DNA from: Escherichia coli
GTDB taxonomy: Bacteria; Pseudomonadota; Gammaproteobacteria; Enterobacterales; Enterobacteriaceae
Reading direction: 5' to 3' (one strand)
Length of the DNA: 64,000 nt
NCBI RefSeq assembly: GCF_050320075.1
Contig: NZ_CP190018.1
In this document: one piece after another, positions 1 through 64,000 of the stretch
Layout of the letters: each line of letters opens with the position of its first letter
Position numbering within the stretch: position 1 is the first letter of the stretch
The notes under the pieces: model-generated
Database searches by the model: none
What the model was told of the DNA's origin: nothing
The model's input: the letters and a program-made list of their open reading frames with translations, nothing else
Program-made: the position numbers and the translations under genes

Positions 1-1
1 G

Positions 2-733
2 GATGTGAGCGTCATCTACCCTGACCGTATCCGCCGCCGTCCGCCCGGAACGACCTCCAAAGGTCTTGGAGCGCATACCGACTCCGGGGCACTGGAACGC
101 TGGCTGCTTCCAGCGTATCAGCGCGTTTTCGCCAACGTCTTTAATGGCAATCTGGCGCAATATGATCCCTGGCATGCGGCACATCGTACGGAAGTTGAAG
201 AGTACACGGTGGACAACACCACCAAATGTTCCGTGTTTCGGACATTCCAGGGCTGGACAGCGCTCTCTGATATGCTGCCTGGTCAGGGGCTGCTGCACGT
301 CGTGCCCATTCCTGAAGCCATGGCGTACGTACTGTTACGTCCGCTGCTTGATGATGTGCCGGAGGATGAACTGTGCGGCGTAGCGCCCGGAAGAGTATTG
401 CCGGTATCAGAGCAATGGCATCCACTGTTGATTGAGGCGTTAACCAGCATTCCAAAACTCGAAGCCGGAGACTCCGTCTGGTGGCACTGCGACGTCATCC
501 ATTCCGTTGCCCCCGTTGAAAATCAACAGGGCTGGGGCAACGTGATGTACATTCCTGCGGCACCGATGTGCGAGAAAAATCTTGCCTACGCGCACAAGGT
601 GAAGGCCGCACTGGAAAAAGGCGCATCGCCGGGCGACTTCCCGCGCGAGGACTATGAAACAAACTGGGAAGGACGCTTTACGCTTGCCGACCTCAACATT
701 CACGGTAAGCGAGCGTTGGGAATCGACAGCTGA
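2..733 (+). CDS. ybiU: YbiU-like DUF1479 protein, C-terminal part (N-terminus lies upstream of the window)
   Basis: ORF-track frame open from window edge to stop at 733; translation carries HTDSG...WWHCDVIH motifs that I associate with the DUF1479 / 2OG-oxygenase-like family; position next to ybiT. Confidence 0.7.
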   Translation, partial: DVSVIYPDRIRRRPPGTTSKGLGAHTDSGALERWLLPAYQRVFANVFNGNLAQYDPWHAAHRTEVEEYTVDNTTKCSVFRTFQGWTALSDMLPGQGLLHVVPIPEAMAYVLLRPLLDDVPEDELCGVAPGRVLPVSEQWHPLLIEALTSIPKLEAGDSVWWHCDVIHSVAPVENQQGWGNVMYIPAAPMCEKNLAYAHKVKAALEKGASPGDFPREDYETNWEGRFTLADLNIHGKRALGIDS

Positions 734-1803
734 GTGTCGTACAGCCCTTCCCGTTCCACGGCGGTGTTCCCTTTTCCTGGGCGAACCCGCCGCACTGACT
801 CCCGCACCGCCAATCGTCCGTGCAGCAGCAGCGAGCCCACCGGAGCATCCGGGCGAATCAGCCGCTGTTGCAACATTTGCACCGCTTCATTGCCTAGCTC
901 ATCGCGTGGCACATGCACAGCCGTCAGGGGAACATCCTCGATTGCCGCAAGGTTAAAGCCGTCGATACTCATCACCGAGACATCCTGTGGTACGCGCAGA
1001 CCACGACGATGTAGCGCATTTACCGTTCCCGCCGCCATAAAATCCCCGCCGACCAGAAACGCCGTCGGCAACGTCTTGCCATTGGCGGCATCCAGCCACG
1101 CTCCGACCTTTTCTTCCGCTTCTTTAGCGCTAAAACTGCTGATATTCAGCAAATGACGGTCATGGTGAAAGGCCAGATTATGCTGACGCCATGATTCTTT
1201 AATCCCTGCAAACCGCTGCTCCATAGTGTAGCGGCGCAGGCACATCACATTCATCACCTCCCGGTGACCCATTTCAAACAGATAGCGGGCGGCGAACGCG
1301 CCAATTAACCGATGGTCCGGCGCAATCGCCGGGAGGCGCATTCGTTCATCACGGCAGTTGATCAGCACACAAGGCTTAGCGAGATCGGCGGCCAGATCAT
1401 GGATGTGCGGATCGTCAATCCCCAGCAGGATCGCCGCCTGCGTATCTGCTTCATTCATTCGCGAGAGAAATAGCGCGGGATCGCTGTCAAACTCCTCCAG
1501 CGCGCAGTAACGCAGCCGCACTTCATGCGGCGATAACGCTTTGCTGATGCTCTGGATCACACGGTAATAAAAGATATCAGATCGTTGGTCAAAAGCGCGT
1601 TGCGGCGCGAAAATAATCAGGTTGTTCAGCAACATACGACCTGCTGCCATGCCATCCATCACGCCCAACTCACGCGCGCAGGCCAGCACCTGTTCGCGAG
1701 CGCGTGCACTGGTATTCGCTTTGCCAGCCAGCACCCGCGAAACCGTACTCGGCGATAGCCCGGTACGTGCGGCGATATCGGCGATTTTCAGCTTCTTGTC
1801 CAT
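700..1803 (-). CDS. LacI-family transcriptional regulator (367 aa from ATG at 1803)
   Basis: N-terminal HTH (MDKKLKIADIAARTGLSPSTVSRVLAG) and periplasmic-binding-protein-like sugar-binding body; ATG checked at 1801-1803 (cat on + strand); 34-bp convergent overlap with ybiU. Confidence 0.8.
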   Translation of the reverse strand: MDKKLKIADIAARTGLSPSTVSRVLAGKANTSARAREQVLACARELGVMDGMAAGRMLLNNLIIFAPQRAFDQRSDIFYYRVIQSISKALSPHEVRLRYCALEEFDSDPALFLSRMNEADTQAAILLGIDDPHIHDLAADLAKPCVLINCRDERMRLPAIAPDHRLIGAFAARYLFEMGHREVMNVMCLRRYTMEQRFAGIKESWRQHNLAFHHDRHLLNISSFSAKEAEEKVGAWLDAANGKTLPTAFLVGGDFMAAGTVNALHRRGLRVPQDVSVMSIDGFNLAAIEDVPLTAVHVPRDELGNEAVQMLQQRLIRPDAPVGSLLLHGRLAVRESVRRVRPGKGNTAVEREGLYDTQLSIPNARLP

Positions 1804-2097
1804 TTTGTGATCTGCCTCTAATTCGGAAATGACAGAATTTTCATGAGCAAAAAAGCCCATTCTGTCTGGCATTAAATCCATTTCAGTAATGTATATCAGT
1901 CACTCATGGAAAAACGTGCACAAAACCCGCTTTCTTTCGCTTTTAGGGTCTCTTACTGTGAATTGGTAGAACAACTTCCATACAAAAATAATGGAAAAAC
2001 GAACAATAAAGACTTTATTTATCAAAAAGTTAAAAGTGGTGTGACAACTCCATTCTGACGTTGCCACACAAACCCTATACCATTCTGTGGAGTGCAT

Positions 2098-3399
2098 ATG
2101 AGTCAGGGTATCAATAACGATATGACTGCCAGTAAACCGCGCCATATCGTCAAAAATCTGCGTTGGTGGATACTGGTCCTTTTTTTGCTCGGTGTTACTG
2201 TCAACTACATCACGCGTAACTCGCTGGGTATTCTCGCCCCCGAACTGAAAAGCAACCTGGGGATTACCACCGAACAATATTCCTGGATTGTAGGTGCTTT
2301 CCAGCTCGCCTATACCCTATTCCAACCGTTGTGTGGATGGCTGATTGACGTCATTGGCCTCAAACTGGGCTTTATGATCTGCGCGGGACTGTGGGCGCTG
2401 GCCTGTCTGATGCATGCGGGGGCGGGAAACTGGGTACATCTGGCGCTGTTGCGCTTCTTTATGGGCGGTGCGGAAGCCGCGGCAACCCCAGCAAACGCCA
2501 AAACCATCGGTGAATGGTTTCCAAAATCAGAACGCCCGATCGCCGCAGGCTGGGCAGGCGTCGGTTTTTCCATCGGTGCCATGCTGGCCCCACCGATTAT
2601 CTATTTTGCCCACGCTTCATTCGGCTGGCAGGGTGCATTTATGTTCACTGGCATCCTGGCGATGCTGTGGGTGGTGCTGTGGTGGGCGTTCTATCACAAC
2701 CCGGATAAGCATCCGAACCTCAGCAAAGCCGAGCTGGACTTTATCCGCCAGGATAACGAAGCGCCCCCGATTAAATTACCCTTTCTGACCGCACTGAAAA
2801 CCGTGGGCAAAAATAAACGCTTTTACGGTATCGCTATCCCGGCCTTTATGGCAGAACCGGCGTGGGCGGTGATGAGTTTCTGGGTGCCGCTATACCTGTC
2901 CAAAACCTATGGCATGGACCTGAAGCAGATCGCATTATTCGCCTGGTTGCCGTTCCTCGCCGCTGATCTTGGCAGTATTGCCAGCGGCTATCTGACCAAA
3001 CTTTACACCCGCCTGTTTGGGCTGAGTCGTGTGAACTCCGTTGTCGCATCATCGGTCAGTGGCGCATTCTTGATGGTTTCGCTGGCGGTGATGGCCTTTA
3101 CCAATAACCCGTATATCGCCATCGTCCTTATTTCCATCGGCGGCTTCGGTCACCAGATCATCTCCTGCATGCTGAGCGCACTGGTGGTGGAATCCTTCGA
3201 CAAAGGTCAGATGGCCACTGTTAACGGCATGCGCGGTTCTGCCGCGTGGATCGCAAGTTTCCTGTTCTCCCTGATTATCGGGGTTACCGCTGACAAAATC
3301 GGCTTTAACCCCCTGTTTATCGCCATGGGCTTCTTTGACCTGATTGGCGCTTTCTTCCTGGTCACCTTTATTGCTGAACGTCGCGCAAAACGCGCCTGA
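2098..3399 (+). CDS. MFS transporter, anion:cation symporter (ExuT/GudP-like) family
   Basis: ORF track 2092-3399; multiple TM segments and ExuT-like sequence pattern; ATG at 2098 preceded by GGAG (ORF track starts 2 codons earlier at GTG). Confidence 0.75.
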   Translation: MSQGINNDMTASKPRHIVKNLRWWILVLFLLGVTVNYITRNSLGILAPELKSNLGITTEQYSWIVGAFQLAYTLFQPLCGWLIDVIGLKLGFMICAGLWALACLMHAGAGNWVHLALLRFFMGGAEAAATPANAKTIGEWFPKSERPIAAGWAGVGFSIGAMLAPPIIYFAHASFGWQGAFMFTGILAMLWVVLWWAFYHNPDKHPNLSKAELDFIRQDNEAPPIKLPFLTALKTVGKNKRFYGIAIPAFMAEPAWAVMSFWVPLYLSKTYGMDLKQIALFAWLPFLAADLGSIASGYLTKLYTRLFGLSRVNSVVASSVSGAFLMVSLAVMAFTNNPYIAIVLISIGGFGHQIISCMLSALVVESFDKGQMATVNGMRGSAAWIASFLFSLIIGVTADKIGFNPLFIAMGFFDLIGAFFLVTFIAERRAKRA

Positions 3400-3413
3400 G
3401 AGTGGATGTAAAC

Positions 3414-5777
3414 ATGAAAACGCTGAAAAACTGGACCCTGCACAAACAGTCTGCCCACCACGTTGAACTGCTGGTCGATGGCCAGCATATCCTGTGCCTG
3501 TACGTGCTGGAAGAAAATCTGTTCCGCGTGCTGTTAAAACGCAAAGGCGAGCTGGCGCTGGATCGCACCTGGAGCATTGCTCCGGCGCAGGATGTGCCAT
3601 GGGAAGGGCGCAGCCGCGAAGATCTCAGCGGCTTTAGCCTGCCCGCGTGGACATTGATCCAGCACGACGACACCGTGGTTATCGCCACCGAGTCACTGCG
3701 TGCCACCGTTCACCAGCCGCTGTGGCTGGAGTGGCACTATCGTAACAACGAAGGCGAATGGCTGCCGTTGGTGAATGACCGCCCGACCAGCGCTTATCTG
3801 CTGAATGCCCACGGCGATGGCGTGGCACACTATCAGAGCCGTCGTAAAGATGAACGCTTTTATGGCCTCGGAGATAAAGCCGGCGACCTGCAACGCAACG
3901 GTAAACGTTACGAGATGCGTAACCTCGACGCGATGGGCTACAACGCCGTTAGTACTGACCCGCTGTACAAACACATTCCATTCACCATCACCCGCCGCGA
4001 TGACATTAGCTTCGGCCTGTTTTATGACAACCTCAGCAGCTGCTGGCTGGATCTGGGCAACGAGATCGACAACTACCACACCGCCTATCGCCGCTGGCAG
4101 GCGGAAGCGGGTGATATCGACTACTACCTGTTTACCGGCGAACGCGTACTTGATATCACCAAAGCCTTCGTACGCCTGACCGGCAAAACCCTGTTCGGAC
4201 CGAAATGGAGCCTGGGCTACAGCGGTTCAACTATGCACTACACCGATGCGCCGGACGCACAAAATCAGTTGATGAACTTTATCCGCCTGTGTGAAGAACA
4301 TGCGATTCCCTGCGATTCGTTCCAGCTCTCTTCCGGTTATACCTCAATTAACGGCAAGCGCTATGTGTTCAACTGGAATTACGACAAAGTGCCGCAGCCG
4401 AAAGTGATGAGCCAGGCATTTCACAATGCTGGTTTGCACCTGGCCGCCAATATCAAGCCGTGCCTGTTGCAGGATCACCCACGCTATAACGAAGTGGCAG
4501 AAAGAGGACTGTTCATCCGTGATTCAGAAACAGATGAACCAGAACGTTCCAGCTTCTGGGATGACGAAGGTTCTAACCTCGACTTTACTAATCCGCAGAC
4601 CATCCAGTGGTGGCAGGAAGGCGTGACCACACAGCTTCTGGAGATGGGTATCGACTCCACCTGGAACGACAACAACGAATTCGAAGTATGGGACGGTGAA
4701 GCACGCTGTCACGGCTTTGGTCAGACGATCGCGATCAAACATATTCGCCCGGTGATGCCACTGCTGATGATGCGAGCCTCGATGGAAGCCCAGCAACGTT
4801 TCGCTCCGGAAAAACGTCCGTACTTGATCTCCCGCTCCGGCTGCGCGGGAATGCAGCGCTATGTGCAGACCTGGAGCGGCGATAACCGCACTAGCTGGGA
4901 CACTCTGCGCTACAACACCCGCATGGGTCTGGGGATGAGCCTCTCCGGGCTGTATAACCTCGGTCACGACGTCGGCGGTTTCTCCGGTGATAAGCCGGAC
5001 CCGGAACTGTTTGTACGCTGGGTACAAAACGGCGTGATGCATCCGCGCTTTACGATTCACTCGTGGAACGATGACCATACCGTAAACGAACCGTGGATGT
5101 ATCCGGGCGTCACTCCGGCGATCCGCAGCGCTATTGAGTTGCGCTATCGCCTGCTGCCCTACTTTTATACCCTGATGTGGCAGGCATACGCCGATGATGA
5201 ACCAATGCTGCGTCCGACTTTCCTTGACCACGAGCACGACGTTCAGACTTTTGAAGAGTGTGATGACTTCCTGCTTGGTCGCGATATTTTGGTTGCCAGC
5301 GTCGTAGAGCAAGGCGAGCGCCAGCGCCGTGTATGGCTGCCAGATAACGAAACTGGCTGGTACGATTTCTACAACGGCGAATGGTTCAGTGGCGGTCAGT
5401 GGATCACCCTCGACGCACCGCTGGAGAAACTGCCGCTGATGGTGCGTGCCGGGGCTGGTCTACCGCTCAGCAAACGCATCACCTATGTGAGCGCAGAACA
5501 AGACGATACCCGCGAACTGAAACTGTTCCCGCTGAAAGGTGTGGGCACAACGTCCGGCCTGCTGTTTGAAGACGATGGCGAAAGCTGGGGCTACCAAACT
5601 GGTAATGCGCTTTGGGTGGAATGGGAAATGGTTTGCGATGGGGCGACCATCAACCTGAAAGTCAACGCGCGCGGGGATTATCGACCTGCATGGAGTGCAC
5701 TGAAAGTGTCATTACCAGTGGAAGAAAAACGCACGCTGCTGGTCAATGGTGTTGAAGGGAGTGAATGGATGCGTTAA
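3414..5777 (+). CDS. Glycoside hydrolase family 31 (alpha-glucosidase / alpha-xylosidase-like)
   Basis: ORF track 3402-5777; GH31 nucleophile-region motif MGIDSTWNDNNEF; ATG at 3414 (GTG at 3402 possible); starts 15 bp after MFS stop. Confidence 0.8.
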   Translation: MKTLKNWTLHKQSAHHVELLVDGQHILCLYVLEENLFRVLLKRKGELALDRTWSIAPAQDVPWEGRSREDLSGFSLPAWTLIQHDDTVVIATESLRATVHQPLWLEWHYRNNEGEWLPLVNDRPTSAYLLNAHGDGVAHYQSRRKDERFYGLGDKAGDLQRNGKRYEMRNLDAMGYNAVSTDPLYKHIPFTITRRDDISFGLFYDNLSSCWLDLGNEIDNYHTAYRRWQAEAGDIDYYLFTGERVLDITKAFVRLTGKTLFGPKWSLGYSGSTMHYTDAPDAQNQLMNFIRLCEEHAIPCDSFQLSSGYTSINGKRYVFNWNYDKVPQPKVMSQAFHNAGLHLAANIKPCLLQDHPRYNEVAERGLFIRDSETDEPERSSFWDDEGSNLDFTNPQTIQWWQEGVTTQLLEMGIDSTWNDNNEFEVWDGEARCHGFGQTIAIKHIRPVMPLLMMRASMEAQQRFAPEKRPYLISRSGCAGMQRYVQTWSGDNRTSWDTLRYNTRMGLGMSLSGLYNLGHDVGGFSGDKPDPELFVRWVQNGVMHPRFTIHSWNDDHTVNEPWMYPGVTPAIRSAIELRYRLLPYFYTLMWQAYADDEPMLRPTFLDHEHDVQTFEECDDFLLGRDILVASVVEQGERQRRVWLPDNETGWYDFYNGEWFSGGQWITLDAPLEKLPLMVRAGAGLPLSKRITYVSAEQDDTRELKLFPLKGVGTTSGLLFEDDGESWGYQTGNALWVEWEMVCDGATINLKVNARGDYRPAWSALKVSLPVEEKRTLLVNGVEGSEWMR

Positions 5778-5956
5778 ATCATTACCGGGGCCGGGAGGCG
5801 ACTGCGCCTTACCCGGTCCAGCCATCGAATCCTTTACCTCAGTATTTCACGCTGCAGGAAGGCAGCAAACCTGTAAACCCCGGGAGCTTAAATAAGTAAG
5901 TGACCGGGGTGAACAGGTGAAGCCAATGCATCTGCCGCATGAAAGACGGCGGGAAA

Positions 5957-7552
5957 TTAACCGTCGATCCCTTTACTACGCAGGTAATCTTCGTAATTAC
6001 CGCTAAAGTCGATCACGCGTTCCGGGGTGATTTCCAGAATTCGGGTCGCCAGGGAGCTTACAAACTCACGGTCGTGAGACACAAAGATCAGCGTGCCCTG
6101 ATACAGTTCCAGCGCCATGTTCAGCGACTCAATAGATTCCATATCCAGGTGGTTGGTCGGTTCGTCCATGATCAGAATGTTCGGCTTCTGCATCATTAAC
6201 TTACCAAACAGCATCCGCCCTTTTTCTCCACCGGAAAGCACTTTCGCTGGCTTTTTGATGTCGTCCTGGCTGAACAGCAAACGACCGAGAATGCTGCGTA
6301 CCGCCTGCTCATCATCGCCTTCCTGCTTCCACTGGCTCATCCATTCGAACACGGTCAGATCATTTTCAAACTCATATTCGTGGTCCTGGGCGTAGTAACC
6401 AATGCGTGCGTTTTCAGACCATTTTACGGTGCCGCTGTCCGGTTGCAGATCGCCCACCAGCGTTTTCAGCAGCGTTGATTTACCGACGCCGTTGGTACCC
6501 AGTACAGCCAGTTTTTCACCCACTTCCAGCAGCAGGTTGAGATTTTTAAACAGTGGACCGTTATCAAACCCTTTGGTCAGACCTTCCACTTCCAGCGCGT
6601 TACGGAACAGTTTCTTATCCTGTTCAAAACGGATGAACGGGTTCTGACGGCTGGAGGCTTTCACCTCTTCCAGTTTGATTTTATCAATCTGGCGCGCGCG
6701 CGAAGTTGCCTGGCGAGATTTCGAGGCGTTGGCGCTAAAGCGGCTAACGAAAGATTGCAGCTCAGCAATCTGCGCTTTCTTCTTGGCGTTATCAGCCAGC
6801 AGACGCTCACGCGCCTGGGTCGCCGCCGTCATGTACTCATCGTAGTTACCTGGATAAACGCGCAGCTCGCCGTAATCCAGATCCGCCATGTGGGTACAAA
6901 CCATGTTAAGGAAGTGACGGTCGTGCGAGATGATGATCATGGTGCTGTCACGCTCGTTCAGCACCTGTTCCAGCCAACGAATGGTGTCGATGTCGAGGTT
7001 GTTGGTCGGTTCGTCGAGCAGGAGAATGTCTGGATCAGCAAACAGCGCCTGCGCCAGCAGCACACGCAGCTTCCAGCCAGGAGCAACTTCACTCATCGGG
7101 CCGTAGTGCTGTTCCACTGGAATTCCCACGCCAAGCAACAGTTCACCGGCGCGAGCTTCCGCAGAGTAACCGTCCATTTCGCCGTATTTCACTTCCAGAT
7201 CGGCCACTTTATAGCCGTCTTCTTCACTCATTTCCGGCAAAGCATAGATGCGGTCACGCTCCTGTTTCACTTCCCACAACTCTTTATGCCCCATGATCAC
7301 CGTATCCAACACAGTGAACTCTTCAAAGGCAAACTGATCCTGACGCAGCTTACCAATGCGCTCGTTGGGATCGAGGGAAACGTTACCCAACGTCGGCTCT
7401 AAGTCGCCGCCGAGGATCTTCATAAAGGTGGATTTACCACTACCGTTCGCGCCAATCAGGCCGTAACGGTTGCCGCCGCCAAATTTGACGGAAATGTTTT
7501 CAAACAACGGCTTACTGCCGAACTGCATGGTGACGTTACTGGAAACTAACAC
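5957..7552 (-). CDS. ybiT: ABC-F family ATPase YbiT (two ABC domains)
   Basis: Translation begins [24 protein letters not shown] with two Walker A motifs ([18 protein letters not shown]); apparent GTG start. Confidence 0.9.
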
Positions 7553-7770
7553 AGGCGTATCCTGAAAAGAGATATGACAAACCGCGCATTATGCCATAAG
7601 TCTGAAAGAAGATCCTGCTCCTCGCTTAAGGTCTACACTCAAGCCAAAGGCAAAAAATGTGATTTCGTACACATCTGATTTCACTGTGAGCAGGAATGAA
7701 CTTATAATGCGCTTCCAATACTCTAATATTCTCAACCCAATGGCCTGCCAGGCACAAAATCTCGCTTAAC

Positions 7771-8691
7771 ATGAATATGAAATTGAAAACATTATTCGCA
7801 GCGGCCTTCGCTGTTGTCGGCTTTTGCAGTACCGCCTCTGCGGTAACTTATCCTCTGCCAACCGACGGGAGTCGCCTGGTTGGTCAGAATCAGGTGATCA
7901 CCATTCCTGAAGGTAACACTCAGCCGCTGGAGTATTTTGCCGCCGAGTACCAGATGGGGCTTTCCAATATGATGGAAGCGAACCCGGGTGTGGATACCTT
8001 CCTGCCGAAAGGCGGTACTGTACTGAACATTCCGCAGCAGCTGATCCTGCCGGATACCGTTCATGAAGGCATCGTCATTAACAGTGCAGAGATGCGTCTG
8101 TATTACTATCCGAAAGGAACCAACACCGTTATCGTGCTGCCGATCGGCATTGGTCAGTTAGGCAAAGACACGCCTATCAACTGGACCACCAAAGTTGAGC
8201 GTAAGAAAGCAGGCCCGACCTGGACGCCAACCGCTAAAATGCACGCAGAGTACCGCGCTGCGGGCGAACCGCTTCCGGCTGTCGTTCCGGCAGGTCCGGA
8301 TAACCCGATGGGTCTGTATGCACTCTACATCGGTCGCCTGTACGCTATCCATGGCACCAACGCCAACTTCGGTATCGGCCTGCGCGTAAGTCATGGTTGT
8401 GTGCGCCTGCGTAACGAAGACATCAAATTCCTGTTCGAGAAAGTGCCGGTCGGTACTCGCGTACAGTTTATTGATGAGCCGGTAAAAGCGACCACCGAGC
8501 CAGACGGCAGCCGTTATATTGAAGTCCATAATCCGCTGTCTACCACCGAAGCCCAGTTTGAAGGTCAGGAAATTGTGCCAATTACCCTGACGAAGAGTGT
8601 GCAGACAGTGACCGGTCAGCCTGATGTTGACCAGGTTGTTCTGGATGAAGCGATCAAAAATCGTTCCGGGATGCCGGTTCGTCTGAATTAA
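7771..8691 (+). CDS. ldtB: L,D-transpeptidase LdtB (YbiS)
   Basis: Signal peptide, YkuD-type catalytic region (SHGCVRL); 306 aa. Confidence 0.9.
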
Positions 8692-8709
8692 TCGTCAAAA
8701 CGTAAAACA

Positions 8710-8737
8710 GAGGCGGACTCATCATCCGCCTTTTTTA
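8710..8737. terminator. Hairpin plus T/A runs between convergent ldtB and ybiR (bidirectional terminator)
   Basis: aggcggactcatcatccgcct followed by tttttt on + strand and A-run on the other. Confidence 0.7.
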
Positions 8738-8748
8738 TTTGCCAGATC

Positions 8749-9867
8749 CTACCAGGCCGGGAGCATAACGAATAAAACGTATCCCACCAGCGCCGCCCAC
8801 AACAGCATCGGTATTGAATAGAGATGGAAACGCCACCAGATACGGCGATCGTTCGCCATCCGTAACGCAATCAAATTTGCCAGCGATCCGGGTAATAAAC
8901 CAAAGCCCCCCACGTTTACCGCCCATGCCAGTAATAAAGACGGCGGTACATAATTGAGCAGCAAAATGGTACTCGGCACGTTACTGATCACCTGCGATAA
9001 ACCGATTGCCGTTAACCATAACCCGGGTTCAGATAAATGACTCACGTTACCCAACACACCTTGCAACGCTGGAAGCTGGGTCAGTAAATGGACGTCGATA
9101 AACATCGCCATAAACACCAGCAGCAGCGTCCAGTCCACACTGAGCACCACGCGACGTGCCAGCAGCGCAAAGCCCGCCGCCACAATCACCAGTCCCCACA
9201 GCTCTTGTTTTAACTCCAGCGCCGTCAGAAAGACGATATACAGCCCCAGACAACTCCACACCAGCCGCGGTTTCCACTCCGGAGTTTGCACCCCCGTATG
9301 GTATTGCAGTGCCTTTCCAGGGAAACAACACCAGCACAGGAGCAGGAGCGTCAGCATCATTGCGCCAGCCAGTGGTGCCATTTGGGCAATAAATCCGGCA
9401 AACGAAAGACCAGAACGTCCCCAGATAAGAATATTTTGCGGGTTGCCAATTGGCGTCAGTAGCGAACCAGCGTTGACTGCCAGCGCTTCAAAAATAATCA
9501 GCCGATTAACCGGGATCTCACACAGTCTTTTTAGCGTGATAGTCAGCGGAACAACAATAAACAGCGCGACATCGTTGGTCAGAAAGGTAGAAAGCAGCGC
9601 CGCCGCCAGCACCATAAACATCGCCAGCCGACGCTCCGTAGCAAAGCGGCGCACCATTTTGCGCCCCAGCACATCAAAATAACCGCTTAACTCCACACCT
9701 TTGGTCAGCAGCATCAGGCCGCTTAAGGTGATGATGGTGTGCCAGTCGATAGCAGCAGGCCAGGATTTCGGTGCAAAAGGCACGAAAAAGCTTAATCCGA
9801 TACCAACAAGAATTAATAACTGAAAAAAACGATCGCCTTGCAGCGTGCGTAAAAAAGGCAGGCTCAT
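8749..9867 (-). CDS. ybiR: Putative anion permease YbiR (ArsB/NhaD superfamily)
   Basis: 372-aa polytopic membrane protein, [19 protein letters not shown]-terminus; synteny. Confidence 0.85.
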
Positions 9868-10331
9868 TTGGCACCGTGTTTCTGGGTAAACAAACGAAAA
9901 GCGTCGAGCGTCTCTTCACTAACATGGTGCTCCATGCCTTCCGCGTCGCGACGGGCGATTTCCGGACTGACGCCCAACACCAACAAGAAATTTTCGACTA
10001 TCTGATGTCGCTCGCGGCTTTCCTGCGCCAGCTTCTCTCCTTCTGCCGTTAAAAACACGCCACGCCAGGGGATCATTTCAATCAGCCCCATGGTTGCCAG
10101 TCGCTTAAGCATTTTAGCCACCGTCGGTTGCGAAACTCCCAAACGAGCAGCCATGTCTACCTGACGAGCTTCCCCCACTTCCCTGATCAAGTCAGAAATC
10201 AGCTCAACGTAATCATCAATAAGCTCGCGCCGATGCGCCTCTCTGACCTGGCGGAACCCTTCAACGTGCTCTTCCACGTTCACTAACTGCGTCACTTTTT
10301 TTGCTGTTGGCGTACCTGCGCGACGACTCAT
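9864..10331 (-). CDS. mntR: Manganese-responsive regulator MntR (DtxR family)
   Basis: 155-aa translation [12 protein letters not shown]...; DtxR-like HTH; overlaps ybiR start by 4 bp. Confidence 0.9.
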
Positions 10332-10420
10332 TGTGCTTCCTCATTATGGTGACGCATACATAGCGTTCTCATTTCGTGCGCACATTGTAAACCAGAGTTG
10401 CGAAGGTACAAAAAATTAAC

Positions 10421-10460
10421 GTTTTAGCAATAGCTATATAATATAGCCTGTGCTATATCT
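10421..10460. promoter_or_regulatory. Candidate MntR operator / mntS promoter region
   Basis: AT-rich palindromic segment tagcaatagctatataatatagcctgtgctata with ATAGC/GCTAT half-sites upstream of mntS; assignment by analogy. Confidence 0.4.
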
Positions 10461-10516
10461 GTATGTAATGCAATCATCCCTCAAGGATCGACGGGATTAG
10501 CAAGTCAGGAGGTCTT

Positions 10517-10645
10517 ATGAATGAGTTCAAGAGGTGTATGCGCGTGTTTAGTCATTCTCCCTTTAAAGTACGGTTAATGCTGCTCTCTATGTTGTGCGAT
10601 ATGGTCAACAACAAACCGCAGCAAGATAAACCTTCCGATAAATAG
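10517..10645 (+). CDS. mntS: Small protein MntS (42 aa)
   Basis: Own translation: MNEFKRCMRVFSHSPFKVRLMLLSMLCDMVNNKPQQDKPSDK, strong SD aggagg 8 nt upstream; below ORF-track size cut-off. Confidence 0.8.
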   Translation: MNEFKRCMRVFSHSPFKVRLMLLSMLCDMVNNKPQQDKPSDK

Positions 10646-10916
10646 CGGCGTCACGGTACGCCGCTTCACTCCTGCTTTTATGCAGGCACAACGCGTTTTG
10701 GTCTGAAAAACCCCACTTTTTGTCGGATTTGCAATCCCCTTCGCAAAAGATTTGTTCGTCAGTAGTTGACCTGAACGGCGGCGCGCTCTATCTTCCTGCA
10801 GCCCTGCGTATATTGCGGCTCGCGGATGCGGACCCCTTTCCCCTCTCCACGCACTCTTGCAGGTATTGACCCTTGACGCCAGGGTAAGCACATGGCGTTT
10901 GTTACGATAGTGGCAT

Positions 10917-12500
10917 ATGAATTTAACCCTCAAAGAATCGCTTGTTACCCGTAGCCGGGTATTTAGCCCGTGGACTGCGTTCTACTTTTTACAGTCGCTA
11001 TTAATTAACCTCGGCTTAGGTTATCCCTTCAGTTTGCTCTACACCGCTGCGTTTACGGCTATGTTGCTTTTGCTATGGCGAACATTGCCTCGCGTACAAA
11101 AAGTTCTGGTCGGTGTCAGTTCGCTGGTGGCGGCTTGTTATTTCCCTTTTGCTCAGGCCTACGGCGCGCCTAATTTCAATACATTGCTGGCATTGCACTC
11201 CACCAATATGGAAGAGTCGACCGAAATCCTGACGATTTTTCCGTGGTACAGCTACCTGGTCGGCTTATTTATTTTTGCGCTCGGCTTAATAGCAATCAGG
11301 CGAAAAAAAGAGAATGAAAAAGCGCGCTGGAATACCTTCGACAGCCTGTGTCTGGTATTCAGTGTGGCGACATTTTTTGTTGCTCCCATGCAAAACCTGG
11401 CCTGGGGCGGCGTATTTAAACTGAAAGATACCGGCTATCCGGTATTTCGTTTTGCTAAGGATGTCATCGTCAATAATAACGAGGTGATTGAAGAGCAAGA
11501 ACGGATGGCAAAACTTTCCGGAATGAAAGATACCTGGACGGTCACTGCCGTTAAGCCGAAATATCAGACCTATGTGGTGGTGATCGGTGAAAGCGCGCGT
11601 CGCGATGCCCTCGGTGCCTTTGGCGGTCACTGGGACAATACCCCGTTTGCCAGCAGTGTTAACGGTTTGATATTTGCTGACTACATTGCCGCCAGTGGCT
11701 CCACGCAGAAATCGCTTGGCTTAACGCTCAATCGCGTAGTCGATGGCAAACCACAGTTTCAGGATAACTTTGTCACCCTGGCAAATCGCGCGGGCTTCCA
11801 GACCTGGTGGTTTTCCAACCAGGGCCAAATCGGCGAATACGATACCGCCATCGCCAGCATCGCCAAACGTGCAGATGAAGTGTACTTCCTGAAAGAAGGT
11901 AATTTTGAAGCAGATAAAAACACGAAAGACGAAGCGTTACTGGATATGACCGCTCAAGTGCTGGCACAAGAGCACTCGCAACCGCAGCTGATTGTTTTAC
12001 ATCTGATGGGCTCGCATCCGCAGGCCTGCGACAGGACACAAGGCAAATACGAAACCTTTGTGCAATCGAAAGAAACGTCGTGCTATCTCTATACCATGAC
12101 GCAAACAGACGATTTACTGCGTAAGCTGTACGATCAGTTACGCAACAGCGGCAGCAGCTTCTCGCTGGTTTACTTTTCTGACCACGGTCTGGCCTTTAAA
12201 GAGCGCGGCAAAGACGTGCAATACCTTGCCCATGATGATAAATATCAGCAAAATTTCCAGGTGCCTTTTATGGTCATTTCGAGCGACGATAAAGCGCATC
12301 GGGTGATTAAAGCCCGCCGCTCTGCCAATGACTTCTTAGGCTTTTTCTCCCAGTGGACGGGAATTAAAGCGAAGGAAATTAACATCAAATACCCGTTTAT
12401 ATCTGAGAAGAAAGCCGGGCCGATATACATCACCAACTTCCAGTTACAGAAGGTGGATTACAACCATCTCGGAACCGATATTTTCGACCCGAAACCTTAA
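10917..12500 (+). CDS. opgE: Phosphoethanolamine transferase OpgE (YbiP)
   Basis: 527-aa membrane N-domain plus sulfatase-like domain; synteny. Confidence 0.85.
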   Translation: MNLTLKESLVTRSRVFSPWTAFYFLQSLLINLGLGYPFSLLYTAAFTAMLLLLWRTLPRVQKVLVGVSSLVAACYFPFAQAYGAPNFNTLLALHSTNMEESTEILTIFPWYSYLVGLFIFALGLIAIRRKKENEKARWNTFDSLCLVFSVATFFVAPMQNLAWGGVFKLKDTGYPVFRFAKDVIVNNNEVIEEQERMAKLSGMKDTWTVTAVKPKYQTYVVVIGESARRDALGAFGGHWDNTPFASSVNGLIFADYIAASGSTQKSLGLTLNRVVDGKPQFQDNFVTLANRAGFQTWWFSNQGQIGEYDTAIASIAKRADEVYFLKEGNFEADKNTKDEALLDMTAQVLAQEHSQPQLIVLHLMGSHPQACDRTQGKYETFVQSKETSCYLYTMTQTDDLLRKLYDQLRNSGSSFSLVYFSDHGLAFKERGKDVQYLAHDDKYQQNFQVPFMVISSDDKAHRVIKARRSANDFLGFFSQWTGIKAKEINIKYPFISEKKAGPIYITNFQLQKVDYNHLGTDIFDPKP

Positions 12501-12505
12501 AAACA

Positions 12506-12534
12506 AAAATCCGCCCCGAGAGGCGGATTTTTTA
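12506..12534. terminator. Bidirectional rho-independent terminator between opgE and ompX
   Basis: atccgcc-ccgaga-ggcggat hairpin flanked by A-run and T-run. Confidence 0.75.
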
Positions 12535-12548
12535 TATCACCGAAGTGA

Positions 12549-13064
12549 TTAGAAGCGGTAACCAACACCGGCAATCCAGGTGCCTACGTCAACGCTACGA
12601 ATACGGCTCTGCTCGTAAGAGAAGTCCAGAGCAACGTTTTCCATCGGGTTGAACTGCAGACCAGCACCGTAGGAGAAACCGTAGTCGCTGGTGTCGTGTT
12701 TGTAGGTCGGGTATTCAGTGGTCTGGAATTTACCATAACCCACACCCACTACACCGTAGATGCTTGCCCAGTCGTTAATGCGGTAAGCCGGACCAGCAGT
12801 GATGCCGTAGTACTGGTTTTTGTTGTAGTCACCAGAGCTTGCAGTACGGCTTTTCTCGGTGTAAGTGAAAGAACCGATCACACCCAGCGGGCTGTTGTCT
12901 TCTTCATAGCGGTATTTCAGGTTGAAACCGCCCATTTTGTTCATTTGGCCCTGAGCGTCGCTCTGTGCGTAACCGCCAGTTACGGTAGAAGTTGCAGCTA
13001 CGGAAGTACCTGCGGTGAAAGCCAGAACTGCGGCCAGTGCTGAAAGACATGCAATTTTTTTCAT
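12549..13064 (-). CDS. ompX: Outer membrane protein OmpX
   Basis: Translation MKKIACLSALAAVLAFTAGTSVAATSTVTGGYAQSDAQG...; Ail/Lom family beta-barrel; ATG at 13064. Confidence 0.95.
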   Translation of the reverse strand: MKKIACLSALAAVLAFTAGTSVAATSTVTGGYAQSDAQGQMNKMGGFNLKYRYEEDNSPLGVIGSFTYTEKSRTASSGDYNKNQYYGITAGPAYRINDWASIYGVVGVGYGKFQTTEYPTYKHDTSDYGFSYGAGLQFNPMENVALDFSYEQSRIRSVDVGTWIAGVGYRF

Positions 13065-13416
13065 AACCACCTCAAATGTGATTCAAATAAGTCCTAAGTT
13101 TTAAATATATCAAAAATTAATGGGAAACTCTTCGCGATTTGTGATGTCTAACGGGCCATTTCATGTAACAGAACGTTTCCATACACCGCTATCCATCTAA
13201 ATTTAAATCACTTTTTCAGAGAACTGCGTAAGTATTACGCATGTTTTCCCTGTCATTCATCCAGATTATTCCTAATCACCAGACTAATGATTCCATCAAT
13301 CCTGGCGCATTTTAGTCAAAACGGGGGAAAATTTTTTCAACAAATGCTCAACCAGCATTGGGTATATCCAGTACACTCCACGCTTTACTTAAGTCTAGAT
13401 ATTTGTGGGAGAAAGG

Positions 13417-14304
13417 ATGCCTGGTTCATTACGTAAAATGCCGGTCTGGTTACCAATAGTCATATTGCTCGTTGCCATGGCGTCTATTCAGGGTGGAGCC
13501 TCGTTAGCTAAGTCACTTTTTCCTCTGGTGGGCGCACCGGGTGTCACTGCGCTGCGTCTGGCATTAGGAACGCTGATCCTCATCGCGTTCTTTAAGCCAT
13601 GGCGACTGCGCTTTGCCAAAGAGCAACGGTTACCGCTGTTGTTTTACGGCGTTTCGCTGGGGGGGATGAATTATCTTTTTTATCTTTCTATTCAGACGGT
13701 ACCGCTGGGTATTGCGGTGGCGCTGGAGTTCACCGGACCACTGGCGGTGGCGCTGTTCTCTTCTCGTCGCCCGGTAGATTTCGTCTGGGTTGTGCTGGCG
13801 GTTCTTGGTCTGTGGTTCCTGCTACCGCTGGGGCAAGACGTTTCCCATGTCGATTTAATCGGCTGTGCGCTGGCACTGGGGGCCGGGGCTTGTTGGGCTA
13901 TTTACATTTTAAGTGGGCAACGCGCAGGAGCGGAACATGGCCCTGCGACGGTGGCTATTGGTTCGTTGATTGCAGCGTTAATTTTCGTGCCAATTGGAGC
14001 GCTTCAGGCTGGTGAAGCACTCTGGCACTGGTCGGTTATTCCATTGGGTCTGGCGGTCGCTATTCTCTCGACCGCTCTGCCTTATTCGCTGGAAATGATT
14101 GCCCTCACCCGTTTGCCAACACGGACATTTGGTACGCTGATGAGCATGGAACCGGCGCTGGCTGCCGTTTCCGGGATGATTTTCCTCGGAGAAACACTGA
14201 CACCCATACAGCTGCTGGCGCTCGGCGCTATCATCGCCGCTTCAATGGGGTCTACGCTGACAGTACGCAAAGAGAGCAAAATAAAAGAATTAGACATTAA
14301 TTAA
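13417..14304 (+). CDS. rhtA: Threonine/homoserine exporter RhtA (DMT family)
   Basis: 295 aa from ATG 13417 (MPGSLRKMPVWLPIVILL); 10-TM EamA-type. Confidence 0.9.
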   Translation: MPGSLRKMPVWLPIVILLVAMASIQGGASLAKSLFPLVGAPGVTALRLALGTLILIAFFKPWRLRFAKEQRLPLLFYGVSLGGMNYLFYLSIQTVPLGIAVALEFTGPLAVALFSSRRPVDFVWVVLAVLGLWFLLPLGQDVSHVDLIGCALALGAGACWAIYILSGQRAGAEHGPATVAIGSLIAALIFVPIGALQAGEALWHWSVIPLGLAVAILSTALPYSLEMIALTRLPTRTFGTLMSMEPALAAVSGMIFLGETLTPIQLLALGAIIAASMGSTLTVRKESKIKELDIN

Positions 14305-14316
14305 ATTTACATTTCT

Positions 14317-14344
14317 GCATGGTTATGCATAACCATGCAGAATT
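14317..14344. repeat. 28-bp perfect palindrome tctgcatggttatgcataaccatgcaga
   Basis: Verified by reverse-complementing; lies 13 bp after rhtA stop. Confidence 0.9.
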
Positions 14345-14458
14345 TCTCGCTACTTTTCCTCTACACCGTCTTTATATATCGAATTATGCAAAAGCATATT
14401 TATTCCGAAAATTCCTGGCGAGCCAATAAATAAGAATTGTTCTTATCAATATAACTAA

Positions 14459-15106
<648 letters not shown>

Positions 15107-15147
15107 ATCCATCGTTGATGGTGCAGAACTTTAGTACACGATAAAAG

Positions 15148-15178
15148 CGGCTTCCTGACAGGAGGCCGTTTTGTTTTG
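15148..15178 (+). terminator. dps rho-independent terminator
   Basis: cggcttcc-tgaca-ggaggccg hairpin followed by ttttgtttt. Confidence 0.7.
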
Positions 15179-15336
15179 TAGCCCGCCTCAACGCACTTAT
15201 TTAGTGCATCCATCTGCTATCCCCAGCTGGTTAAGTAAATTTTTTGTATCCACATCATCACACAATCGTTACATAAAGATTGTTTTTTCATCAGGTTTTA
15301 CGCTAAATAATCACTGTGTTGAGTGCACAATTTTAG

Positions 15337-15353
15337 CGCACCAGTTTGGTGCC
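15337..15353. promoter_or_regulatory. NtrC-type binding site upstream of glnH
   Basis: gcaccagtttggtgc palindrome matching the TGCACC-N-GGTGCA pattern. Confidence 0.55.
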
Positions 15354-15439
15354 CCAGAATGGTGCATCTTCAGGGTATTGCCCTATAAATCGTGCATCAC
15401 GTTTTTGCCGCATCTCGAAAAATCAATGAGTTGCAAAAC

Positions 15440-15456
15440 TGGCACGATTTTTTCAT
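15440..15456 (+). promoter_or_regulatory. sigma54-type promoter (glnHp2-like)
   Basis: tggcacgattttttcat: GG and downstream element at -24/-12 spacing, about 55 bp upstream of glnH ATG. Confidence 0.6.
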
Positions 15457-15494
15457 ATATGTGAATGTCACGCAGGGGATCGTCCCGTGGATAG

Positions 15495-16256
<762 letters not shown>

Positions 16257-16288
16257 TAACGCTACGCCTGTAAAGCGCACTGGCAGTT

Positions 16289-16326
16289 CCCTCTCCCCTC
16301 TGGGGAGAGGATTAGGGTGAGGGGCG
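16289..16326. repeat. GC-rich palindromic intergenic repeat (copy 1)
   Basis: ccctctcccctctggggagaggattagggtgaggggcgc; near-identical inverted copy at 47478-47517. Confidence 0.7.
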
Positions 16327-16394
16327 CAAACCCGCTCCGGGGCCATTAATTACCCTGAATTTGATTATTTACACCACGGTAACAGGAACAACAT

Positions 16395-17054
16395 ATGCAG
16401 TTTGACTGGAGTGCCATCTGGCCTGCCATTCCGCTTCTGATTGAAGGTGCCAAAATGACCCTGTGGATTTCGGTCCTCGGTTTGGCTGGCGGTCTGGTGA
16501 TCGGATTGCTGGCAGGTTTTGCACGCACCTTCGGTGGTTGGATAGCCAACCACGTCGCGCTGGTCTTTATTGAAGTGATCCGCGGCACACCTATCGTCGT
16601 CCAGGTGATGTTTATTTATTTCGCCCTGCCGATGGCGTTTAACGACTTACGCATCGACCCGTTTACTGCGGCGGTGGTCACCATCATGATCAACTCCGGC
16701 GCGTACATTGCGGAAATCACGCGTGGTGCGGTGCTGTCTATTCACAAAGGTTTTCGTGAAGCAGGACTGGCGCTCGGTCTTTCACGTTGGGAAACCATTC
16801 GCTACGTCATTTTACCGCTGGCACTGCGTCGTATGCTGCCGCCGCTGGGTAACCAGTGGATCATCAGTATAAAAGATACCTCGCTGTTTATTGTTATCGG
16901 CGTGGCGGAACTGACCCGTCAGGGGCAAGAAATTATTGCCGGTAACTTCCGCGCCCTTGAGATCTGGAGCGCCGTGGCGGTGTTCTATCTGATTATTACC
17001 CTGGTGCTGAGCTTTATTCTGCGTCGTCTGGAAAGAAGGATGAAAATCCTGTGA
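16395..17054 (+). CDS. glnP: Glutamine ABC transporter permease GlnP
   Basis: 219-aa permease translation; synteny. Confidence 0.95.
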
Positions 17055-17773
17055 TTGAATTTAAAAACGTCTCCAAGCATTTTGGTCCAACCCAGGTGCT
17101 GCACAATATCGATTTGAACATTGCTCAGGGCGAAGTCGTGGTGATTATCGGGCCGTCCGGTTCCGGTAAATCGACCCTGCTGCGCTGCATCAACAAACTG
17201 GAAGAAATCACTTCCGGCGATCTGATTGTCGATGGCCTGAAGGTTAACGATCCGAAAGTTGACGAGCGCCTGATTCGCCAGGAAGCAGGTATGGTGTTCC
17301 AGCAGTTTTACCTCTTCCCGCATCTGACGGCGCTGGAAAACGTCATGTTTGGTCCGCTACGCGTGCGTGGCGCGAACAAAGAAGAGGCGGAAAAACTGGC
17401 GCGTGAGCTGCTGGCGAAAGTCGGCCTGGCAGAACGCGCTCACCACTACCCTTCCGAGCTTTCTGGTGGTCAGCAACAGCGTGTGGCGATTGCCCGTGCG
17501 CTGGCGGTAAAACCGAAAATGATGCTGTTCGATGAACCGACTTCCGCTCTTGACCCGGAACTGCGCCATGAAGTGCTGAAGGTTATGCAGGACCTGGCTG
17601 AAGAAGGGATGACGATGGTGATCGTGACCCACGAAATCGGTTTTGCCGAGAAAGTAGCTTCGCGCCTGATCTTTATCGACAAAGGCCGGATTGCGGAAGA
17701 TGGCGATCCGCAGGTGTTAATCAAGAACCCACCGAGCCAGCGCTTGCAGGAATTTTTGCAGCACGTCTCTTAA
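17051..17773 (+). CDS. glnQ: Glutamine ABC transporter ATP-binding protein GlnQ
   Basis: Walker [10 protein letters not shown], signature LSGGQQQR; 240 aa. Confidence 0.95.
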
Positions 17774-17889
17774 CTTCTCAGCCTCCCTTTCCCCCGAAAG
17801 GGAGGCACACCAGATTCCTCTCATTTAAAATCGCCCCTCCCCCAGCATCTATACTTATCTTTTTGCTCTGTTTTCTCACTGGAGGAGTC

Positions 17890-20115
17890 ATGCGGTGGAT
17901 CCTGTTCATCCTCTTCTGCCTGCTGGGCGCACCTGCCCACGCGGTATCCATACCCGGCGTTACAACCACAACGACAACGGACTCAACGACTGAACCGGCC
18001 CCGGAACCGGATATCGAACAAAAAAAAGCGGCCTATGGCGCACTGGCGGATGTGCTGGATAATGACACCTCGCGTAAAGAGTTGATCGACCAGTTGCGCA
18101 CCGTCGCCGCGACGCCCCCTGCGGAACCCGTACCGAAGATCGTGCCGCCGACGCTGGTTGAAGAGCAAACCGTGCTGCAAAAAGTCACCGAAGTCAGCCG
18201 CCATTATGGTGAAGCCCTTTCCGCCCGCTTCGGACAACTTTATCGCAATATCACCGGCTCCCCGCATAAGCCGTTTAATCCACAAACCTTCAGCAATGCG
18301 TTGACCCATTTTTCAATGTTAGCGGTATTAGTGTTTGGTTTTTACTGGCTGATTCGTCTGTGCGCACTGCCGCTGTATCGCAAAATGGGCCAGTGGGCGC
18401 GGCAAAAAAATCGCGAACGCAGCAACTGGTTGCAGCTTCCGGCGATGATTATCGGGGCGTTTATTATCGACCTGCTGTTACTGGCACTGACATTATTTGT
18501 CGGTCAGGTTTTAAGCGACAACCTGAATGCGGGCAGTCGCACCATCGCTTTCCAACAAAGTTTGTTTCTCAGCGCCTTTGCCCTGATTGAATTTTTCAAA
18601 GCCGTACTACGCCTGATTTTTTGCCCAAACGTGGCGGAACTGCGCCCGTTCACGATACAGGACGAGAGCGCCCGTTACTGGAGTCGCCGCCTGAGCTGGT
18701 TAAGCAGTTTGATAGGTTATGGCCTGATTGTGGCCGTGCCGATTATCTCTAATCAGGTGAATGTACAAATTGGCGCGCTGGCGAACGTCATCATTATGCT
18801 GTGCATGACCATCTGGGCGTTGTACCTGATCTTTCGTAATAAAAAAGAGATTACCCAACATTTGCTCAACTTTGCGGAGCATTCGCTGGCCTTTTTCAGC
18901 TTGTTTATCCGCGCCTTTGCGCTGGTGTGGCACTGGCTGGCAAGCGCCTATTTTATCGTGCTGTTTTTCTTTTCGTTGTTCGATCCGGGCAACAGCCTGA
19001 AATTTATGATGGGTGCAACGGTGCGCAGCCTGGCGATTATTGGTATCGCAGCATTTGTTTCCGGTATGTTTTCCCGCTGGCTGGCAAAAACCATCACCCT
19101 CTCGCCACATACTCAGCGTAACTATCCAGAACTGCAAAAACGGTTGAATGGCTGGCTGTCGGCGGCGCTGAAAACGGCGCGTATTCTGACAGTCTGCGTG
19201 GCGGTAATGTTGCTGTTGAGCGCATGGGGATTGTTCGATTTCTGGAACTGGCTGCAAAACGGCGCGGGGCAGAAAACTGTAGATATCCTGATCCGTATCG
19301 CACTCATTCTTTTCTTCTCGGCGGTTGGCTGGACAGTGCTCGCCAGTTTGATCGAAAACCGGCTGGCTTCGGATATTCATGGCCGCCCGCTACCCAGCGC
19401 CCGTACGCGTACCCTGCTGACGCTGTTTCGTAACGCGCTGGCGGTGATTATCAGTACCATCACCATCATGATTGTGTTGTCGGAAATCGGCGTCAATATC
19501 GCGCCATTGCTGGCAGGTGCCGGTGCATTGGGGCTGGCTATCTCTTTTGGTTCGCAAACGCTGGTGAAAGATATTATCACCGGGGTATTTATTCAGTTTG
19601 AAAACGGCATGAACACTGGAGATTTGGTGACTATCGGGCCGTTGACCGGCACTGTGGAACGGATGTCGATTCGCTCCGTGGGCGTGCGTCAGGATACCGG
19701 GGCGTATCACATCATTCCGTGGTCTTCGATTACCACCTTTGCTAACTTTGTCCGCGGCATTGGTTCGGTAGTGGCAAATTACGATGTTGATCGCCATGAA
19801 GATGCTGATAAAGCCAATCAGGCACTGAAAGATGCGGTAACGGAATTGATGGAAAACGAAGATATTCGCGGGCTGATTATTGGTGAACCGAACTTTGCCG
19901 GGATTGTCGGCTTAAGCAATACCGCGTTTACACTGCGTGTTTCGTTCACCACGCTGCCACTCAAACAGTGGACGGTACGCTTTGCCCTCGACAGCCAGGT
20001 GAAAAAACATTTCGACCTGGCGGGCGTTCGCGCGCCAGTGCAGACTTATCAGGTGCTGCCTGCTCCGGGCGCGACCCCGGCTGCACCGCTGCCGCCGGGG
20101 GAGCCAACGCTTTAA
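17890..20115 (+). CDS. ybiO: Mechanosensitive channel YbiO (MscS family)
   Basis: 741 aa from ATG 17890 (SD ggagg); MscS-like C-terminal domain. Confidence 0.9.
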
Positions 20116-21038
20116 CGTTGGCGATTAACAAAACGGCGGCGCTGCTCGTCGTTCATAAAGGTCCAGGCAATAAAGCGACTCTGCTTTTGCCCCTGGGCCA
20201 TCTCTTTTTTAACCACCTTCACCGCGCCCACGTCCGTCAGAGCACGATACAACGGCGGTAAGTTTTCACCACGAGATACCAGCGAGGTAAACCACATCAC
20301 CTGCTTCGCGAAGCCTTTGCTCTCTTCAATCATCTTTTTGATAAAGGCGACTTCACCGCCTTCACACCACAACTCCTGTTGCTGACCACCAAAGTTCAGT
20401 GCATCGTCTTTGTTCAGCCCCAGGTTACGGCGTTTACGCTCACTACCTGCCCGCGCCGCAGCGGCGGAATCGTGGAATGGCGGGTTACACAAGGTCGCGT
20501 CGTATTGCTCGTTTTTATGGATAATGCCGTTAAAAATCGCCCCACTCTCTTTTTGCCGACGCAGACGAATGGCGCGGTTAAGCCCCGGATTAGCACTGAT
20601 GATCGCCTGCACACTGCTTAACGCCTGGCTGCTGGTTTCACTACCGGTAAAACGCCAGCCATATTCATGTACGCCAATCAGCGGATAAATACAGTTCGCA
20701 CCAACGCCGATATCCAGAATGCTGGCATTCGCTGGAATTGTTCCGCTTGCTTCGGCCAGTAAATCGGCAAGGTGATGAATATAATCCGCCCGGCCCGGTA
20801 CTGGTGGGCAGAGAAAACCGTCCGGGATATCCCAGTTCGCTACGGCGTAAAAATGGGCCAGCAACGCCTTATTGAGCGCCTTCACCGCCAGCGGATTGGC
20901 AAAGTCTACGCTTTGCTCCCCGGCGGGTGTAAGCGTGAGGAATTGCCTGAGTTCAGGATTGACCTGACAAAGCGTGGCGAGATCGTAGCGGCTGTGATGA
21001 CGGTTGCGCGGATGCAACCCCGGTTTCTGGGCGGACAT
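20112..21038 (-). CDS. rlmF: 23S rRNA m6A1618 methyltransferase RlmF (YbiN)
   Basis: 308 aa from ATG at 21038 ([19 protein letters not shown]); 4-bp convergent overlap with ybiO stop. Confidence 0.85.
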
Positions 21039-21313
21039 AGCATTCTCCTTTAAGCAGCGGCGTAAGATACCCGCATAACGCGACAGGGTAAATATCTGGC
21101 TGCGTTTATCATTTCTAAAAACCTTCACATGGCTATGGTTTATGGCAATTCACCATAAAAATCATCATCATGCATGTTATTGATTTGTCTTATTTTGTAA
21201 AAATATATCGTTCAAAAAATAAGCGCATCTCTGTCAATTTTTTGCGTCATTTTCATCGCGCAGGCGACCTACACTTATCTGGCACTACCCGTTGTATTTA
21301 TGAGGATGTCATT

Positions 21314-21574
21314 ATGAAAAAGTGCCTCACACTACTGATTGCCACCGTCCTGAGCGGAATCTCTCTCACGGCTTATGCCGCGCAACCGATGAGTAACCTG
21401 GACAGCGGTCAGCTACGGCCCGCCGGTACCGTTTCGGCAACTGGCGCATCAAACCTAAGCGATCTGGAGGATAAACTGGCAGAAAAAGCGCGCGAGCAAG
21501 GCGCGAAAGGTTATGTCATTAATTCCGCAGGCGGAAATGACCAGATGTTCGGTACTGCAACCATCTACAAATAA
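21314..21574 (+). CDS. mcbA: DUF1471 family periplasmic protein McbA (YbiM)
   Basis: 86 aa MKKCLTLLIATVLSGISLTAYA...; paralogous to ybiJ later in the window. Confidence 0.8.
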   Translation: MKKCLTLLIATVLSGISLTAYAAQPMSNLDSGQLRPAGTVSATGASNLSDLEDKLAEKAREQGAKGYVINSAGGNDQMFGTATIYK

Positions 21575-21709
21575 CCCCACCAACGTAACTGCATTCGCCT
21601 CTGGATGCAGTTTTCGCCTGTTTTGTAATCAAAAAACATCAAATATGAACGCAATGTAAATAAATGTATTTCTTTTTCGCGCAATGGGTGATAGAAAATC
21701 GCGCCAAGT

Positions 21710-21734
21710 GATAATGCTTATCAAAATTATTATC
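21710..21734. promoter_or_regulatory. Candidate Fur box upstream of fiu
   Basis: gataatgcttatcaaaattattatc resembles the GATAATGATAATCATTATC consensus. Confidence 0.6.
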
Positions 21735-21838
21735 ACTTGCACGAACACTATCACGAGATTAACAGTGGCATCGCATCCGCAGAGAGGCTTTCTCGTGGCA
21801 GTGAAAATTTCAACATATAAGAAAAAGTCACCTGCAAA

Positions 21839-24121
21839 ATGGAAAACAATCGCAATTTCCCTGCCAGACAATTTCATTCGCTCACGTTCTTTGCCGGTCT
21901 TTGTATTGGTATTACGCCTGTGGCACAGGCACTCGCCGCCGAAGGGCAAGCTAACGCGGATGACACGCTGGTTGTCGAAGCATCAACGCCTTCGCTTTAT
22001 GCGCCACAACAATCTGCAGATCCGAAATTCTCGCGTCCGGTAGCGGATACTACCCGCACGATGACGGTGATTTCTGAACAAGTGATTAAAGATCAGGGCG
22101 CAACCAACCTTACCGACGCACTCAAAAACGTCCCCGGCGTGGGTGCGTTTTTTGCGGGTGAGAACGGTAACTCCACCACTGGCGACGCCATTTATATGCG
22201 CGGTGCTGATACCTCTAACAGTATTTATATTGATGGCATTCGCGATATCGGCAGCGTCTCGCGCGACACCTTCAATACCGAGCAGGTCGAAGTGATTAAA
22301 GGGCCGTCCGGCACCGACTACGGGCGCAGCGCACCGACAGGCTCGATCAATATGATCAGCAAGCAGCCGCGCAATGATTCCGGCATTGACGCCTCCGCCA
22401 GTATTGGTAGCGCCTGGTTCCGCCGCGGCACGCTGGACGTCAATCAGGTCATTGGTGATACCACCGCGGCGCGCCTGAATGTGATGGGCGAAAAAACGCA
22501 CGATGCCGGACGCGACAAAGTCAAAAATGAGCGTTACGGCATCGCCCCTTCTGTCGCTTTTGGCCTTGGTACAGCGAATCGTTTGTATCTTAATTATCTG
22601 CATGTCACCCAGCACAACACGCCAGACGGCGGCATTCCGACCATCGGTTTGCCGGGCTATTCTGCCCCATCTGCGGGAACGGCGGCCCTGAATCATTCCG
22701 GAAAAGTTGATACGCATAACTTTTACGGCACGGATTCCGATTACGACGATTCGACCACCGACACCGCTACCATGCGTTTTGAGCACGACATCAACGATAA
22801 CACCACCATTCGCAATACTACCCGTTGGTCGCGCGTGAAGCAGGATTACCTGATGACGGCGATTATGGGTGGGGCGTCGAATATTACCCAGCCCACCAGC
22901 GATGTGAATAGCTGGACCTGGTCACGCACGGCGAATACTAAAGATGTGAGTAATAAAATTCTCACCAACCAGACCAACCTGACCTCGACGTTCTATACCG
23001 CTTCTATCGGTCATGATGTCAGTACCGGCGTGGAATTTACCCGTGAAACGCAGACTAACTACGGCGTTAATCCGGTGACGTTACCTGCGGTAAATATTTA
23101 TCATCCTGACAGCAGCATTCATCCCGGCGGCCTGACGCGCAACGGCGCAAACGCCAATGGTCAGACGGATACCTTCGCAATTTACGCCTTCGATACGCTG
23201 CAAATCACCCGTGATTTTGAGCTGAACGGCGGGATCCGTCTGGATAATTATCATACTGAATATGACAGTGCCACCGCTTGCGGCGGCAGCGGACGCGGTG
23301 CCATCACCTGCCCAGCTGGTGTGGCAAAAGGTTCTCCGGTCACCACCGTCGACACCGCCAAGTCGGGCAATCTGGTGAACTGGAAAGCCGGGGCGCTGTA
23401 TCACCTGACGGAAAACGGTAATGTCTATATTAACTATGCCGTTTCCCAGCAGCCTCCGGGCGGCAACAACTTCGCCCTTGCGCAGTCTGGCAGCGGTAAC
23501 AGTGCCAACCGCACCGATTTTAAACCGCAAAAAGCCAACACCAGCGAGATTGGCACCAAATGGCAGGTTCTGGATAAACGCCTGTTGCTCACCGCCGCGC
23601 TGTTCCGTACTGATATCGAAAATGAAGTTGAGCAAAATGATGACGGAACTTACTCGCAATACGGTAAGAAACGCGTCGAAGGCTATGAGATATCCGTGGC
23701 CGGGAATATCACTCCCGCGTGGCAGGTGATTGGCGGCTATACCCAGCAAAAAGCAACCATCAAAAACGGCAAAGATGTTGCCCAGGATGGTTCCTCATCG
23801 CTGCCGTATACCCCGGAGCACGCCTTTACCTTATGGAGCCAGTATCAGGCAACCGATGATATTTCCGTTGGTGCGGGCGCACGCTATATCGGCAGTATGC
23901 ATAAAGGTTCTGACGGCGCGGTGGGAACGCCAGCGTTTACCGAAGGTTATTGGGTCGCCGACGCTAAACTGGGGTATCGGGTTAATCGCAATCTCGACTT
24001 CCAGCTAAACGTCTACAACCTGTTTGATACCGATTACGTCGCCTCAATCAACAAGAGCGGCTACCGTTATCACCCGGGCGAGCCAAGAACCTTCTTGCTC
24101 ACGGCCAATATGCATTTCTGA
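21839..24121 (+). CDS. fiu: TonB-dependent catecholate siderophore receptor Fiu
   Basis: 760 aa, ends with aromatic residue (F) typical of OM barrels; synteny. Confidence 0.9.
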
Positions 24122-24162
24122 TTCAGATGTGGGGCGCAGGCCCCACTTTTTGGAGAACTTGT

Positions 24163-24840
24163 ATGATGTACCACATTCCCGGCGTGCTATCGCCAAAGGA
24201 CGTCGCCCGTTTTCGCGAACAACTGGAACAAGCCGAATGGGTGGATGGACGCGTCACCACCGGCGCACAAGGTGCGCAAGTTAAGAACAATCAACAGGTA
24301 GACACCCGCAGCACGTTATACGCCGCCCTGCAAAATGAGGTGCTGAACGCGGTTAACCAACATGCTTTGTTCTTTGCCGCGGCCTTGCCGCGTACCCTTT
24401 CCACGCCGCTGTTTAATCGCTATCAGAACAATGAAACTTATGGTTTTCATGTGGATGGCGCAGTACGCAGTCACCCACAAAACGGCTGGATGCGCACTGA
24501 CCTTTCTGCCACGCTGTTTTTAAGCGATCCACAAAGCTACGATGGCGGCGAACTGGTCGTTAATGACACCTTCGGGCAACATCGGGTAAAACTTCCGGCA
24601 GGCGATCTGGTGTTGTATCCCTCCAGCAGCTTGCATTGCGTGACACCCGTAACCCGCGGCGTACGAGTGGCATCATTTATGTGGATCCAGTCGATGATCC
24701 GTGATGATAAAAAGCGCGCCATGCTGTTTGAACTGGACAACAATATTCAGTCGCTGAAAAGCCGCTACGGCGAAAGTGAAGAGATCCTGTCGCTGCTCAA
24801 TCTTTATCATAATCTGCTGCGGGAATGGTCGGAGATCTGA
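24163..24840 (+). CDS. ybiX: PKHD-type Fe(II)/2OG hydroxylase YbiX
   Basis: 225 aa from ATG 24163 ([30 protein letters not shown]). Confidence 0.85.
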
Positions 24841-24913
24841 CGCTTGAACTGCCCGAGTTCGTCCCTATATTAGCTACACTTAACTGTACAAGTATTGATA
24901 TGGGGAGGACGAT

Positions 24914-25180
24914 ATGGCATCCGGTTGGGCTAACGATGACGCCGTCAACGAACAGATCAACAGTACAATTGAAGATGCGATTGCCCGCGCTCGGGGTGAA
25001 ATTCCGCGTGGCGAAAGCCTGTATGAATGTGAAGAGTGCGGAGCCCCCATCCCGCAAGCCCGTCGGGAAGCCATTCCTGGTGTGCGCTTATGCATTCATT
25101 GTCAGCAGGAGAAAGATTTACAAAAACCAGCTTATACAGGATATAATCGCAGAGGTTCGAAAGACAGCCAGTTACGTTAA
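24914..25180 (+). CDS. ybiI: DksA/TraR-family C4 zinc-finger protein YbiI
   Basis: 88 aa with CxxC...CxxC (CEECG...CIHCQ). Confidence 0.85.
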   Translation: MASGWANDDAVNEQINSTIEDAIARARGEIPRGESLYECEECGAPIPQARREAIPGVRLCIHCQQEKDLQKPAYTGYNRRGSKDSQLR

Positions 25181-25444
25181 CTACAACTGGCGGGATGTAT
25201 AGCGAGTATAATTTGTATTTTGCGTGGCATTCCGTGCCTTTAACGCTGTCGTGACTGCCACGCTGCATAAAACAAGTCCATAAGTTCAACAAATAAATGG
25301 ATTATCAGTATGTTAGATATCAATCAATTTATTTGAACAAGGCGGTCAATTCTCTTCGATTTTATCTCTCGAAAAAAAACGTGATACTCATCACATCGAC
25401 GAAACAACGTCACTTATACAAAAATCACCTGCGAGAGATTAATT

Positions 25445-25705
25445 ATGAAAACTATCAATACTGTTGTTGCTGCTATGGCTCTTTCAACTCTGTCATTTGG
25501 CGTGTTTGCCGCGGAACCGGTAACGGCATCCCAGGCACAGAACATGAATAAAATCGGCGTGGTTTCTGCCGATGGCGCATCCACCCTCGATGCCCTGGAA
25601 GCGAAACTGGCTGAGAAAGCTGCGGCAGCTGGGGCGAGTGGATACAGTATCACTTCTGCCACCAACAACAATAAATTAAGCGGTACTGCGGTAATTTATA
25701 AGTAA
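25445..25705 (+). CDS. ybiJ: DUF1471 family periplasmic protein YbiJ
   Basis: 86 aa, signal peptide, C-terminal ...GTAVIYK like McbA. Confidence 0.85.
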   Translation: MKTINTVVAAMALSTLSFGVFAAEPVTASQAQNMNKIGVVSADGASTLDALEAKLAEKAAAAGASGYSITSATNNNKLSGTAVIYK

Positions 25706-25844
25706 TTCGTAAGCCGGATCAGGCGTTTACGCTACGTCCAGCACAAGTATTTCCCTGTCTGTTTGCCGACAGACGCATATGCTCTAACCCTCATTGATCC
25801 TATGTTACCCTTGTTTGCCCGTCCGCCACTGGACGGGCTTTTTT

Positions 25845-27022
<1,178 letters not shown>

Positions 27023-27023
27023 T

Positions 27024-27065
<42 letters not shown>

Positions 27066-27070
27066 GAAAA

Positions 27071-28033
<963 letters not shown>

Positions 28034-28060
28034 TTACGACTCCTTACCTGACTCACATCA

Positions 28061-30211
28061 TTAACGCCGCCGACGGCGTGGGGATTTCGTTTTTTCTTTC
28101 TTTTTAACTATACCTTCAGGGACTTCCGGTTGCTCTATCGGAAATACCGGTAATGCATCCAGTAGCCGCTTGCCGTAGTTTTTGGTGAGCAAGCGTTTAT
28201 CGTAAATCACCACTTCGCCCCAGCAACCGTGGCTTCGAATCAGTCGCCCAACCTGCTGAATCAGGTTAAACGAGGCGCTCGGCAGGCTTTGCACCTCAAA
28301 CGGATAGCGGTTGAGGCTTTTCAGCCATTCCCCTTCGGTGATCACCACGGGGCTGTCGATGGGCGGAAAAGCGATTTTGTGGATATGCACCTGGCTGAGC
28401 AGATCGCCTTTCAGATCAAGCCCTTCGGCAAATGACTGTAAGCCCACCAGCACGCTGCGCTCACCGTTGCCGACGCGTTTGCGGTGCAGTTCAACTAAAC
28501 GGTAACGCGGCTGATCGCCCTGCACCAGCAACATCAGGCGTAAATCCGTCACATAGTCGAGAAACCGCTGCATCGCCCGTCCGCTGGCAAACAGTACCAA
28601 CATACCGAGATGTTTTTTGCTCTCCACCTGCTCACGGAAAAAGGCTGCCATTTCAGCAATGTGCTGCTCTTCGTTGTCGATGGAAGGCTCAAAGCGCATC
28701 CGGGGAATAACAATTTTGCCCTGTTCGCAGTGGTTAAAGGGCGAATCCAGCGCCACAAAGCGGTCGCCCGCTTTCTCTTTCAGACCACTCATCTCCTGCA
28801 AACGCGAAAAACTGTTCAGCGAACGTAAGGTCGCGGAATTGACAATAATGTGCGGAATACTGCGCCACAGCAGCCTTTCCAGCTGATCGCTGACACGAAT
28901 ACCCACACAGTGAAACCAGAGATGCAGCTGCCCTTCGCGCTCTTCCCGCGTCGCCCATTTGGTCACCGGCGCACCGGAAGATTGCGCCAGAGACGCCAGC
29001 CGCCAGAGTTTGCTTTGCGCCTCGAACATCCCCAGCGCGCGATTCATCTGCAAAATCAACCGATGCAGACGTACAATGTCATGGCTGCCGGTTTTCTCAC
29101 TTAAATCGTTAAGAAATAACTCCGCCAGGCCACGCAGCATCTCGGTGAGTTTTGCCAGCCGCTGGCAGATCTCCAGCACTTCATCTGGCAGTTCGCCCAT
29201 CGCAAAACGGTGCTCTGCCTCCTGCCCGGCAGGCATGTAGAGATTGAGAATGTTGTTTAACGAGGCGATAAGCTCATACAACTCTTCACAATGCGCATTC
29301 AAACGTTCAGGGATCGCCAGCGGCGGGATGGTCTTCGGGCGAAACTGCTCCATGCAGGTAGCGACCAGTTTCGTGAACAAGTCCAACTGTAGTCGATACC
29401 ACGGCGCGGTGATTTCGGCACTCATCTCCAGCGCATCCCGCGCCACATCTGGCAGGTGATGACCTTCGTCCAGCACCAGCAGCAAATTTTTCGGGTCAGG
29501 CAATACGGCTTCGCTTTCCATCGCCGCCATCACCAGCGCATGGTTTGCCACCACCACTTCCGCTTCCTGAATCTCCCGACGAGCGACAAAAAACGGGCAT
29601 TCGCGATAGTAATAACAGTTGCGGTTGAGGCAGCTGGCTTTGTCGGTACTTAAACGACGCCAGAGATCGTCATCTATAGCGATATCAGTATGATCGCGCA
29701 GACCATCCCATTTATAAGTGTCGAGATCGCCCTTCAGCTTCGCACAACGTTTTTGCTCTTCCTGATTATTTGGCGTCAGTTCGTCGTCAAGAAACGCCAG
29801 CAGATCCTGTTGCGTGGGTTCAGTGCTGGCGAGCGCCGTCAGATTACGCGGGCAAACGTAGCGCCCACGCCCAAAAGCGGCAGTGAATTTAAGATCGGGA
29901 ATGATCTTTTTCAGCAGCGGTAAATCTTTGCTGTAGATCTGATCCTGCAATGCCACGTTGGCGGTACTCACCACCAGCGTTTTTTGCTCTTCGCGGGCAA
30001 TGGCGATGCCGGGAATCAAATAAGAGAGCGTTTTCCCAACGCCGGTGGGGGCTTCAATCGCCAGATGCCGCCCTTCTTCTCCGGCCAGCGTTTTGGCGAC
30101 GTCCGCAATCATCTGCCGCTGCGGCGCACGGGGAATAAAGTCGGGGATCTGTTCCTGAAGCGCCTTATACCAGGCGGCAATTTGCGCTTTAAGCGCGGCG
30201 GTTAATGCCAT
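28061..30211 (-). CDS. dinG: ATP-dependent DNA helicase DinG
   Basis: 716 aa; helicase motifs (APTGVGKT, DEGH); ATG confirmed at 30209-30211. Confidence 0.95.
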   Translation of the reverse strand: MALTAALKAQIAAWYKALQEQIPDFIPRAPQRQMIADVAKTLAGEEGRHLAIEAPTGVGKTLSYLIPGIAIAREEQKTLVVSTANVALQDQIYSKDLPLLKKIIPDLKFTAAFGRGRYVCPRNLTALASTEPTQQDLLAFLDDELTPNNQEEQKRCAKLKGDLDTYKWDGLRDHTDIAIDDDLWRRLSTDKASCLNRNCYYYRECPFFVARREIQEAEVVVANHALVMAAMESEAVLPDPKNLLLVLDEGHHLPDVARDALEMSAEITAPWYRLQLDLFTKLVATCMEQFRPKTIPPLAIPERLNAHCEELYELIASLNNILNLYMPAGQEAEHRFAMGELPDEVLEICQRLAKLTEMLRGLAELFLNDLSEKTGSHDIVRLHRLILQMNRALGMFEAQSKLWRLASLAQSSGAPVTKWATREEREGQLHLWFHCVGIRVSDQLERLLWRSIPHIIVNSATLRSLNSFSRLQEMSGLKEKAGDRFVALDSPFNHCEQGKIVIPRMRFEPSIDNEEQHIAEMAAFFREQVESKKHLGMLVLFASGRAMQRFLDYVTDLRLMLLVQGDQPRYRLVELHRKRVGNGERSVLVGLQSFAEGLDLKGDLLSQVHIHKIAFPPIDSPVVITEGEWLKSLNRYPFEVQSLPSASFNLIQQVGRLIRSHGCWGEVVIYDKRLLTKNYGKRLLDALPVFPIEQPEVPEGIVKKKEKTKSPRRRRR

Positions 30212-30225
30212 GAGAAAACCTGAAA

Positions 30226-30241
30226 TACTGTATAAACAGCC
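30226..30241. promoter_or_regulatory. Candidate non-canonical LexA (SOS) box of dinG
   Basis: tactgtataaacagcc (CTGT ... ACAG with shortened spacer) about 15 bp upstream of dinG ATG. Confidence 0.55.
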
Positions 30242-30381
30242 AATATTGTGGCATTTTTCGGTTTTCAGGGGTAATGGTTTTTCTGTTTCTGGAAAGCGGC
30301 TCGCAATAACGTTTTCCGGATGTGAAGTTTTCTCGCGGCAGAAGAAACATCATTGTGCAGCAAAAGACATTGTACATCAGC

Positions 30382-30663
30382 TTATTCCGCTGGCGGCCAT
30401 TGCAGAGCGGTATGTAAAACACGCAGTACCGAGAGCGTATCGCCCTCCACTTGATAGACAAGCACATAATGCGGCCTGACAACGGCTTCATGTGTACCAG
30501 CGACTCGTCCGGCCCGGTACATCTCCGGGCGTTCACAGGCCTGTTCCGCAATGGCTTCAAATTGATTATCAAGGGCTATTGCCGCTAGCGGATTATCTTT
30601 ACTGATGTATTCCATGATTTGCTCCCTGTCAGACAGGGACATTGGCTTCCATTCCAGACGCAT
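30382..30663 (-). CDS. ParE/RelE-superfamily toxin (type II TA)
   Basis: 93 aa; ParE-like pattern (...YISKDNPLAA..., ...VLVYQVEGDTLSVLRVLH...); start shares one nucleotide with upstream ORF stop (TAATG). Confidence 0.7.
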   Translation of the reverse strand: MRLEWKPMSLSDREQIMEYISKDNPLAAIALDNQFEAIAEQACERPEMYRAGRVAGTHEAVVRPHYVLVYQVEGDTLSVLRVLHTALQWPPAE

Positions 30664-31103
30664 TAATCCCCCTTCAGCAAGGCTTTTTTACGGGCAGCAA
30701 ATAGACTTTTGGCCTCTTCATGAGAGAGTGCCGGGCGTGGATCGTCAATGGCGGCCTGCACCTGCTCTCGAAACCAGGCATCATACGCGGCAGCTTCATG
30801 AGCTCGTTTTAATGCCTCAGCCCTGTCTGGTCGGGTCGTTTTCTTCTGACCGTCCGGGTCGTAATTAGAGGCGTCGACTTCAAACCGGGCAATACCAACA
30901 TCTTTCAGGTAGTTGACAACCGTTTCCAGCCGTTTGAACAGGCGGATTTGCCGACTGCGTTGTGCTGCAAGAGGCCGTTCAGTGTGGCCGTATTTCACGG
31001 TCAACGACCAGCCTCCCTGGGTGCCAATAACGTGTGCTGCATCCACTACGCCAGATTCAACCAGTTTATGTAAGGTTGAGTGATCGATCGTTTCTGGTGC
31101 CAT
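30663..31103 (-). CDS. Putative antitoxin, C-terminal PaaA2/ParD-like region with ~90-aa N-terminal extension
   Basis: 146 aa; C-terminal AAYDAWFREQVQAAIDDPRPALSHEEAKSLFAARKKAL resembles PaaA2-type antitoxins as I recall them; translationally coupled to the toxin. Confidence 0.55.
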   Translation of the reverse strand: MAPETIDHSTLHKLVESGVVDAAHVIGTQGGWSLTVKYGHTERPLAAQRSRQIRLFKRLETVVNYLKDVGIARFEVDASNYDPDGQKKTTRPDRAEALKRAHEAAAYDAWFREQVQAAIDDPRPALSHEEAKSLFAARKKALLKGD

Positions 31104-31227
31104 AATGCGCTAACCTCTTTGTATACAGCATGCAATTTATAATTAAAGATAGAGCAATTAATAATAAATTGCAGCACCTTGATCGTAAATTGCCCAGGAT
31201 AAAATTGCGGTAGAAAGAGACTTGTTG

Positions 31228-31250
31228 CGAAGATGCCGGGCATCGCCCGG
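31228..31250 (-). terminator. rhlE terminator hairpin
   Basis: gccgggcatcgcccggc inverted repeat just downstream of rhlE stop, T-run on - strand. Confidence 0.55.
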
Positions 31251-31259
31251 CATAAAAGA

Positions 31260-32624
31260 TTACTGCGCAGCGGCAGGTTTACGCGGACGGCGGCGACGTT
31301 GTTGTTCGCCTGCCGGTTTGGCATCGCCGAGACGACGAGACGGTTTTTCTGCGGGCTTCGCGTTACCAGACTTCGCACCACTTTCCGCACGGCGTGGTTG
31401 CTGTTGACCGCGACCACCACCTTGCCCACGACCGCCGCCGCCACGTTGCTGGCGACCGTTCTGGATCGGTTCGGCTTTGATTGACGGGTCCGGCTCATAA
31501 CCCGGAATCGCAATGCGCGGGATCTCTTTTTTCAGCAGTTTTTCGATATCACGCAGCAGTTTGTGTTCATCAACACACACCAGCGACAACGCTTCACCGG
31601 TAGCAGCCGCACGACCGGTACGCCCGATACGGTGGACATAATCTTCCGGTACGTTTGGCAGTTCATAGTTGACCACGTGCGGCAGCTCTTCAATATCCAG
31701 GCCGCGCGCAGCGATGTCAGTTGCCACCAGTACACGAATATCGCCCGATTTAAAATCAGCCAGCGCACGGGTACGCGCACCTTGCGATTTATTGCCGTGG
31801 ATCGCCGCACTACGGATGCCATCTTTATTGAGCTGTTCAGCCAGATGGTTAGCGCCATGTTTGGTACGGGTAAACACCAGCACCTGCTGCCAGTTCCCTT
31901 TCCCAATCATGTGCGACAACAATTCGCGTTTGCGTTTCTTATCAACAAAGTGAACATGCTGGGTCACCTGATCAGACGCGGTATTGCGGCGTGCCACTTC
32001 GATTTCCAGCGGGTTGTGCAACAGTTTTTCCGCCAGAGCTTTAATATCGTCAGAGAAGGTCGCGGAGAACAACAGGTTCTGGCGCTTCGCAGGTAGTTTT
32101 GTTAACACGCGACGGATATCGTGGATAAAGCCCATGTCGAGCATGCGGTCAGCTTCATCGAGGACGAGGATTTCAACCTGATCCAGCTTCACCGCATTCT
32201 GATGTTCCAGGTCCAGCAGACGTCCCGGCGTTGCAACCAGCACATCAACGCCGCCGCGCAACTTCATCATCTGCGGGTTAATGCTGACACCGCCAAACAC
32301 CACCAGCGAACGAATGTTCAGGTATTTGCTGTAATCACGGACGTTTTCGCCAATCTGCGCCGCCAGTTCACGGGTCGGGGTAAGAATGAGCGCACGTACC
32401 GGACGACGCCCTTTGGCGTGCGGCTGGCGAGTGATCAGGTGTTGCAACAGCGGCAGCGTAAAGCCCGCTGTTTTGCCGGTGCCAGTCTGGGCGCTAGCCA
32501 TCAGGTCGCGGCCTTCCAGCACCGCAGGGATCGCCTGCTGCTGAATAGGGGTGGGTTCACGGTAACCCTGCTCGGCAACGGCGCGCAGGATATCAGGGCT
32601 TAAACCCAAAGAATCGAAAGACAT
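31260..32624 (-). CDS. rhlE: DEAD-box RNA helicase RhlE
   Basis: 454 aa; Q-motif, [12 protein letters not shown] (VLDEAD), basic RGG-rich C-tail. Confidence 0.95.
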
Positions 32625-32852
32625 AACTACTCCGAACCGCCCCGACCGTTACCGGTGTAGTTTTCAGGGAGATACTGAAAAGGAAAATGACAAAAACCAC
32701 AATGTCATGAGGGAGCGGAGTGTAGCAGTTTTTGTGACGCAGCGCATAAATTATCCCTGTGACTGGCGTTGCTAAAATTCTTAGCCATACTGGACAACTC
32801 CCATATGGAGTCATAATCTTAATCAATCATTTGATTAAGAATGGACTGTGCG

Positions 32853-36243
<3,391 letters not shown>

Positions 36244-36251
<8 letters not shown>

Positions 36252-37377
36252 TCCGATCCTGTCCTGGCGTCGCGTGCGGGCGCTGTGCGTCAAAGAGACA
36301 CGGCAGATCGTTCGCGATCCGAGTAGCTGGCTGATTGCGGTAGTGATCCCTCTGCTGCTGCTGTTTATTTTTGGCTACGGCATTAACCTCGACTCCAGCA
36401 AGCTGCGGGTCGGGATATTGCTGGAACAGCGTAGCGAAGCGGCGCTGGATTTCACCCACACCATGACAGGTTCGCCCTACATCGACGCCACCATCAGCGA
36501 TAACCGTCAGGAACTGATCGCCAAAATGCAGGCGGGGAAAATTCGCGGTCTGGTGGTTATTCCGGTGGATTTCGCCGAACAGATGGAGCGCGCCAACGCC
36601 ACCGCACCGATTCAGGTGATCACCGACGGCAGTGAGCCGAATACCGCTAACTTTGTGCAGGGGTATGTCGAAGGGATCTGGCAGATCTGGCAAATGCAGC
36701 GAGCGGAGGACAACGGGCAGACTTTTGAACCGCTTATTGATGTACAAACCCGCTACTGGTTTAACCCGGCGGCGATTAGCCAGCACTTCATTATCCCCGG
36801 TGCGGTGACCATCATCATGACGGTCATCGGCGCGATTCTCACCTCGCTGGTGGTGGCGCGAGAATGGGAACGCGGCACCATGGAGGCTCTGCTCTCTACG
36901 GAGATTACCCGCACGGAACTGCTGCTGTGTAAGCTCATACCCTACTATTTCCTCGGGATGCTGGCGATGTTGCTGTGTATGCTGGTGTCGGTGTTTATTC
37001 TCGGCGTGCCGTATCGCGGGTCGCTGCTGATTCTGTTTTTTATCTCCAGCCTGTTTTTACTCAGTACCCTGGGGATGGGGCTGCTTATTTCCACGATTAC
37101 CCGCAACCAGTTCAATGCCGCTCAGGTCGCCCTGAACGCGGCTTTTCTGCCGTCGATTATGCTTTCCGGCTTTATTTTTCAGATCGACAGTATGCCCGCG
37201 GTGATCCGCGCGGTGACGTACATTATTCCCGCACGTTATTTCGTCAGCACCCTGCAAAGCCTGTTTCTCGCCGGGAATATTCCGGTGGTGCTGGTGGTGA
37301 ACGTACTGTTTTTGATCGCTTCGGCGGTGATGTTTATCGGCCTGACGTGGCTGAAAACCAAACGTCGGCTGGATTAG
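36244..37377 (+). CDS. ybhS: ABC-2 type permease YbhS
   Basis: 377-aa membrane protein; overlaps ybhF stop. Confidence 0.9.
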
Positions 37378-37387
37378 GGAGAAGAGC

Positions 37388-38494
37388 ATGTTTCATCGCT
37401 TATGGACGTTAATCCGCAAAGAGTTGCAGTCGCTGCTGCGCGAACCGCAAACCCGTGCGATTCTTATTTTACCCGTGCTGATTCAGGTGATCCTGTTCCC
37501 GTTCGCCGCCACGCTGGAAGTGACTAACGCCACCATCGCCATCTACGATGAAGATAACGGCGAGCATTCGGTGGAGCTGACCCAACGTTTTGCCCGCGCC
37601 AGCGCCTTTACTCATGTGCTGCTGCTGAAAAGCCCACAGGAGATCCGCCCAACCATCGACACACAAAAGGCGTTACTACTGGTGCGTTTCCCGGCTGACT
37701 TCTCGCGCAAACTGGATACCTTCCAGACCGCGCCGTTGCAGTTGATCCTCGACGGGCGTAACTCCAACAGTGCGCAAATTGCCGCCAACTACCTGCAACA
37801 GATCGTCAAAAATTATCAGCAGGAGCTGCTGGAAGGAAAACCGAAACCTAACAACAGCGAGCTGGTGGTACGCAACTGGTATAACCCGAATCTCGACTAC
37901 AAATGGTTTGTGGTGCCGTCGCTGATCGCCATGATCACCACTATCGGCGTAATGATCGTCACTTCACTTTCTGTTGCCCGCGAACGTGAACAAGGTACGC
38001 TCGATCAGCTACTGGTTTCGCCGCTCACCACCTGGCAGATCTTCATCGGCAAGGCCGTACCGGCATTAATTGTCGCCACCTTCCAGGCCACCATTGTGCT
38101 GGCGATTGGTATCTGGGCGTATCAAATCCCCTTCGCCGGATCGCTGGCGCTGTTCTACTTTACGATGGTGATTTACGGTTTATCGCTGGTGGGATTCGGT
38201 CTGTTGATTTCATCACTCTGCTCGACACAACAGCAGGCGTTTATCGGCGTGTTTGTTTTTATGATGCCCGCCATTCTCCTTTCCGGTTACGTTTCTCCGG
38301 TGGAAAACATGCCAGTATGGCTGCAAAACCTGACGTGGATTAACCCTATTCGCCACTTTACGGACATTACCAAGCAGATTTATTTGAAGGATGCGAGTCT
38401 GGATATTGTGTGGAATAGTTTGTGGCCGCTACTGGTGATAACGGCCACGACAGGGTCAGCGGCGTACGCGATGTTTAGACGTAAGGTGATGTAA
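37388..38494 (+). CDS. ybhR: ABC-2 type permease YbhR
   Basis: 368-aa membrane protein paralogous to YbhS. Confidence 0.9.
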
Positions 38495-38866
38495 CTTCTT
38501 ATCTTTCGCCAGCAAAGACACCACCGCCGGGCCGGCAAGGATTGCCAGCCCTGCAATCGCCAGCAAAAAGTTGTTTTCCAGTACACGGGACAATAGCCAC
38601 AGCACAATCAGCGCTGCGCCAAAATACCAGGTCGTGGTCAGCTCTTCCAGCACGTCTGCCACCTCACGCCAGCGTTGCTCGGGGTGGCGCTGAAACACCA
38701 GCATCATCACTACCGTGACACAATACAGTGCGCATAATCCCACGCCGACGTGAACCAGAGTCTTACTCATCCAGCCCACCACCAGCAGCGCCACTACCAG
38801 TAAATGCAACATAATCTGCCAGCAACTTAGACCCGTTGCGACACGAACACGTTGTTGCCACTTCAT
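38456..38866 (-). CDS. ybhQ: Inner membrane protein YbhQ
   Basis: 136 aa, 4 predicted TM helices; convergent overlap with ybhR 3' end. Confidence 0.8.
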
Positions 38867-38998
38867 GGCTTCTCTCCTGAAGAATTTATCTCTACTTACT
38901 CAGAGTACCGAACTTTACGGAAAATTCCGTAAGACCGCACCTTTTTGTGACGCCGACTACACTATTTCAATGAGATAAGAGGCAAAGACAGGAAAATT

Positions 38999-39760
38999 AT
39001 GCCCGATCAAACACAACAATTTTCGTTCAAGGTGCTCACCATCAATATTCACAAAGGCTTTACCGCGTTTAACCGACGCTTCATTTTGCCGGAACTTCGC
39101 GACGCCGTGCGTACCGTCAGCGCCGATATTGTTTGCCTGCAGGAAGTGATGGGCGCGCACGAAGTTCATCCGCTGCATGTGGAAAACTGGCCCGATACCT
39201 CGCACTACGAGTTTCTCGCCGACACTATGTGGAGCGATTTTGCCTACGGTCGCAATGCCGTATACCCGGAAGGGCATCACGGTAACGCCGTACTGTCGCG
39301 CTATCCCATTGAACATTATGAAAACCGCGATGTTTCGGTCGATGGTGCGGAAAAGCGCGGCGTGCTCTACTGCCGCATTGTGCCGCCGATGACCGGAAAA
39401 GCGATTCATGTAATGTGCGTACATTTGGGCCTGCGTGAGGCGCACCGTCAGGCGCAGCTTGCGATGCTCGCCGAATGGGTGAATGAGCTACCGGACGGCG
39501 AACCGGTATTGGTGGCGGGTGATTTCAATGACTGGCGGCAAAAAGCTAATCATCCGTTAAAAGTGCAGGCCGGACTGGATGAGATTTTTACCCGCGCCCA
39601 CGGACGCCCGGCGCGCACGTTTCCGGTGCAATTTCCTCTACTACGACTGGACAGGATCTACGTCAAAAATGCCAGCGCCAGCGCGCCAACCGCGTTGCCG
39701 CTGCGGACATGGCGACACCTTTCTGATCATGCCCCTTTAAGTGCGGAGATTCATTTATGA
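38999..39760 (+). CDS. ybhP: Endonuclease/exonuclease/phosphatase family protein YbhP
   Basis: 253-aa translation [21 protein letters not shown]... Confidence 0.85.
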
Positions 39761-40998
39761 AATGTAGCTGGCGCGAAGGCAATAAGATCCAGTTGCTGGA
39801 AAACGGCGAGCAATATTATCCCGCGGTGTTTAAGGCGATTGGCGAGGCACAAGAACGCATCATTCTTGAAACGTTTATCTGGTTTGAGGATGACGTCGGC
39901 AAACAACTGCATGCGGCACTACTGGCAGCAGCGCAACGCGGGGTAAAAGCGGAAGTCTTACTTGATGGCTACGGTTCGCCGGATCTCAGCGATGAGTTTG
40001 TCAATGAACTGACGGCCGCTGGCGTGGTGTTCCGCTACTACGATCCCCGCCCTCGCCTTTTTGGTATGCGCACCAATGTGTTTCGCCGGATGCATCGCAA
40101 AATTGTGGTGATCGACGCGCATATCGCCTTTATTGGCGGGCTGAATTACTCCGCCGAGCATATGTCCAGCTACGGTCCAGAGGCTAAACAGGATTACGCG
40201 GTGCGCCTTGAAGGGCCGATTGTCGAAGATATTCTGCAATTTGAACTGGAAAACCTGCCAGGACAGAGCGCGGCACGACGCTGGTGGCGACGTCATCACA
40301 AAGCGGAAGAGAACCGCCAGCCGGGAGAAGCGCAGGTATTGCTGGTCTGGCGCGATAACGAAGAACATCGCGATGATATTGAACGTCACTATCTGAAAAT
40401 GCTCACTCAGGCACGGCGGGAAGTGATTATCGCCAACGCCTACTTCTTCCCCGGCTATCGATTTTTACACGCCTTGCGTAAAGCGGCACGGCGCGGGGTG
40501 CGGATCAAACTGATCATTCAGGGCGAACCGGATATGCCGATTGTCAGAGTCGGCGCGCGCTTGCTGTATAACTATCTGGTTAAAGGCGGCGTTCAGGTTT
40601 TTGAGTATCGCCGCCGCCCGCTCCACGGCAAAGTGGCGTTGATGGACGATCACTGGGCGACGGTAGGGTCCAGTAATCTCGATCCGCTCAGTTTGTCACT
40701 GAATCTCGAAGCAAATGTCATCATCCACGATCGTCATTTTAACCAGACGCTGCGCGATAATCTGAACGGCATTATCGCCGCAGACTGCCAGCAGGTGGAT
40801 GAAACCATGCTGCCGAAACGCACCTGGTGGAATCTGACCAAAAGCGTGCTGGCCTTCCACTTTTTACGCCACTTCCCGGCGCTGGTCGGCTGGCTTCCGG
40901 CACACACACCACGTCTGGCGCAGGTTGACCCGCCCGCTCAGCCGACAATGGAAACGCAGGATCGGGTAGAAACTGAAAACACGGGGGTAAAACCCTGA
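39757..40998 (+). CDS. clsB: Cardiolipin synthase B ClsB (YbhO), PLD family
   Basis: 413 aa; two HxK(x)4D motifs ([16 protein letters not shown]). Confidence 0.9.
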
Positions 40999-41954
40999 TG
41001 AGTAAATCACACCCACGCTGGCGCTTAGCAAAGAAGATCCTCACCTGGCTGTTTTTTATCGCGGTGATAGTGTTGCTGGTGGTCTACGCCAAAAAGGTGG
41101 ACTGGGAAGAGGTCTGGAAGGTCATCCGCGACTACAATCGCGTTGCGTTGCTCAGTGCGGTCGGGCTGGTGGTCGTCAGTTATCTGATTTACGGCTGCTA
41201 TGATCTGCTCGCCCGCTTTTACTGCGGTCACAAACTGGCGAAGCGCCAGGTGATGCTGGTGTCGTTTATCTGCTACGCCTTCAACCTGACGCTCAGTACC
41301 TGGGTCGGCGGCATTGGTATGCGCTATCGTTTGTACTCCCGGCTAGGGTTACCGGGCAGCACTATTACGCGGATTTTCTCGCTCAGTATTACCACCAACT
41401 GGCTGGGCTATATTTTACTGGCAGGGATTATCTTTACCGCAGGCGTGGTGGAGTTGCCGGATCACTGGTATGTCGATCAAACCACGCTGCGTATTCTCGG
41501 CATTGGCTTATTGATGATTATCGCGGTTTATTTGTGGTTTTGCGCTTTCGCGAAGCACCGCCATATGACCATCAAAGGACAAAAGCTGGTGCTGCCTTCA
41601 TGGAAATTTGCCCTCGCCCAGATGCTGATTTCCAGCGTTAACTGGATGGTAATGGGGGCGATTATCTGGCTGTTACTTGGTCAAAGCGTGAACTATTTCT
41701 TTGTACTGGGCGTGTTACTGGTTAGTAGTATTGCTGGCGTCATCGTGCATATTCCGGCGGGGATTGGTGTGCTGGAAGCGGTATTTATCGCGCTACTGGC
41801 TGGGGAGCATACCTCGAAAGGGAGCATTATCGCCGCCCTGCTCGCTTATCGCGTCCTGTATTACTTTATCCCGCTGCTGCTGGCGCTGATCTGTTACCTG
41901 CTACTGGAAAGCCAGGCGAAGAAGCTACGAGCGAAAAATGAAGCGGCGATGTGA
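40998..41954 (+). CDS. ybhN: Inner membrane protein YbhN
   Basis: 318-aa polytopic membrane protein; overlaps clsB stop (operon). Confidence 0.85.
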   Translation: MSKSHPRWRLAKKILTWLFFIAVIVLLVVYAKKVDWEEVWKVIRDYNRVALLSAVGLVVVSYLIYGCYDLLARFYCGHKLAKRQVMLVSFICYAFNLTLSTWVGGIGMRYRLYSRLGLPGSTITRIFSLSITTNWLGYILLAGIIFTAGVVELPDHWYVDQTTLRILGIGLLMIIAVYLWFCAFAKHRHMTIKGQKLVLPSWKFALAQMLISSVNWMVMGAIIWLLLGQSVNYFFVLGVLLVSSIAGVIVHIPAGIGVLEAVFIALLAGEHTSKGSIIAALLAYRVLYYFIPLLLALICYLLLESQAKKLRAKNEAAM

Positions 41955-41989
41955 AGTTTAGTTAAGTTCTTTAGTATGTGCATTTACGA

Positions 41990-42406
41990 CTAATGAAAAA
42001 AACGCGTATGCCTTTGCCAGACAAGCGTTATAGCTATCGCGGCAAGTATCCCAAAGAAGCCGATAAAATAGTAATAGAGTGTTAATGCACCTGTAAAAGC
42101 GCAACGAACCGGACTCCACAACTCTTCGCTATGGCATTTTCCTGCCAGTTCAAGGAGCTTATTTCGTCCATGCGAGATAATGCCTGACCATAACACTATC
42201 ATTAAGCAACTTATTACCCAAACGGGTCGTTCACTCATTAATGCGGCATCCATGATGATCACCAGGGCCAGCTCTGCGGTTGCCACCATACCCAAAGCGG
42301 TAATGAGCCATATACCGTTTAATATCCTGGCCTCGTGCTGAAAATCTAATTTATTGCTGTTTTGCGAGTATGATTCCATTCTTTTAGTTGTCCTTAGAAA
42401 AAACAT
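41990..42406 (-). CDS. Small inner-membrane protein at the ybhM position (129-138 aa)
   Basis: ORF track; 3-4 hydrophobic segments; identity with K-12 YbhM not confirmed (size differs from my recollection). Confidence 0.5.
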   Translation of the reverse strand: MFFLRTTKRMESYSQNSNKLDFQHEARILNGIWLITALGMVATAELALVIIMDAALMSERPVWVISCLMIVLWSGIISHGRNKLLELAGKCHSEELWSPVRCAFTGALTLYYYFIGFFGILAAIAITLVWQRHTRFFH

Positions 42407-42539
42407 TAATATTCACCATCAATAAATTTAAAACCACGCATACAAAATATTTTTGTATTTATGGATACGGAAAACACTTCCGCTCGGCCATAAGGCATAT
42501 TTTATACCTGGTACTTGTTAAGTGTCGTTTTTAGTAAGA

Positions 42540-42568
42540 AAAAAATCCCGACACATGGCCGGGATATT
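42540..42568 (-). terminator. Rho-independent terminator after ybhL
   Basis: On - strand: atcccggccatgtgtcgggat followed by ttttttt. Confidence 0.7.
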
Positions 42569-42583
42569 GATGGTGAAAAAGAA

Positions 42584-43288
42584 TTAACGGCGGTTGCCGA
42601 AGATCCGCAACAACATCAGGAACAAGTTGATGAAGTCCAGATACAAGGTTAACGCGCCAAGAATGGAATATTTGCGCAGGTTCGACGTGTCGCGGGTATC
42701 AATCTGCTCACCCATATTTTTCAATTTCTGAGTGTCATACGCCGTCAATCCGACAAAGACAATCACGCCGATGTAGGTAACTGCCCACATCAATGCTTCG
42801 CTTTTCAGCCAGAAGTTGACCAGCGATGCCAGCACAATGCCGATTAACGCCATAAACAGCATATTGCCAAAGCCGCTTAGATCGCGCTTCGTGGTGTAAC
42901 CGTACAGGCTCATTGCGCCAAACATCCCGGCAGTAACGACGAAAGTACTGGCGATAGAAGCAGCGGTATAGACAATGAAAATACTGGAAAGCGTAAGACC
43001 CGTCAGCGCCGAATAAAGCATAAAGAGCATCGTCGTTACACCTGCGCTCAGCTTTTGAATCATCGCTGATAACACAATAACCAATGCTAATTGCGCGATG
43101 ATCAGACCGATTAAAAAGACACGGTTAGTGAACAACAGCTCCATCACGGCCGCGGAATTAGCCGCATACCAGGCAACAAATGCGGTCAGCAACAAGCCAA
43201 CGGTCATCCAGCCATAGACTTGCGCCATATAAGTTTGCAAGCCAGCCCGGGGTTGTACAATTGAATCAGAACGTGGGAATCTGTCCAT
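42584..43288 (-). CDS. ybhL: BAX inhibitor-1 family inner membrane protein YbhL
   Basis: 234 aa from ATG 43288 (MDRFPRSDSIVQPRAGLQTYMAQVYGWM...), 7 TM. Confidence 0.85.
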   Translation of the reverse strand: MDRFPRSDSIVQPRAGLQTYMAQVYGWMTVGLLLTAFVAWYAANSAAVMELLFTNRVFLIGLIIAQLALVIVLSAMIQKLSAGVTTMLFMLYSALTGLTLSSIFIVYTAASIASTFVVTAGMFGAMSLYGYTTKRDLSGFGNMLFMALIGIVLASLVNFWLKSEALMWAVTYIGVIVFVGLTAYDTQKLKNMGEQIDTRDTSNLRKYSILGALTLYLDFINLFLMLLRIFGNRR

Positions 43289-43424
43289 GACGATCTCCTG
43301 AAGATATAAGGAATATCTTAAGGATACTGCAAAATGATGAGGCTGTGCATCGACGCAGCGTAAACGCATGTACTGAGCGGTGAAATTGCCGGACGCAGCG
43401 GTGCCTTATCCGGCTAACAAAAAA

Positions 43425-43877
43425 CTACCAGCGTTTTGCCGCCTGCTGATCGCTCTCCCGAGCTTCGACCCAGCGGTCGCCTTCCGGCGTGGCTTCGCGC
43501 TTCCAGAACGGTGCGCGGGTTTTGAGATAATCCATAATAAACTGCCCGGCTTCAAACGCACTGCTGCGATGCGCACTGGTGACACCGACAAAAACGATTT
43601 CATCGCCCGGCCATAATTCCCCGATGCGGTGAATCACCGTGACGCGCCCCAGCGGCCAGCGGTTACGCGCTTCATCGACAATTTCTGCCAGTGCTTTTTC
43701 AGTCATCCCCGGATAGTGTTCGAGGGTTAATGCTTTGACGCTGTCGCCAAGGTTATGGTTGCGCACCTTACCGGTAAAGGTGACTACCGCACCGTCTTCA
43801 TCACGCTCCGCCAGCCACGGATACTCTTCTCCTACGCTGAATGGCTGCGGGCCGACAACAATTTTGGTTTCTGCCAT
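43425..43877 (-). CDS. moaE: Molybdopterin synthase catalytic subunit MoaE
   Basis: 150-aa translation MAETKIVVGPQPFSVGEEYPWL... Confidence 0.95.
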   Translation of the reverse strand: MAETKIVVGPQPFSVGEEYPWLAERDEDGAVVTFTGKVRNHNLGDSVKALTLEHYPGMTEKALAEIVDEARNRWPLGRVTVIHRIGELWPGDEIVFVGVTSAHRSSAFEAGQFIMDYLKTRAPFWKREATPEGDRWVEARESDQQAAKRW

Positions 43878-43878
43878 C

Positions 43879-44124
43879 TTAACCTCCGGTTACCGGCGGG
43901 AAGAAAGCCACTTCGTCGCCGTCAGTCAGCGGATGGTCAAGACTCACCAGCGTCTGGTTGACGGCAGCCAGCAATTTGCCATCTTCCAGCGCCAGCGCCC
44001 AGCGATCGCTCTGCGCAGCCAGATGTTGGCGTAACGCTTCAACGGTTGGGAAATCCGCAGCCACTTCGGTTGCATCTGTTCCCACCAACTCGCGCACCTG
44101 GGCGAAAAAAAGAACTTTAATCAT
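43879..44124 (-). CDS. moaD: Molybdopterin synthase sulfur carrier MoaD
   Basis: 81 aa from ATG 44124, C-terminal GG. Confidence 0.9.
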
Positions 44125-44602
44125 CCGCTTCCACCTTAAAGTCACCCGACTTGCCGCCGCTCTTCGCCAGCAAACGTACCGGACCAATTACCATATCTTT
44201 TTGCACCGCTTTGCACATGTCATAAATGGTCAGCGCCGCCACGGAGGCCGCGGTTAACGCTTCCATTTCGACACCGGTTTTCCCGGTCAGGCGGCATAAG
44301 GTTTCTATACGTACCCGATTGTGCTCCGGCTCGGCCTGTAAATTGACTTCAACTTTGCTGAGCATCAGCGGGTGACACAGCGGGATCAGATCCCAGGTGC
44401 GTTTTGCCGCCTGAATACCGGCGATACGCGCAGTGGCAAATACGTCGCCTTTGTGGTGGCGACCATCAATAATCATCGCCAGCGTCTCGCTGCGCATGGT
44501 GACAAAGGCTTCCGCCCGCGCTTCACGCACGGTTTCCGCTTTGGCGGAGACATCCACCATGTGTGCTTCGCCAGCGGCGTTGATATGGGTCAGTTGCGAC
44601 AT
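44117..44602 (-). CDS. moaC: Cyclic pyranopterin monophosphate synthase MoaC
   Basis: 161 aa from ATG 44602. Confidence 0.9.
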
Positions 44603-44604
44603 AC

Positions 44605-45117
44605 TTATTTCTTCAAATGTGGATGGAAATTGCATGGACGTGTACGGGCATCGAGCTGCGGCGCGATGATATTTTCCCACGCGGTGCGGCACGCTTTGGT
44701 CGAACCCGGCATGGCGAAAATCAGCGTTTTGTTAGCGACGCCCGCTACCGCACGAGATTGCAACGTTGAGGTGCCAATCTCTTCAAACGACAACATCCGG
44801 AACACTTCACCAAAACCTTCAACTTCACGGTCGAACAACGGCAGCAGCGCTTCGGGAGCCTGATCACCTTCCGTCAGGCCAGTACCACCCGTAATCAATA
44901 CCACTTGTACATCGTCGCTGGCGATCCACGCAGATACCTGAGCGCGAATAGCGTAGCGGTTTTCTTTCACAATGGCTTTATCGACAACGTGATGGCCCGC
45001 TTCCTGCGCCGAATCGCGCAGATAGTGACCGGAGGTATCGTCTTCTTCACCACGACGATTAGAAACCGTAAGAATAGCAATACGGGTCGGGATAAATTCA
45101 GTGCTTACCTGACTCAT
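44605..45117 (-). CDS. moaB: Molybdenum cofactor biosynthesis protein MoaB
   Basis: 170-aa translation; synteny. Confidence 0.9.
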
Positions 45118-45138
45118 CTGATCTCTCCTTTTGACGTT

Positions 45139-46128
45139 TTAGCCGCCAATGTACGATAAGTTTTGCGTAATACCGGTGTTGTTTTGATGCAGGAAATGGG
45201 TCTGTTTCTTCTCCCGCAGCGCCGCTGAAATACGCGCTTCCAGCGCCTGTTGCTGGGTATCGTCTTCCAGCAGATCGCGCAGGTTAACGCCGCCTTCACC
45301 AAACAGGCAGAGATGGAGTTTACCAATGGAGGAAACGCGCAGGCGGTTGCAAGTGGCGCAGAAGTCTTTTTCATACGGCATGATAAGGCCAATCTCTCCG
45401 GCGTAATCCGGATGACAAAAGACTTGCGCGGGACCGTCGCTGCGTTGACGTAATTGGTGGATCCAGCCGCGACGCAGTAGCTCGTCACGCAGAACCTGAC
45501 CAGAGATGTGATGCTTACGGAAGAGCTCGCTGCCCTCACCCGTTTCCATCAATTCGATGAAACGCAGCTGGATAGGGCGATGCTGGATCCAGTTCAGAAA
45601 GGTGTCGAGCTGATGATGATTAACATCACGCATCAGCACGGTATTGACTTTGACCTTTTCAAAACCGGCCTCAAATGCGGCATCGATCCCTGCCATGACC
45701 TGGTTGAATTTATCCTGCCCGGTAATGGCATGAAACTGGTGAGCGTCAAGGCTATCAACGCTGACGTTGATGCCAGTAAGTCCAGCATCGCGCCAGTTCG
45801 CCACATCGCGTTCCAGACGGTAACCATTGGTGGTGACCGCAATCTGGCGGATAGCGTCGTTTTCCCGCACAGCGGCGATGATATCGGTAAAGTCGCGGCG
45901 TAAAGACGGCTCACCACCTGTCAGACGGACTTTTTCGGTGCCAAGACTGGCGAAGGCGCGCGTAACCCGGCGAATTTCATCGACGGTAAGAAAGCCTTTA
46001 TTGGTGACGCCGCTCGGTTTGTAGCCATCCGGCAGGCAGTAGGTGCAACGAAAGTTACACACATCGGTAATCGACAGGCGCAAGTAGTAAAACTTACGCG
46101 CAAATGCATCAGTCAGTTGTGAAGCCAT
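45139..46128 (-). CDS. moaA: GTP 3',8-cyclase MoaA (radical SAM)
   Basis: 329 aa from ATG 46128; CNFRCTYC radical-SAM cluster motif. Confidence 0.95.
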
Positions 46129-46134
46129 GTACAC

Positions 46135-46290
46135 CTTTCCAGATACGGGAGGCGAAGTCATTTCTTCCTTCGCCCTGGTGGCAATCTTTACGAGCATTGT
46201 CACGGCCAAAGCACCGTATCAGTTGACCCAGGTGCAGAGGCTAGAGTGTTTAGTGGTTAAGCCGATACTAGCGTGTAAATGAGATTTTTA
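46135..46290 (-). ncRNA. moaA leader, expected molybdenum-cofactor (Moco) riboswitch
   Basis: Placed by established knowledge that the E. coli moaABCDE leader carries the Moco RNA motif; conserved motif not verified by alignment here. Confidence 0.45.
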
Positions 46291-46464
46291 CCATCCACAC
46301 TTTCGCTATGTAATCATGTATATAGCGTCATGATCGTGCTATTTCGCTACAGAATAAGGGAAAATGGCGGTTTTACTTTGATATACATCATCAGGAAGGC
46401 ATAGCGTACATCGTCCTTTAGAGGTAGAAGAAAATAGTTTGTATCCTCAATATTGGCAGGTTAA

Positions 46465-47433
<969 letters not shown>

Positions 47434-47477
47434 TGTGGCCGAGATTGCTGACCAGGCTTCTGGTGCAATGCGACCTG

Positions 47478-47517
47478 TCCCCCTCACCCTAACCCTCTCT
47501 CCGGAGGGGCGAGGGGA
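47478..47517. repeat. GC-rich palindromic intergenic repeat (copy 2, inverted relative to copy 1)
   Basis: ccccctcaccctaaccctctctccggaggggcgagggg, reverse-complement match to 16289-16326 with a few substitutions. Confidence 0.7.
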
Positions 47518-47585
47518 CCGTTCGAGCACTTTTTTGACTTGATCGTTAATCTGAGTCGGAAGTACATTCCGGCTTTTTCATCTTG

Positions 47586-49607
47586 TCACGACGCGGCAAT
47601 AAACAGCTCACGCAGCTGATGCAACTGGTCACGAATTTGCGCCGCTTCTTCGAACTCCAGATTCTGCGCGTGTTGCATCATCAACCCTTCCAGTTCATGG
47701 ATCTTCTGCTGCAACGCTTTAGGCGACATATCCATCGGCACATTATCCGGCTCAACAATCGGGCGCGATTTTCCTCTGCCCTTCGCTTTGGTTTTGGCAA
47801 TGTTCTGCCCCAGCGCCAGGATATCGACCACTTTCTTGTTCAAGCCTTGCGGCGTAATGCCGTGTTCCTCGTTGTACTTCTGCTGTTTCTCGCGGCGACG
47901 TTCGGTTTCGCCAATCGCTTTCGCCATTGATGGGGTGATCTTATCGCCGTAGAGAATCGCTTTACCGTTAACGTTACGTGCCGCACGACCAATGGTCTGG
48001 ATCAATGAACGTTCGGAACGCAGGAAGCCTTCTTTGTCAGCGTCGAGGATCGCCACCAGCGACACTTCCGGCATATCCAGACCTTCGCGCAGTAAGTTGA
48101 TCCCTACCAATACGTCGAACTCACCCAGACGCAAGTCGCGGATAATCTCCATACGTTCGACGGTGTCGATATCTGAGTGAAGATAACGCACGCGCTCACC
48201 GTGTTCTTCGAGATATTCAGTGAGATCTTCCGCCATCCGCTTGGTCAGAGTTGTAACCAGTACGCGTTCGTTAATTGCCGCTCGCTGACGAATCTCCGAA
48301 AGAAGATCATCCACCTGTGTTGCTACCGGCCGCACTTCGATAATCGGGTCGAGTAAGCCTGTTGGACGCACCACCTGATCCACCACATCACCACCGGATT
48401 TTTCCAGCTCGTAATTACCCGGCGTCGCCGAAACATAGATGGTTTGCGGCGCTAATGCTTCGAACTCTTCAAATTTCAGCGGACGGTTATCCAGCGCTGA
48501 TGGCAGGCGGAAGCCGTACTCCACCAGAGTCTCTTTACGCGCCCGGTCACCGCGATACATGCCACCAATTTGTGGAATGGTGACGTGAGATTCGTCGACG
48601 ACCAGCAGCCCATCGGCAGGCAGGTAATCAAACAGCGTCGGCGGTGGCTCACCCGGTCCACGACCGGAGAGGAAGCGCGAGTAGTTTTCAATCCCCGAAC
48701 AGTAGCCCAGCTCGTTCATCATCTCCAGATCAAACTGGGTACGCTGGGTCAGCCGCTGCTCTTCCAGCAGTTTGTTGTTTTCCAACAGCACTTTGCGTCT
48801 GGCGGCCAGTTCTTCTTTGATCTCCTCCATCGCCTGTACGATGCGCTCACGTGGCGTGACGTAGTGCGTTTTCGGGTAGATGGTAAAACGTGGAATAGTG
48901 GAAACAATCTGCCCGGTTAGCGGGTCAAATAACGACAATCGTTCCACTTCCTCGTCAAACAGTTCCACGCGAAGTGCAATGTCATCCGATTCTGCCGGGA
49001 AGATATCTATCACCTCACCACGAACGCGGAAAGTACCGCGCTGGAATGCCTGATCATTACGAGCGTATTGCAGCTCCGCCAGTCGGCGCAGGATCGCGCG
49101 CTGATCGATAATCATGCCGACCGTGAGATGGAGCATCATCTTGAGATATAAATCAGGATCGCCCAGACCATAAATCGCGGAAACAGACGCCACCACAACC
49201 ACATCACGCCGCTCCAGCATCGCTTTGGTAGCGGACAAACGCATCTGCTCAATATGTTCGTTTACCGAGGCATCTTTCTCAATGAAGGTGTCGGAACTCG
49301 GTACATAGGCTTCCGGCTGATAGTAGTCGTAGTAGGAGACGAAATATTCCACCGCGTTTTCCGGGAAGAACTCTTTCATTTCGCCGTACAGTTGGGCCGC
49401 CAGCGTTTTGTTGGGCGCCAGTACCATGGTTGGGCGCTGAAGGTCAGCAATGACATTGGCGATGGTGAAGGTTTTCCCGGAGCCAGTTACACCGAGTAAC
49501 GTCTGGTGCGCCAGGCCATCTTCCAGCCCCTCTTCGAGACGTCGAATCGCCTCTGGCTGATCGCCAGAAGGTTTAAAAGCGGAATTCAGTTTGAACGGTT
49601 TACTCAT
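47586..49607 (-). CDS. uvrB: Excinuclease ABC subunit B UvrB
   Basis: 673 aa; GVTGSGKT Walker A; UvrB C-terminal domain. Confidence 0.95.
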
Positions 49608-49681
49608 GAGTCGCTACCTGAAGGAGTTGGGCGGGCAGGTATGTAATTTTACTCGTCGTACTTAATTATGCCAACAAATTA

Positions 49682-49701
49682 TACTGGATAAAAAAACAGT
49701 T
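49682..49701. promoter_or_regulatory. LexA (SOS) box of uvrB
   Basis: tactggataaaaaaacagtt = reverse complement AACTGTTTTTTTATCCAGTA (CTGT-N8-ACAG-like). Confidence 0.75.
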
Positions 49702-50185
49702 TCTCACCATAATATTTCTGTTACAGCGTAAACTCCGCTGTCAATCATGAGCAAAATTTACTCTGTGGCGAGATAAAACTCCGGCCTTACCGGGTTATCC
49801 CCAAAGCAACGGCTTTTTTAACATTTGTCAAGATGAGTGATGACAGTTTTATGGCAAGAGATGCCTCTTCAGTGACTGCCATTGCAATTATCTAACCAGT
49901 TAAAAAATAAAAGATATTTCTTTGAGCCGTCTTTAACGCCAATTCGCGTGCAAGCCGCGTATTCTCTCGCTTGCCTCGTGTTTTCTAACTCTAATACACA
50001 TGGTTATCCACAGGAATAGTGGATAACTGTCTGCAGCCCCTATCCCCCGCCGCCTGGGCAATTCCCACATTCACCGCATGATGCGGAGGTAAAATTTTTT
50101 TCGTGATTTTTTTAGAATTTAATTGGTTAAATTGCAGTCAATCGAAGACGCGATCTCGCTCGCAATTTAACCAAGTACAGGATGA

Positions 50186-50863
50186 CTACATTAAGGCAAG
50201 ATTGATGTACTTTCCGGTTGCCGCATTTTCTGGATTTTCTGCAAGCCAGGGAATTTCGCCCAGCAGCGGCGCGGGAATCATGCGGGTGAGCGTGGTCATA
50301 TATTCAGCGTGACGTTTTCCCGGAGGCGTGACATCGTTCGCCACCCAACCCGCCAGAGTCAGTCCGGCGTGTTGTATTGCCTGTGCCGTCAACATCGCGT
50401 GATTAATACAGCCGAGTTTCACACCAACTACCAGTATCACCGGCAGTTGTTCCTGTGTTACCCAATCCGCAAAAGTGAAAGTGTCAGAAAGCGGCGTAAA
50501 CCAGCCGCCAGCACCTTCCACTAACACCCAGTCAGCCTGTTGTTCAAGCGCGCGTAATCCGGCGCTCATTACCAATGATTCTATCGGCCTGCCCTCTTGT
50601 GCGCTGATGATGTGCGGCGAAGTGGGTTCTGCGAAGGTGTAAGGATTTACCGTTGCGTAATCCAGCTGCAGGCTGCTGTTGCGCTGTAACGCCAGCGCGT
50701 CGCTATTACGTAAGCCTTCCGGGGTCTTTTCGCTGCCAGAGGCGACCGGTTTATAACCTGCCGTCCGGTAGCCTACTGCCTTTGCGGCTTGTAAAAGTGC
50801 ACAACTGGCGACGGTTTTCCCCACTTCGGTATCCGTTCCGGTGACAAAATAACGTTTACTCAC
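50186..50863 (-). CDS. bioD: Dethiobiotin synthetase BioD
   Basis: [17 protein letters not shown]-loop; probable GTG start at 50863 (ORF track extends to TTG at 50869). Confidence 0.9.
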
Positions 50864-51611
50864 GAGCAATCACTCCCAAAAAAAGATGATACGTCAGAGG
50901 ATATCGCCCCTGTTTTTGTGGCCAGGCCAGTTGCAATCGCTGCAACTGCGAACGCGTTAATATCCGCGGGTCGCGCCCTTCATGAAGATGCGTGGCACCG
51001 ATGCCTTTCAGCGAACGCATGGCACTGAGCGCATCATCAAACCACAGCGTGATGGGCTGAATATGATGTTGATAATGCACGCCGTTCAGTGACTGTTCGA
51101 TTTCATCTGGCGGTAAAAAGCGATTAGCATGCGGACGCTCGTCCACCGCCTGCCACGCCTGATGCAGTTCGGGTAACGATCCCTGCACCAGCGTGGTAAA
51201 CGCGACCACGCCTCCGGGGCGCACCACCCGATACAGCTCGCGGAGTGCCGTGGATAAATTACCGCACCACTGCACCGCGAGATTGCTCCATGCAAGATCG
51301 AAGGTTGCAGTCGCTAACGGCAGGGATTCGATATCTCCCGCCAGATAATGGTCTGCGGCATCCTTCTGGCGTGCCTGAACAAGCATTGGCGGCGAGAGAT
51401 CTAACGCCGTCACCTGCGCGTGACGTTCCCGCCAATGACGGCTCATCCAGCCAGGTCCACAACCCGCATCCAGTACGTGGGTGTATTTACGCTGTGGGAG
51501 CATTGCCAGTAAGACGTCAGCACTCTGGCGCTGTAGATCCGCATGTTGCTCATAGTGCGCGGCTGCCCGACCAAATGCCGCTGCAATGGCTTGTTTATTA
51601 ACCGTTGTCAT
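50856..51611 (-). CDS. bioC: Malonyl-ACP O-methyltransferase BioC
   Basis: 251 aa from ATG 51611; SAM-MTase motif LDAGCGPG. Confidence 0.9.
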
Positions 51612-52752
51612 GCAGCACCTCCAGCAGACTATCGATATCCTGCATTTCATGCGCTGCGGTTAGCGTTAAGCGCAGTCGCGCAGTACCAGCGGGTACGGTT
51701 GGCGGGCGAATCGCCGTGACCCAGCAACCTTGCTGGCGCAGTTTTTCTGCCAGTTGTAACGCACGGCTGTTATCACCGACGATCAATGGCTGGATGGCGC
51801 TCCATGAATCAGCAAGCGTAAACGGCAAATCCTGCACTCCGGCACGAAAACGCGTAATGAGTGCCGCCAGTTTTTCGCGCCGTGCATCACCCTCATCACT
51901 GCGAATGACCGCCAGCGACGCACGTAATGCCTGCGCCTGAGCGGGCGGCATACTGGTGCTGTAGATAAGATGGCGGGCGAATTGCAGCAGATAATCCGCC
52001 ACCGTATTGGAGCAAAGCACCGCTGCCCCGCTGACGCCAAATCCTTTGCCAAAAGTCACCACCAGCAATTCTGGTTTTACCTTTTGCAGCCAGCAGCTGC
52101 CACGCCCCTGCTCCCCGATAACGCCCGTGCCGTGGGCGTCATCGACCATCAACCAGCCATCGTGCTGTTGCGTTACCTGCTGGATTTCCTCCAGTGGCGC
52201 ACTATCGCCGTCCATGCTGAACACGCCTTCTGTCACTACCAGTTGCTGCCCCGGACAGGGGGAAGCAAGCAGTCGCGCCAGATGAGTGACATCGTTATGA
52301 GCAAAACGGCGAAGCGGCGACGGGCTTAAACTTGCAGCCTCCAGCAATGAGGCATGGCTAAGCCGGTCGGCAACAATACGGTCCTCTTTCGCCATCATCG
52401 CGGTAATAACTGCCTGGTTAGCGGCAAAACCAGAGATAAACAGCAGTGCCCGCGAATAGCCCAGCCACTCGGCCAGTTCTTCTTCCAGCGCCTGATGCGC
52501 CACGCTATAACCGCTGACGTGACCGGAGCCGCCGCTACCGACGCCAAATTGCTCCGCACTCAGCTTCCAGGCACGGATAATTTGCGGATGATGGCTTAAA
52601 CCTAAATAATCGTTACTGGAAAAGTTCAGATACTGGCGATCGTCCGCCACCAGCCAGCGTCCGGCTCCTTGCGCCACTGGATAACGGCGACGCAGGGCAT
52701 CGGCAGCACGCCGCGCATCGAGCGCCGCGTTGATTTTCTCCTGCCAGCTCAT
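51598..52752 (-). CDS. bioF: 8-amino-7-oxononanoate synthase BioF
   Basis: 384-aa PLP aminotransferase class II translation. Confidence 0.9.
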
Positions 52753-53789
52753 AGTGCTGCCGCGTTGTAATATTCGTCAGTGTCCGGGGTCATCAGCGCC
52801 TGCTCCAGACGCTGCTGTTGTTCGTTATCGCCCGCCAGCACGGCAGTTTGCTGCGGATTTAGCCCCAGTTTGCGGAACAGTTGCAGGTCTTTATCTTCTT
52901 CCGGATTCGGCGTGGTCAGCAGTTTGCAACCGTAGAAAATCGAGTTTGCGCCAGCCATAAAGCACATCGCCTGAGTCTGTTCGTTCATCTGCTCGCGTCC
53001 GGCAGAAAGGCGTACGTAAGAGGTCGGCATCATGATCCGCGCAACTGCAATGGTGCGAATAAAATCAAAGGCATCGACATCATCGTTATCAGCAAGCGGC
53101 GTGCCTTTCACCTTCACCAGCATGTTGATTGGTACGCTTTCCGGCGGCGTTGGCAGGTTTGCCAGTTGCAGCAATAATCCGGCGCGATCTTTTACTGTTT
53201 CGCCTAAGCCCACAATGCCGCCCGAGCAGACTTTGATCCCGGCGTCGCGCACTTTTTCCAGCGTATCGAGGCGTTCCTGATAGGTACGCGTGGTGATGAT
53301 ATTGCCGTAAAACTCCGGCGAGGTGTCGAGGTTGTGGTTGTAGTAATCCAGCCCGGCGTTCGCAAGGCGCTGCGCCTGAGATTCACTCAACGTACCCAGC
53401 GTCATACACGCCTCCAGCCCCATCGCTTTTACTCCCTGCACCATTTGTTCCAGGTAGGGCATATCGCGTTCGTGGGGATTCTTCCACGCCGCGCCCATGC
53501 AGAAGCGCGTCGATCCTGCCGCTTTCGCTTTGCGCGCCGACTCCAGCACCTGTTCAACTTCCATCAACCGCTCGGCTTCCAGCCCGGTTTTGTAGCGCGA
53601 GCTTTGCGGGCAGTATTTGCAATCTTCCGGACAAGCTCCGGTCTTAATCGACAGCAAAGTGCTGACCTGCACCTGACGTGGATCGAAATGCTGACGATGC
53701 ACCTGCTGCGCTTCAAACAGCAGATCCAGCAACGGTTTTTCAAATAATTCTGTGACTTGCGACAATGTCCAGCGTGGGCGGTGAGCCAT
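52749..53789 (-). CDS. bioB: Biotin synthase BioB (radical SAM)
   Basis: 346 aa; CPEDCKYC motif; ATG confirmed at 53787-53789. Confidence 0.95.
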
Positions 53790-53834
53790 AGGGCTTCTCC
53801 AAAACGTGTTTTTTGTTGTTAATTCGGTGTAGAC

Positions 53835-53869
53835 TCGTAAACCTAAATCTTTTCAATTTGGTTTACAAG
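53835..53869. promoter_or_regulatory. bio operator (BirA binding site) in the divergent bioA / bioBFCD control region
   Basis: Imperfect palindrome tcgtaaacctaaatcttttcaatttggtttacaag (gtaaacc ... ggtttac). Confidence 0.7.
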
Positions 53870-53875
53870 TCGATT

Positions 53876-55165
53876 ATGACAACGGACGATCTTGCCTTTG
53901 ACCAACGCCATATCTGGCACCCATACACATCCATGACCTCCCCGCTACCGGTTTATCCAGTGGCGAGCGCCGAGGGTTGCGAGCTAATTTTGTCTGACGG
54001 CAGACGCCTTGTTGACGGTATGTCGTCCTGGTGGGCGGCGATCCACGGTTACAATCACCCGCAGCTTAATGCGGCGATGAAATCGCAAATTGATGCTATG
54101 TCGCATGTGATGTTTGGCGGTATCACCCATGCGCCCGCCATTGAGCTGTGCCGCAAATTGGTGGCAATGACGCCGCAACCGCTGGAGTGCGTTTTTCTCG
54201 CGGACTCCGGCTCCGTAGCGGTAGAAGTGGCGATGAAAATGGCGTTGCAGTACTGGCAGGCCAAAGGCGAAGCGCGCCAGCGTTTTCTGACCTTCCGCAA
54301 TGGTTATCATGGCGATACCTTTGGCGCGATGTCGGTGTGCGATCCGGACAACTCAATGCACAGCCTGTGGAAAGGCTATCTGCCAGAAAACTTGTTTGCT
54401 CCCGCCCCGCAAAGCCGCCTGGATGGTGAATGGGATGAACGCGATATGGTGGGCTTTGCCCGCCTGATGGCGGCGCATCGTCATGAAATCGCCGCAGTGA
54501 TCATTGAACCGATTGTCCAGGGCGCAGGCGGGATGCGCATCTACCATCCGGAATGGTTAAAACGAATCCGCAAAATGTGCGATCGCGAAGGTATCTTGCT
54601 GATTGCCGACGAGATCGCCACCGGATTTGGTCGTACCGGCAAACTGTTTGCCTGTGAACATGCAGAAATCGCGCCGGATATTTTGTGTCTCGGTAAAGCC
54701 TTAACCGGCGGCACAATGACCCTTTCCGCCACGCTCACCACGCGCGAGGTTGCGGAAACCATCAGTAACGGCGAAGCCGGCTGCTTTATGCATGGGCCAA
54801 CTTTTATGGGCAATCCGCTGGCCTGCGCAGCAGCAAACGCCAGCCTGGCGATTCTCGAATCTGGCGACTGGCAGCATCAGGTGGCGGCTATTGAAGGGCA
54901 GCTACGCGAGCAACTTGCCCCCGCCTGTGACGCCGAAATGGTTGCCGATGTGCGCGTACTGGGGGCAATCGGCGTGGTCGAAACCACTCGTCCGGTGAAT
55001 ATGGCAGCGCTGCAAAAATTCTTTGTCGAACAGGGTGTCTGGATCCGGCCTTTTGGCAAACTGATTTACCTGATGCCGCCCTATATTATTCTCCCGCAAC
55101 AGTTGCAGCGTCTGACCGCAGCGGTTAATCGTGCGGTGCAGGATGAAACATTTTTTTGCCAATAA
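53876..55165 (+). CDS. bioA: Adenosylmethionine-8-amino-7-oxononanoate aminotransferase BioA
   Basis: 429 aa from ATG 53876 ([20 protein letters not shown]). Confidence 0.95.
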
Positions 55166-55223
55166 CGGGAAGTTAGCGTGAGGGTTTCTGGCTACACTTT
55201 CTGCAAACAAGAAAGGAGGGCTC

Positions 55224-55700
55224 ATGAAACTCATCAGTAATGATTTACGCGATGGCGATAAGCTGCCGCATCGTCATGTCTTTAACGGCATGGGTTACGA
55301 TGGCGATAATATTTCACCGCATCTGGCGTGGGATGATGTTCCTGTGGGAACGAAAAGTTTTGTTGTCACCTGCTACGACCCGGATGCGCCAACTGGCTCC
55401 GGCTGGTGGCACTGGGTAGTTGTTAATTTACCCGCGGATACCCGCGTATTACCGCAAGGGTTTGGCTCTGGTCTGGTAGCAATGCCAGACGGCGTTTTGC
55501 AGACGCGTACCGACTTTGGTAAAACCGGATACGATGGCGCAGCGCCGCCGAAAGGCGAAACCCATCGCTACATTTTTACCGTTCACGCGCTGGATGTAGA
55601 ACGTATTGATGTCGATGAAGGTGCCAGCGGCGCGATGGTCGGGTTTAACGTTCATTTTCACTCTCTGGCGAGAGCCTCGATTACTGCGATGTTTAGTTAA
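55224..55700 (+). CDS. ybhB: PEBP-family protein YbhB
   Basis: 158-aa translation; last chromosomal gene before the att site. Confidence 0.85.
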   Translation: MKLISNDLRDGDKLPHRHVFNGMGYDGDNISPHLAWDDVPVGTKSFVVTCYDPDAPTGSGWWHWVVVNLPADTRVLPQGFGSGLVAMPDGVLQTRTDFGKTGYDGAAPPKGETHRYIFTVHALDVERIDVDEGASGAMVGFNVHFHSLARASITAMFS

Positions 55701-55789
55701 TCACTCTGCCAGATGGCGCAATGCCATCTGGTATCACTTAAAGGTATTAAAAACAACTTTTTGTCTTTTTACCTTCCCGTTTCGCTCAA

Positions 55790-55804
55790 GTTAGTATAAA
55801 AAAG
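55790..55804. other. Lambda-type att core (attR junction): ttagtataaaaaagc
   Basis: Reverse complement of the 15-bp lambda core GCTTTTTTATACTAA, flanked on the ybhB side by bacterial-arm sequence cgctcaag. Confidence 0.85.
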
Positions 55805-55947
55805 CTGAACGAGAAACGTAAAATGATATAAATATCAATATATTAAATTAGATTTTGCATAAAAAACAGACTACATAATACTGTAAAACACAACATATGC
55901 AGTCACTATGAATCAACTACTTAGATGGTATTAGTGACCTGTAACAG
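55805..55947. promoter_or_regulatory. Lambda attP P-arm (Int arm-type, IHF, Xis, Fis site region)
   Basis: ~140 bp matching, as far as I can recall it, the reverse complement of the lambda P arm (...cgtaaaatgatataaatatcaatatattaaattagattttgcataaaaaacagactacataatactgtaaaacac...ctgtaacaga). Confidence 0.75.
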
Positions 55948-55950
55948 AGC

Positions 55951-55990
55951 ATTAGCGCAAGGTGATTTTTGTCTTCTTGCGCTAATTTTT
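55951..55990 (+). terminator. sib / tI-like intrinsic terminator distal to att
   Basis: ttagcgcaag ... cttgcgctaa hairpin followed by tttttt on + strand, in the position of lambda sib/tI. Confidence 0.6.
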
Positions 55991-56510
55991 TGTCATCAAA
56001 CCTGTCGCACTCCAGAGAAGCACAAAGCCTCGCAATCCAGTGCAAAGCTTTGTGTGCCACCCACTACGGCCCGCATAACCAGTAAGAAGATAGCAGTGAT
56101 GTCAAACGACGCAGCAGTCTTCTTTTCTTTCACACTTTCCCCCACCCAGCATACATACCTTTCTGCCACAGCTGAAATGAATGTCTATTATGAGCAAGGA
56201 GAGGAAATTCGTAATTGTCATCATCAATGGCGATTTGCTGGTACTATCTGTGTTAAGTAATAGGAAAACAAGTAACTGGAGAAAGATTTGATTTACACAC
56301 TATTATAGCAGTTAATAGTTTAAGCTATTGACACTTTAACTATTTTGCATAAAGTTAAACATAACAACCCCATAAATTGATAATGCAAGAGAGTACTGAA
56401 CTAAGTATTTTAGCTCTACCATATTGCCCAGGCAGTATAATATATGATACATTAAAAAATTAGATTTAATTTACTTAAACATCCTAATCACACTAAGAAT
56501 GAAGAAATAA

Positions 56511-57389
56511 ATGCTGTTTAAATATTGTCCTATTAATGAGTATTCAATTAAATCTCTAGTGGAAAACAAACTATATCTTAATCATCTCAACATGATGAAT
56601 GACAGTGCTGAAGGTTTTTGTAAGATAATAAGTGGTTTCCCAGATTATAATGAAAAAACTGAGAGATATGATTTGATAATAAAAACATGGTGTGGAGAGT
56701 CTGGCTGGCTACCTTCTGAATATGAATATAACGAATATATTGATTCAATGAGAGAACTGGAACCAAATGTCCCGCAATTGCTGGACTCTGCAAGGATATC
56801 ATGCTTTACGAATACGGCGTTAAACCCTACAATGTGGGCTCATTATGCTAACAACAGAACAGGTATATGTATAGAATTCGATCAAGACAAAATAAGAGAA
56901 CTAGAGGATATCTATATCTTTGACGTCAAATATAAAGATCGCCCTCCGACTATTGATACTGCAGTACTAACATTAATAGCTGATCAGGTGAACTATAATC
57001 ATGATGCAATTTATGATGATTATCAAGAAAAGTTCAAACATCTTTATGAACAAGCATTTGACGAGGGAAGAAATTTGCTTTTGGAAATTTACAATGGAAT
57101 ATTGGCAACTAAATCTCAAGAATGGTCTTATGAACAAGAAAAACGGCTAATATATATTTTATCCTTCTCACAAGAAGACAAATTGGCAAAAAAATATAAA
57201 ACTGGCATAAACATATCACTCCCTGAAGGATGCATTAAAAGTGTTATCCTAGGTGAGAAGACAAGTGAGCATGATAAAAAACTTATAGTTTCAGCTATAA
57301 AAAAACATTCTAAACACATTAAGTTGAAGAGAGCTACAATAACACAAGGCGAATATTTATTATCTATTCGTGATGAAGTTTTTAGCTGA
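56511..57389 (+). CDS. DUF2971-like protein of unknown function (prophage cargo)
   Basis: 292 aa; N-terminal MLFKY...L.ENKLYL...NDSAEG and central SCFTNTALNPTMWAHYANNRTGICIEF match what I recall as DUF2971 hallmarks; visibly AT-rich by eye. Confidence 0.6.
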   Translation: MLFKYCPINEYSIKSLVENKLYLNHLNMMNDSAEGFCKIISGFPDYNEKTERYDLIIKTWCGESGWLPSEYEYNEYIDSMRELEPNVPQLLDSARISCFTNTALNPTMWAHYANNRTGICIEFDQDKIRELEDIYIFDVKYKDRPPTIDTAVLTLIADQVNYNHDAIYDDYQEKFKHLYEQAFDEGRNLLLEIYNGILATKSQEWSYEQEKRLIYILSFSQEDKLAKKYKTGINISLPEGCIKSVILGEKTSEHDKKLIVSAIKKHSKHIKLKRATITQGEYLLSIRDEVFS

Positions 57390-57451
57390 TGGTATTATAA
57401 TCGAACAGATATTTTCTCCTAAGCGTTGCATTTATCCCACGGTAACATATT

Positions 57452-57490
57452 CATACTCAAATATCCTGCGACATGGAAGATTTGAGTATG
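57452..57490 (+). terminator. Hairpin (11-bp stem, 17-nt loop) downstream of the DUF2971-like ORF
   Basis: catactcaaat ... atttgagtatg inverted repeat 63 bp after stop; weak T tract follows. Confidence 0.4.
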
Positions 57491-57678
57491 GTTGTTCTTC
57501 ATGAGCGAAAAGCAGATGTTCGCGCTAAGGTATAATCAATTGGTTGTTAAATAGTTTAAACACAAGCAATGACTAATAAAACAATGCCACAAACCTTATT
57601 ATTTCTAAACTAGCATTTAGCTTTCAGACAATTTATTGATTGTTAATACATATTTTTAATATTTAATTATCATTTATT

Positions 57679-57689
57679 CCCCCCCCCCC
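57679..57689. repeat. Homopolymeric C11 tract
   Basis: 11 consecutive C at 57679-57689; a second C6 run at 57776-57781. Confidence 0.9.
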
Positions 57690-57882
57690 TCATGCTTATC
57701 AAATACTTCACAACAACGGAATTTTAATCCACATTTGTTATCTGTCTCTATCAGATTCATCCATACCCCCCTCCATTATTATTTAATTTCCAGATAAAAA
57801 TCTTCATCCTGTTATACATATAAAAAAGTGCAATATTTAAATAATGATAACAAATTATTGATTTTGCTCACATAAATTTTAT

Positions 57883-57911
57883 TGACAAGATGATAAGCTG
57901 ATATCTACACA
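57883..57911 (+). promoter_or_regulatory. Candidate sigma70 promoter for the zinc-ribbon ORF
   Basis: TTGACA at 57883-57888, 17-bp spacer, weak -10 tacaca; SD aagagg 5 nt before ATG 57935. Confidence 0.4.
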
Positions 57912-57934
57912 TTGTATTTTCTCAAGAGGAATTT

Positions 57935-58348
57935 ATGGCTGACATTGTCACTGGTTTGACCGCACTCAAAACCGCCTTTGATTTAGCAAAAGATATAAAA
58001 AATGCCACTGGCGCATACAATGATGCAGAAATGAGGCTTAAGTTTAGTGAGCTTTATAGCGCGCTATCTGAAGCCAAAATAGAACTGGCTGATACACAGC
58101 TAGAAATGTATGAACTAAAGCTGAAGATCGAAGAGTTGCAAGCTAAGCTTGATGCATCGGACGAGCTTGAATATAGGGAAAACGTATACTGGAGGGCCTC
58201 ACCTATCAATGGCAAACCAAACGGTCCTTTTTGCCCAAGATGTTATGAAAGTTCAGAGAAGAAGCTATCTTCAATGAGTCAAGTAACGGGGCATGCAACT
58301 ATTGCTGGAAAATACAAATGTAATACTTGTAACGCCTACGTTAGATAA
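57935..58348 (+). CDS. Small coiled-coil protein with C-terminal CxxC...CxxC zinc ribbon (prophage cargo)
   Basis: 137 aa; heptad-like LKFSELYSALSEAKIELADTQLEMYELKLKIEELQAKL; CPRCY ... CNTCNAY; good SD. Confidence 0.6.
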   Translation: MADIVTGLTALKTAFDLAKDIKNATGAYNDAEMRLKFSELYSALSEAKIELADTQLEMYELKLKIEELQAKLDASDELEYRENVYWRASPINGKPNGPFCPRCYESSEKKLSSMSQVTGHATIAGKYKCNTCNAYVR

Positions 58349-58684
58349 AAAGCCGTTATGGGGCTGGGACGGAGGCTCAAATCCTCTCGTGCAAAAATTC
58401 AGCTAAAACTTTTGTTCAGGAGACTCTGAAAGATACCAAGAAGTCTGCTGACGAGTGGTTTATTTACTAATTAGCACGTAAAATCTATTATGGCTGGAAA
58501 TCATTCAATACTCGTACTATCGAAAGTTCGCCAGCCGACAGCAAAACGCTATTGCATGGCAGGGATTGCAGGCCTCTCGATATTCGGTGCTAAGGATGTA
58601 TCAACACGGTTCAGCAGAACCCGATGCGTCTTCAAAACCGCAGCAACGATATCTCTTCCTCCGTTCCATTTACAGCCACCTTTT

Positions 58685-58993
58685 TCACCCTCGATTAACC
58701 AACAACCAGACCAGAAGACACGCTACCACCGGCACAGCAAAATCCATCAGGCTTGCCATATCCCACGCGCGTGGGTCAAAACCGCCCCACCACGGCATAT
58801 TCATTCGCTTGCCATGCCCGAACATTTCGATCCAGCGATATTCTGCCTGGGTGTGTTCACGCGCAATGAAGAACGTACAACCGGCTATCGCCCCGTAAGC
58901 CCAGTTCCCGGTAAAAAGACCAATCAGTAGCTGCGCAGCCACAGCACAAAGCGCATGAAGGAAAGGTGTTATATCCATTTTCATCCCACCCAA
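58685..58993 (-). CDS. Small predicted membrane protein (prophage, unknown function)
   Basis: 102 aa with two hydrophobic segments; several alternative Met starts; lies just downstream of the tail-fibre genes. Confidence 0.5.
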   Translation of the reverse strand: MGGMKMDITPFLHALCAVAAQLLIGLFTGNWAYGAIAGCTFFIAREHTQAEYRWIEMFGHGKRMNMPWWGGFDPRAWDMASLMDFAVPVVACLLVWLLVNRG

Positions 58994-59020
58994 TAAAACG
59001 GGGCGCTCGGCCCCTTAATA

Positions 59021-60061
59021 TTATTTAGACGCAAGCGCCGCATCAATTGCAGATAATCTTTGTCTTAATTCTGCGTTTTCTTCTTCCAGTGCTGTTATTC
59101 TGTCGTCTGACTCTCTGGCTACCTGAACAAGCAAGCCAGTAACACCAGAATAATCTACTGTGTAATAACGTTCACCTTCTTCACCTTCCGATCCGCTCGC
59201 ACCGTCCTGATATTTCATTACGGAACCTACAACTTCTGGGATTGCTTCCAGAGCTTCCTGTGCAATGACACCAGCATAGGGCATACCGTTTTCTTTAAGC
59301 GTGTATGTATAGCCGTTCATTTTACGGATGCGGTCGGTTGCATTATCGATCACCTGAATGTTGTCTTTCAGATCCCGGTCGGAATGCTGGTTAAATGCGG
59401 TGGCATGACATGCACCATTAACGCTTAACATATAGGTGTTATCGGTATTTTTCTGCGCATAGAACATATAAGCGCCACCATCAACACCGACTTCATAAAC
59501 AACAGGACGGCTGGAGTTGCCCCACAATTGAGCAGTAACACCAGCATAAGCGGTTCCCTGTGTGTTTAATGTCATGGTTGACCCATGATTGGCATATTTG
59601 ATCTGTAATGTGTCGGTGTAATCAAATTTAATAAGCGCGTTACTTCCACGCTTGCTGTATGACATAAGGCAGTTACCCATTTTGAGGTATCCGCTGTCAC
59701 CGGGAAAAATCATCGTACCGCCATAAAGGTTGGTAAAGTCCCAGCAAATGTTTGTCCCGTTATCGTTCAGGTTAAGGCGCGCCATTGCGTTACCTGGACT
59801 GTCTATCCATTTTTTGAGGTATAGTTCGCAATATGCATCCTCAACACCTGCCGTCCTGTGAGTTGAGCGGAGTTTTCTCCCAAATATAGCTCCGCTAGTT
59901 GGCAATACCTGCTGATACCATGAAGCAGACCAGTCACCAACGGTTTCATCTTTGCTGTCTACATATGATTTTGTTGCGTAGCTTCCTTGATCGTTTTTTA
60001 ATTTGCTAACGTCGGATTTTAGCGTTTTGATGTCATCAGGAATTACTGTCGATGTAGCCAT
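59021..60061 (-). CDS. Tail fibre / spike-like protein with C-terminal intramolecular chaperone (peptidase S74-like) domain
   Basis: 346 aa; C-terminal SDRDLKDNIQVIDNATDRIRKMNGYTYTLKENGMPYAGVIAQEALEAIPEVV plus terminal coiled coil (ITALEEENAELRQRLSAIDAAL). Confidence 0.65.
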   Translation of the reverse strand: MATSTVIPDDIKTLKSDVSKLKNDQGSYATKSYVDSKDETVGDWSASWYQQVLPTSGAIFGRKLRSTHRTAGVEDAYCELYLKKWIDSPGNAMARLNLNDNGTNICWDFTNLYGGTMIFPGDSGYLKMGNCLMSYSKRGSNALIKFDYTDTLQIKYANHGSTMTLNTQGTAYAGVTAQLWGNSSRPVVYEVGVDGGAYMFYAQKNTDNTYMLSVNGACHATAFNQHSDRDLKDNIQVIDNATDRIRKMNGYTYTLKENGMPYAGVIAQEALEAIPEVVGSVMKYQDGASGSEGEEGERYYTVDYSGVTGLLVQVARESDDRITALEEENAELRQRLSAIDAALASK

Positions 60062-60070
60062 TTTTCTTCC

Positions 60071-60352
60071 TCACATCCAGCCACGAAGTTGATGCTCAAC
60101 AGCAACCACGTATTCATCGAATATTGACGGTGTTTTCACATCATTAATGATGCGCACGTTTACAAAATATCCGTCTTCCTTAACACATACCGGTTCGCCA
60201 TCTTCATTCAGTTCTCCGGTTTCTTTGTACACGTTACCTATCACGTCAATAAGAATATCATCCTGCATCGACTCATCATCATAATAGCCAGTGCTATCCA
60301 TAAAGGCCGAAAAATCGGCCCTGTCGGCAAATTTAAGTGTTAAATCTTTCAT
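60071..60352 (-). CDS. Small acidic protein translationally coupled to stf (possible fibre assembly/accessory protein)
   Basis: 93 aa; ATG overlaps stf stop (ATGA); no family recognised. Confidence 0.5.
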   Translation of the reverse strand: MKDLTLKFADRADFSAFMDSTGYYDDESMQDDILIDVIGNVYKETGELNEDGEPVCVKEDGYFVNVRIINDVKTPSIFDEYVVAVEHQLRGWM

Positions 60353-62748
60353 TTAATACTCTCCCCCATTTGCGCATCAGTTAATTCTTTATGCCAGAGA
60401 CGAAGATTTCTCAAATGGCCGAATAGATGACGTGTCCCTGATGTGGCTTGACCTCCTATTCTAATAAAGGTCCGCGTTTTTACGCCCGTCCATTCCGTTT
60501 CAATGGTTTTAGTAGCCTCACCGTTAGAAACTACTCGTTTAGTACCGTCAGAATAAATATTAAAACCACCAATGAATTTTCGAACATCCGTTCGACCAGT
60601 AAACAAACTAGAAACGTAACTACTTGTCGACGCTTTATAAGTTTGCATATAAAGCTGACCGTAATATCTCTCGGTTGTGTTAAAAGCGTATGTGATTGAC
60701 TCAATAGGCGGCACACCAGAAAAATCAAAAATACGCGGTGCTACATTAGGGGGAATATCGCCCCAATTCCTGTTAACCTCGACCAAACAAGTAAGCGGTC
60801 TGTTATAAATGTTGTTTTCGGTCGGGATCGTAACCATATCACTCGCACGAGTCGCCGCCGTCGCTCCTGATATAATAAAAGATGATACACAAGGCCCATC
60901 TTCTACTTGTGGGGTGGCCAGATAAATATAGTCACCAGATACGGTTGCCCCGCTCTGCTTAGGAGAATACTGTATCTGAGAGCCTATTTTTAACTCCCCA
61001 TCAATTGCCTGAATTGTTGCCTCTGCAAAAATCCATCCGGTAGCTTCGTCCTTTCTGACTCTCGCTGTAATCCTTGAGGCAGCACCGCCTGTCATATTAA
61101 TTTCAAGCGTTTGTGTATCAATATACGCATCACCAAGAAAAGTTGTTGCGCTACCGTCATATTTATCAAACCGGATACGCAACCTTACCTGCAGTTCTGT
61201 TTTAAAACGACATGAGGTTGTCACGTATTTATTATCGCCTGAGACATCAACTGACTTTGTTGCAGCAATTGATGCCATATTAATGGCTGAGGTTTGCCCA
61301 ATCAGAGAATCGTTACAGACAAACTTTCCATAGGTAAAACCAAAACTATCCGTCCCGGTTTCGGGAACATCCATATTTGACGATCGCCCCCAACTGGCAG
61401 GGCTTTCCGAATTGAGCATGTAGTTCGCTCTTTGCCCCTCAATAAGCAGGCCATCACGTTCAAATCGTGGCTCGTCAATGGCAGCCTCTGTCAGCACACC
61501 AGATTTATTAATATAGGTTGCTTTCGATGCGCGTTTAAACTTTACAACCTTATCGCCAGGCATCGTTATTTCATCATCACCAATAACAATCTTTTTATAT
61601 GACGGCGAAAACCCCGTAATCATATCCAGTGAATCGTTAAACGGTATCCACACATCAGGCAACGGCTGCAAAACTTGTTTATACGGCTCCGCTGCCTGGC
61701 TTGCATACTCTCTGGCTGCGTCTTCACTTGCTTTAGCTGCTGTCTGGCTTGCTGCCGATGCTTGCGCCGAGTTCGCCGCTGTAGTCTCGCTCGCCTTTGC
61801 GTTGTCTTCACTGGTTTTTGCAGCTCTTTGACTGTTGGCTGATGCCGTGGCAGAAGCAGCCGCCGCGCTTGCAGAACCAGCTGCGGCACTCTCGCTTTGG
61901 GCCGCTGCATCCTGACTGTTTTTCGCCGCAGTTTCGCTGGCTTTGGCATTCGTTTCGCTGGTCTTCGCTGCAGTCTCGCTTGTCTTTGCGTTGGTTTCAC
62001 TGGTTTTTGCAGCTCTTTGACTGTTGGCTGATGCCGTGGCAGAAGTAGCCGCCGCACTTGCAGAACTGGCTGCCGCTCTCTCGCTTTGGGCTGCTGCATC
62101 CTGACTGTTTTTTGCTGCGGTAGCGGAGTTTGCTGCGGCACTCTGACTCGATTCTGCAGCCACCTCGCTATTTTTCGCATTAGTTTCGCTGGTCTTTGAA
62201 GCTGTCTCACTCGCTTTTGAGTTGTTTTCTGATTTTTTGGCTGCAGTCGCGGAGTTTGCCGATGCAGTCTGTGAGGCCGCTGCCGCCTGTGCGCTGTTAG
62301 CTGCATTCGTTTCTGAGGTTTTCGCCGCGTTCTTCGATGATGCCGCTGCAGTTTCGGATGTCTTTGCCGCCGCTGCGCTCTGAGAGGCGGCTTCAGCGTT
62401 GCGTGCCGCTTCTTCCACCATTTCCTGAAAACGGCGCAATGCCTCCGGCATGACATCATCTTCCGTCATGGCACCGAGAAAATCATTCAGCGTCCCCGGA
62501 CTGGAACCTTCATAGACGGTAATGGTCCCGGCATGTGAAGGCGGAAAACCTTCAACCAGCAGGATGACGCTGTACTGGCCATACTCAACGTCCATACTGT
62601 AACGCCCGGCTTCATCAGGATTTTCAGAGGCCACCGTGTTCACCAGTACCGTGGTGCTGTTACGCTTTGCCTTCAGTTGAATAGTGCAGTTCTGTATTGG
62701 TTTTCCCGCACCATCTTTCAGCACACCTGAGATTTTTACTGCTGCCAT
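60349..62748 (-). CDS. stf: Side tail fibre protein Stf-like (lambda Stf N-terminus, Ala/Ser/Thr-rich repeat shaft, LamG-like distal domain)
   Basis: N-terminus MAAVKISGVLKDGAGKPIQNCTIQLKAKRNSTTV... matches lambda Stf as I recall it; C-terminus ...FGHLRNLRLWHKELTDAQ resembles LamG-domain ends; ATG at 62748. Confidence 0.8.
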   Translation of the reverse strand: MAAVKISGVLKDGAGKPIQNCTIQLKAKRNSTTVLVNTVASENPDEAGRYSMDVEYGQYSVILLVEGFPPSHAGTITVYEGSSPGTLNDFLGAMTEDDVMPEALRRFQEMVEEAARNAEAASQSAAAAKTSETAAASSKNAAKTSETNAANSAQAAAASQTASANSATAAKKSENNSKASETASKTSETNAKNSEVAAESSQSAAANSATAAKNSQDAAAQSERAAASSASAAATSATASANSQRAAKTSETNAKTSETAAKTSETNAKASETAAKNSQDAAAQSESAAAGSASAAAASATASANSQRAAKTSEDNAKASETTAANSAQASAASQTAAKASEDAAREYASQAAEPYKQVLQPLPDVWIPFNDSLDMITGFSPSYKKIVIGDDEITMPGDKVVKFKRASKATYINKSGVLTEAAIDEPRFERDGLLIEGQRANYMLNSESPASWGRSSNMDVPETGTDSFGFTYGKFVCNDSLIGQTSAINMASIAATKSVDVSGDNKYVTTSCRFKTELQVRLRIRFDKYDGSATTFLGDAYIDTQTLEINMTGGAASRITARVRKDEATGWIFAEATIQAIDGELKIGSQIQYSPKQSGATVSGDYIYLATPQVEDGPCVSSFIISGATAATRASDMVTIPTENNIYNRPLTCLVEVNRNWGDIPPNVAPRIFDFSGVPPIESITYAFNTTERYYGQLYMQTYKASTSSYVSSLFTGRTDVRKFIGGFNIYSDGTKRVVSNGEATKTIETEWTGVKTRTFIRIGGQATSGTRHLFGHLRNLRLWHKELTDAQMGESIK
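61809..62122. repeat. Tandem direct repeat (period 189 bp) inside stf
   Basis: cactggtttttgcagctctttgactgttggctgatgccgtggcagaag... occurs at 61809 and again at 61998. Confidence 0.8.
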
Positions 62749-62812
62749 ATCCACTCCACAAAAAAGCCCGCCTGAACCGGCGGGCTGTCATAACACTGTG
62801 TTACCTGGCTAA

Positions 62813-63412
62813 TCAGAATTTATAACCGACACCCACGATGAAACCGTCAGTGTGCCAGTCACCACTGCCGGAGCCTTCATAAGCAAGGTCAATGGCCACG
62901 GATTCGGTCGGGTTAAACTGCACGCCAGCCCCCCACGCCAGAGACGTGTCGCTGTGGCGACCGTCATCACTTCCGTTCAGCACATCGTACGTTTTCCCCT
63001 TATTGTCAGTTACGCGGAGATAATCCCCGGAGAAGGTCGACACACGGCTGTAAGCCACGCCCGCCATCGCATACGCGCTGAACCATTCATTCACGCGTAC
63101 AGACGGCCCCGCCATCATGCTGAACCAGCGGTTACGCACTGAATCTTCATGCCAGCGGGTATCGCTGTAACGGGTAATCTGGCGATTCTTGTCTCCTGCA
63201 TAACTGAATGACGTCACCAGCCCCAGCGTGTCCGTAAATTCATAACGGTATTTCACGTTAATGCCCTTCAGGTCATCACTGCCTGGCATATCAGTATGGG
63301 CCTGAAGATACCCGGCGCTTAGTGTGGACTGATGCTCTGCTGCGCTCGCTGGCGTACCAACGGCAACCAGCCAGACTACTGCGGACAGAATAACAGCACA
63401 TAATTTACGCAT
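62813..63412 (-). CDS. lom: Outer membrane protein Lom (Ail/Lom family)
   Basis: 199 aa, near-identical to lambda Lom as I recall it (MRKL.A.ILSA...[11 protein letters not shown]...GVGYKF). Confidence 0.85.
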
Positions 63413-63479
63413 AATTACCTCTCGCTTTTCTGCAATAAAAAAGGCGTCATTTCTGACGCCCGTATTGGGGTTATAAAAT

Positions 63480-64000
63480 TCAGCTGATACTGATGCCTGC
63501 GGTGGCTTTCTTCATCACCACAACCAGCAAATCGCTGATACTTGCTGTGGGATACCAGTCATTTACCAGCCATGCTGACACCGAAAACTCCAGCGTCATG
63601 TGACCGTGACCGGCAGGCATATCAACAACGCCACTGTAAATCAGCGTATTATCCAGCGCGGTACGGTTATAAATTTCAGCACCGTTTTTCCGCACTATCA
63701 GACGGCATGAGGAGTAAATATCAGTATGCTCTCTCTCATGTTTAGCGCCGCTGAATGCCACCGCCGGAATAACAATCTGCCGGTCAAACGGCTGATCGTC
63801 ATAAACCCTGACGGTAATGGTCCCTGATGGCCACCGTTCCGGTGCACGGGAGTCACGGGGGAAAGCTTTGCCCACTGTTTTAACGAGATCGCCTTCAATC
63901 TGGTTCGCGGACAGTTTTCCCAGAACCCGGCAATTCTCGTTAATCGTGACGTTGTTGAGCGTCCCGGAGTTCGCATTCACGTTACCGCTGATATCGGCAT
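63480..64000 (-). CDS. J: Tail tip host-specificity protein J, C-terminal part (5' end beyond window)
   Basis: - strand frame open from window end to stop at 63480; position upstream of lom as in lambda. Confidence 0.7.

Follow-up and report, generated by a model that had tools for sequence, protein, structure and literature searches.

What are the three genes that lie between ybiU and ybiT in this E. coli chromosome, an insertion or a locus that K-12 has lost, and which sugar do they serve? Our core claim, which we consider moderately probable, is that they form an ancestral cassette for a glucuronate-containing alpha-glycoside. Positions refer to the window, the whole 64,000-nucleotide stretch of E. 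coli DNA that was analysed.

Layout of the locus and its regulatory region

In the window, the 3′ part of ybiU (DUF1479/Gig2-like; 5..733, + strand; ORF, Pfam and RefSeq annotation of Ec-U3) and ybiT (ABC-F ATPase; 5957..7552, − strand; ORF, NCBIfam and Ec-U3 annotation) are convergent. ORF calls place between them a LacI-family transcriptional regulator of 367 aa from MDKKLKIADIA (700..1803, −; Pfam LacI and Peripla_BP_3), an MFS transporter of the anion:cation symporter group (2098..3399, +; Pfam MFS_1 and comparison with K-12 ExuT) and a GH31 glycosidase of 787 aa (3414..5777, +; Pfam GH31 domains; WP_000854250.1). An earlier note had described this gene content, with the regulator divergent from a transporter/GH31 operon, an MFS stop at 3399, a GH31 start at 3414 and a 34-bp overlap between the 3′ ends of the regulator and ybiU. 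The ORF coordinates and strands agree, and the RefSeq annotation of Ec-U3, a 100%-identical strain, gives the same genes and the same overlap. Comparison with K-12 also bore out that the trio is absent there and that ybiT and ybiU are neighbours: in MG1655, ybiT (855963-857555, +) and ybiU (857796-859061, −) are adjacent, convergent and 240 bp apart. The alignment to K-12 breaks off at window position 720 and picks up again at ~5964; therefore, ~5.24 kb in the window replaces the REP-containing spacer of K-12. The final codons of both flanking genes differ, with ybiU ending in IDS here versus MDV in K-12, and ybiT in ...GIDG versus ...GIE. In other strains, the ybiU/ybiT spacer is a target of IS621. 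An imperfect 22-nt inverted repeat lies between the convergent GH31 and ybiT genes (5869..5918, no strand assigned); it has no T-run and may be a bidirectional stop signal.

Two starts are annotated for the regulator, 1803 in FDAARGOS_497 (367 aa; also the start assumed in the earlier note) and 1860 in Ec-U3 (386 aa), which leaves its start ambiguous. The longest ORF begins at 1881; in alignments with orthologues, the match starts at the first residue of the 367-aa version. The operator search that the earlier note had proposed for the intergenic region (1804-2097) yielded a conserved candidate palindrome, ATGACAGAATTTTCAT (1829..1844, no strand assigned); no other intergenic block is as well conserved among the 74 enterobacterial loci compared. 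Its family consensus, ATGAAAAAATTTTCAT, is a 14/16 palindrome of the TGAAA...TTTCA type, and the candidate is unique in the window, with a chance expectation of 0.01 matches. A second block conserved across enterobacterial loci, ATGGAAAAACGTGCACAAA (1906..1924, no strand assigned), has the same ATGArAAA half-site; it may serve as a promoter element or as another operator in degenerate form. Promoter-like hexamers, TTGGTA-18-AATAAT (1963..1992, +), overlap the conserved block CAACTTCCATAC (1972-1983) and are a possible promoter of the MFS-GH31 operon; the promoter scan that returned them found sites no more numerous than expected by chance. The transporter leader also holds an inverted repeat, GTGTGACAAC...GTTGCCACAC (2039..2069, +), conserved only in part. 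In the mechanism that we propose, the LacI-type protein would act at the conserved palindrome, its putative operator, to keep the divergent promoters repressed until an inducer binds, and the three genes would make up a self-contained, repressor-controlled catabolic cassette.

Distribution and ancestry of the cassette

A pan-genome survey, as the earlier note had suggested, found the cassette in 575 of 5,426 complete E. coli genomes (10.6%), chromosomal, single-copy and at 98.1-100% identity. Such patchy presence, like the IS621 hits on the same spacer, would suit an island that a minority of E. coli lineages gained by horizontal transfer, with the ybiU/ybiT spacer as its insertion point. The regulator is also nearer to that of Kluyvera (89-91%) than to those of Salmonella (85%) or Citrobacter (73-82%), hinting at some exchange between genera. 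However, most Enterobacteriaceae genera carry this trio at ybiU/ybiT-ldtB; it was found there in Enterobacter, Klebsiella, Citrobacter, Kluyvera, Kosakonia, Raoultella and Leclercia, in Salmonella diarizonae and in one Escherichia cryptic-clade genome. The cassette has no integrase, tRNA, direct repeat or plasmid copy and shows no compositional break, and its GC content matches that of ybiU. Synonymous divergence among the E. coli alleles reaches 0.04-0.10 under strong purifying selection (pN/pS of 0.05-0.09 between two alleles), and other E. coli strains show further deletions at the locus, with ybiU also gone. The "island" of the earlier note, taken as an insertion, thus gives way on shared position and lack of mobility genes, and we regard acquisition in a minority of lineages as improbable. 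Based on the shared position, the absence of mobility genes and of a compositional break, and the old alleles under purifying selection, K-12 most likely represents the deleted state. The direction of change that we infer is loss: the locus is very probably ancestral and was lost in K-12 and ~90% of E. coli.

The GH31 enzyme and its substrate

GH31 is a well-known family, but the protein here comes from an unstudied branch of it. Its predicted structure (AF2, pLDDT 94.7) matches FjDex31A at a TM score of 0.87, and the N-terminus, judged by eye, apparently lacks a signal peptide. As the earlier note had claimed, the nucleophile-region motif WNDNNE is encoded (4662..4679, +), with the catalytic nucleophile Asp419 and with Asn420 in place of the Met of WNDMNE; the general acid/base Asp490 lies in WSGDN (4872..4886, +). 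Alignment to YicI and YihQ shows that this catalytic pair is kept, at the positions of D416/D482 of YicI and D405/D472 of YihQ. The cytoplasmic enzyme would cleave its glycoside by retaining double displacement. Also conserved are R474, H549 and W382, which correspond to glucose-ring-binding residues of canonical enzymes.

The glycone pocket differs. In LSSGY (4326..4340, +), Ser306 takes the place of the canonical GH31 −1 subsite Asp, which is D404 in GAA, D451 in mouse glucosidase II and D306 in YicI. In NIKP (4449..4460, +), Lys348 replaces an Asp of glucosidase II (CtGII D482), and Asn346 falls where YicI has its xylose-specific Trp, W345. In C. thermophilum glucosidase II, D443 recognises Glc-1, and D482 and W517 make water-mediated contact with its 6-OH (PMC9061262); by alignment, these residues are S306, K348 and W382 here. 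Ser306 and Lys348 thus stand in for the acidic pair that surrounds O4/O6 of the glucose bound by glucosidase II. These "SSGY / NIKP / WNDNNE" motifs replace the canonical D-I-D, I-x-D-P and WNDMNE in 100 of 111 full-length representatives at 50% identity, among which S307, G308, N346, K348 and N420 never vary and 87% have S306; all 87 loci examined carry identical motifs. The subfamily is sharply defined, and no solved structure or characterised member of it was found. We infer that Lys348 lies near C6 of the glycone from homology and from its location where a barrel strand ends.

The partner transporter points to an anionic substrate. It was claimed to be ExuT-like, and it shares 43% identity over 414 residues with the K-12 hexuronate transporter ExuT; its nearest solved structure is the galactonate/H+ symporter DgoT. 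Of 47 non-enterobacterial loci, 13 have an ExuT-family MFS immediately upstream of GH31 and 10 have a TRAP DctPQM transporter there. The nearest of these relatives (61-65% identity) are arranged as TRAP-GH31-UxuB-UxaC (L111) and as GH31-UxuB-UxaC on a contig that begins at GH31 (L113). Halalkalibacterium halodurans has the order TRAP-GH31-UxaC-UxuA-mannonate oxidoreductase, with similar arrangements in Desmospora and Thermoanaerobacter. The neighbouring UxuB, UxuA and SDR mannonate oxidoreductase score above NCBIfam cut-offs. Of the Pfam families represented in 110 neighbouring proteins, UxaC is the most frequent, and UxuA and Mannitol_dh come next. Uronate genes occur in only 8 of ~25 MFS/TRAP-type loci, and 6-8 loci with the same motifs have an ABC transporter and no uronate genes nearby. 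No uronate genes lie inside the enterobacterial cassettes, so the connection to glucuronate is carried over from relatives that share 47-65% identity. On this evidence, the cassette substrate probably contains glucuronate.

This context, together with the missing glucose-binding acidic residues and the failed NCBIfam cut-offs, displaces the shortlist of the earlier note, an alpha-glucoside, alpha-xyloside or sulfoquinovoside. A conventional system for a neutral alpha-glucoside or alpha-xyloside would agree with the database names of relatives ("alpha-glucosidase" or "alpha-xylosidase"), with the top NCBIfam matches (alpha-glucosidase MalA and alpha-xylosidase models) and with the sugar-type ABC transporters that adjoin some relatives. 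However, those matches score far under the curated cut-offs (305 versus 800; 229 versus 606), the canonical glucose-binding Asp residues are missing, and position 346 is Asn rather than Trp. With a transporter from an organic-anion family and glucuronate catabolic genes as the commonest neighbours of relatives, a neutral glycoside is very improbable. A further enzyme of the YihQ kind, acting on a C6-sulfonated sugar, would combine an anionic substrate class with GH31, and Arg316 aligns with YihQ Arg301. The aligned Arg is also found in glucosidase II, however, and it is the only match among the three sulfonate-binding residues of YihQ, with W304 and Y508 being Phe319 and Phe523 here. The alignment with YihQ spans just the C-terminal 379 residues at 28% identity, the score against PRK10426, an alpha-glucosidase model that we assume to represent YihQ, is 138 against a cut-off of 553, and none of the loci examined carries sulfoglycolysis genes. 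We therefore give this sulfoquinovoside-type system hardly any credence.

Where the acid sits is a closer matter. Glucose could instead fill the −1 subsite and the acid be the leaving group, which would make the enzyme an alpha-glucosidase; transport and catabolism would otherwise be the same. Candidates of this kind are glucosyl-alpha-glucuronate, a maltobionate-type aldonic acid and glucosylglycerate. Carboxylate-type transporters and a UxaC/UxuAB neighbourhood would fit just as well with an acidic aglycone, the characterised enzymes closest in structure all act on glucosides, and the ring-binding R474, H549 and W382 are kept. Yet the changes that define the subfamily lie together in the glycone pocket and not in the aglycone site: the −1 glucose Asp becomes Ser, the Asp by the 6-OH becomes an invariant Lys, and Ile and Met near C6 become Asn. 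A glucose-specific enzyme would have no obvious reason for such a charge reversal, and we consider an acidic leaving group unlikely. For glucuronate as the glycone we see about an even chance; its C6 carboxylate would be met by Lys348, and the enzyme would then be an alpha-glucuronidase. The literature searched describes no GH31 alpha-glucuronidase and none is known to us, so the prior for that activity is low.

In the favoured mechanism, the ExuT-family proton symporter would bring a small anionic glycoside into the cell, and the glucuronate freed by GH31 would enter the UxaC/UxuB/UxuA pathway, encoded elsewhere in E. coli. The best candidate substrates would be xylan-derived aldouronates, such as (4-O-methyl-)GlcA-alpha-1,2-xylose. 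The xylan link comes from two loci of relatives, one with the order CE15-MFS-GH31 and a second CE15 downstream (glucuronoyl esterases), the other with a GH39, and we propose it tentatively. Klebsiella oxytoca biocatalysts are reportedly unable to ferment methylglucuronoxylose, and Klebsiella carries the cassette; if true, this counts against methylglucuronoxylose as the substrate.

Comparison with known systems

The nearest solved structures, the eukaryotic ER glucosidase II alpha subunit and the F. johnsoniae dextranase FjDex31A, share the four-domain GH31 architecture (TM 0.84-0.87), the catalytic Asp pair and the −1 subsite Arg, His and Trp. Identity is 25-27%, and both retain the two O4/O6 Asp residues that are Ser306 and Lys348 here. 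YicI/YicJ of E. coli K-12, an alpha-xylosidase and its transporter, resembles the cassette as a two-gene transporter and GH31 operon, but YicI is 25% identical and keeps the canonical −1 Asp and the xylose-specific Trp345, and YicJ is no anion transporter. The YihQ/yih cluster of K-12 likewise joins a GH31 retaining alpha-glycosidase to a dedicated transporter and regulator, and on our reading both enzymes would be specialised for a glucose-configured sugar with an anionic C6 group. YihQ belongs to another subfamily, however, and in the cassette enzyme the residue proposed to pair with the charge is a Lys that follows barrel strand 4. The yih transporters are GPH-type whereas the one here is ExuT-like, and the cassette has no dedicated downstream pathway nearby.

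ExuT/ExuR of E. coli has a homologous transporter, and the products of both systems are expected to feed the UxaC pathway. ExuT carries free hexuronates under ExuR, whereas here a transporter is joined to a glycosidase and a LacI-type regulator. UidA/UidB (gus) of E. coli imports a beta-glucuronide and hydrolyses it in the cytoplasm to glucuronate, as proposed here, but with the opposite anomer, a GH2 enzyme, a GPH-type transporter and substrates of host origin. Xylanolytic Bacillota, such as Geobacillus stearothermophilus, have aldouronate clusters with the GH67 alpha-glucuronidase AguA. AguA is of another family with an inverting mechanism, its cluster transporter is an ABC system, and no GH67 was found in the loci examined. 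Like the relatives of the cassette, these clusters bring together a transporter, an intracellular glucuronate-freeing enzyme and then uxaC/uxuA/uxuB.

Gene organization and history of the locus

The ORF list placed the 3′ part of ybiU at 5–733 (+) and ybiT at 5957–7552 (−), with a LacI-type regulator (700–1803, −), an ExuT-like MFS transporter (2098–3399, +), and a GH31 gene (3414–5777, +) between them. E. coli strain Ec-U3 is 100% identical to the window and carries the same genes in its RefSeq annotation. The gene positions read by the earlier note (regulator, transporter stop at 3399, GH31 start at 3414) were confirmed by both sources, and the 34-bp overlap it described between the regulator ORF, which stops at 700, and ybiU recurs in the Ec-U3 annotation. 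As that note stated, ybiT and ybiU adjoin each other in K-12; in MG1655 they are convergent neighbors with a 240-bp gap, and alignment with K-12 found none of the three cassette genes at this locus. Identity with K-12 stops at position 720 and restarts near 5964, and the REP-containing spacer of K-12 corresponds to about 5.24 kb in the window. The boundary between retention and deletion lies within both flanking genes (716–733 and 5957–5968). YbiU ends in GIDS in the window and in GMDV in K-12, and YbiT ends in GIDG, one residue longer than the GIE of K-12.

Synteny in related genera was assessed by scanning one genome from each species, which found close GH31 relatives in at least 597 records; the six proteins of the window were then placed by tblastn in the best 80 loci. 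In these 80 loci, ybiU and ybiT-ldtB flank the trio in Enterobacter, Klebsiella, Citrobacter, Kluyvera, Kosakonia, Raoultella, Leclercia, Pseudocitrobacter, Trabulsiella, and Salmonella enterica subsp. diarizonae. Klebsiella pneumoniae has the same arrangement. The trio adjoins ybiT-ldtB in an Escherichia cryptic-clade genome, on a contig that stops short of ybiU, and in Buttiauxella, Cedecea, and Mangrovibacter, which have no ybiU there. Serratia and Edwardsiella carry it elsewhere in the genome. Some loci hold 1.5–3 kb of extra DNA between the GH31 gene and ybiT (L017; L022, Pseudocitrobacter; L036, Klebsiella michiganensis; L039), and in Klebsiella additional DNA also separates ybiT from ldtB, with a GntR/GH1 pair beyond ldtB.

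The earlier note had called the cassette an island, a description that these results do not favor. The trio is found at this position in most of the Enterobacteriaceae genera sampled, the cassette GC content of 0.53–0.58 is similar to that of ybiU, and neither the ORF list nor the Ec-U3 annotation contains mobility genes, a tRNA, or flanking or direct repeats at the cassette. An island would be expected to carry mobility genes, to be bounded by a tRNA or direct repeats, to differ in composition, and to be missing from this site in related genera; none of this was found. Horizontal acquisition as an island is quite unlikely given the synteny across genera. The simplest history would be an ancestral enterobacterial locus that was deleted in most E. 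coli. Some exchange of cassette genes between genera is possible, since the regulator shows unusually high similarity to its Kluyvera counterpart. If the ancestral reading holds, the cassette illustrates clearly how what is called an accessory island can in fact be an ancestral locus with repeated deletion.

Of 5,426 complete E. coli genomes, 575 carry the whole cassette as a single chromosomal copy, at 98.1–100% identity. Other E. coli show the K-12 state, the K-12 state with IS621 in the spacer, or a state in which ybiU is missing too. IS621, of the IS110 family, lies in the REP-containing ybiU-ybiT spacer of several cassette-less strains (genome matches H5, H9, H15, and H19; locus L003, NZ_CP150019.1). 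Its presence in the same short interval suggests that this spacer is a recurrent rearrangement site. In another genome (L004, NZ_CP069935.1), a larger deletion at this same locus has removed ybiU and ybiV abuts ybiT; genomes in the ybiU-less state (H24–H29) matched only about one quarter of the 8-kb query. Between the window and one 98.1% allele, that of FDAARGOS_497, synonymous divergence was 0.04–0.10 and pN/pS was 0.08, 0.05, and 0.09 for the regulator, transporter, and GH31 gene, respectively, which indicates purifying selection on the cassette genes. In age, the E. coli cassette alleles seem comparable to the E. coli lineages themselves. Carriers may belong to phylogroups D and F, an impression we take from the single strain PCN033. 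Partial matches in strain IH5 (L184, NZ_CP168949.1, 5048186–5061163) were set aside. There, a fragment of about 1 kb from the MFS/GH31 junction sits within a run of unrelated fragments of about 1 kb (tuf, casA, capsid genes, bla), all partial, and the arrangement looks like an assembly artifact rather than biology.

Regulator, control region, and transporter

The regulator combines a LacI helix-turn-helix domain (PF00356, 33.6 bits, cut-off 27) with Peripla_BP_3 (PF13377, 97.6 bits), which places it in the LacI family by domain content; no NCBIfam equivalog scored above its cut-off for this protein. RefSeq starts the gene at 1860 in Ec-U3 (386 aa) and at the equivalent of 1803 in FDAARGOS_497 (367 aa).

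The earlier note had pointed to the intergenic region as the place to look for an operator. Footprinting of 74 enterobacterial intergenic regions revealed a strongly conserved 16-bp near-palindrome at 1829–1844 (consensus ATGAAAAAATTTTCAT), which occurs once in the window. A central CG is typical of LacI-family operators and is lacking here; we propose the palindrome as a candidate operator of the regulator. Its position falls within the regulator gene as annotated from 1860; this, together with the usual N-terminus of the family, suggests that the shorter form starting at 1803 is correct. A second conserved block (1906–1924) has an ATGArAAA half-site in common with the palindrome, and a conserved CAACTTCCATAC block (1972–1983) overlaps a pair of promoter-like hexamers. 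These hexamers are not above chance, as a sigma-70 and terminator scan returned no more sites than in shuffled sequence. The space separating GH31 from the convergent ybiT gene contains an imperfect 22-nt inverted repeat (5869–5918, 77% complementary, 6-nt loop). It has no T-run and is therefore not a canonical intrinsic terminator.

The transporter has the MFS fold (PF07690, 214 bits), is 43% identical to K-12 ExuT over 414 residues, and has DgoT as its best solved relative, similarities that assign it to the organic-anion symporter group of the MFS. Its score against TIGR00893 was 267.6 bits at a cut-off of 395, so by sequence it is related to this curated model yet outside it.

Active site of the GH31 protein

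The GH31 protein scored above the gathering cut-offs for PF01055 (297 bits), PF13802 (127 bits), and PF21365 (82 bits), which cover the catalytic TIM barrel and the N- and C-terminal beta domains. Its AF2 model (pLDDT 94.7) matched FjDex31A and glucosidase II over the full length in a Foldseek search of the PDB, with TM scores of 0.87 and 0.84, respectively, at 25–27% identity; sequence and Foldseek searches of the PDB found no closer solved structure. Read by eye, the N-terminus has no hydrophobic signal sequence, and the protein is taken to be cytoplasmic on that basis.

Asp419 (the nucleophile) in WNDNNE, the motif that the earlier note had read and that is encoded at 4662–4679, and Asp490 (the general acid/base) in WSGDN fall in invariant columns of the alignment with YicI and YihQ, so both catalytic residues are in place. 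These columns presumably correspond to D416/D482 of YicI and D405/D472 of YihQ. In the AF2 model, Ser306, Lys348, Asp419, Arg474, and His549 sit at the C-terminal ends of the barrel strands, on the catalytic face.

Conservation of the pocket was examined by searching 1.84 billion cluster representatives exhaustively and aligning 111 full-length matches with YicI and YihQ. The alignment splits into 11 canonical sequences versus 100 with the motifs of the window. The canonical set consists of eight distant representatives (GYHQSR, LDIDY, WNDMNE), one variant representative, YicI, and YihQ. Within the subfamily of 100, Ser307, Gly308, Arg316, Asn346, Lys348, and Asn420 are invariant, Met274 and Tyr309 are present in 99%, and Trp382, Asp419, and Asp490 are retained at 98–100%. 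At position 306, 87% of the subfamily have Ser and 11% have Gly, as against Asp in 11/11 canonical sequences. Arg474 is invariant in a 41-sequence alignment, and His549 is replaced by Asn in a minority. One sub-clade (representatives P0124, P0127, P0131, P0133, and P0146) has Gly for Ser306 (GSGY) and Asn for His549 (MNSWK), and the loss of the ring-binding His suggests another specificity or chemistry there.

The canonical -1 subsite Asp after barrel strand 3 (GAA D404, CtGII D443) is absent, with Ser306 (LSSGY) in its place. Likewise absent are the Asp after strand 4 (CtGII D482) and the Met of WNDMNE, replaced by Lys348 and Asn420. Alignment with mouse glucosidase II, in which the numbering differs by 8 before and after the stretch alike, assigns D443, D482, and W517 of CtGII to Ser306, Lys348, and Trp382. 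In C. thermophilum glucosidase II, D443 recognizes the -1 glucose, and D482 and W517 contact its 6-OH via water (PMC9061262). With the Ser306 and Lys348 substitutions, both acidic groups around the glycone O4/O6 are gone and one is exchanged for a conserved positive charge. The catalytic machinery is intact, and the glycone pocket is re-charged. Asn346 lies in what we take to be the column of YicI Trp345, the C6-blocking residue of the alpha-xylosidase.

Curated models for the known specificities all scored below their cut-offs: 305 bits for the alpha-glucosidase NF040948 (MalA, cut-off 800), 229.5 bits for the YicI-type alpha-xylosidase NF007940 (cut-off 606), and 138 bits for the sulfoquinovosidase PRK10426 (cut-off 553). 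The columns of YihQ R301, W304, and Y508, which we take to be its sulfonate-binding residues, hold Arg316, Phe319, and Phe523. Arg316 was rejected as a diagnostic YihQ-like anion binder, as glucosidase II has the same Arg. A sulfoquinovosidase, the sulfoquinovoside option of the earlier note, is scarcely credible with Phe in place of both Trp304 and Tyr508, the low PRK10426 score, and no sulfoglycolysis genes in the neighborhoods examined.

Genomic context of relatives and proposed substrate

Neighborhoods were collected by a metagenome scan with the subfamily alignment, which added 80 loci whose ORFs were called, clustered, and labeled by cluster. The total came to 87 loci, 40 enterobacterial-like and 47 other. 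The two closest 50%-identity representatives (P0121, P0122) are on short contigs, and their neighborhoods are uninformative. The SSGY, WNDNNE, and WxGDN motifs are present in 87/87 GH31 proteins, and the NIKP and GYSGSTM patterns in 86/87. Directly upstream of GH31, 13 of the 47 non-enterobacterial loci have an ExuT-family MFS gene and 10 have TRAP DctPQM; an ABC system lies upstream in about 6–8. Uronate genes were found within 6 kb in eight MFS/TRAP loci, about a third, and in no ABC locus. The MFS partners are 47–58% identical to K-12 ExuT. Halanaerobium-type loci (L101, L105, L106, and L110) have identical active-site motifs and a GH31 gene after a sugar-type ABC transporter. Their neighbors are an old-yellow-enzyme-type oxidoreductase, a xylose-isomerase-like TIM-barrel protein, a Gfo/Idh/MocA oxidoreductase, a GH63-like protein, and GH130, with no uronate genes at these four loci.

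The closest non-enterobacterial relatives, at 61–65% identity, form one tight same-strand GH31-UxuB-UxaC block, preceded by a TRAP transporter at one locus (L111) and starting the contig at another (L113). Gene orders are ROK, TRAP, GH31, UxaC, UxuA, SDR in Halalkalibacterium halodurans and ROK, TRAP, GH31, UxaC in Desmospora activa. In Thermoanaerobacter mathranii, a mannitol-dehydrogenase-family enzyme and UxaC are followed a few genes on by TRAP DctPQM and then directly by GH31. Two betaproteobacterial-type loci have an ExuT-family MFS gene and then GH31. A Pfam census of 110 neighbors from 26 MFS/TRAP loci ranked UxaC first (7), followed by UxuA (4) and Mannitol_dh (4). NCBIfam models for fructuronate reductase, mannonate dehydratase, and SDR mannonate oxidoreductase were passed among the neighbors of relatives and that for tagaturonate reductase was not, which marks the glucuronate branch. 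In relatives with the same pocket, the GH31 gene thus shares operons with genes for carboxylate transporters and for the glucuronate pathway. A galacturonide was also considered and ranked below a glucuronide, as the linked genes are UxuB and UxuA of the mannonate branch and tagaturonate reductase is below cut-off. At one locus, an MFS and GH31 pair comes after a CE15 glucuronoyl esterase and is itself followed by a second CE15; another locus has GH39 upstream of GH31, and a further one has a PfkB kinase downstream.

A neutral alpha-glucoside or alpha-xyloside system is what the database names imply, and the earlier note had shortlisted both substrates. We consider this very improbable, as it conflicts with the anion-type transporter, the missing glucose-binding Asp residues, the NF040948 and NF007940 scores, and the uronate genes of the neighborhood census. 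The substrate would instead be a small alpha-glycoside containing glucuronic acid. Glucuronic acid would most likely be the glycone, bound via Lys348, whose geometry towards the C6 carboxylate we infer from homology and from its place at the end of a barrel strand, and the GH31 protein would then be an alpha-glucuronidase. Such an activity is suggested by the pocket substitutions together with the UxaC/UxuAB/TRAP/ExuT context. An alpha-glucosidase with an acidic aglycone would fit the genomic context equally well and leave the glycone-pocket changes unexplained; it is unlikely, if still worth weighing. For a glucuronidase, the natural source would most likely be xylan-derived aldouronates, judging from the CE15 and GH39 neighbors, the xylanolytic hosts, and the plant-associated Enterobacterales. 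The uronate context comes from relatives at 47–65% identity and the xylan link from two loci. Three genes would be enough in E. coli because its genome has uxaC, which we found, as well as uxuAB and the xylose genes at other sites.

Herein, we tentatively propose, as a possibility short of probable, a large GH31 subfamily of retaining alpha-glucuronidases in which an invariant Lys reads the C6 carboxylate, together with the cassette as the genes that allow acid-stable xylan aldouronate (methylglucuronoxylose) to be used in Enterobacter, other Enterobacteriaceae, and about one-tenth of E. coli genomes. Enterobacter asburiae JDR-1 reportedly ferments methylglucuronoxylose through genes that Bi, Rice and Preston did not identify in 2009, and E. 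asburiae has the cassette (L019). Hemicellulose fermentations lose the aldouronates, which are what remains of hardwood and crop xylan because it resists acid; if the proposal is true, a three-gene module working in E. coli would be directly useful for such processes. It would also mean that a nutrient niche sets about 10% of E. coli, along with most Klebsiella, Enterobacter, and Citrobacter, apart from K-12-like strains.

Our analyses show a conserved module of a transporter and a GH31 protein, taken to be cytoplasmic, under a divergent LacI-type gene. The combination of repressor, transporter, and cytoplasmic glycosidase is of a familiar type, and RefSeq already annotates the genes in generic terms. 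Novelty appears to lie in the signature of the subfamily and in the specificity implied by it. We found no subfamily member with a solved structure. A literature search on the locus and subfamily, from which most subscription journals and the GH31 subfamily-classification paper were left out, found no characterized member and no link between GH31 and alpha-glucuronidase. To our knowledge, alpha-glucuronidase activity has so far not been ascribed to GH31. If true, specificity for a carboxylated sugar would be new for GH31, one of the best-studied glycosidase families. We know of no earlier alpha-glucuronidase with the classical two-carboxylate retaining mechanism, and a GH31 member would be the first.

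Follow-up and report, generated by a model that had tools for sequence, protein, structure and literature searches.

The DNA between mntR and opgE in a strain of Escherichia coli (contig NZ_CP190018.1), within the 64,000-nucleotide stretch analysed here as a whole (the window), holds an open reading frame (ORF) of 42 codons, too short to appear in an ORF track whose floor is 60 aa. Is this short frame a gene and, if so, which one, how is it controlled, what does its product do, and where did it come from?

Identity of the short gene

The frame had been read from the sequence alone as a 42-aa plus-strand gene encoding MntS, and it is present as described: its translation, MNEFKRCMRVFSHSPFKVRLMLLSMLCDMVNNKPQQDKPSDK, is the peptide quoted in that sequence-only reading, and the perfect Shine-Dalgarno (SD) sequence claimed ahead of it is in place (Table 1). 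Alignment to the annotated mntS of K-12, which the same reading had named both as its check and as what could refute it, gave full identity. All 42 of the 42 residues of K-12 MntS (b4705, YP_009029995.1) are identical to the window peptide, and the DNA is 100% identical over 10300-10652, a stretch that begins 217 nt 5' of the ATG and ends 7 nt beyond the stop. When extended to 10300-10950 the alignment is gap-free, with 644 of 651 columns identical, and all seven differences lie 3' of the mntS stop, the first of them (window 10653, A; K-12, G) in the loop of a 3' hairpin.

Family models and genome annotation agree with this assignment. The peptide matched the NCBIfam equivalog NF033226 (small_MntS) over residues 1-39 of 42 with 96 bits (cut-off 36, E = 6e-28), RefSeq annotates the gene as mntS, and the window ORF shows every feature of the MntS family that can be tested in silico. 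By megablast with 10300-10950, 5421 of 5426 complete E. coli genomes have the region, its genes being annotated as mntR, mntS and opgE; the genome of E. coli YZLc1-3 (NZ_CP123240.1) is nearly identical to the window, with three mismatches up to 57688. The Pfam family PF26599 (MntS) appears among the precomputed annotations of all MntS homologues, and the copy of Pfam-A that we used gave no match to MntS even at E values up to 10, PF26599 being seemingly absent from that copy. A screen relying on this copy of Pfam only would label the mntS ORF an orphan.

The neighbourhood is also the expected one. As had been claimed, the gene diverges from mntR and lies upstream of opgE (Table 1). The product of mntR matched the NCBIfam MntR equivalog NF008273 (269 bits, cut-off 153) and carries the Pfam domains Fe_dep_repress and Fe_dep_repr_C. 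The arrangement of ybiR-mntR divergent from mntS-opgE is kept in all six other genera fetched for comparison (Salmonella, Citrobacter, Klebsiella, Kluyvera, Kosakonia and Enterobacter). In K-12, where MntS is encoded within the rybA transcript (b4416), protein, neighbours and orientation are the same as in the window. Window 10517-10645 is the known gene mntS, the same as in the K-12 reference. The K-12 annotation has included it since about 2011, the NCBI pipeline assigns its name in E. coli genomes, and both a curated family model and a published mechanism exist; for the window itself, the finding is nothing new.

Table 1. Features of the mntS locus and its flanks, in window coordinates.
Feature	Position	Strand	Description and basis
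mntR, Mn-sensing DtxR-family repressor, 155 aa	9864..10331	-	Divergent from mntS; NCBIfam, Pfam, annotation
MntR box 1, TTAGCAATAGCTAT	10424..10437	.	Between the -35 and -10 positions of mntS; 12 of 14 columns invariant in 7 genera
TATAAT, putative consensus -10 of the mntS/rybA promoter	10437..10442	+	Read from the sequence
MntR box 2, ATAGCCTGTGCTAT	10443..10456	.	Perfect ATAGC-N4-GCTAT over the transcription start; 13 of 14 columns (93%) invariant in 7 genera
RybA/mntS transcript	10450..10789	+	K-12 ncRNA rybA b4416 (340 nt, 852725-853064), mapped by gap-free alignment
Shine-Dalgarno AGGAGG	10507..10512	+	4 nt ahead of the mntS ATG; 5 of 6 columns invariant in 7 genera
mntS CDS	10517..10645	+	42 aa and TAG stop, ATG start; family model, K-12 match, annotation, dN/dS
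GC-rich stem-loop, 8 bp, 6-nt loop	10644..10665	+	Overlaps the mntS stop codon; local fold, conservation
Promoter-like TTGACC-17-TATCTT	10766..10794	+	Promoter scan; both hexamers conserved across genera
opgE (phosphoethanolamine transferase), 527 aa	10917..12500	+	Downstream of mntS; Pfam Sulfatase, annotation

Selection on the reading frame

A search of 5.8 billion proteins returned 136 homologues. Among the best 120, those named by their source are MntS, apart from a few with generic labels ("hypothetical protein", "Uncharacterised protein"). The homologues come from at least 10 genera (Escherichia, Shigella, Citrobacter, Salmonella, Klebsiella, Enterobacter, Kluyvera, Kosakonia, Trabulsiella and Silvania). 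When 18 diverse sequences from at least 10 genera were aligned, 19 columns were invariant, nearly all of them in residues 1-27; they include the motif SHSPF with P15 and F16, two cysteines (Cys7 and Cys27) and one histidine. The polar C-terminal tail varies in both sequence and length, and the family measures about 40-43 aa. In the DNA of seven genera, 64% of columns are invariant over codons 1-27 and 40% over codons 28-42. Pairwise dN/dS ranges from 0.04 to 0.18 in 20 comparisons, and over 36 ungapped codons the variable sites fall 12/3/26 on the first, second and third codon positions. The frame carries a clear protein-coding signature and is under strong purifying selection.

The protein has also been seen directly: parallel reaction monitoring (PRM) mass spectrometry detected the peptide VFSHSPFKVR in low Mn only, at about 6000 copies per cell, and found it absent from an mntS deletion (PMC12529367). 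This peptide corresponds to residues 10-19 of the window ORF.

Together, these data decide whether the frame could be a mere chance opening in intergenic DNA with no gene behind it. Such a view could point to the shortness of the ORF, to its lack of a match in the Pfam copy used, and to the many 20-40-aa ORFs of no significance around it, but it is contradicted by the consensus SD, the occurrence in at least 10 genera, a dN/dS of 0.18 or less, the curated family model and the mass-spectrometric detection. Moreover, when the intergenic DNA of the window was scanned for SD-preceded ORFs of 10-59 aa, mntS was recovered, and at 19 aa or more it stood alone, save for two nested alternative starts of mntS itself. 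The evidence listed against a chance ORF already refutes it, and its probability is close to nil.

Two other frames overlap mntS. A second ATG, 4 nt inside the gene, opens an out-of-frame 18-aa ORF (10521-10577, MSSRGVCACLVILPLKYG), which is most likely insignificant; one frameshifted database record (P0140) is a chimera of the two frames, beginning in that of this ORF and ending in that of MntS. On the minus strand, a 119-aa ORF (10574-10933) was considered as a gene and rejected: it is unannotated in both K-12 and the near-identical RefSeq genome, and its DNA is 13-25% invariant with frequent indels across genera.

Two MntR boxes in the mntS promoter

The sequence-only reading had placed an AT-rich palindromic candidate MntR operator about 60-100 bp upstream of mntS. 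An imperfect inverted repeat (10425-10439/10441-10455) does lie there, 62-92 nt 5' of the ATG and therefore in the proposed range, but it is better described as two 14-bp boxes than as a single palindrome. We derived the boxes by comparing the upstream region of mntS with those of K-12 mntH and mntP, which carry, respectively, one box (AAACATAGCAAAGGCTATGTTT) and two separated boxes (TTAGCCAAAGCTAT and ATAGCTTAGGCTAT). The unit common to the three upstream regions is (A/T)TAGC-N4-GCTAT. Both mntS boxes are palindromic and are mutually symmetric about 10440, which gives them the appearance of one long AT-rich palindrome. A single palindrome centred on 10440 was rejected as the operator unit, and two 14-bp boxes were preferred, because mntH has one such box and mntP two that are separated. 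The assignment to MntR is supported by a box of the form ATAGC-N4-GCTAT that mntS has in common with mntH and mntP and that is enriched in the window: TAGC-N4-GCTAT gave seven strand-matches against 0.40 expected, and none of 100 shuffles reached seven.

The putative -10 hexamer, TATAAT, lies between the two boxes and overlaps them, and ends 7 nt 5' of the mapped 5' end of RybA at 10450, a start position transferred from the K-12 annotation onto the window strain. The mntS promoter has no recognisable -35 hexamer, and a consensus promoter scan made no call there. In seven genera, 82% of the columns of 10406-10470 are invariant, against 7% in the adjoining 10391-10405 and 28% in 10471-10506; no other part of the locus is as conserved as this promoter block. 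Repression of mntS by Mn-loaded MntR has been reported (Martin et al. 2015, PMC4361602), and a PmntS-egfp reporter was repressed by Mn only when MntR was present (PMC9806134). As the hexamer is placed between and across the boxes, and box 2 covers the start site, bound MntR would occlude both, and we infer that repression operates by such promoter occlusion.

Just upstream of this block, the heptamer ATTGTAA (10384-10390) is near-invariant in seven genera amid poorly conserved DNA, and it is also found upstream of sitA in Rahnella. On the minus strand it reads TTACAAT, and the mntR promoter may use it as its -10 hexamer.

Perfect MntR-type boxes occur twice more in the window. One, ATAGCCGGTGCTAT (14540-14553), lies 50-63 nt 5' of the dps start codon (14603). 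The gene dps is reported as MntR-repressed (Yamamoto 2011, as cited in PMC5553809); with the box upstream of it, the window would have two MntR-controlled promoters about 4 kb apart. The other, ATAGCCAGTGCTAT (60284-60297), is in the prophage tail-fibre part of the window and is probably a chance match.

The RybA transcript and its 3' hairpin

Seven mntS transcript species that share their 5' end and measure between 205 and about 400 nt have been described (Martin et al. 2015, PMC4361602). At the stop codon, the GC-rich stem-loop listed in Table 1 is invariant in 17 of 20 columns (85%) across seven genera, against 25% over the next 100 nt, and a local fold comprising it and a second small hairpin reaches -21.9 kcal/mol (z = -2.69). 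It shows no covariation, because its stem never varies. No T-run follows it in E. coli, and for this reason a terminator scan made no call at the mntS locus. We infer that the shortest (205-nt) mntS mRNA probably ends at this stem-loop or has its 3' end stabilised by it.

The conserved hairpin raises the question of whether the locus works mainly, or additionally, through the RNA itself, as a small RNA, RybA, which in peroxide stress is reported to repress aroF and aroL, the ORF being of secondary importance. The K-12 annotation does list an ncRNA, rybA, over the same 340 nt, and a 2012 study is cited as reporting TyrR-dependent effects on genes of aromatic amino acids; the authors of a later analysis considered an sRNA role in other contexts compatible with their data (Martin et al. 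2015, PMC4361602). Against it, selection acts on the frame at the level of the protein, and the Mn phenotype is lost in frameshift alleles (PMC4361602). The whole 340-nt RNA folds no better than its shuffles (z = -0.56), and an Rfam scan of 9500-11500 at E values up to 1 gave nothing for RybA, its only match being a chance one to Pseudomonas P8 inside ybiR. Apart from the hairpin, the 5' and 3' untranslated regions are poorly conserved (25-28% invariant). Neither a conserved structure nor an RNA-family match thus speaks for a function of RybA at the RNA level, and just the 3' hairpin is conserved. We consider a main or additional sRNA role unlikely, although the sRNA and protein readings are not mutually exclusive. 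A search of 10300-10950 for tandem repeats found none.

Downstream of the hairpin, the promoter-like sequence at 10766-10794 is probably the opgE promoter. The annotated 3' end of RybA (10789) falls within it, and mntS transcripts of the greatest reported length (about 400 nt) would extend into it. A further block conserved across genera (10870-10897), which includes CCCTTGACGCCAGGG, lies just 5' of the opgE ATG.

MntS as a regulator of manganese homeostasis

The descriptor "manganese chaperone-like", attached to the gene by the sequence-only reading, is outdated. It goes back to an early hypothesis that Martin et al. 2015 (PMC4361602) tested and disfavoured. According to this hypothesis, suggested in 2011 and still repeated in later papers, MntS would pass Mn to client enzymes, a role that fits its aid to the activation of Mn-dependent enzymes when Mn is scarce (PMC4361602) and to which the two invariant cysteines and the invariant histidine of the peptide could lend themselves. 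Yet purified MntS did not help the metallation of MnSOD in vitro, MntS raised total cellular Mn, which is unexpected of a chaperone, and mutation of all its plausible metal ligands left activity intact (PMC4361602); its toxicity, moreover, requires the exporter MntP (bioRxiv 10.1101/2023.06.02.543501). A chaperone is largely refuted already and must be regarded as highly improbable.

The published work points instead to inhibition of export. MntS acts as a protein, frameshift alleles being inactive and its effect independent of Hfq, and loss of MntP mimics its overproduction (PMC4361602). MntS-dependent sensitivity to Mn disappears when a heterologous exporter replaces MntP, two-hybrid and reciprocal pull-down assays show an interaction between MntS and MntP, and MntS self-associates when Mn is present (Wright et al., bioRxiv 10.1101/2023.06.02.543501); for direct binding to MntP, the sources are the preprint version of that work and overexpression genetics. 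The gene mntP itself lies outside the window and is present in 5422 of 5426 E. coli genomes.

An AlphaFold model built on the 18-sequence alignment (mean pLDDT 75.5) predicts helices at residues 2-13 and 16-31, a kink at Ser14-Pro15 and a disordered tail, consistent with the description by Wright et al.

The locus as a whole is very probably explained by mntS being a gene of the enterobacterial core whose 42-aa cytoplasmic product regulates Mn homeostasis and blocks MntP. At low Mn, metal-free MntR would leave the two 14-bp boxes straddling the -10 hexamer and the start site. With these boxes vacated, the RybA/mntS mRNA would be made, its strong SD driving translation; MntS would bind the inner-membrane exporter MntP and block Mn efflux, and scarce Mn would be retained in the cell. 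Once Mn rises, Mn-loaded MntR would return to the boxes, occluding the hexamer and start site, and mntS would be switched off; MntS may also self-associate at this stage. In this scheme, identity, coding constraint, synteny, operator architecture and conservation, predicted fold and the descent of peptide and promoter alike from the 5' end of an mntR-linked sitA were computed here, and the Mn- and MntR-dependent repression, the detection of the protein, and the binding and inhibition of MntP come from the literature.

Other small proteins bind larger transporters: MgtS (with MgtA and PitA), KdpF, AcrZ and SgrT. Like MntS, they are stress-induced peptides of fewer than 50 aa whose partners are membrane proteins. 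They have no sequence relationship to MntS, and most of the class consist of one transmembrane helix; for MntS, the prediction is two short helices of low hydrophobicity.

Origin from the signal peptide of SitA

Descent of MntS from the signal peptide of an mntR-linked SitA has been proposed by Wright et al. (bioRxiv 10.1101/2023.06.02.543501), who found that such signal peptides are able to substitute for MntS. A one-pass profile search with MntS against 1.84 billion representatives found no full-length SitA at E values up to 1e-3. The same search returned a 50-aa record (MENGRHILKLFSHSPFRLRLMLVGMIVALITGNAQAADQ..., E = 8.8e-5), whose contig was assigned to Rahnella from exact matches of the flanking MntR and SitB proteins. 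The 50-aa ORF is divergent from mntR and runs directly into a ZnuA-family gene, which is followed by genes for an ABC ATPase and two ABC-3 permeases, together making up sitABCD. On this contig (L013, 1859-2811), a frameshift in an A9 run (~1988-1997) splits sitA into the 50-aa ORF and a 267-aa ORF of the ZnuA family; it is either a real mutation or an assembly error. Read through the frameshift, the gene encodes an ordinary SitA, whose signal peptide resembles MntS and has an AQA cleavage site. The link between MntS and SitA thus surfaced because a frameshift in one Rahnella sitA had turned the signal peptide into a separate 50-aa record.

The Rahnella signal peptide and MntS have in common the motif FSHSPF-x-RLML, with 37% identity over 35 aa, and their genes have the same divergent neighbour, mntR, and an identical MntR box, ATAGCCTGTGCTAT, in the promoter. 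The mntR-sitA intergenic DNA of Rahnella is homologous to that of E. coli mntS, with box 2 an identical 14-mer and ATTGTAA kept. This locus independently reproduces the published link between MntS and SitA and shows that promoter and operator came along with the peptide. In Rahnella the core of the signal peptide is hydrophobic throughout, an AQA site is kept, and the peptide continues into a ZnuA-family binding protein, with sitBCD coming next; in MntS, by contrast, hydrophobic core, AQA site, ZnuA-family fusion and sitBCD have all been lost, and a polar tail forms the end.

Given this ancestry, MntS might still be a signal-peptide-like element that is inserted into the membrane or secreted, and not a soluble cytoplasmic regulator. 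It keeps a hydrophobic stretch, VRLMLLSML, and its partner MntP is a membrane protein. The stretch is however short, with a best mean hydropathy of just 0.86 over 19 residues (1.46 over 15), its core is interrupted by Arg, Asp and Ser, and no AXA cleavage motif was found in the peptide, all of which speaks against MntS being transmembrane or secreted. In Rahnella SitA, in contrast, the signal peptide has MIVALITGNAQA. The features of a Sec-type signal peptide (h-region, AXA site, mature domain), all three present in the Rahnella relative, are lacking in MntS, whose stop follows codon 42, and Wright et al. likewise noted its reduced hydrophobicity and probable soluble state (bioRxiv 10.1101/2023.06.02.543501). 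Retention of a membrane-inserted or secreted form is improbable, and a soluble cytoplasmic MntS is the preferred reading.

A related locus in Rouxiella aceris (L014, 5001-5198; also L015 and L016) carries a 65-aa "hypothetical protein" with SHSPF-x-LRLML, divergent from mntR and without sitBCD downstream. The peptide has 64% identity with the signal peptide of Rahnella SitA, against only 44% with MntS; the promoter is very similar to that of Rahnella sitA, and the MntR box is identical. This ORF may be a second stand-alone remnant of the 5' end of sitA. A broader scenario, in which mntS inherited the whole mntR-linked 5' module of sitA (MntR boxes, promoter, SD and signal-peptide codons) and a similar truncation occurred again in Yersiniaceae, is possible, and we put it forward as a doubtful one. 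If true, the conversion of a signal peptide into a small protein of its own would be a recurrent route and no one-off. Inheritance of the module and its repetition in Yersiniaceae go slightly beyond the published account, and they concern related loci, not the window.

Another locus, from Logan assemblies (L017, 5001-5132), carries a 43-aa MntS-like ORF of diverged sequence (MQNTDRGFRLLSRTPFQLRLLLINLLC...), transcribed divergently from mntR; directly after it come an EamA (rhtA-like) and a ferritin/Dps-like gene, and neither opgE nor ompX intervenes.

Other short genes and strain differences in the window

Two further short genes are annotated in the near-identical reference genome, both on the minus strand: yliM (21 aa, upstream of ompX) at 13117-13182 and ybiE (19 aa) at 25719-25778. 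With mntS, the annotated genes of fewer than 60 aa in the window number three, and a track that lists ORFs from 60 aa upwards conceals genuine genes of functional importance. The intergenic SD scan described above (ORFs of 10-59 aa) missed both yliM and ybiE; as mntS was the only one of the three that it found, the detection of short genes needs conservation or family models beyond SD motifs.

The near identity with E. coli YZLc1-3 gives way to divergence from 57689 onwards (57689-64000), inside the tail-fibre region of a lambdoid prophage, and the window strain thus differs from it in prophage content.

Follow-up and report, generated by a model that had tools for sequence, protein, structure and literature searches.

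Location and distribution of the palindrome

The window, by which we mean the whole stretch of DNA analysed, comprises 64 kb of E. coli DNA from contig NZ_CP190018.1 (assembly GCF_050320075.1). The local gene order is opgE, ompX (− strand), rhtA, dps and glnH. The rhtA coding sequence, which specifies a threonine/homoserine exporter, runs from 13417 to 14304 on the + strand according to the ORF list, and is so annotated by RefSeq both in E. coli records that match the window exactly or nearly so and in K-12 (b0813, 888 bp). Its co-directional downstream neighbour dps occupies positions 14603–15106 on the same strand, as assigned from the ORF list, annotation and synteny. Between the two genes we noted a single occurrence in the window of TCTGCATGGTTATGCATAACCATGCAGA, at positions 14314–14341. 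A perfect 28 bp palindrome with no loop had been described downstream of rhtA in the initial annotation of this DNA; the palindrome is present as described, but it had been placed at 14317–14344, a shift of +3. One further complementary pair on each side of the 28 bp core gives a perfect 30 bp palindrome (14313–14342) with arms TTCTGCATGGTTATG and CATAACCATGCAGAA. On the rhtA-sense strand the palindrome begins 8 nt past the rhtA stop codon TAA (14302–14304), and about 260 nt separate it from the dps ATG (14603). The AATTT reported on both flanks is there in a loose sense only: the right-hand AATTT (14341–14345) overlaps the end of the palindrome and the left-hand AATTT (14304–14308) lies 5 nt off.

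No other perfect inverted repeat in the 64 kb is as long: the palindrome has arms of 15 nt, the next longest repeat arms of 11 nt. The longest arm in 100 dinucleotide shuffles averaged 8.1 nt with a maximum of no more than 12 nt, and the chance expectation for the palindrome pattern was 0.00 in 100 shuffles.

The palindrome of K-12 MG1655 (849172–849201) is identical to that of the window, and the K-12 annotation contains no feature between dps and rhtA. A 421 bp stretch around the site shows 100% identity to strain 118UI and was found in 5421 of 5426 complete E. coli genomes. A 50 bp query around the site gave a match in 5420 of the 5426 genomes, with one site in each (the two hits per genome represent the two strands). 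This 50 bp stretch is identical in 4079 genomes and carries one or two differences in 1341 (about 25%). Five genomes of the 98%-identity class were sampled, and every one has the substitution A14342T (GCAGATTTTCTCG), by which the outermost pair is lost and the U run grows to UUUU. In strain SCPM-O-B-8794 the substitution T14343A produces a 34 bp perfect palindrome, and isolate ecoli019 has a 2 bp deletion in the tail. The 28 bp core was invariant among the E. coli genomes sampled.

The window strain differs from K-12 at six positions in the rhtA–dps spacer, which lie in its AT-rich middle (14424–14470) and at 14559, past the presumed −10 hexamer of dps; none falls in the hairpin. We also note a small dyad (ATGC-AAAA-GCAT), TTATGCAAAAGCAT at 14384–14397, in which the TTATGCA found at the centre of the palindrome recurs. 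This element is 86% complementary to 14319–14332; it occurs in Escherichia and was not seen in Citrobacter.

RNA fold and downstream tail

Read as rhtA-sense RNA, positions 14313–14342 fold into a 13 bp stem closed by a UGCA tetraloop, with an energy of −18.7 kcal/mol and z = −6.35. The tetraloop (14326–14329, + strand), with A14325–U14330 as its closing pair, is found in both the RNA and the DNA folds. The DNA palindrome appears loop-less because the UGCA loop is self-complementary. The stem is AT-rich, with G–C pairs at five of its 13 positions. A scan of positions 13000–15600 against Rfam (Rfam 15) with E-values up to 10 gave no match at 14300–14360.

The tail after the stem reads AAUUUCUCGCUACUUUUCC. 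The U-tract directly past the stem is short (UUUCUCG), the tract UUUCUCGC containing 4 U in 8. A consensus terminator scan, the rule of which asks for at least five T in the eight bases after the stem, called the dps terminator (15144–15172) and did not call the rhtA hairpin, because only four of the eight bases past its stem are T. The same scan found no promoter-like site in the region, missing even the known dps promoter, and is uninformative on promoters. The window allele has a T-tail score of 2.99, compared with 4.45 for the dps terminator and 5.51 for thrL. An approximate d'Aubenton-Carafa discriminant, in which ViennaRNA energies replaced the original parameters, put the window allele at −4.5, the A14342T allele at +6.8 and the dps terminator at +8.2. 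An A-tract upstream of the hairpin is absent. The 40 nt following the stem (14343–14382) contain 12 C and 3 G, which is weak evidence of a rut-like enrichment since the whole rhtA–dps spacer is G-poor.

Published 3′ end of the rhtA transcript

In the LB RNAtag-seq sheet of the TRS paper (Nat Commun 2023; PMC10687069), a terminus classed as 'Primary' is given for rhtA at 849163–849170 on the K-12 minus strand. The peak is dominated by position 849165; the signal is 0.911 and the adjusted p values are 0, 0.185 and 0.0028 (significant in two of the three libraries). The fold reported by those authors is the rhtA hairpin at −18.7 kcal/mol, and the 3′ UTR is tabulated as 46 nt. Positions were converted as window position = 14304 + (849210 − K-12 position), which was verified against the sequence strings of the table. 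The TRS peak corresponds to window positions 14344–14351 and the dominant position 849165 to 14349, which is 7 nt past the last paired base, A14342; the rhtA RNA end reads ...GCAGAAUUUCUCG. The weak U-tract UUUCUCGCU (14343–14351, + strand) thus contains the published terminus, as given in supplementary data 3 and 4 of PMC10687069. The terminus comes from one RNAtag-seq data set of steady-state ends, and a steady-state end cannot separate termination from processing. Transcript 3′ ends immediately after the hairpin had been proposed in the initial annotation as a check on its operator idea, and the TRS end, located 7 nt past the stem, counts against that idea.

The Term-seq lists of Adams et al. 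2021 contain no minus-strand 3′ end between K-12 848852 and 850273. In the TRS data (PMC10687069) expression of rhtA is weak, with some 0.05 read starts per position, and this may explain its absence from the lists of Adams et al. 2021. No rhtA entry was found in the TERMITe supplements or in those of bioRxiv 10.1101/2023.10.02.560326. Full-text literature searches that combined rhtA with dps, terminator or termination terms returned nothing on rhtA termination, and one for rhtA together with the dps intergenic region returned a single paper, which concerns the rhtA/ompX promoter spacer instead.

Conservation and covariation in the Enterobacteriaceae

We compared 80 RhtA-encoding loci, taking one genome per species, from Escherichia, Citrobacter, Salmonella, Enterobacter, Kosakonia, Buttiauxella, Leclercia, Atlantibacter, Pantoea and other genera. 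In 78 of these loci rhtA is followed by dps with a spacer of about 300 bp. A hairpin lies 1–15 nt past the rhtA stop codon in nearly all of the 80 loci, which provide about 60 distinct orthologues. It also follows rhtA in the two loci that have no downstream dps (L073 and L081). The arms CTGCATGG/CCATGCAG are retained in Escherichia, Citrobacter, Salmonella, Enterobacter and Lelliottia. Different sequences with intact pairing are found in Kosakonia (TATTCAGCATGAG/CTCATGCTGAATA), Buttiauxella (TATTTACCGTGGT/ACCACGGTAAATA), Leclercia (TTTGCCGGGAAG/CTTCCCGGCAAA) and Atlantibacter (TATTCCGCATC/GATGCGGAATA). Overall, CTGCATGG is exchanged in other genera for TACCGTGG, CAGCATGAG, TGCCGGGAAG or TCCGCATC, with complementarity kept. 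The unpaired middle ranges from 0 to 10 nt across the orthologues. The loops of Citrobacter, Salmonella and Enterobacter are 4–9 nt long and non-palindromic; Citrobacter, for example, has GGTT-TGCAT-AACC or GGTT-GCAT-AACC compared with GGTTATGCATAACC in E. coli. Among the loci compared, the spacer-free perfect palindrome is restricted to Escherichia. Conservation across the Enterobacteriaceae, raised as a check when the palindrome was first described, holds for the hairpin in nearly all of the 80 loci; the half-sites and the spacing that an operator would have are not kept.

Covariation was evaluated for the 15-pair helix on a MAFFT alignment of 57 distinct sequences that was built without structural information. 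Paired cells made up 86.6% of the total, compared with 70.0% in shuffles and 32–45% in slid controls. Compensatory cells numbered 157, compared with 53 in shuffles and 15–42 in slid controls. Changes on both sides were observed for 14 of the 15 pairs, and none of 500 shuffles matched the observed paired cells, compensatory cells or covariation score. RNAalifold independently predicts the same helix, with ten core pairs and compensatory changes in each.

Among 62 distinct orthologous hairpins the approximate discriminant exceeds zero in only one, with a median of −29.8, and the median tail score over the 62 loci is 1.69. As 61 of the 62 hairpins fail the discriminant, it is the hairpin and not a U-tract that selection has maintained across the family. 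Downstream of the hairpin, C minus G averages +0.04 to +0.15 over the first 160 nt, with C exceeding G in most 20 nt bins (62 loci).

We further note that the foot of the hairpin nearly always reads TATTY...RAATA followed by T or TT (loci L007–L078), even where the upper stem has changed. The distance between TATTY and RAATA is constant at 20–24 nt across the orthologous loci. The constancy of these motifs and of their spacing may reflect simple inheritance without insertions or deletions. The AAUAUU at the hairpin foot presumably fits the loose RNase E consensus.

RNA or DNA element and strand

A test based on mismatch type was needed because a palindromic operator would also retain its symmetry. 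We scored G·T and A·C equally in the stems of distinct orthologues and counted 831 Watson–Crick pairs, 34 G·T, 10 A·C and six other mismatches. The G·T and A·C counts are phylogenetically non-independent; a hand count reduces them to roughly 22 and nine separate events, respectively. Only when the + strand sequence is taken as RNA does G·T amount to a wobble pair. The G·T excess on the rhtA-sense strand is therefore supportive of an RNA reading, but is not decisive. The consensus fold of the reverse-complement alignment is weaker (−16.24 versus −17.3 kcal/mol; RNAalifold), and across the ten core pairs 44 cells are broken on the − strand versus 22 on the + strand. Comparison of whole-segment fold energies between the + and − strands gave p = 0.04, a value made noisy by flanking structure. 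Taken together, the variable spacing, the replaced arms and the strand bias argue for an RNA hairpin on the rhtA transcript and not for a rigid dimeric operator.

Proposed role of the hairpin

In our view, the 30 bp palindrome (14313–14342, + strand) is very probably the 3′ stem-loop of the rhtA mRNA, with 13 RNA base pairs. This assignment draws on the statistics of the repeat, its folding and the conservation, covariation and strand bias observed in 57–62 orthologues. The reading of the palindrome as an intrinsic terminator stem, offered in the initial annotation as one of two possibilities, is essentially right in that the hairpin is conserved with compensatory changes and the published rhtA 3′ terminus lies 7 nt beyond it. 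On transcription of rhtA from the + strand, 14313–14342 would fold into the 13 bp hairpin with its UGCA loop, and the steady-state RNA would end about 7 nt later. The hairpin would set the 3′ end of the rhtA mRNA and would guard it against 3′-to-5′ exonucleases. It may also help to keep rhtA transcription out of the tightly regulated dps promoter, which is about 220 bp downstream. Such insulation of dps from rhtA read-through is a plausible benefit because the co-directional adjacency of rhtA and dps is conserved.

The manner in which polymerase is released can be considered separately. Dar & Sorek 2018 (NAR; PMC6061677) reported that Rho-dependent transcripts end just past stable stem-loops that lack U-tracts or upstream A-tracts, with a mild enrichment of C over G downstream. 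In their account PNPase and RNase II are stopped by the stem-loops, and weakly expressed genes are more often Rho-dependent. The rhtA hairpin shares several properties with these protective stem-loops: it is a stable stem-loop directly upstream of a precise steady-state 3′ end, its U-tract is poor or absent, it has no upstream A-tract, C exceeds G downstream and the gene is weakly expressed. This picture is matched by 61 of the 62 orthologues. The rhtA hairpin differs in that the E. coli allele has three to four U directly after the stem, and any involvement of Rho and trimming at rhtA is deduced from these resemblances. The E. coli hairpin resembles the 'transition states' discussed by Dar & Sorek (PMC6061677). 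When set beside intrinsic terminators such as that of dps (15144–15172), it is alike in that the hairpin closes a gene, the stem runs straight into U residues and the 3′ end lies 7 nt past the stem. It is unlike the dps terminator in its much weaker U-tract (2.99 versus 4.45), which the scan did not call, and unlike intrinsic terminators generally in its AT-rich stem and in a U-tract that is not conserved among orthologues.

On this basis, release in E. coli would be a mixture of modest intrinsic termination at the hairpin and Rho-dependent termination in the C-rich, G-poor stretch downstream, with the Rho-terminated RNA then trimmed by exonuclease back to the hairpin. The candidate zone for Rho loading or termination is 14343–14382 (+ strand), which is proposed from its composition, the orthologue average and the pattern described by Dar & Sorek 2018. 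Because the U-tract is short (UUUCUCG), release in E. coli is probably shared between the intrinsic and Rho routes. Provided that the palindrome is an RNA 3′-end hairpin, we would give an even chance to the Rho and trimming route being the dominant one in E. coli; dominance of intrinsic termination would be the less probable outcome, if still a serious one. Most other Enterobacteriaceae lack the U-tract, and the Rho and trimming route should therefore dominate there. The E. coli hairpin is a borderline intrinsic terminator, while in nearly all other genera the element is a U-poor stem-loop.

One alternative is a self-sufficient canonical intrinsic terminator, in which the hairpin and U-tract alone release polymerase at about 14349 and neither Rho nor trimming has any real part. 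The hairpin is stable, and three U follow the stem directly, or four in the A14342T variant found in some 25% of E. coli genomes. The mapped 3′ end is at the classical distance of 7 nt past the stem, and by the discriminant the window allele (−4.5) falls close to threshold, while the variant is positive (+6.8) and similar to the dps terminator (+8.2). However, the hairpin went uncalled by the terminator scan, its tail score of 2.99 is below the 4.45–5.51 of canonical tails and there is no upstream A-tract. Downstream C exceeds G, as at Rho-dependent ends, and 61 of 62 orthologous hairpins fail the discriminant (median −29.8). We consider this alternative tenable but rather unlikely.

The feature itself is an ordinary one, and its essentials are already in print, namely the mapped rhtA 3′ terminus and the observation of a 30 bp inverted repeat. 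What is added here is that the element is an ancient, covarying and mostly U-less 3′ stem-loop, the E. coli form of which borders on an intrinsic terminator. The E. coli alleles AAUUUCUC and AUUUUCUC lie at the border of intrinsic termination and are a possible natural case of the drift between Rho-dependent and intrinsic ends proposed by Dar & Sorek. Beyond annotation the importance of the result is small. It does provide a clean example of a long perfect palindrome beside a well studied promoter that need not be an operator, a question which comparative data and one 3′-end map can settle.

Possible roles at the DNA level

The same 30 bp inverted repeat was noted by Melekhov 2015 (PMC4433220) and Antipov 2017 (PMC5553809), who proposed that it aids Dps binding. 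In the form put forward by Antipov et al. 2017 (PMC5553809), the repeat would be extruded as a cruciform in supercoiled DNA and serve as a primary contact for the Dps dodecamer, contributing to dps autoregulation. An affinity of Dps for branched DNA has been reported (PMC4433220), a hairpin can form on each single DNA strand at about −13 kcal/mol and the perfect spacer-free form is present in Escherichia. From the primer sequences in PMC4433220, the distal fragment F1–R1 spans about 14175–14388 and includes the whole palindrome, and primer F2 starts inside the right arm. The palindrome-bearing F1–R1 bound Dps less well than the promoter fragment F2–R2, and at a fivefold excess of Dps protection was limited to isolated bands some 113 and 175 bp from F1, which flank the palindrome (PMC4433220). 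Outside Escherichia, loops of 4–10 nt and G·U pairs disfavour extrusion and yet the element is conserved, and the strand bias of the mismatches points to RNA. In vivo evidence for a cruciform was not found in the literature. A cruciform role of this kind appears very improbable to us. The papers that describe a 'primary contact' for Dps (PMC4433220, PMC5553809) report weak non-specific protection and left a role as the rhtA 3′ hairpin unconsidered; we suggest that the repeat they discuss be re-read as first of all the rhtA terminator hairpin.

Since the other genera carry looped, wobble-containing hairpins, any role at the DNA level would have to be specific to Escherichia. One can imagine that a single-base insertion confined to Escherichia converted an old hairpin loop into the spacer-free palindrome and so added a DNA-level task to that of the rhtA 3′ hairpin, and we regard this as very doubtful. 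Were it true, a cruciform might be extruded some 235 bp ahead of the dps start site, where it could bind Dps or a different nucleoid protein that recognises DNA structure, and so contribute to dps autoregulation.

The second possibility offered in the initial annotation was the operator of a dimeric DNA-binding regulator, in which the 14–15 bp arms would be half-sites that control dps from far upstream or act on rhtA. The perfect dyad symmetry, the position in the rhtA–dps spacer upstream of dps and the invariance of the 28 bp core in the E. coli genomes sampled speak for such a site. Dyad symmetry is, however, the only property that the element shares with the palindromic operators of dimeric repressors; its half-sites and spacing are unconserved, its mismatches are strand-biased and no cognate protein is known. 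Natural operators are usually shorter and less exact than this perfect 30 bp. In other genera the half-site sequences are replaced with complementarity kept, the distance between the arms varies from 0 to 10 nt and the bias of G·T over A·C (34 versus 10) on one strand would be meaningless for duplex recognition. There is a single copy per genome with no similar second site, no regulator gene is adjacent and a transcript end maps directly after the palindrome. The centre of the palindrome is about 235 bp upstream of the dps start site, as estimated from the presumed −10 hexamer TATACT (14551–14556), and is beyond the Fis and Dps/IHF contact regions, which lie within about 120 bp of Pdps (PMC5553809). 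Full-text literature searches, which included the palindrome sequence and CecR with rhtA, found no binding report, the only published contacts being the weak non-specific ones of Dps. The operator reading is not supported by these data and we judge it to be highly improbable.

Finally, a dispersed extragenic palindrome of the REP/BIME type or a mobile-element remnant, which the REP-like length and the position after a gene might suggest, has a negligible probability and is ruled out by copy number: each of 5420 E. coli genomes, out of 5426, has a single site, and the element occurs only once in the window even with three mismatches allowed. The element also has no Rfam match or K-12 repeat annotation, and is orthologous and syntenic across genera.

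Other elements in the region

Several neighbouring elements were noted during the analysis. The convergent genes opgE (stop at 12500) and ompX (stop at 12549) are separated by the second-longest hairpin of the window (12505–12532; 11 nt arms and a 6 nt loop). This hairpin is a bidirectional terminator, flanked by TRS termini for opgE (K-12 850979, equivalent to 12535, + strand) and ompX (K-12 851013, equivalent to 12501, − strand). The rhtA–ompX spacer contains the hairpin TGCGTAAGTATTACGCA at 13221–13241 on the − strand. Two orphan 3′ ends listed by Adams et al. 2021 fall within the ompX leader, ahead of the small gene yliM, on the − strand of the window: K-12 850273(+) converts to 13241 and K-12 850293(+) to 13221. 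These ends in the ompX 5′ region look like the products of premature termination or processing.

Adams et al. 2021 also report two 3′ ends inside dps, at K-12 848852 and 848673 (window 14662 and 14841, + strand), with high reads in one condition. The published 3′ ends of dps itself, K-12 848334–848340, correspond to window positions 15174–15180. The dps terminator region (15097–15179) gave sub-threshold Rfam matches to ctRNA_p42d (24.5 versus 50 bits) and STnc70 (21 versus 40 bits), which most likely reflect a generic resemblance to terminators. A short dyad, ATAGC-CGGT-GCTAT, at 14540–14553 overlaps the presumed −10 hexamer of dps (TATACT, 14551–14556). This dyad may resemble the reported MntR site of the dps promoter.

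Follow-up and report, generated by a model that had tools for sequence, protein, structure and literature searches.

A 64-kb stretch of Escherichia coli DNA (hereafter the window) contains two short, GC-rich, palindrome-like intergenic sequences in opposite orientation, and the question they raise is whether these are dedicated control sites of the genes around them or copies of a dispersed repeat that came to lie there. The original prediction described them as near-identical inverted copies of an interspersed element, 'possibly Box C-type', downstream of glnH and between ybhK and uvrB. Two such copies are present, with 36-nt cores at 16289-16324 on the plus strand (site 1, CCCTCTCCCCTCTGGGGAGAGGATTAGGGTGAGGGG) and at 47480-47515 on the minus strand (site 2, CCCTCGCCCCTCCGGAGAGAGGGTTAGGGTGAGGGG), one or two nucleotides from where they had been placed.

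Both cores are built in the same order of C-block, loop, G-block, TTA and a second G-block. Site 1 reads, on the plus strand, block 1 CCCTCTCCCC (16289-16298) followed by the loop TCT, block 2 GGGGAGAGGA (16302-16311) followed by TTA, and block 3 GGGTGAGGGG (16315-16324); site 2 reads, on the minus strand, block 1 CCCTCGCCCC (47515-47506) followed by the loop TCC, block 2 GGAGAGAGGG (47502-47493) followed by TTA, and again GGGTGAGGGG as block 3 (47489-47480). In each copy block 2 has an A where the family has G, at the last base in site 1 and at the third base in site 2. The cores agree at 32 of 36 positions, with mismatches at positions 6, 13, 16 and 23, so that the inverted orientation stands while the supposed near-identity is better called similarity. 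Repeat finding recovers them as an inverted pair of 53 nt (16272-16324 and 47480-47532) with 79% complementarity, the second-longest in the window, and the resemblance between the two sites thus extends about 17 nt past the core on the side of block 1. A 21-nt family pattern, allowed up to three mismatches, matches the window at these two sites alone, where 0.13 matches would be expected by chance; in the shuffled controls two matches were reached in 2 of 100 sequences. A reverse-strand open reading frame of 166 aa (15846-16346, minus strand) crosses site 1 and translates it as ...PHPNPLPRGERE...; it is of the spurious type that Box C copies generate, which gene callers may annotate.

The family to which these cores belong has been catalogued in E. 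coli since the 1990s, having been described in 1992. Its members are defined by a core of 34-37 nt in which a C-block and its complementary G-block enclose a loop of 3-4 nt and are followed, after a 3-nt loop, by another G-block, GGGTGAGGG(G), with TTA as the second loop in type A and a CCG-like second loop in type B. Direct reading finds this layout and the TTA loop in both window cores. Under the name TMECO, Holder et al. (2015; PMC4666352) list 23 motifs of K-12 MG1655 in their Table 1, for example CCCTCGCCCCTCTGGGGAGAGGGTTAGGGTGAGGGG, and equate them with BoxC (Bergler 1992, adjoining envM/fabI) and with the PIT elements of Hoyne and Maher; as the family names are given there, PIT stands for potential intrastrand triplex, and the sources are Bergler 1992, Hoyne et al. 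2000 and Hoyne and Maher 2002. Compared with the copies in Table 1 (PMC4666352), site 1 has 34/36 identity to K-12 TMECO #9, #16, #19 and #22, and site 2 has 35/36 identity to #23. An nhmmer profile made from the 23 K-12 copies (core ± 25 nt) and run against the 64-kb window detects site 1 with E 6e-14 over 16272-16348 (77 nt aligned) and site 2 with E 8e-18 over 47465-47538 (74 nt aligned), and besides these nothing at E < 0.3. Both sequences are Box C members, slightly degenerate, site 1 of type A and site 2 of type A 'mm', and the tentative assignment to Box C proved correct. The K-12 RefSeq record has no annotated repeat features in the region. K-12 carries the glnH-glnP copy as well, yet the list of 23 does not include it, presumably because its block 2 ends in A and not in G.

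The window copies share with published Box C elements the three-block 36-nt core, the type A loop, flanking arms, an intergenic and chromosomal location, multiple copies and strain-variable presence, and differ from them in the one extra block 2 substitution that each carries. Site 1 further departs from the common 'A mm' type in that its 10-nt blocks and a T at position 6 of block 1, where 'A mm' has G, give a perfect stem; its stability across genomes is also unusual for the family.

The flanks add to this picture. We derived an arm consensus by aligning the 23 K-12 loci with their flanks and taking the type A copies; the original Box C consensus, of 56 bp, is that of Bachellier et al. 1999. 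In K-12 the type A copies have CAAAAAnGnGCnCGnnCGGTC as their left arm and AACAGGCCnGCAC as their right arm, with about 20 nt conserved to the left of the 36-nt core and about 13 nt to the right, so that the conserved unit amounts to about 70 nt; some K-12 copies have a longer left arm (TCAGACTGATGACAAAGTC...). In the alignment with the 23 K-12 copies site 2 fits both consensus arms. Its left arm (47516-47553, minus strand, CAGATTAACGATCAAGTCAAAAAAGTGCTCGAACGGTC) is homologous to those of K-12 #11, #13, #21 and #23, adjoins a terminator hairpin and is missing in the EC958 allele of the spacer; its right arm (47434-47479, minus strand, GACAGGTCGCATTGCAC...TCAGCAATCTCGGCCACA) fits the family right flank over the first ~17 nt, and the distal part, TCAGCAATCTC, recurs in the K-12 adk-hemH copy. 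At site 1 the left flank (16270-16288, plus strand, GTAAAGCGCACTGGCAGTT) is moderately similar to the family left arm, and the right flank is a poor fit to the right arm. At other loci of K-12, a type A core is often paired with an inverted type B core 10-27 nt further on, the two forming a palindrome of about 100 nt. Five such pairs in K-12 were reported by Holder et al. (PMC4666352), and the pairing is seen in distant phyla too; sites 1 and 2 are both solo.

How widespread is this repeat? A 119-nt query around site 2, searched against 5426 complete E. coli genomes, finds the family in 5425 of them, at a median of 18 places per genome (range 2-32), so that the genome-wide family that had been anticipated exists and is not limited to the two sites of the window. 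The same query gives 90197 places in total, 90144 of them chromosomal and 53 on plasmids; individual genomes hold 16 (CFSAN061763, the nearest to the window strain), 20 (K-12) and 4 each (the two ST131 genomes listed). Beyond E. coli, we scanned one genome per species for exact occurrences of GGGGAGAGGNTTAGGGTGAGGGG, a 23-nt G-block motif that fixes blocks 2 and 3 in the resulting sample; the matches listed show breadth of distribution and not counts, and there is no enterobacterium among them. Among the matches listed, the core occurs in at least 120 stretches from Pseudomonas, Azospirillum, Asticcacaulis, Methylovirgula, Bradyrhizobium, Mitsuaria, Deltaproteobacteria, Desulfotomaculum and others, and an upstream C-block with a variable first loop is present in 126 of 126 copies, the flanks being lineage-specific. 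This presence in distant phyla agrees with the 'more than 260 prokaryotes' in which Holder et al. report the motif (PMC4666352). In Pseudomonas sp. dw_612 at least 29 copies of the 36-nt core each lie inside a repeat of about 170 nt, which has a second, hairpin-only unit of C-block and G-block upstream (CCCTCTCCCCAnnGGGGAGAGGGGGAAAGGGAGCCGATCT...); the left arm beside the core in dw_612 resembles that of E. coli.

The ybhK-uvrB spacer, correctly named in the original prediction, separates two convergent genes, with the ybhK stop at 47431-47433 and the uvrB stop at 47586-47588 (minus strand). Common to both is a terminator-type hairpin that does not belong to the repeat (47553-47575, plus strand, GAGTCGGAAGTACATTCCGGCTT with a T-run after it). 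Site 2 is placed on the ybhK side of this hairpin, past the ybhK stop, and is therefore expected to be transcribed as part of the ybhK 3' UTR. Across 5424 genomes the spacer has three main alleles: the hairpin only, as in EC958/ST131, where TAA and CACG are followed by AAGCCGGAAGAATATTCCGGCTT; the hairpin with a BIME of two inverted REPs on the uvrB side, as in K-12, where the window strain has none; and the hairpin with a Box C unit on the ybhK side, as in the window. The hairpin is thus present in an allele that is without Box C. Relative to EC958 the window has 119 extra nucleotides, 47434-47552, between the ybhK stop and the hairpin, and at a coverage of at least 80% this allele is found in 349 of the 5424 genomes (~6-7%). 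The simplest history is that of a hairpin-only ancestor filled twice independently. Strain 118UI has a variant of site 2 from which 6 nt (TTAGGG) are lost, fusing blocks 2 and 3, a loss consistent with slippage between GGG repeats. With the site 2 query, identity is no more than 90-95% in about 257 genomes, so most carriers of site 2 may hold the decayed form seen in 118UI.

Site 1 presents a different situation. It begins 33 nt past the stop of glnH (15510-16256, plus strand) and ends 71 nt ahead of the start of glnP (16395-17054, plus strand), which is followed by glnQ (17051-17773, plus strand); its position is thus intercistronic within the glnHPQ operon, which corrects the earlier description of it as simply downstream of glnH. 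K-12 copy #19 is similarly placed between pstA and pstB. The 138-nt glnH-glnP spacer is found in 5401 of the 5426 E. coli genomes (at least 80% coverage, at least 95% identity), and the glnH region of the window, whose strain is not K-12, has 100% identity to CFSAN061763 and 95-99% to most genomes. Five alleles of site 1 have TCT, TAT or GCC as loop 1 and vary in block 3 as well (GGGTGAAGGG, GGGTGA-GGG), the stem blocks being unchanged. The 70 nt downstream of site 1 are likewise invariant in E. coli, so conservation of the stem is weak and non-specific evidence. This conserved 3' part of the spacer comprises the glnP ribosome-binding region, the target of the small RNA GlnZ (PMC9731577), and a literature search for glnHPQ transcript ends turned up the GlnZ-glnP work alone. 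About 19 genomes are without full coverage of the spacer. In strain B2.3 the DNA upstream of glnP is swapped for unrelated AT-rich sequence, the junction falling within block 1 of site 1 (16289-16298), and glnH is not annotated within 220 nt upstream of glnP; either a rearrangement or an insertion at the repeat could account for this.

We sampled other Enterobacterales through contigs that encode GlnH, namely Kosakonia, Yersinia and four metagenomic enterobacterial contigs, and Box C is absent from the glnH-glnP spacer in all of these. Kosakonia and the four enterobacterial contigs have, in the same place, a GC-rich hairpin of unrelated sequence and a T-rich tail after it, such as CAGGGGCGGTCTTCGCCCCTG CTATTTTTG; the spacer of Yersinia is 36 nt long and has no hairpin. 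These hairpins share with that of E. coli their position, 30-40 nt past the glnH stop and ahead of the glnP leader and GlnZ target region, which is conserved, and the predicted stability is comparable (-18.3 kcal/mol for site 1 as against -16.2 to -21.9 kcal/mol for the others), whereas their sequences are unrelated and the E. coli Box C hairpin is without the T-rich tail of its counterparts. Since relatives have a GC-rich hairpin at the same spot, the Box C hairpin probably supplies the intercistronic stem-loop between glnH and glnP, and from this positional equivalence we infer that a stem-loop after glnH may be functionally wanted in Enterobacterales. The analogy is with the REP hairpins of malEFG and hisJQMP, which act as an exonuclease barrier or a partial stop and leave more of the upstream than of the downstream message.

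What structures might the cores themselves adopt? As RNA, site 1 is predicted to form a 9-bp hairpin from blocks 1 and 2 at the -18.3 kcal/mol given above. Dinucleotide shuffles of the core fold about equally well (z = -0.09), because any sequence with a C-run and a G-run pairs. For RNA of the common 'A mm' type, block 1 is predicted to pair with block 3 through a G-U wobble, at -21.5 kcal/mol for the core and -26.2 kcal/mol with flanks (z = -2.96); with the T at position 6 of site 1, RNA folding prefers the hairpin of blocks 1 and 2. As DNA, 36-mers of the family form a hairpin-plus-third-strand triplex in vitro, as established by CD and NMR (PMC4666352). The published definition has ten base triplets, with one mismatch allowed in the 'mm' types. 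Direct pairing of the blocks leaves 9 of 10 triplets intact at site 1, within the published tolerance, and 8 of 10 at site 2, which has the usual G:A mismatch and one more. Blocks 2 and 3 of the consensus also read as the canonical motif G3N3G3N3G3N3G3, and the block 2 substitution of each window copy leaves only three G3 runs. In both copies the substitution would make the published triplex weaker, and it interrupts the G-quadruplex motif.

Several other explanations deserve weighing against these observations. Being GC-rich, palindromic, intergenic and 3' of genes, with a true BIME in the same ybhK-uvrB spacer of K-12, the two elements invite comparison with REP/BIME sequences (palindromic units) or plain intrinsic terminators, an identity that we regard as extremely improbable. 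REP sequences number in the hundreds per genome and often follow the first gene of ABC-transporter operons, where the hairpin stabilises the upstream message. Likeness to Box C ends at their being short GC-rich intergenic palindromes, one of which occupies the ybhK-uvrB spacer as well: the K-12 REPs (GCCGGATGCGGCGTGAACGCCTTATCCGGCCTAC) have no similarity to the window elements, those of that very spacer do not align with them, neither element contains the palindromic-unit consensus GCCGGATGCGGCG...CGCCTTATCCGGCCTAC, and a REP is a single hairpin without a third block. A cognate transposase (RAYT) and binding by IHF, gyrase and Pol I are features of REP (PMC3184786), none of which is known for Box C. 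As for termination, a GC-rich hairpin with an immediate T-run is found at neither core: the sense strand of site 1 has no terminator-like site, the T-run after the hairpin being absent, and the sole such site near site 2 is the separate hairpin at 47553-47575. Rfam at gathering thresholds assigns no family to either site. The functions proposed at the outset (terminator, mRNA stabiliser, recombination site) are those demonstrated for REP; for Box C/PIT, Holder et al. (PMC4666352) relay from Hoyne and Maher 2002 that PIT elements had no promoter or terminator activity. The second reading concerns non-B DNA. The unwound G-rich strand would fold into a hairpin and purine-motif triplex, or into a G-quadruplex (GGGG-AGA-GGG-TTA-GGG-TGA-GGGG), stall replication and drive local rearrangement, Holder's 'source of genomic instability'. 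The in vitro triplex and the flanks of TMECO, which are more variable than control intergenic regions, speak for it (PMC4666352), and Holder et al. explain the polymorphism of TMECO by structure-induced instability and not by mobility (PMC4666352). The three alleles and the 6-nt slippage deletion at site 2, the breakpoint of one genome inside block 1 of site 1, and the G3N3G3N3G3N3G3 motif of the consensus would also fit. We nevertheless judge a functional role of this kind quite unlikely here. The triplex was detected neither in vivo nor in duplex DNA by DMS footprinting, and the NMR data on the 36-mer spoke against a G-quadruplex (PMC4666352); the window copies have their block 2 substitutions; in natural variants of site 1 block 3 is damaged with no consequence; and site 1 is among the most stable spacers seen, its constancy across thousands of genomes arguing against strong instability hotspots.

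A third reading is that Box C is a MITE-like or REP-like miniature element that is still mobile, its three 10-mers being bound by a putative transposase or recombinase with a preference for the 3' side of terminator hairpins. The variation of copy number from 2 to 32 among E. coli genomes, down to 4 in the two ST131 genomes listed, and the conservation, from E. coli to Pseudomonas, of the core with part of the left arm are in keeping with it, as is the presence/absence polymorphism at the three loci where filled and empty sites were compared (ybhK-uvrB, yihR-yihS and fimH-gntP). At yihR-yihS a terminator stem and its T-run are parted exactly by a 77-nt unit, which also fits, and at fimH-gntP 81 nt stand in place of 12 nt, next to a hairpin; a fourth comparison, ygfF-gcvP, was unusable because the ygfF side is missing in other lineages. 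Of the three outcomes, two are replacements and one resembles a clean insertion, which makes deletion from a site already filled in the ancestor possible too. Of 26 copies, 8 are preceded by a local, non-homologous hairpin that stops 31-39 nt short of the core, where the left arm has its tip, and this is suggestive of a preference of Box C for hairpin feet; at site 1, however, the hairpin at this spacing lies inside the glnH coding sequence, and its distance is probably a coincidence. Neither a terminal inverted repeat nor a consistent target duplication was found in the three comparisons, and no transposase was found; the arms are weakly inverted (GTGC.../...GCAC). The TTAA that could be taken for a target duplication at site 2 was rejected as such, since in other copies the positions that align with the left TTAA are internal. 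Holder et al. (PMC4666352) assign almost every one of 823 copies, from 56 strains, to 62 conserved loci, which argues against ongoing transposition, and we consider continuing mobility possible but doubtful. Also conceivable, though unlikely in our estimation, is a composite account in which Box C would be the conserved part of a non-autonomous element that spreads horizontally and inserts at the 3' foot of terminator-type hairpins; the near-invariance of the 36-nt core across phyla would then reflect recognition by a putative recombinase or a universal host factor and not a triplex, site 2 would be a recent insertion, and site 1 a domesticated stem-loop in which the hairpin was kept and the third block left free to decay.

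We consider it highly probable that the two sequences are Box C members that represent relics of a spread non-autonomous repeat, and not dedicated regulatory sites, with site 2 a lineage-restricted insertion and site 1 an old, fixed copy that likely acts as a stem-loop of glnHPQ. Such a repeat would have spread into intergenic spacers, often beside terminator-type hairpins, and would then decay. At site 2, the 119 nt or so inserted between the stop codon of ybhK and the terminator hairpin would be confined to certain lineages and probably neutral. Site 1, as an old copy fixed in E. coli, would be transcribed within the glnHPQ mRNA, where the hairpin of blocks 1 and 2 could be a barrier to 3'-to-5' exonucleases, or a partial stop, resulting in more glnH message than glnPQ message.

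Elsewhere in the window, the sole Rfam match is a full-length Moco riboswitch (RF01055, 46116-46260, minus strand, 103 bits), which by K-12 gene order is presumably upstream of moaA, a known element in its expected place. An open reading frame of 801 aa (60349-62754, minus strand) has long Ala/Ser/Thr-rich repeats (…AAKTSETNAKTSETAAKTSETNAKASE…), with a 156-nt duplication of 90% identity inside it (61777-61932 and 61966-62121, direct), and looks like a phage tail-fibre protein in its composition. By K-12 gene order we take its region to be the ybhC/bio side of the lambda attachment site; given this position and the type of reading frame, the window probably ends inside a lambdoid prophage that is absent from K-12.

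The annotation at both sites can now read 'Box C repeat'. The ybhK-uvrB spacer, which holds a BIME, a Box C unit or neither, is a compact lineage marker and a good locus at which to study the gain and loss of repeats. The glnH-glnP spacer, with a repeat-derived hairpin in E. coli and a terminator-like stem-loop in its relatives, offers a natural test of whether repeats are co-opted in setting the subunit ratios of ABC transporters.

Follow-up and report, generated by a model that had tools for sequence, protein, structure and literature searches.

In Escherichia coli K-12 MG1655, the gap between rhlE and dinG is filled by ybiA (b0798), which lies in the opposite orientation. The stretch of E. 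coli DNA analysed here (64 kb, referred to as the window) raises the question of what has taken the place of this gene and how the replacement is regulated. YbiA-like sequence was found nowhere in the whole window (tblastn with K-12 YbiA, best E = 0.58), and both the K-12 arrangement that the initial annotation had described and the missing YbiA-like reading frame that it had noted were borne out.

Between rhlE and dinG, the minus strand carries two intact reading frames with ATG starts, encoding an antitoxin of 146 aa (30663-31103) and a toxin of 93 aa (30382-30663). The antitoxin gene comes first, and both genes are co-directional with dinG. Their coupling was likewise seen as described before, the antitoxin stop and the toxin start sharing base 30663 in a TAATG within GATTAATGCG. 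In RefSeq, the products are already annotated as 'antitoxin PaaA2 family protein' (WP_001522657.1) and 'RelE/ParE family toxin' (WP_001522659.1), and both antitoxin domains are in Pfam. The locus is an ordinary two-gene toxin-antitoxin cassette; its unusual feature is the extra N-terminal domain of the antitoxin together with a conserved upstream DNA site. Since both reading frames have significant family matches and the pair is kept across unrelated contexts, the locus is far beyond chance. As a whole, it is best explained as a self-contained, auto-repressed, mobile type II module of the PaaA2/ParE2 lineage, a reading that we consider probable.

Boundaries and alleles of the rhlE-dinG gap

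A blastn comparison of the window with the K-12 locus and reading of the junction sequences revealed that the cassette spans 921 bp (30311-31231) and stands in the place of 706 bp of K-12 (NC_000913 832265-832970), which comprise REP sequences and ybiA; the proposed replacement of ybiA by the pair is thereby delimited. On the rhlE side, homology to K-12 runs through the rhlE stop and a hairpin and stops at window position 31232. This hairpin, ATGCCGGGCGATGCCCGGCAT (31233-31253, minus strand), was identified just past the rhlE stop via repeat search and junction alignment and is the last K-12-shared sequence on this side. On the dinG side, homology restarts at window position 30310, 99 bp 5' of the dinG start. 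The non-coding 3' flank of the cassette (30311-30381, minus strand) is fast-evolving: E. coli variants share 79-82% identity here. By the six-frame ORF list and the RefSeq annotation, the cassette contains two genes only, and a PaaR2-like third gene is absent from it. Short overlapping out-of-frame ORFs are also found in the six-frame list.

The possibility considered at the outset that K-12 or most E. coli might carry the same two genes at this site proved unfounded, as K-12 lacks them and the cassette, counted as present at a coverage of at least 80%, was found in 324 of the 5,426 complete E. coli genomes (~6%), always at the rhlE-dinG site. Of these genomes, 3,429 (~63%) carry the ybiA segment of K-12. 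When 60 of the 5,426 genomes were taken at even intervals from the ranked results of a query made up of the flanks only, the gap held the cassette in 6 genomes, ybiA in 32, a truncated ybiA pseudogene in 13 and a larger insert in 9. Three larger inserts were inspected and revealed to be espX2 in O157:H7, IS1397 by truncated ybiA and IS621 by ybiA. Reading of the junctions showed the dinG-side breakpoint TTGCGAGCC to be common to the cassette, ybiA, truncated ybiA and espX2 alleles. The K-12 ybiA allele thus shares the gap and this breakpoint with the cassette, but its gene is unrelated to the pair, lies on the other strand and shows no sequence similarity; YbiA is a stand-alone NADAR N-glycosidase, and the enzymes of this family reverse the ADP-ribosylation of guanine in DNA (PMC11125620).

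At least two variants of the cassette exist in E. coli, which are ~2% apart. Strain L011 carries a cassette identical to that of the window, but its dinG is 2.4% and its rhlE 3' end 5% divergent, which implies transfer between lineages by homologous recombination. E. coli lineages would thus swap the cassette by homologous recombination in the flanks, as one of several occupants of the gap, and the cassette is horizontally mobile DNA in which the pair travels with its upstream site.

Antitoxin architecture and the upstream DNA site

The C-terminus of the antitoxin had been likened to PaaA2/ParD-type antitoxins, and its PaaA2 character is now confirmed. Residues 104-130 match the PaaA2 'Stability determinant' family (PF21217, E = 4.2e-10), and the best PDB match is PaaA2 (3zbe/5czf, E = 2e-4, residues 83-139); a Pfam match to ParD was not obtained. 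In the AlphaFold2 model of the antitoxin (pLDDT 78 overall), two helices are predicted at residues ~94-144, including the PaaA2 motif, while residues ~5-78 are predicted to form a folded domain (pLDDT 70-87) in the order helix, three strands, two helices, strand. Based on this model, the N-terminal ~85 residues would constitute a separate domain, which corresponds to Pfam PF28031 'ParC-like', as flagged for homologues.

With NCBIfam models, the antitoxin scored 47 bits for NF050103, which is under the cut-off of this model, and 33 bits (E = 3.5e-8) for ParC NF041544, aligning residues 6-83 end to end over the 80 model positions; given the cut-off of 95 bits for the latter, the antitoxin is not an equivalog. 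Homology of the N-domain to ParC of RK2/RP4 was rejected based on a BLASTP E value of 13 and an hhalign probability of 0.2% for RP4 ParC. RP4 ParC itself misses NF041544 as well as the N-domain, and the name 'ParC-like' consequently tells nothing of function from RK2. The N-domain is very strongly conserved; an alignment of 43 antitoxin sequences revealed 29 invariant columns, including a basic AAQRSRQxRLF stretch in the N-domain.

The closest known system is PaaR2-PaaA2-ParE2 of the O157:H7 prophage CP-933P (5cw7, 5cze, 5czf, 3zbe), with which the cassette shares the order of antitoxin and toxin genes and the antitoxin motif Y-x-x-W-(F/L)-R-x-x-V...DPRP. PaaA2 is a protein of 63-71 aa without a distinctive DNA-binding domain, which relies on the separate repressor PaaR2 (PMC8630535); it is the lack of such a domain that makes PaaR2 necessary in O157:H7. 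Unlike PaaA2 antitoxins, which are small (~63-71 aa) and have no folded domain, the antitoxin here has 146 aa, with the motif in its C-terminal third and a predicted folded N-domain ahead of it. Also, unlike the three-component operon with PaaR2, the cassette consists of two genes and has neither a paaR2-like regulator gene nor a prophage context. By homology to the PaaA2-ParE2 crystal structure, the C-terminal PaaA2-like helices would wrap the toxin and neutralise it.

A comparison with canonical ParDE modules (RK2/RP4 parDE, Caulobacter ParDE1 3kxe, Vibrio cholerae ParDE2 7r5a and Mycobacterium tuberculosis ParDE1 8c24) showed the two-gene operon to be a common trait, as is the antitoxin layout of an N-terminal folded domain followed by a C-terminal toxin-wrapping segment. 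However, the N-domain of ParD is a ribbon-helix-helix, to which the antitoxin N-domain has no similarity.

The fused antitoxin architecture is widespread. Databases contain about 900 relatives, among which the 120 best are 63-99% identical to the window antitoxin; the N-domain is joined to PaaA2 in over 100 clusters, and the antitoxin model has 214 AlphaFold-database matches at E ≤ 0.001. Outside E. coli, 14 loci were inspected (plasmids of Salmonella, Yersinia, Serratia, Rhizobium, Martelella and Xanthomonas, a chromosome of Xenorhabdus, a contig of a betaproteobacterium and six other contigs from environmental samples), and in all 14 the antitoxin gene is followed by a ParE_toxin gene, with neighbours that are otherwise unrelated. 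The stop and start of the two genes usually overlap or are adjacent in homologous loci, and the toxin is intact in 13 of the 14 loci, being cut to 49 aa in Xenorhabdus nematophila. The pair is found in alpha-, beta- and gammaproteobacteria, on plasmids as well as chromosomes, and is kept as a unit in unrelated contexts, as expected of a type II module. Neither protein matched a defence family of PADLOC-DB 2.0 at E ≤ 0.01, PHROGs gave unnamed families and one weak RelE-like match only, and Rfam gave no match in the region. A literature search covering the locus itself, ParC-like/PaaA2 fusions and PrpA-/CopA-type relatives yielded no experimental study of the subfamily or the locus.

Upstream of the antitoxin ATG, a GAGG Shine-Dalgarno sequence is located at a distance of 10 nt, and the leader (31104-31231) has a G+C content of 34%, compared with 51.5% for the window. 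An AT-rich leader with a tgtataca palindrome had been described; AT richness is evident from these values and the palindrome is present (TGTATACA, 31120-31127), but it is unconserved. It was rejected as an operator, since it is altered to CCGTATACA in the second E. coli variant, where the symmetry is broken, and is missing from plasmid homologues. A consensus scan predicted a sigma-70 promoter at 31161-31189 on the minus strand (TTTACG, 17 nt, TATTAT), with 9 of 12 consensus positions matched, which is near the chance rate.

The predicted -10 hexamer is contained in a 20-bp dyad of the form GCAAT-N9-ATTGC (TGCAATTTATTATTAATTGC, 31154-31173, minus strand), a putative operator. A degenerate pattern of this dyad was derived from six loci and matched once per locus, always 5' of the antitoxin gene, with Salmonella, Yersinia, Xenorhabdus, Rhizobium and a betaproteobacterium among the hosts; in most homologous loci, its position is ~60-70 bp 5' of the antitoxin. 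In the 64-kb window, the pattern has a single match, with 0 expected. Because a test on the defining loci is circular, eight loci outside the pattern definition were checked. The dyad was found with at most three substitutions at -59 to -78 in six of these eight independent loci (one of the six positions being counted from an extra upstream gene), whereas 0.003 loci were expected from shuffles drawn from the same upstream regions. The non-coding DNA around the dyad diverges between homologous loci.

A repeat search revealed that part of the dyad (31158-31173) forms a 16-nt inverted repeat with a second arm, TTAATTATAAATTGCA (31131-31146, minus strand), the arms being 94% complementary and 11 nt apart. 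The second arm adds a third half-site, ATTGCA, between the -10 hexamer and the Shine-Dalgarno sequence, and half-sites of this type are also seen in other loci, at about -20 to -35. Both arms are invariant among the E. coli variants, with substitutions lying outside of them. The conserved dyad overlaps the predicted promoter and is likely the operator of the cassette. A dimer of the N-domain would bind the dyad over the -10 hexamer together with the downstream ATTGCA half-site, and most likely it is this binding that would auto-repress the operon in place of PaaR2.

The N-domain might, alternatively, serve oligomerisation, plasmid maintenance or sensing, and the upstream site might be a mere promoter or a site for a host factor, which we regard as unlikely, if clearly the best placed of the competing readings. 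Consistent with such a role, similarity of the N-domain to RHH, HTH, AbrB or Phd folds was not seen, and the dyad contains the -10 hexamer. A stand-alone ParC-like protein of 84-89 aa is, moreover, common on small Aeromonas-type plasmids, and on the one Aeromonas plasmid examined, its gene is located just 5' of an unrelated RelB/RelE pair. An interpretation of this arrangement as a three-component analogue of ParC-like protein, antitoxin and toxin was rejected, given that the RelB/RelE module has its own RelB/DinJ-family antitoxin. Against this, dyad symmetry extending beyond the -10 hexamer and a third half-site are both kept from alpha- to gammaproteobacteria and travel with the gene. Also, the cassette encodes no other regulator, and in canonical type II antitoxins the DNA-binding domain is N-terminal. 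We thus favour auto-repression by the N-domain.

The dinG neighbourhood and the identity of the toxin

The pair is co-directional with dinG and lies 170 bp upstream of it, as the initial annotation had pointed out in proposing that readthrough might couple them. Between the toxin stop and dinG, no intrinsic terminator was predicted (folding z-score of the region, -1.5), so that readthrough into dinG is possible. The cassette could then be wired to dinG, either via LexA-independent readthrough or via DNA damage caused by the toxin and inducing dinG. For O157, SOS induction upon ParE2 overexpression is mentioned in a passage of PMC8630535 that cites Hallez 2010, which would fit the latter route.

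Such wiring is nevertheless improbable. The gap cargo of other strains is unrelated (an oppositely oriented ybiA, espX2 or IS elements), homologous cassettes elsewhere stand in unrelated contexts, and dinG has retained its own 5' region, which lies in a 311-bp block sharing 99.7% identity with K-12. TATTGGCTGTTTATACAGTA (30226-30245, minus strand), which we take to be the LexA box of dinG, is located inside this K-12-shared sequence and outside of the cassette. LexA control of the toxin-antitoxin promoter was rejected, as CTGT-N8-ACAG with at most one mismatch is absent from 31104-31259. A 21-nt complementarity of 30320-30340 with the dinG RBS was taken as chance; its exact core is 8 bp, the arm is not constant among E. 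coli variants, and a rough estimate puts the expected number of such pairs at about two. Because both the cargo at the gap and the contexts elsewhere vary, the position of the cassette beside dinG is most likely incidental.

The 93-aa protein (30382-30663, minus strand), initially described as a ParE/RelE-like toxin, is a toxin of ParE type. Residues 3-86 align with positions 1-86 of the 89 in the Pfam ParE_toxin model (PF05016; E = 1.3e-13), and its only significant PDB sequence matches are ParE proteins, the best being ParE2 (5cw7, E = 1.7e-6). The AlphaFold2 model, built with 13 homologues, reached a pLDDT of 94 and has the elements E-H-H-E-E-E, conforming with the N-terminal alpha-hairpin on a 3-4-stranded antiparallel sheet that characterises the ParE fold. 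A Foldseek search of the PDB with this model returned ParE-family toxins for all of the top 22 chains, with TM scores of 0.75-0.90. The best structural match is E. coli O157 ParE2 (TM 0.89-0.90), and the other chains include ParE of Pseudomonas aeruginosa, Mesorhizobium, M. tuberculosis, Caulobacter and V. cholerae as well as PrpT and PfiT; for canonical ParDE, the TM scores are 0.79-0.84. Like ParE2, the toxin has a C-terminus of the type HTALQWPP (HARRQFP in ParE2), but the identity to ParE2 in structural alignments is only ~26-27%. With ParE2 as the best hit of the toxin and PaaA2 as that of the antitoxin, both partners point to one solved complex (5cw7/5czf).

That the toxin is, rather, an mRNA interferase of RelE/StbE type, which cleaves ribosome-bound mRNA and does not poison a topoisomerase, is very improbable. 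This reading draws on the NCBIfam model TIGR02385 RelE_StbE, for which the toxin scored 38.5 bits, above the cut-off of 27.9; because this model passes its cut-off, some RefSeq records label the toxin 'mRNA interferase toxin, RelE/StbE family'. The family matches in Pfam and the PDB are, however, to ParE, and mRNA interferases of YoeB, YafQ and RelE type fit the toxin model less well than the ParE chains, with TM scores of 0.54-0.69. The catalytic set of E. coli RelE comprises K52, K54, R61, R81 and Y87, and an alignment with K-12 RelE showed that equivalents of R61, R81 and Y87 are absent from the toxin family and that the toxin stops short of the RelE C-terminal helix. By analogy with ParE toxins, the ParE-type toxin of the cassette probably poisons a topoisomerase, the target not being established even for ParE2 (PMC8630535).

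Retention of the cassette and implications for the PaaA2 family

One might also regard the pair as decaying and non-functional, the remains of a plasmid addiction module that E. coli retains through hitch-hiking alone. Such a view would be in line with an accessory pair found in only 6% of genomes and with the truncated Xenorhabdus nematophila toxin, but is very improbable: each of the six E. coli copies examined (from the window and five further strains) has intact reading frames, the two variants differ mainly by synonymous changes (13 codons, against 3 non-synonymous ones), and the Shine-Dalgarno sequence, the promoter-like elements and the dyad are all intact.

For E. coli, the rhlE-dinG gap emerges as a multi-allele site, with ybiA, truncated ybiA, the ParE cassette, the T3SS effector gene espX2 and IS elements as alleles. 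One of these is an addiction module of plasmid type that moves between lineages via recombination in the flanks. The practical significance is modest.

For the family, it is quite possible, though short of probable, that PF28031 is an unrecognised DNA-binding fold of antitoxins which reads GCAAT-N9-ATTGC, and that the family represents the complete, ancestral two-domain form of PaaA2. For O157, the question was raised of whether PaaA2 descended from an antitoxin that had its own DNA-binding domain and later became dependent on PaaR2 (PMC8630535). If true, the DNA-binding reading of PF28031 would answer this question and offer a starting point for assigning a function to the ParC-like proteins that occur alone on small plasmids. 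In E. coli, the locus provides easy access to a large and uncharacterised family of PaaA2 fusions, and with a PaaA2 segment fused to a conserved domain and a candidate operator at hand, it makes the regulation of PaaA2-type systems without PaaR2 directly testable.

Sequences flanking the cassette

At its rhlE side, the cassette is bordered by the Arg/Gly-rich tail of rhlE (window 31260-31560), in which E. coli strains share 94-96% identity, with 97-99% for the remainder of the gene. Compared with K-12, the rhlE 3' end showed 95% identity over 265 bp, and the low identity of the tail persisted even where the adjoining cassette was 100% identical, as in E. coli EC190329 (L011). The divergence is due to hypervariability of the tail or, alternatively, to a recombination breakpoint located at the rhlE stop codon.

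Across the cassette/dinG junction, folding prediction yielded a minus-strand hairpin, CAAUGAUGUUU...AAACGUUAUUG, at window ~30300-30355. The arms of this hairpin were free of differences among all E. coli variants; the 13-15 substitutions in the 71-bp 3' flank were located in the loop or beyond the hairpin. The folding z-score of the region was only -1.5, and no U-tract was present at the predicted hairpin. The only Rfam match at gathering threshold in the 64-kb window was a Molybdenum cofactor riboswitch on the minus strand (46116-46260; RF01055, 103 bits, full length). In the cassette carrier EC190329, dinG is annotated as frameshifted (L011 1-2099), which could be an assembly error or a genuine loss.

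Homologous loci and stand-alone ParC-like proteins

Across the homologous loci (L007, L025 and others), the toxin was found to diverge faster than the antitoxin, as evident from the Rhizobium locus (antitoxin 59%, toxin 35% identity) and the Xanthomonas locus (43% and 28%, respectively). Toxin-antitoxin pairs usually show the opposite pattern, with the antitoxin as the faster-diverging partner. On the Xenorhabdus nematophila chromosome, an intact antitoxin homologue of 145 aa is followed by a ParE ORF cut to 49 aa (L015 4001-4590), and this locus may represent an orphan-antitoxin stage of decay.

Gene arrangement varied at two further loci. In a metagenome contig (L030 902-1656), the conserved 20-bp site, a putative operator, is separated from the antitoxin gene by a small DUF7706 gene. 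This order suggests an operon variant of three genes, downstream of which a TrfA replication gene is located. On a Martelella plasmid, a thermonuclease-family gene beside repC closely precedes the fused antitoxin-ParE pair (L021 703-1215). Its product annotation is the same as that of the neighbour of parC in the RP4 par region.

A stand-alone ParC-like protein of 86 aa, encoded on a 7.5-kb plasmid of Aeromonas hydrophila (L024 2498-3346), shares 54% identity with the N-terminal domain of the antitoxin. Its gene is followed immediately by an unrelated RelB/RelE pair and the replication gene. Relatives numbered ~170, mostly of 84-89 aa, with mainly Aeromonas and a few Enterobacteriaceae as hosts and contigs often below 10 kb.

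Other occupants of the rhlE-dinG gap

In E. coli O157:H7 strain 2571, the gap between rhlE and dinG contains espX2, a type III secretion effector gene (L008 6883-8895), and in other E. coli strains it contains IS1397 or IS621 (L009 7037-8385; L010 7461-8441), positioned in the rhlE-proximal intergenic stretch where REP sequences stand in K-12. Because espX2, IS1397 or IS621 occupy the gap in different strains, we conclude that it is a multi-allele hotspot. A further, common allele is a ybiA pseudogene reduced to its C-terminal part, which was present in 13 of the 60 sampled E. coli genomes and is exemplified by strain AVS0935 (L003 2705-2902). Judged from the commonness of this truncated form, many E. 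coli are without a functional YbiA NADAR enzyme.

Follow-up and report, generated by a model that had tools for sequence, protein, structure and literature searches.

The two genes that lie between dinG and rhlE on the Escherichia coli chromosome probably make up a type II toxin-antitoxin module whose antitoxin joins two domains, a PaaA2-like tail and a ParC-like head that would bind the operator of its own operon. Within the window (the whole 64-kb stretch of DNA that was analyzed), the antitoxin gene occupies positions 30663 to 31103 on the minus strand, with an ATG start and 146 codons followed by a TAA stop, and the gene for a 93-aa toxin of the ParE/RelE superfamily occupies positions 30382 to 30663 on the same strand, the toxin ATG and the antitoxin stop overlapping by 1 nt (TAATG). 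Both genes are present in the list of open reading frames (ORFs) and in RefSeq, as WP_001522657.1 and WP_001522659.1, respectively. RefSeq names the toxin “type II toxin-antitoxin system RelE/ParE family toxin,” and it names the antitoxin “antitoxin PaaA2 family protein” in some genomes and “hypothetical protein” in others. The latter two names understate the architecture of the antitoxin. Databases already display both of its domains, and the architecture and the head appear to have been characterized by nobody; our literature search found nothing linking ParC-like domains to toxin-antitoxin systems and no published function for the corresponding Pfam family, PF28031. In other respects the module is an ordinary toxin-antitoxin system.

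The chromosomal neighbors of the pair are dinG (28061 to 30211) and rhlE (31260 to 32624), both on the minus strand, and no plasmid genes are found near the module in this region. The 156-bp interval between rhlE and the antitoxin gene holds no ORF, and hence the E. coli module has no third gene. A Shine-Dalgarno-like AAGAGG, read from the sequence at positions 31114 to 31119 (minus strand), precedes the antitoxin ATG by 10 nt. Aligned by blastn to the corresponding K-12 locus, homology ends at window position 30310 and restarts at position 31232. E. coli K-12 is without the intervening cassette of 921 bp (30311 to 31231) and has ybiA at the same site on the opposite strand, so that the cassette replaces ybiA relative to K-12. 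Searching with a 1151-bp query that spans the interval, and requiring coverage of at least 80%, recovered the cassette from 324 of 5426 complete E. coli genomes; the module thus marks about 6% of them, with ybiA replaced beside the SOS gene dinG. Neither the antitoxin nor the toxin matched any of the PADLOC models for anti-phage defense.

The original prediction described an ORF of 146 aa with no internal methionine. RefSeq annotates a coding sequence of identical coordinates and length, and the only methionine in the protein is that at position 1. Such a length is unusual compared with the 63 to 71 aa of PaaA2 from E. coli O157, and it was earlier suggested that translation might instead begin at a downstream non-ATG codon and yield a conventional antitoxin of about 60 aa; on that view, the upstream 80 to 90 codons would be a leader or a misannotation. 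After the annotated start, ATG, GTG, or TTG triplets occur in frame only at codons 20, 34, 36, 115, and 142, all of them GTG or TTG, and initiation at codon 115 would remove part of the PaaA2 motif. Because no ATG, GTG, or TTG is in frame from codon 37 to codon 114 of the E. coli gene, no possible start gives a protein of about 60 aa that contains the PaaA2-like segment. Besides the unusual length, all that speaks for internal initiation is a Shine-Dalgarno-like GGGAGG ahead of the TTG at codon 34, but the product of that start would still be 113 aa.

The conservation of the N-terminal region bears on the same question. A scan limited to one genome per species returned 268 loci encoding the antitoxin, and the best 80 of these 268, drawn from alpha-, beta-, and gammaproteobacteria, were compared. 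All 80 share the start M-x-x-E-T-I-D-H or a close variant, and some have an in-frame stop just upstream of it. Pairwise dN/dS for the head (codons 2 to 88) is 0.05 to 0.17, with similar values for the tail, and conservation along the antitoxin is as high in its N-terminal half as in its C-terminal half. In a search of 5.8 billion proteins, at least 900 clusters of homologues of about 146 aa were found at an E value of ≤0.001; nearly all of the best 120 of these clusters are 143 to 161 aa long (four are longer, with a maximum of 201 aa), and nearly all have two domains. The antitoxin ORF is not a chance ORF, and the long form is real. On the strength of the codon survey, the conserved start and head, and the dN/dS values, we reject internal initiation, which we hold to be extremely improbable; that the head recurs in more than 400 clusters at 50% identity and is predicted with confidence to fold as a domain also argues against it.

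The original prediction had confined the antitoxin-like segment to the C-terminal part of the protein, where the family matches indeed fall. Pfam PaaA2 (PF21217) matches residues 104 to 130 with 40.9 bits against a cutoff of 27, which makes the antitoxin a member of that family, and the solved structure of PaaA2 (3zbe_A) aligns with residues 83 to 139 (E value, 2e-4). The NCBIfam equivalog model NF050103 (TA_RelB_antitoxin) covers residues 102 to 131 with 47.1 bits and does not reach its cutoff of 50, a near miss that concerns the tail only. Similarity to PaaA2 is confined to about residues 91 to 140. From the Pfam, NCBIfam, and 3zbe_A matches and the structural model, we assign to residues 91 to 146 (30666 to 30833, minus strand) a PaaA2-like tail with a putative toxin-neutralizing role; it holds an invariant RPDR motif and two predicted helices, at residues 94 to 119 and 128 to 144.

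The toxin matches the Pfam ParE_toxin family with an E value of 1.2e-13, and its best solved relative is ParE2 of E. coli O157 (5cw7_B; E value, 1.7e-6). An earlier comparison with the three-gene ParE2 system was therefore apt, the nearest solved relatives of toxin and tail being ParE2 and PaaA2 of that system. In E. coli the antitoxin gene lies immediately upstream of the ParE-family toxin gene, the gene order of the PaaA2 family, and the pairing is widely kept. Judged by the translations, about 70 of the 80 loci have a ParE-like ORF that opens no more than 4 nt from the antitoxin stop codon; when ORFs of 70 aa or longer are counted mechanically, whatever their product, the figure is 76 of 81. 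A few of the loci lack a toxin ORF. Gene calls on contigs from beta-, alpha-, and gammaproteobacteria also include the pair, and so does a Klebsiella IncFIA plasmid.

The N-terminal region had been thought to belong to no family that could be named, a view that did not survive a domain search. Pfam PF28031 (“ParC-like”) is precomputed on a protein 99% identical to the antitoxin and on nearly all of its homologues, in some cases marked “weak”; a direct scan of the query, made with a copy of Pfam that apparently does not contain PF28031, gave no match. The NCBIfam model for ParC, NF041544, matches residues 6 to 83 with an E value of 3.5e-8 and 33 bits, below its cutoff of 95, a score that indicates distant homology only and leaves the antitoxin outside this equivalog family. 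These matches, together with structure prediction and dN/dS, delimit the ParC-like head at residues 1 to 82 (30858 to 31103, minus strand), a conserved, independent domain. A search with residues 1 to 88 retrieved 412 clusters at 50% identity, most of which have tails of 60 to 75 residues with the motif R-P-D-R...W-F-R, the others having short basic tails or none (77 to 90 aa). The domain is also present in 380 plasmid records.

Structure prediction, which had been proposed as a check on this region, returned a confident alpha/beta fold. With an alignment of 48 sequences, AlphaFold2 places a helix at residues 8 to 17, strands at residues 20 to 28, 31 to 38, and 41 to 46, a basic loop at residues 47 to 58, a second helix at residues 59 to 69, and a final strand at residues 75 to 77, with pLDDT values of 89 to 94 over residues 11 to 80 (means of ten-residue blocks). 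In the full-length model (monomer pTM, 0.54) a linker of lower confidence separates the head from the tail helices. Two copies of the head joined by a 30-residue Gly/Ser linker gave a pTM of 0.77, with pLDDT values of 89 to 97 for the domain blocks and a disordered linker, a construction in which the linking itself can force contacts; on this model a homodimer of the head is plausible.

By sequence, the antitoxin matches no ribbon-helix-helix or ParD family up to an E value of 1 in Pfam and NCBIfam and no known DNA-binding family to the same limit in Pfam, NCBIfam, and PHROGs, the families returned being PaaA2, TA_RelB, ParC, and families of unknown function. The predicted fold of the head does not resemble the ribbon-helix-helix, helix-turn-helix, AbrB, or Phd/YefM heads of antitoxins. 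No solved relative of the head was found by sequence. A search by fold gave eL38 and the FtsH N-domain as its closest solved structures, both of them weak matches, and a viral fold library returned only uncharacterized phage proteins of 80 to 140 aa. A link to the KorA regulator was dropped as too thin, only 1 of 150 representatives having matched NF041289 (E value, 9.5e-5).

Upstream of the antitoxin gene lies a region that we propose to be the operator. At its center is a 19-bp palindrome, GCAATTAATAATAAATTGC (plus-strand letters; 31154 to 31172), a 9-1-9 inverted repeat, and the region as a whole contains five GCAATTW half-sites, at positions 31132 to 31140, 31154 to 31162, 31164 to 31172, 31185 to 31193, and 31200 to 31208, recognized from repeat families and a motif count. 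These five lie within 77 bp (31132 to 31208) and belong to a total of 26 matches in the 64-kb window, where 34 would be expected, so that GCAATTW is not enriched elsewhere. A sigma-70 promoter is predicted on the minus strand at positions 31161 to 31189 (−35, TTTACG, 31189 to 31184; 17-nt spacer; −10, TATTAT, 31166 to 31161), identified only by its match to the consensus (9/12), and it is the sole minus-strand sigma-70-like match in the interval. In E. coli, the predicted −10 box falls inside the spacer of the palindrome and the predicted −35 box inside a flanking half-site.

The palindrome recurs with the module. With at most one mismatch allowed in ten arm positions, 54 of the 81 loci have GCAAT-N9-ATTGC at a distance of 48 to 79 nt before the start codon, 16 of them with perfect arms, against 0.3 in shuffled upstream regions, and the other 329 kb of the same loci holds 10 such sites, none of them perfect. 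The consensus of 37 distinct sites is TTGCAAT-Y-TAT-W-AT-T-R-ATTGC-R-T-A, with a −10-like TATWAT at its center; the arms as scored do not include the −10 hexamer. In all three proteobacterial classes (alpha, beta, and gamma), the palindrome accompanies the module, whether chromosomal or plasmid borne. Counting against its reading as an operator are the 27 of 81 loci that lack it at this threshold. Since the palindrome stays with a two-gene cassette across three classes, it would most simply be bound by a product of that cassette, and since the module encodes no other candidate binder and PaaA2 is described as having no DNA-binding domain, the head is left as the probable binder.

The same counts weigh on the proposal that the head mainly binds other genomic or plasmid sites, such as centromere-like sites or replication origins, with repression of the operon a secondary role. 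The relationship of the head to a plasmid partition-associated protein and its presence on 380 plasmid records would suit such a role, for which PrpA, a ParE-cognate antitoxin that also binds plasmid iterons (PMC7848731), is a precedent. We nonetheless judge it improbable, given that the 329 kb of flanking sequence contains just those 10 inexact sites, that GCAATTW is not enriched elsewhere in the window, and that the E. coli module is chromosomal, between dinG and rhlE and without plasmid genes nearby.

If the head itself binds the operator, the likeliest contact element is a conserved basic segment at residues 43 to 58, RPLAAQRSRQIRLFKR (30930 to 30977, minus strand), proposed on the basis of its invariance, its charge, and its association with the palindrome. 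The net charge of the segment is about +6. It includes the most conserved exposed stretch of the head, A-A-Q-R-S-R-Q-x-R-x-F-K/R, which runs from strand 3 to helix 2, and Q48, R49, R54, and F56 are invariant in 48 aligned sequences. Among loci with Q-R-S at residues 48 to 50, 53 of 70 have the palindrome, compared to 1 of 11 among those in which the loop is changed (Fisher's exact test, P = 4e-5; P = 0.005 once the sequences were dereplicated at 85% identity). This test does not account for phylogeny, and general divergence could produce the association. Four loci with a T/K-N-S/T-R loop carry TTACAAT or ATTACA-type repeats upstream instead. We take the association of loop and palindrome as supporting a role for the loop in operator recognition, not as decisive, and against DNA binding it must be set that the E. 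coli head as a whole is near neutral (pI 6.9).

That near neutrality is among the observations favoring another account, by which the head does not bind DNA but has a structural or partner-binding role, perhaps in oligomerization, protease recruitment, or contact with a cellular or plasmid-partition component, while the palindrome is bound by something else or reflects promoter architecture. The fold, which matches no known DNA-binding domain and comes nearest to eL38 and the FtsH N-domain, fits this account. So does the namesake ParC, which the literature consulted describes simply as an auxiliary partition protein (PMC4785139), and so do the stand-alone ParC-like domains found beside RelB/ParE pairs whose antitoxin has its own DNA-binding domain and the ParC-like domains that stand ahead of such unrelated partners as an M48 protease and a YjaZ-like protein. 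We consider the account unlikely, though still a substantial alternative to operator binding. The palindrome travels with the module through three classes and on both chromosomes and plasmids, which makes a module-encoded binder the simplest explanation, and neither the tail nor the toxin is a DNA binder. Its scored arms do not include the −10 hexamer, and changes in the basic loop accompany loss or change of the operator.

The original prediction had suggested that the N-terminal region might be a fused DNA-binding or regulatory domain. The conserved independent head, the upstream palindrome over the predicted promoter, and the absence of that palindrome where the loop is changed all favor this reading; DNA binding is a property that we infer from the comparative evidence. 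In the model that we prefer, the tail (about residues 91 to 146) would fold as two helices around the toxin and block it, as PaaA2 does with ParE2, an expectation that comes from homology. The head (residues 1 to 82), most likely as a dimer, would contact GCAAT-N9-ATTGC and the flanking half-sites through its basic loop, as comparative genomics and structure prediction suggest. With sites over the −10 and −35 boxes occupied, the antitoxin, alone or together with the toxin, would repress its own operon. The head would thereby do the job that belongs to the separate PaaR2 protein in O157 or to the ribbon-helix-helix domain in ParD, CopA, and PrpA.

The system closest by descent, in both tail and toxin, is PaaR2-PaaA2-ParE2 of prophage CP-933P in E. 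coli O157:H7 (3zbe and 5cw7), which likewise places the antitoxin gene first and the gene for a ParE-family toxin after it. Whereas O157 PaaA2 has 63 to 71 aa, the present antitoxin has 146, including the additional 82-aa ParC-like head. O157 PaaA2 has no DNA-binding domain, and transcription there is controlled by a third gene, paaR2, which encodes a CI-like repressor (PMC8630535). In contrast, the module described here has no third gene and does not belong with the three-component systems, and it is chromosomal, outside a prophage immunity region such as the one that houses the O157 genes. The target of O157 ParE2 is not established (PMC8630535). Whether PaaA2 descends from a protein whose DNA-binding domain decayed over time is a question put by the authors of the O157 work (PMC8630535), and one to which the present antitoxin, widespread, complete at its N terminus, and independent of a third gene, is directly relevant.

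In its proposed logic, an N-terminal dimeric operator-binding domain followed by a C-terminal tail that wraps the toxin, the antitoxin resembles those of ParD/ParE, CopA_SO/ParE_SO, and PrpA/PrpT. Antitoxins of the ParD, CopA_SO, and PrpA type have ribbon-helix-helix heads and autoregulate at inverted repeats in their promoters (PMC8706911, PMC9731233). Unlike those heads, which are ribbon-helix-helix domains of about 45 to 50 aa, the head considered here is predicted to consist of a helix, three strands, the basic loop, a helix, and a strand. Whether the ParC-like fold is a previously unrecognized class of sequence-specific, dimeric DNA-binding domain, serving as the operator-binding head of many ParE antitoxins beside the ribbon-helix-helix, helix-turn-helix, AbrB, and Phd/YefM classes, is a question on which we find the balance about even. 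Were this so, a new fold would join the short list of DNA-binding domains of antitoxins, and ParC-like proteins, including ParC of the IncP-6 resistance plasmids, would gain a first testable function, operator binding. Plasmid ParC and the other ParC-like proteins, whether stand-alone or paired with M48 or YjaZ-like proteins, would then be DNA-binding regulators, and the two-domain protein would show the ancestor of the head-less O157 PaaA2 as it was before dependence on PaaR2.

ParC of the IncP-6 plasmids (Rms149/pRA2; NF041544) falls with the head under PF28031. The ParC of Rms149, a protein of 128 aa whose gene adjoins that of ParG, is 22% identical to the head and shares with it the pattern R-x-F-[KR]...L-[KR]-x-x-G-[IV]. 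It differs in having no PaaA2-like tail and in being encoded beside the ParG/ParA partition genes, whereas the E. coli head is not part of a partition cluster. The protein called “ParC” in the IncP-9 plasmid NAH7 was rejected as a relative, the sequences being unrelated and the name a collision; its function is stated to be unknown (bioRxiv 10.1101/2025.01.22.634284).

Other arrangements of the domain were also seen. Stand-alone ParC-like genes (77 to 90 aa) occur beside RelB/ParE pairs on an Aeromonas plasmid (L090) and in a metagenomic sequence (L101), where the RelB-type antitoxin has a DNA-binding domain of its own. Fused to other tails, the ParC-like head precedes an M48 metalloprotease gene in Xanthomonas plasmid pXAC64 (L091) and a YjaZ-like gene in a further locus (L092). 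This occurrence ahead of unrelated partners fits a portable regulatory head and, equally, a portable interaction module. Inspection of the upstream sequences of ParC-like genes that stand alone or have a different fusion (L090, L091, L092, L096, L100, L101, L103, and L104) showed no GCAAT palindrome; other palindromes are present in some of these sequences.

The interval between rhlE and dinG is filled in E. coli K-12 by ybiA, which encodes the N-glycosidase YbiA, and in the window the toxin-antitoxin cassette lies there instead (30311-31231, versus 2766-3471 of the K-12 locus, L093). The cassette is carried by 324 of the 5426 complete E. coli genomes (~6%). On one side, dinG lies directly downstream of the operon and in the same direction, and its LexA box, CTGTTTATACAG (about 30228-30239, - strand), is kept at the cassette-bearing site. 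In the stretch that separates the toxin stop from dinG (30212-30381), a scan detected nothing resembling a terminator, and it is therefore conceivable that transcription runs from the toxin-antitoxin operon into this SOS gene. On the other side, a perfect 9-3-9 hairpin (ATGCCGGGC / GCCCGGCAT, 31233-31253) stands immediately past the rhlE stop, in the region shared with K-12, and is probably the rhlE terminator, outside the cassette.

Among the related loci, the antitoxins of L055, L063, L073, and L079 have a T/K-N-S/T-R sequence in place of Q-R-S-R in the basic loop of the ParC-like head, and in the 110 nt upstream of these four antitoxin genes the GCAAT palindrome is replaced by TTACAAT or ATTACA-type repeats. 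A CACTTAA-type motif is common to L058 and L074, both of which have a Q-R-G-K loop. In four further loci (L032, L040, L069, and L050), no ParE-like open reading frame was found downstream of the two-domain antitoxin gene; these look like orphan antitoxins or cases of toxin decay.

ParC-like genes also occur in other arrangements. A stand-alone gene of this type (79 to 86 aa) adjoins a pair encoding a RelB-type antitoxin and a ParE/RelE toxin in L090 (2498-3346), a 7.5-kb Aeromonas hydrophila plasmid, and again in L101 (877-2075), making this three-gene neighborhood a recurrent one. On Xanthomonas citri plasmid pXAC64 (L091, 1805-2856), the head is joined to a different tail in a 149-aa protein, the end of whose gene is overlapped by an M48-family metalloprotease gene (201 aa); this pair could be a separate two-gene module sharing the ParC-like head. 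The ParC-like domain is present on 191 Xanthomonas plasmid records. On Fluviibacter plasmid pSHINM1 (L092, 2489-3412), the ParC-like protein has 106 aa, and next after it comes a protein of 181 aa with a weak match to the YjaZ model (63 bits against a cut-off of 324).

The “ParC” of the IncP-9 plasmid NAH7 (L095, 2016-2468) was considered as a relative of the IncP-6 ParC family, represented by Rms149 (L099, 48086-48472), or of the antitoxin head and was rejected, the similarity being undetectable. Judged by sequence comparison, the one name covers two unrelated plasmid proteins.

Follow-up and report, generated by a model that had tools for sequence, protein, structure and literature searches.

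The short open reading frame between ybhN and ybhL in the window (the whole 64,000-nucleotide stretch of Escherichia coli DNA analysed here) is an allele of ybhM from which 108 internal codons are missing, and we put at about 0.85 the probability that it is a derived deletion allele, drifting as the remnant of a dispensable gene that is often lost. On this reading the unexpectedly short ORF represents no new gene; it is a natural deletion allele that is common, a case of routine decay of a dispensable gene, and among Bax-inhibitor-1 family members in E. coli ybhM is one that is under weak constraint and often broken. The 324-bp deletion allele is common and already present in RefSeq, and there is nothing mechanistically new about it; a full-text literature search for 'ybhM' returned incidental mentions only, in which the deletion allele is not described.

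The ybhM locus in the window

The interval between ybhN and ybhL spans 41955-42583 (629 bp), and the ORF list places a single sizeable ORF inside it, at 41990..42406 on the minus strand, which encodes 138 aa when read from its ATG and 129 aa when read from the start used by RefSeq and K-12 at 42379. These values agree with the first-pass annotation, which had described a gap of about 630 bp holding an ORF of 129-138 aa. From the ORF list, the RefSeq CDS and the alignments, the gene is taken to be ybhM with a 324-bp in-frame deletion at 41990..42379 (minus strand; 129 codons plus stop, 390 bp), and its product is identical to RefSeq WP_000446922.1 (129 aa). Strain CFSAN061763 matches the window at 100% identity over 41700-42900, and in it RefSeq annotates a 'Bax inhibitor 1 family protein' of 129 aa and 390 bp, starting MESYSQ at the K-12 start. 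The 138-aa reading arises because a SNP in the window, at position 42404, changes ATA to ATG at 42404-42406, where the alignment has ATA in both the K-12-type allele and CB6837; the resulting nine-codon upstream extension (42380..42406, minus strand) is thus allele-specific, and the comparison makes it unlikely that this ATG is the real ybhM start.

Alignment with the K-12 ybhL-ybhN interval, which had been proposed as the check, gives one clean internal gap of exactly 324 bp, seen in both the DNA and the protein alignment and corresponding to residues 36-143 of K-12 YbhM. The K-12-type gene (locus L001, the middle segment of which is 100% identical to DH5alpha and C600) is 714 bp long and encodes 237 aa (WP_000446911.1, Bax inhibitor-1/YccA family protein), so that K-12 does not have the same ORF length at this locus. 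The first-pass annotation, which took K-12 YbhM to be longer than 200 aa and found the window ORF much shorter, was therefore right in both respects, the difference being 108 codons (129 versus 237 aa). It had left a choice between a truncated and a replaced gene, of which only the shortening holds, as the gene is neither replaced nor cut at either end and has instead an internal in-frame deletion. The two alleles share locus, strand, start, stop and promoter, and they are collinear over both spacers as well (204 bp upstream of the gene and 35 bp towards ybhN); among the 390 retained bases there are 16 differences from K-12 ybhM. By its position between ybhL and ybhN and by its high nucleotide identity over the start, the stop and the flanks, the ORF is orthologous to ybhM, the gene for an inner-membrane protein of the Bax-inhibitor-1/YccA family.

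The gene order clsB-ybhN-ybhM-ybhL-moaE is conserved, and the orientation of the window is inverted relative to K-12. The convergent neighbour ybhN (40998..41954, plus strand), identified by ORF list, profile match and RefSeq, encodes a membrane protein with a lysylphosphatidylglycerol-synthase domain. On the other side, ybhL (42584..43288, minus strand, 234 aa) is an intact full-length Bax-inhibitor-1/YccA paralogue, according to Pfam and to the RefSeq annotation of the matching genome, and it scores 211 bits against Pfam Bax1-I over profile positions 1-207. In the mechanical ORF list ybhL extends over 42584-43369 (261 aa from an upstream ATG), and the 234-aa reading with its start at 43288 is favoured over this by RefSeq and the Pfam match.

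In the ybhL-ybhM spacer, a consensus scan recovers the promoter-like site ACGACA...TATAAA of ybhM, which is retained at 42499..42528 (minus strand); ACGACA-16-TATAAA in this spacer has been described as a constitutive RpoD promoter with an H-NS mark (PMC3946193). Downstream of ybhL lies a hairpin resembling an intrinsic terminator (42545..42565, minus strand), with an 8-pair stem containing 5 G-C pairs and followed by the T-run TTTTTTCTTA. The GC content over 42150-42600, which covers the 5' end of ybhM and the ybhL-ybhM spacer, is 36-40%, versus about 50-58% in the flanking genes. A search of 41800-42800 against Rfam returned nothing credible, the best match, to PsrR1, scoring 19 bits where the gathering score is 42, and two plus-strand ORFs (42180-42341 and 42388-42534) were set aside as antisense frame noise.

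Deletion junction and distribution of the allele

Comparison of long and short alleles places the junction at 42266..42276 (minus strand), where the window has a single remaining direct-repeat copy, CAGAGCTGGCC, and related short alleles read CAGGGCTGGCC. In all seven long alleles examined, the 324-bp segment is bracketed by imperfect 11-bp direct repeats of the form CAGGGYTGGCC. Four of these alleles have CAGGGCTGGCC as the left copy (general form CAGG[G/A]CT[G/A]GCC), two others have CAGGACTGGCC and K-12 has CAGGACTAGCC; all seven have CAGGGTTGGCC as the right copy, and the two copies agree at 8-10 of 11 positions in the sampled long alleles. Their spacing is exactly 324 bp and they share a reading frame, in which both encode Gly-Leu-Ala, one of these motifs falling in helix 1 of the protein and the other in helix 5. 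At the junctions of the short alleles there is one hybrid copy each, in which CAGGGCTGGCC, CAGGACTGGCC or CAGGGTTGGCC is followed by CTGG. Two copies that bracket the segment in long alleles and a single hybrid copy at the junction are the pattern of a deletion between direct repeats.

In E. coli, spontaneous deletions classically arise between short direct repeats, by replication slippage or short-homology recombination. The window allele is like them in having had an 11-bp repeat at each end of the lost segment, with one copy left, and differs from them in that the ybhM repeats are imperfect and the mechanism is read here from sequence alone. The 324-bp segment between the two CAGGGYTGGCC repeats was probably lost through replication slippage or another short-homology recombination event. 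The ybhM frame stays open because 324 is a multiple of three and the two repeats share one frame.

In a set of 5426 complete E. coli genomes, the 60-bp junction of the window is found in 464 and the second junction type, CAGGACTGGCC followed by CTGG, in 105, and the deleted segment is present in 4809 by blastn. Megablast counts only 4156 genomes with the segment, an under-count that arises because B2-type alleles are only about 91% identical. Given the word lengths used, overlap of the two junction searches is unlikely, so that the deletion is present in about 10% of genomes and the segment in about 89%. A large protein collection has the exact window protein on at least 1000 contigs and places it, at 90% identity, in a cluster of 452 distinct members. 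Sister short alleles (WP_000446924.1, WP_000446925.1 and WP_001522650.1) likewise encode 129 aa with the same 324-bp deletion and differ by a few substitutions, the window type having E36 and D44 and the commoner short type G36 and N44. RefSeq labels these 129-aa forms 'Bax inhibitor 1 family protein' or 'hypothetical protein', and the lesson for annotation is that such labels hide a remnant with three of seven helices; pangenome pipelines may also split the short form from ybhM as a gene family of its own.

The short alleles have at least three junction sequences, and the deletion lies on at least three junction/flank haplotypes. Their ybhN flanks are divergent (0-31 differences in 550 nt), and their ybhL flanks show 0-2 differences among window-type alleles and up to 7 in comparison with the second junction type. 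The several haplotypes would be consistent either with one deletion that has spread by recombination, in tracts ending at the heterology boundary, or with recurrent deletion. The substitution L31M (T to A, 13 nt before the junction) was considered as a marker for a single origin of all short alleles and was ruled out by short alleles that have Leu31 together with a different junction (proteins P0072 and P0074; loci L015-L018).

Protein fold and family membership

Against Pfam PF01027 (Bax1-I), whose gathering score is 34.1 bits, K-12-type YbhM scores 75.1 bits over profile positions 3-205 of 207, while the window product falls below the cut-off with 30.4 bits as the 129-aa and 30.1 bits as the 138-aa reading, matching only positions 127-205. 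The window gene is thus the remnant of a Bax-inhibitor-1 family member and not a complete one. No NCBIfam model matches either the long or the short ybhM allele.

The AlphaFold model of long YbhM (pLDDT 81.6, pTM 0.79) has seven helices, at residues 3-43, 54-76, 79-100, 103-127, 134-154, 159-192 and 198-235, and the hydropathy profile agrees with it. Helices 2-4 fall wholly within the deletion, which also takes the last part of helix 1 and ten residues from the start of helix 5, so that the short product would retain the N-terminus and helices 6 and 7, together with a hybrid helix 1/5. Its model accordingly has three helices, with low packing confidence (pLDDT 69.9, pTM 0.44). YbhM belongs to the same Pfam family (PF01027) as YbhL, YccA, Bacillus subtilis YetJ (PDB 4PGR) and human TMBIM6/BI-1, and the seven-helix model of the long form aligns with YetJ; of this YetJ-type fold, only helices 1/5, 6 and 7 are retained in the window allele. 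With three of the seven transmembrane helices the window product cannot form the seven-helix fold, and most probably it does not function as a BI-1-type protein. Helices 6 and 7 could nevertheless keep their membrane orientation, since the number of helices removed, four, is even.

The long form is itself distant from its relatives. YbhM is only 23-24% identical to YbhL, a phmmer search with long YbhM alone gave no match among PDB sequences, and a small YbhM/YbhL profile matched YetJ weakly (E = 0.002). In YetJ, D171 and D195 reportedly form a di-aspartyl pH sensor. YbhM, whether long or short, has Gly and Tyr at the corresponding positions of helices 6 and 7, the first site reading SHGRNKL in YbhM, AYDTQKL in YbhL and LYDLNQI in YetJ, and the second LYYYFIGFF in YbhM versus LYLDFINLF in both YbhL and YetJ. 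As judged from these alignments, the missing aspartates are a property of the paralogue and not an effect of the deletion. Because Gly and Tyr replace both aspartates, full-length YbhM is already an atypical family member; it is a divergent paralogue and may work unlike a canonical BI-1 protein.

Selection, drift and the direction of change

The reading that competes most seriously with drift is that the 129-aa product is a functional three-helix protein under selection, or that loss of full-length YbhM is adaptive; we regard this as unlikely, although several observations agree with it. Nearly all sampled carriers have kept the ORF open, and the abundance of the exact protein noted above points the same way, as do the intact promoter, ribosome-binding region and start codon and the preserved helix parity, with which the topology of helices 6-7 could hold. 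One 3' haplotype occurs in short-allele genomes only, among the best 60 of 163 hits at at least 99% identity, and the occurrence of the deletion on at least three junction/flank haplotypes would fit either a selected product or an adaptive loss. Variation among short alleles also leans synonymous, with 10 synonymous versus 2 non-synonymous differences between the window and CB6837 (both short) and, after removal of two junction-construction artefacts, 10 synonymous versus 6 non-synonymous among variants confined to short alleles. This lean could reflect continued purifying selection on the short product, but an excess of synonymous changes can also come from substitutions that preceded the deletion or from recombination with long alleles. 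For the same reason the pooled pairwise dN/dS of about 0.10 among short alleles was rejected as a sign of purifying selection, as many of the variable sites are shared with long alleles in a recombination mosaic from which pre-deletion substitutions are inseparable.

Other evidence weighs against a selected product. Next to the junction only non-synonymous changes occur, namely G36E and N44D in the window allele, which place charged residues in the hybrid helix, and A38V in strain 7/2. The short allele has given rise to a frameshifted derivative (ETEC1738) and to a 121-aa nonsense derivative found on 248 contigs, the model of the short product has low confidence (pTM 0.44), and ybhM is often broken by IS elements and by other deletions. 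More specific versions, in which selection maintains a stable three-helix mini-protein of the inner membrane that the intact ybhM promoter expresses, or in which inactivation of ybhM has been repeatedly favoured, seem to us unlikely as well; favoured inactivation would explain both the several haplotypes and the frequency of other deletions and IS hits. Under the preferred reading, that of a drifting deletion allele, the deletion has probably abolished function, and the allele would persist as a polymorphism that is neutral or nearly so, ybhM being a gene frequently lost in E. coli. The gene evolves fast (pooled pN/pS about 0.26) and is unusually divergent within E. coli, with a whole-gene dS of about 0.25 for K-12 versus B2 alleles. 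In the deleted segment, K-12 (L001) and the B2/ST131 strains (L010-L012) are only about 91% identical; in the adjacent ybhL, only 12-14 of 705 nt differ between K-12 and the ST131/SF-166 strains, and 42 differ between K-12 and strain 3150.

That the long form is ancestral and the short form derived follows, on sequence comparison, from the full Pfam match of K-12-type YbhM, from the alignment of the deleted 108 residues with helices 2-5 of YbhL and with the Bax1-I profile positions absent from the short form, and from the E. albertii YbhM orthologue, which is 237 aa long. These same observations refute the converse, in which the short form came first and an insertion or internal duplication added 324 bp to ybhM of the K-12 type, and for which only the length difference itself speaks; the segment is moreover old, because it is present in about 89% of E. 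coli genomes with a nucleotide divergence of up to 9%, and gain by the K-12 type is accordingly given almost no credence. Equally negligible is replacement by an unrelated or horizontally acquired gene for a small membrane protein, or an assembly artefact, since nothing favours either, the two retained parts lie in place and in frame and share about 96% identity with K-12 ybhM, and the identical junction recurs in 464 independently assembled complete genomes.

Several other broken forms of ybhM and insertions beside it were seen. IS5 interrupts the gene in HB101/RR1, IS1 lies within it in some strains (hits H4 and H8), and IS200C lies in the ybhL-ybhM spacer of some short-allele strains, for example strain 7/2 (L006, 1603-2061; also H2). 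Apart from the 129-aa forms, the in-frame deletion proteins compared were E. coli P0027, P0031 and P0017. Forms of 208 aa (YLFLIS joined to MLAG, minus 29 aa), 195 aa (AIIIV joined to NAAL, minus 42 aa) and 216 aa (YVAI joined to AGVIY, minus 21 aa) each have an in-frame deletion between tiny repeated motifs, and P0055, P0057 and P0066 are frameshifted or truncated.

In strain AR_0128 a third Bax-inhibitor-1-family gene lies between ybhM and ybhL (L013, 1697-2401; 234 aa, WP_001299026.1), the product of which is only 25-28% identical to YbhL and YbhM. This gene is present in 750 of the 5426 complete E. coli genomes and absent from the corresponding spacer of the window (42380-42583). The three-gene arrangement may be the older one, because the YbhM N-terminus of AR_0128, which differs and reads MNSRSANNITNDFQHE, resembles that of E. 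albertii YbhM, MKSYPSKNITNDFQHE.
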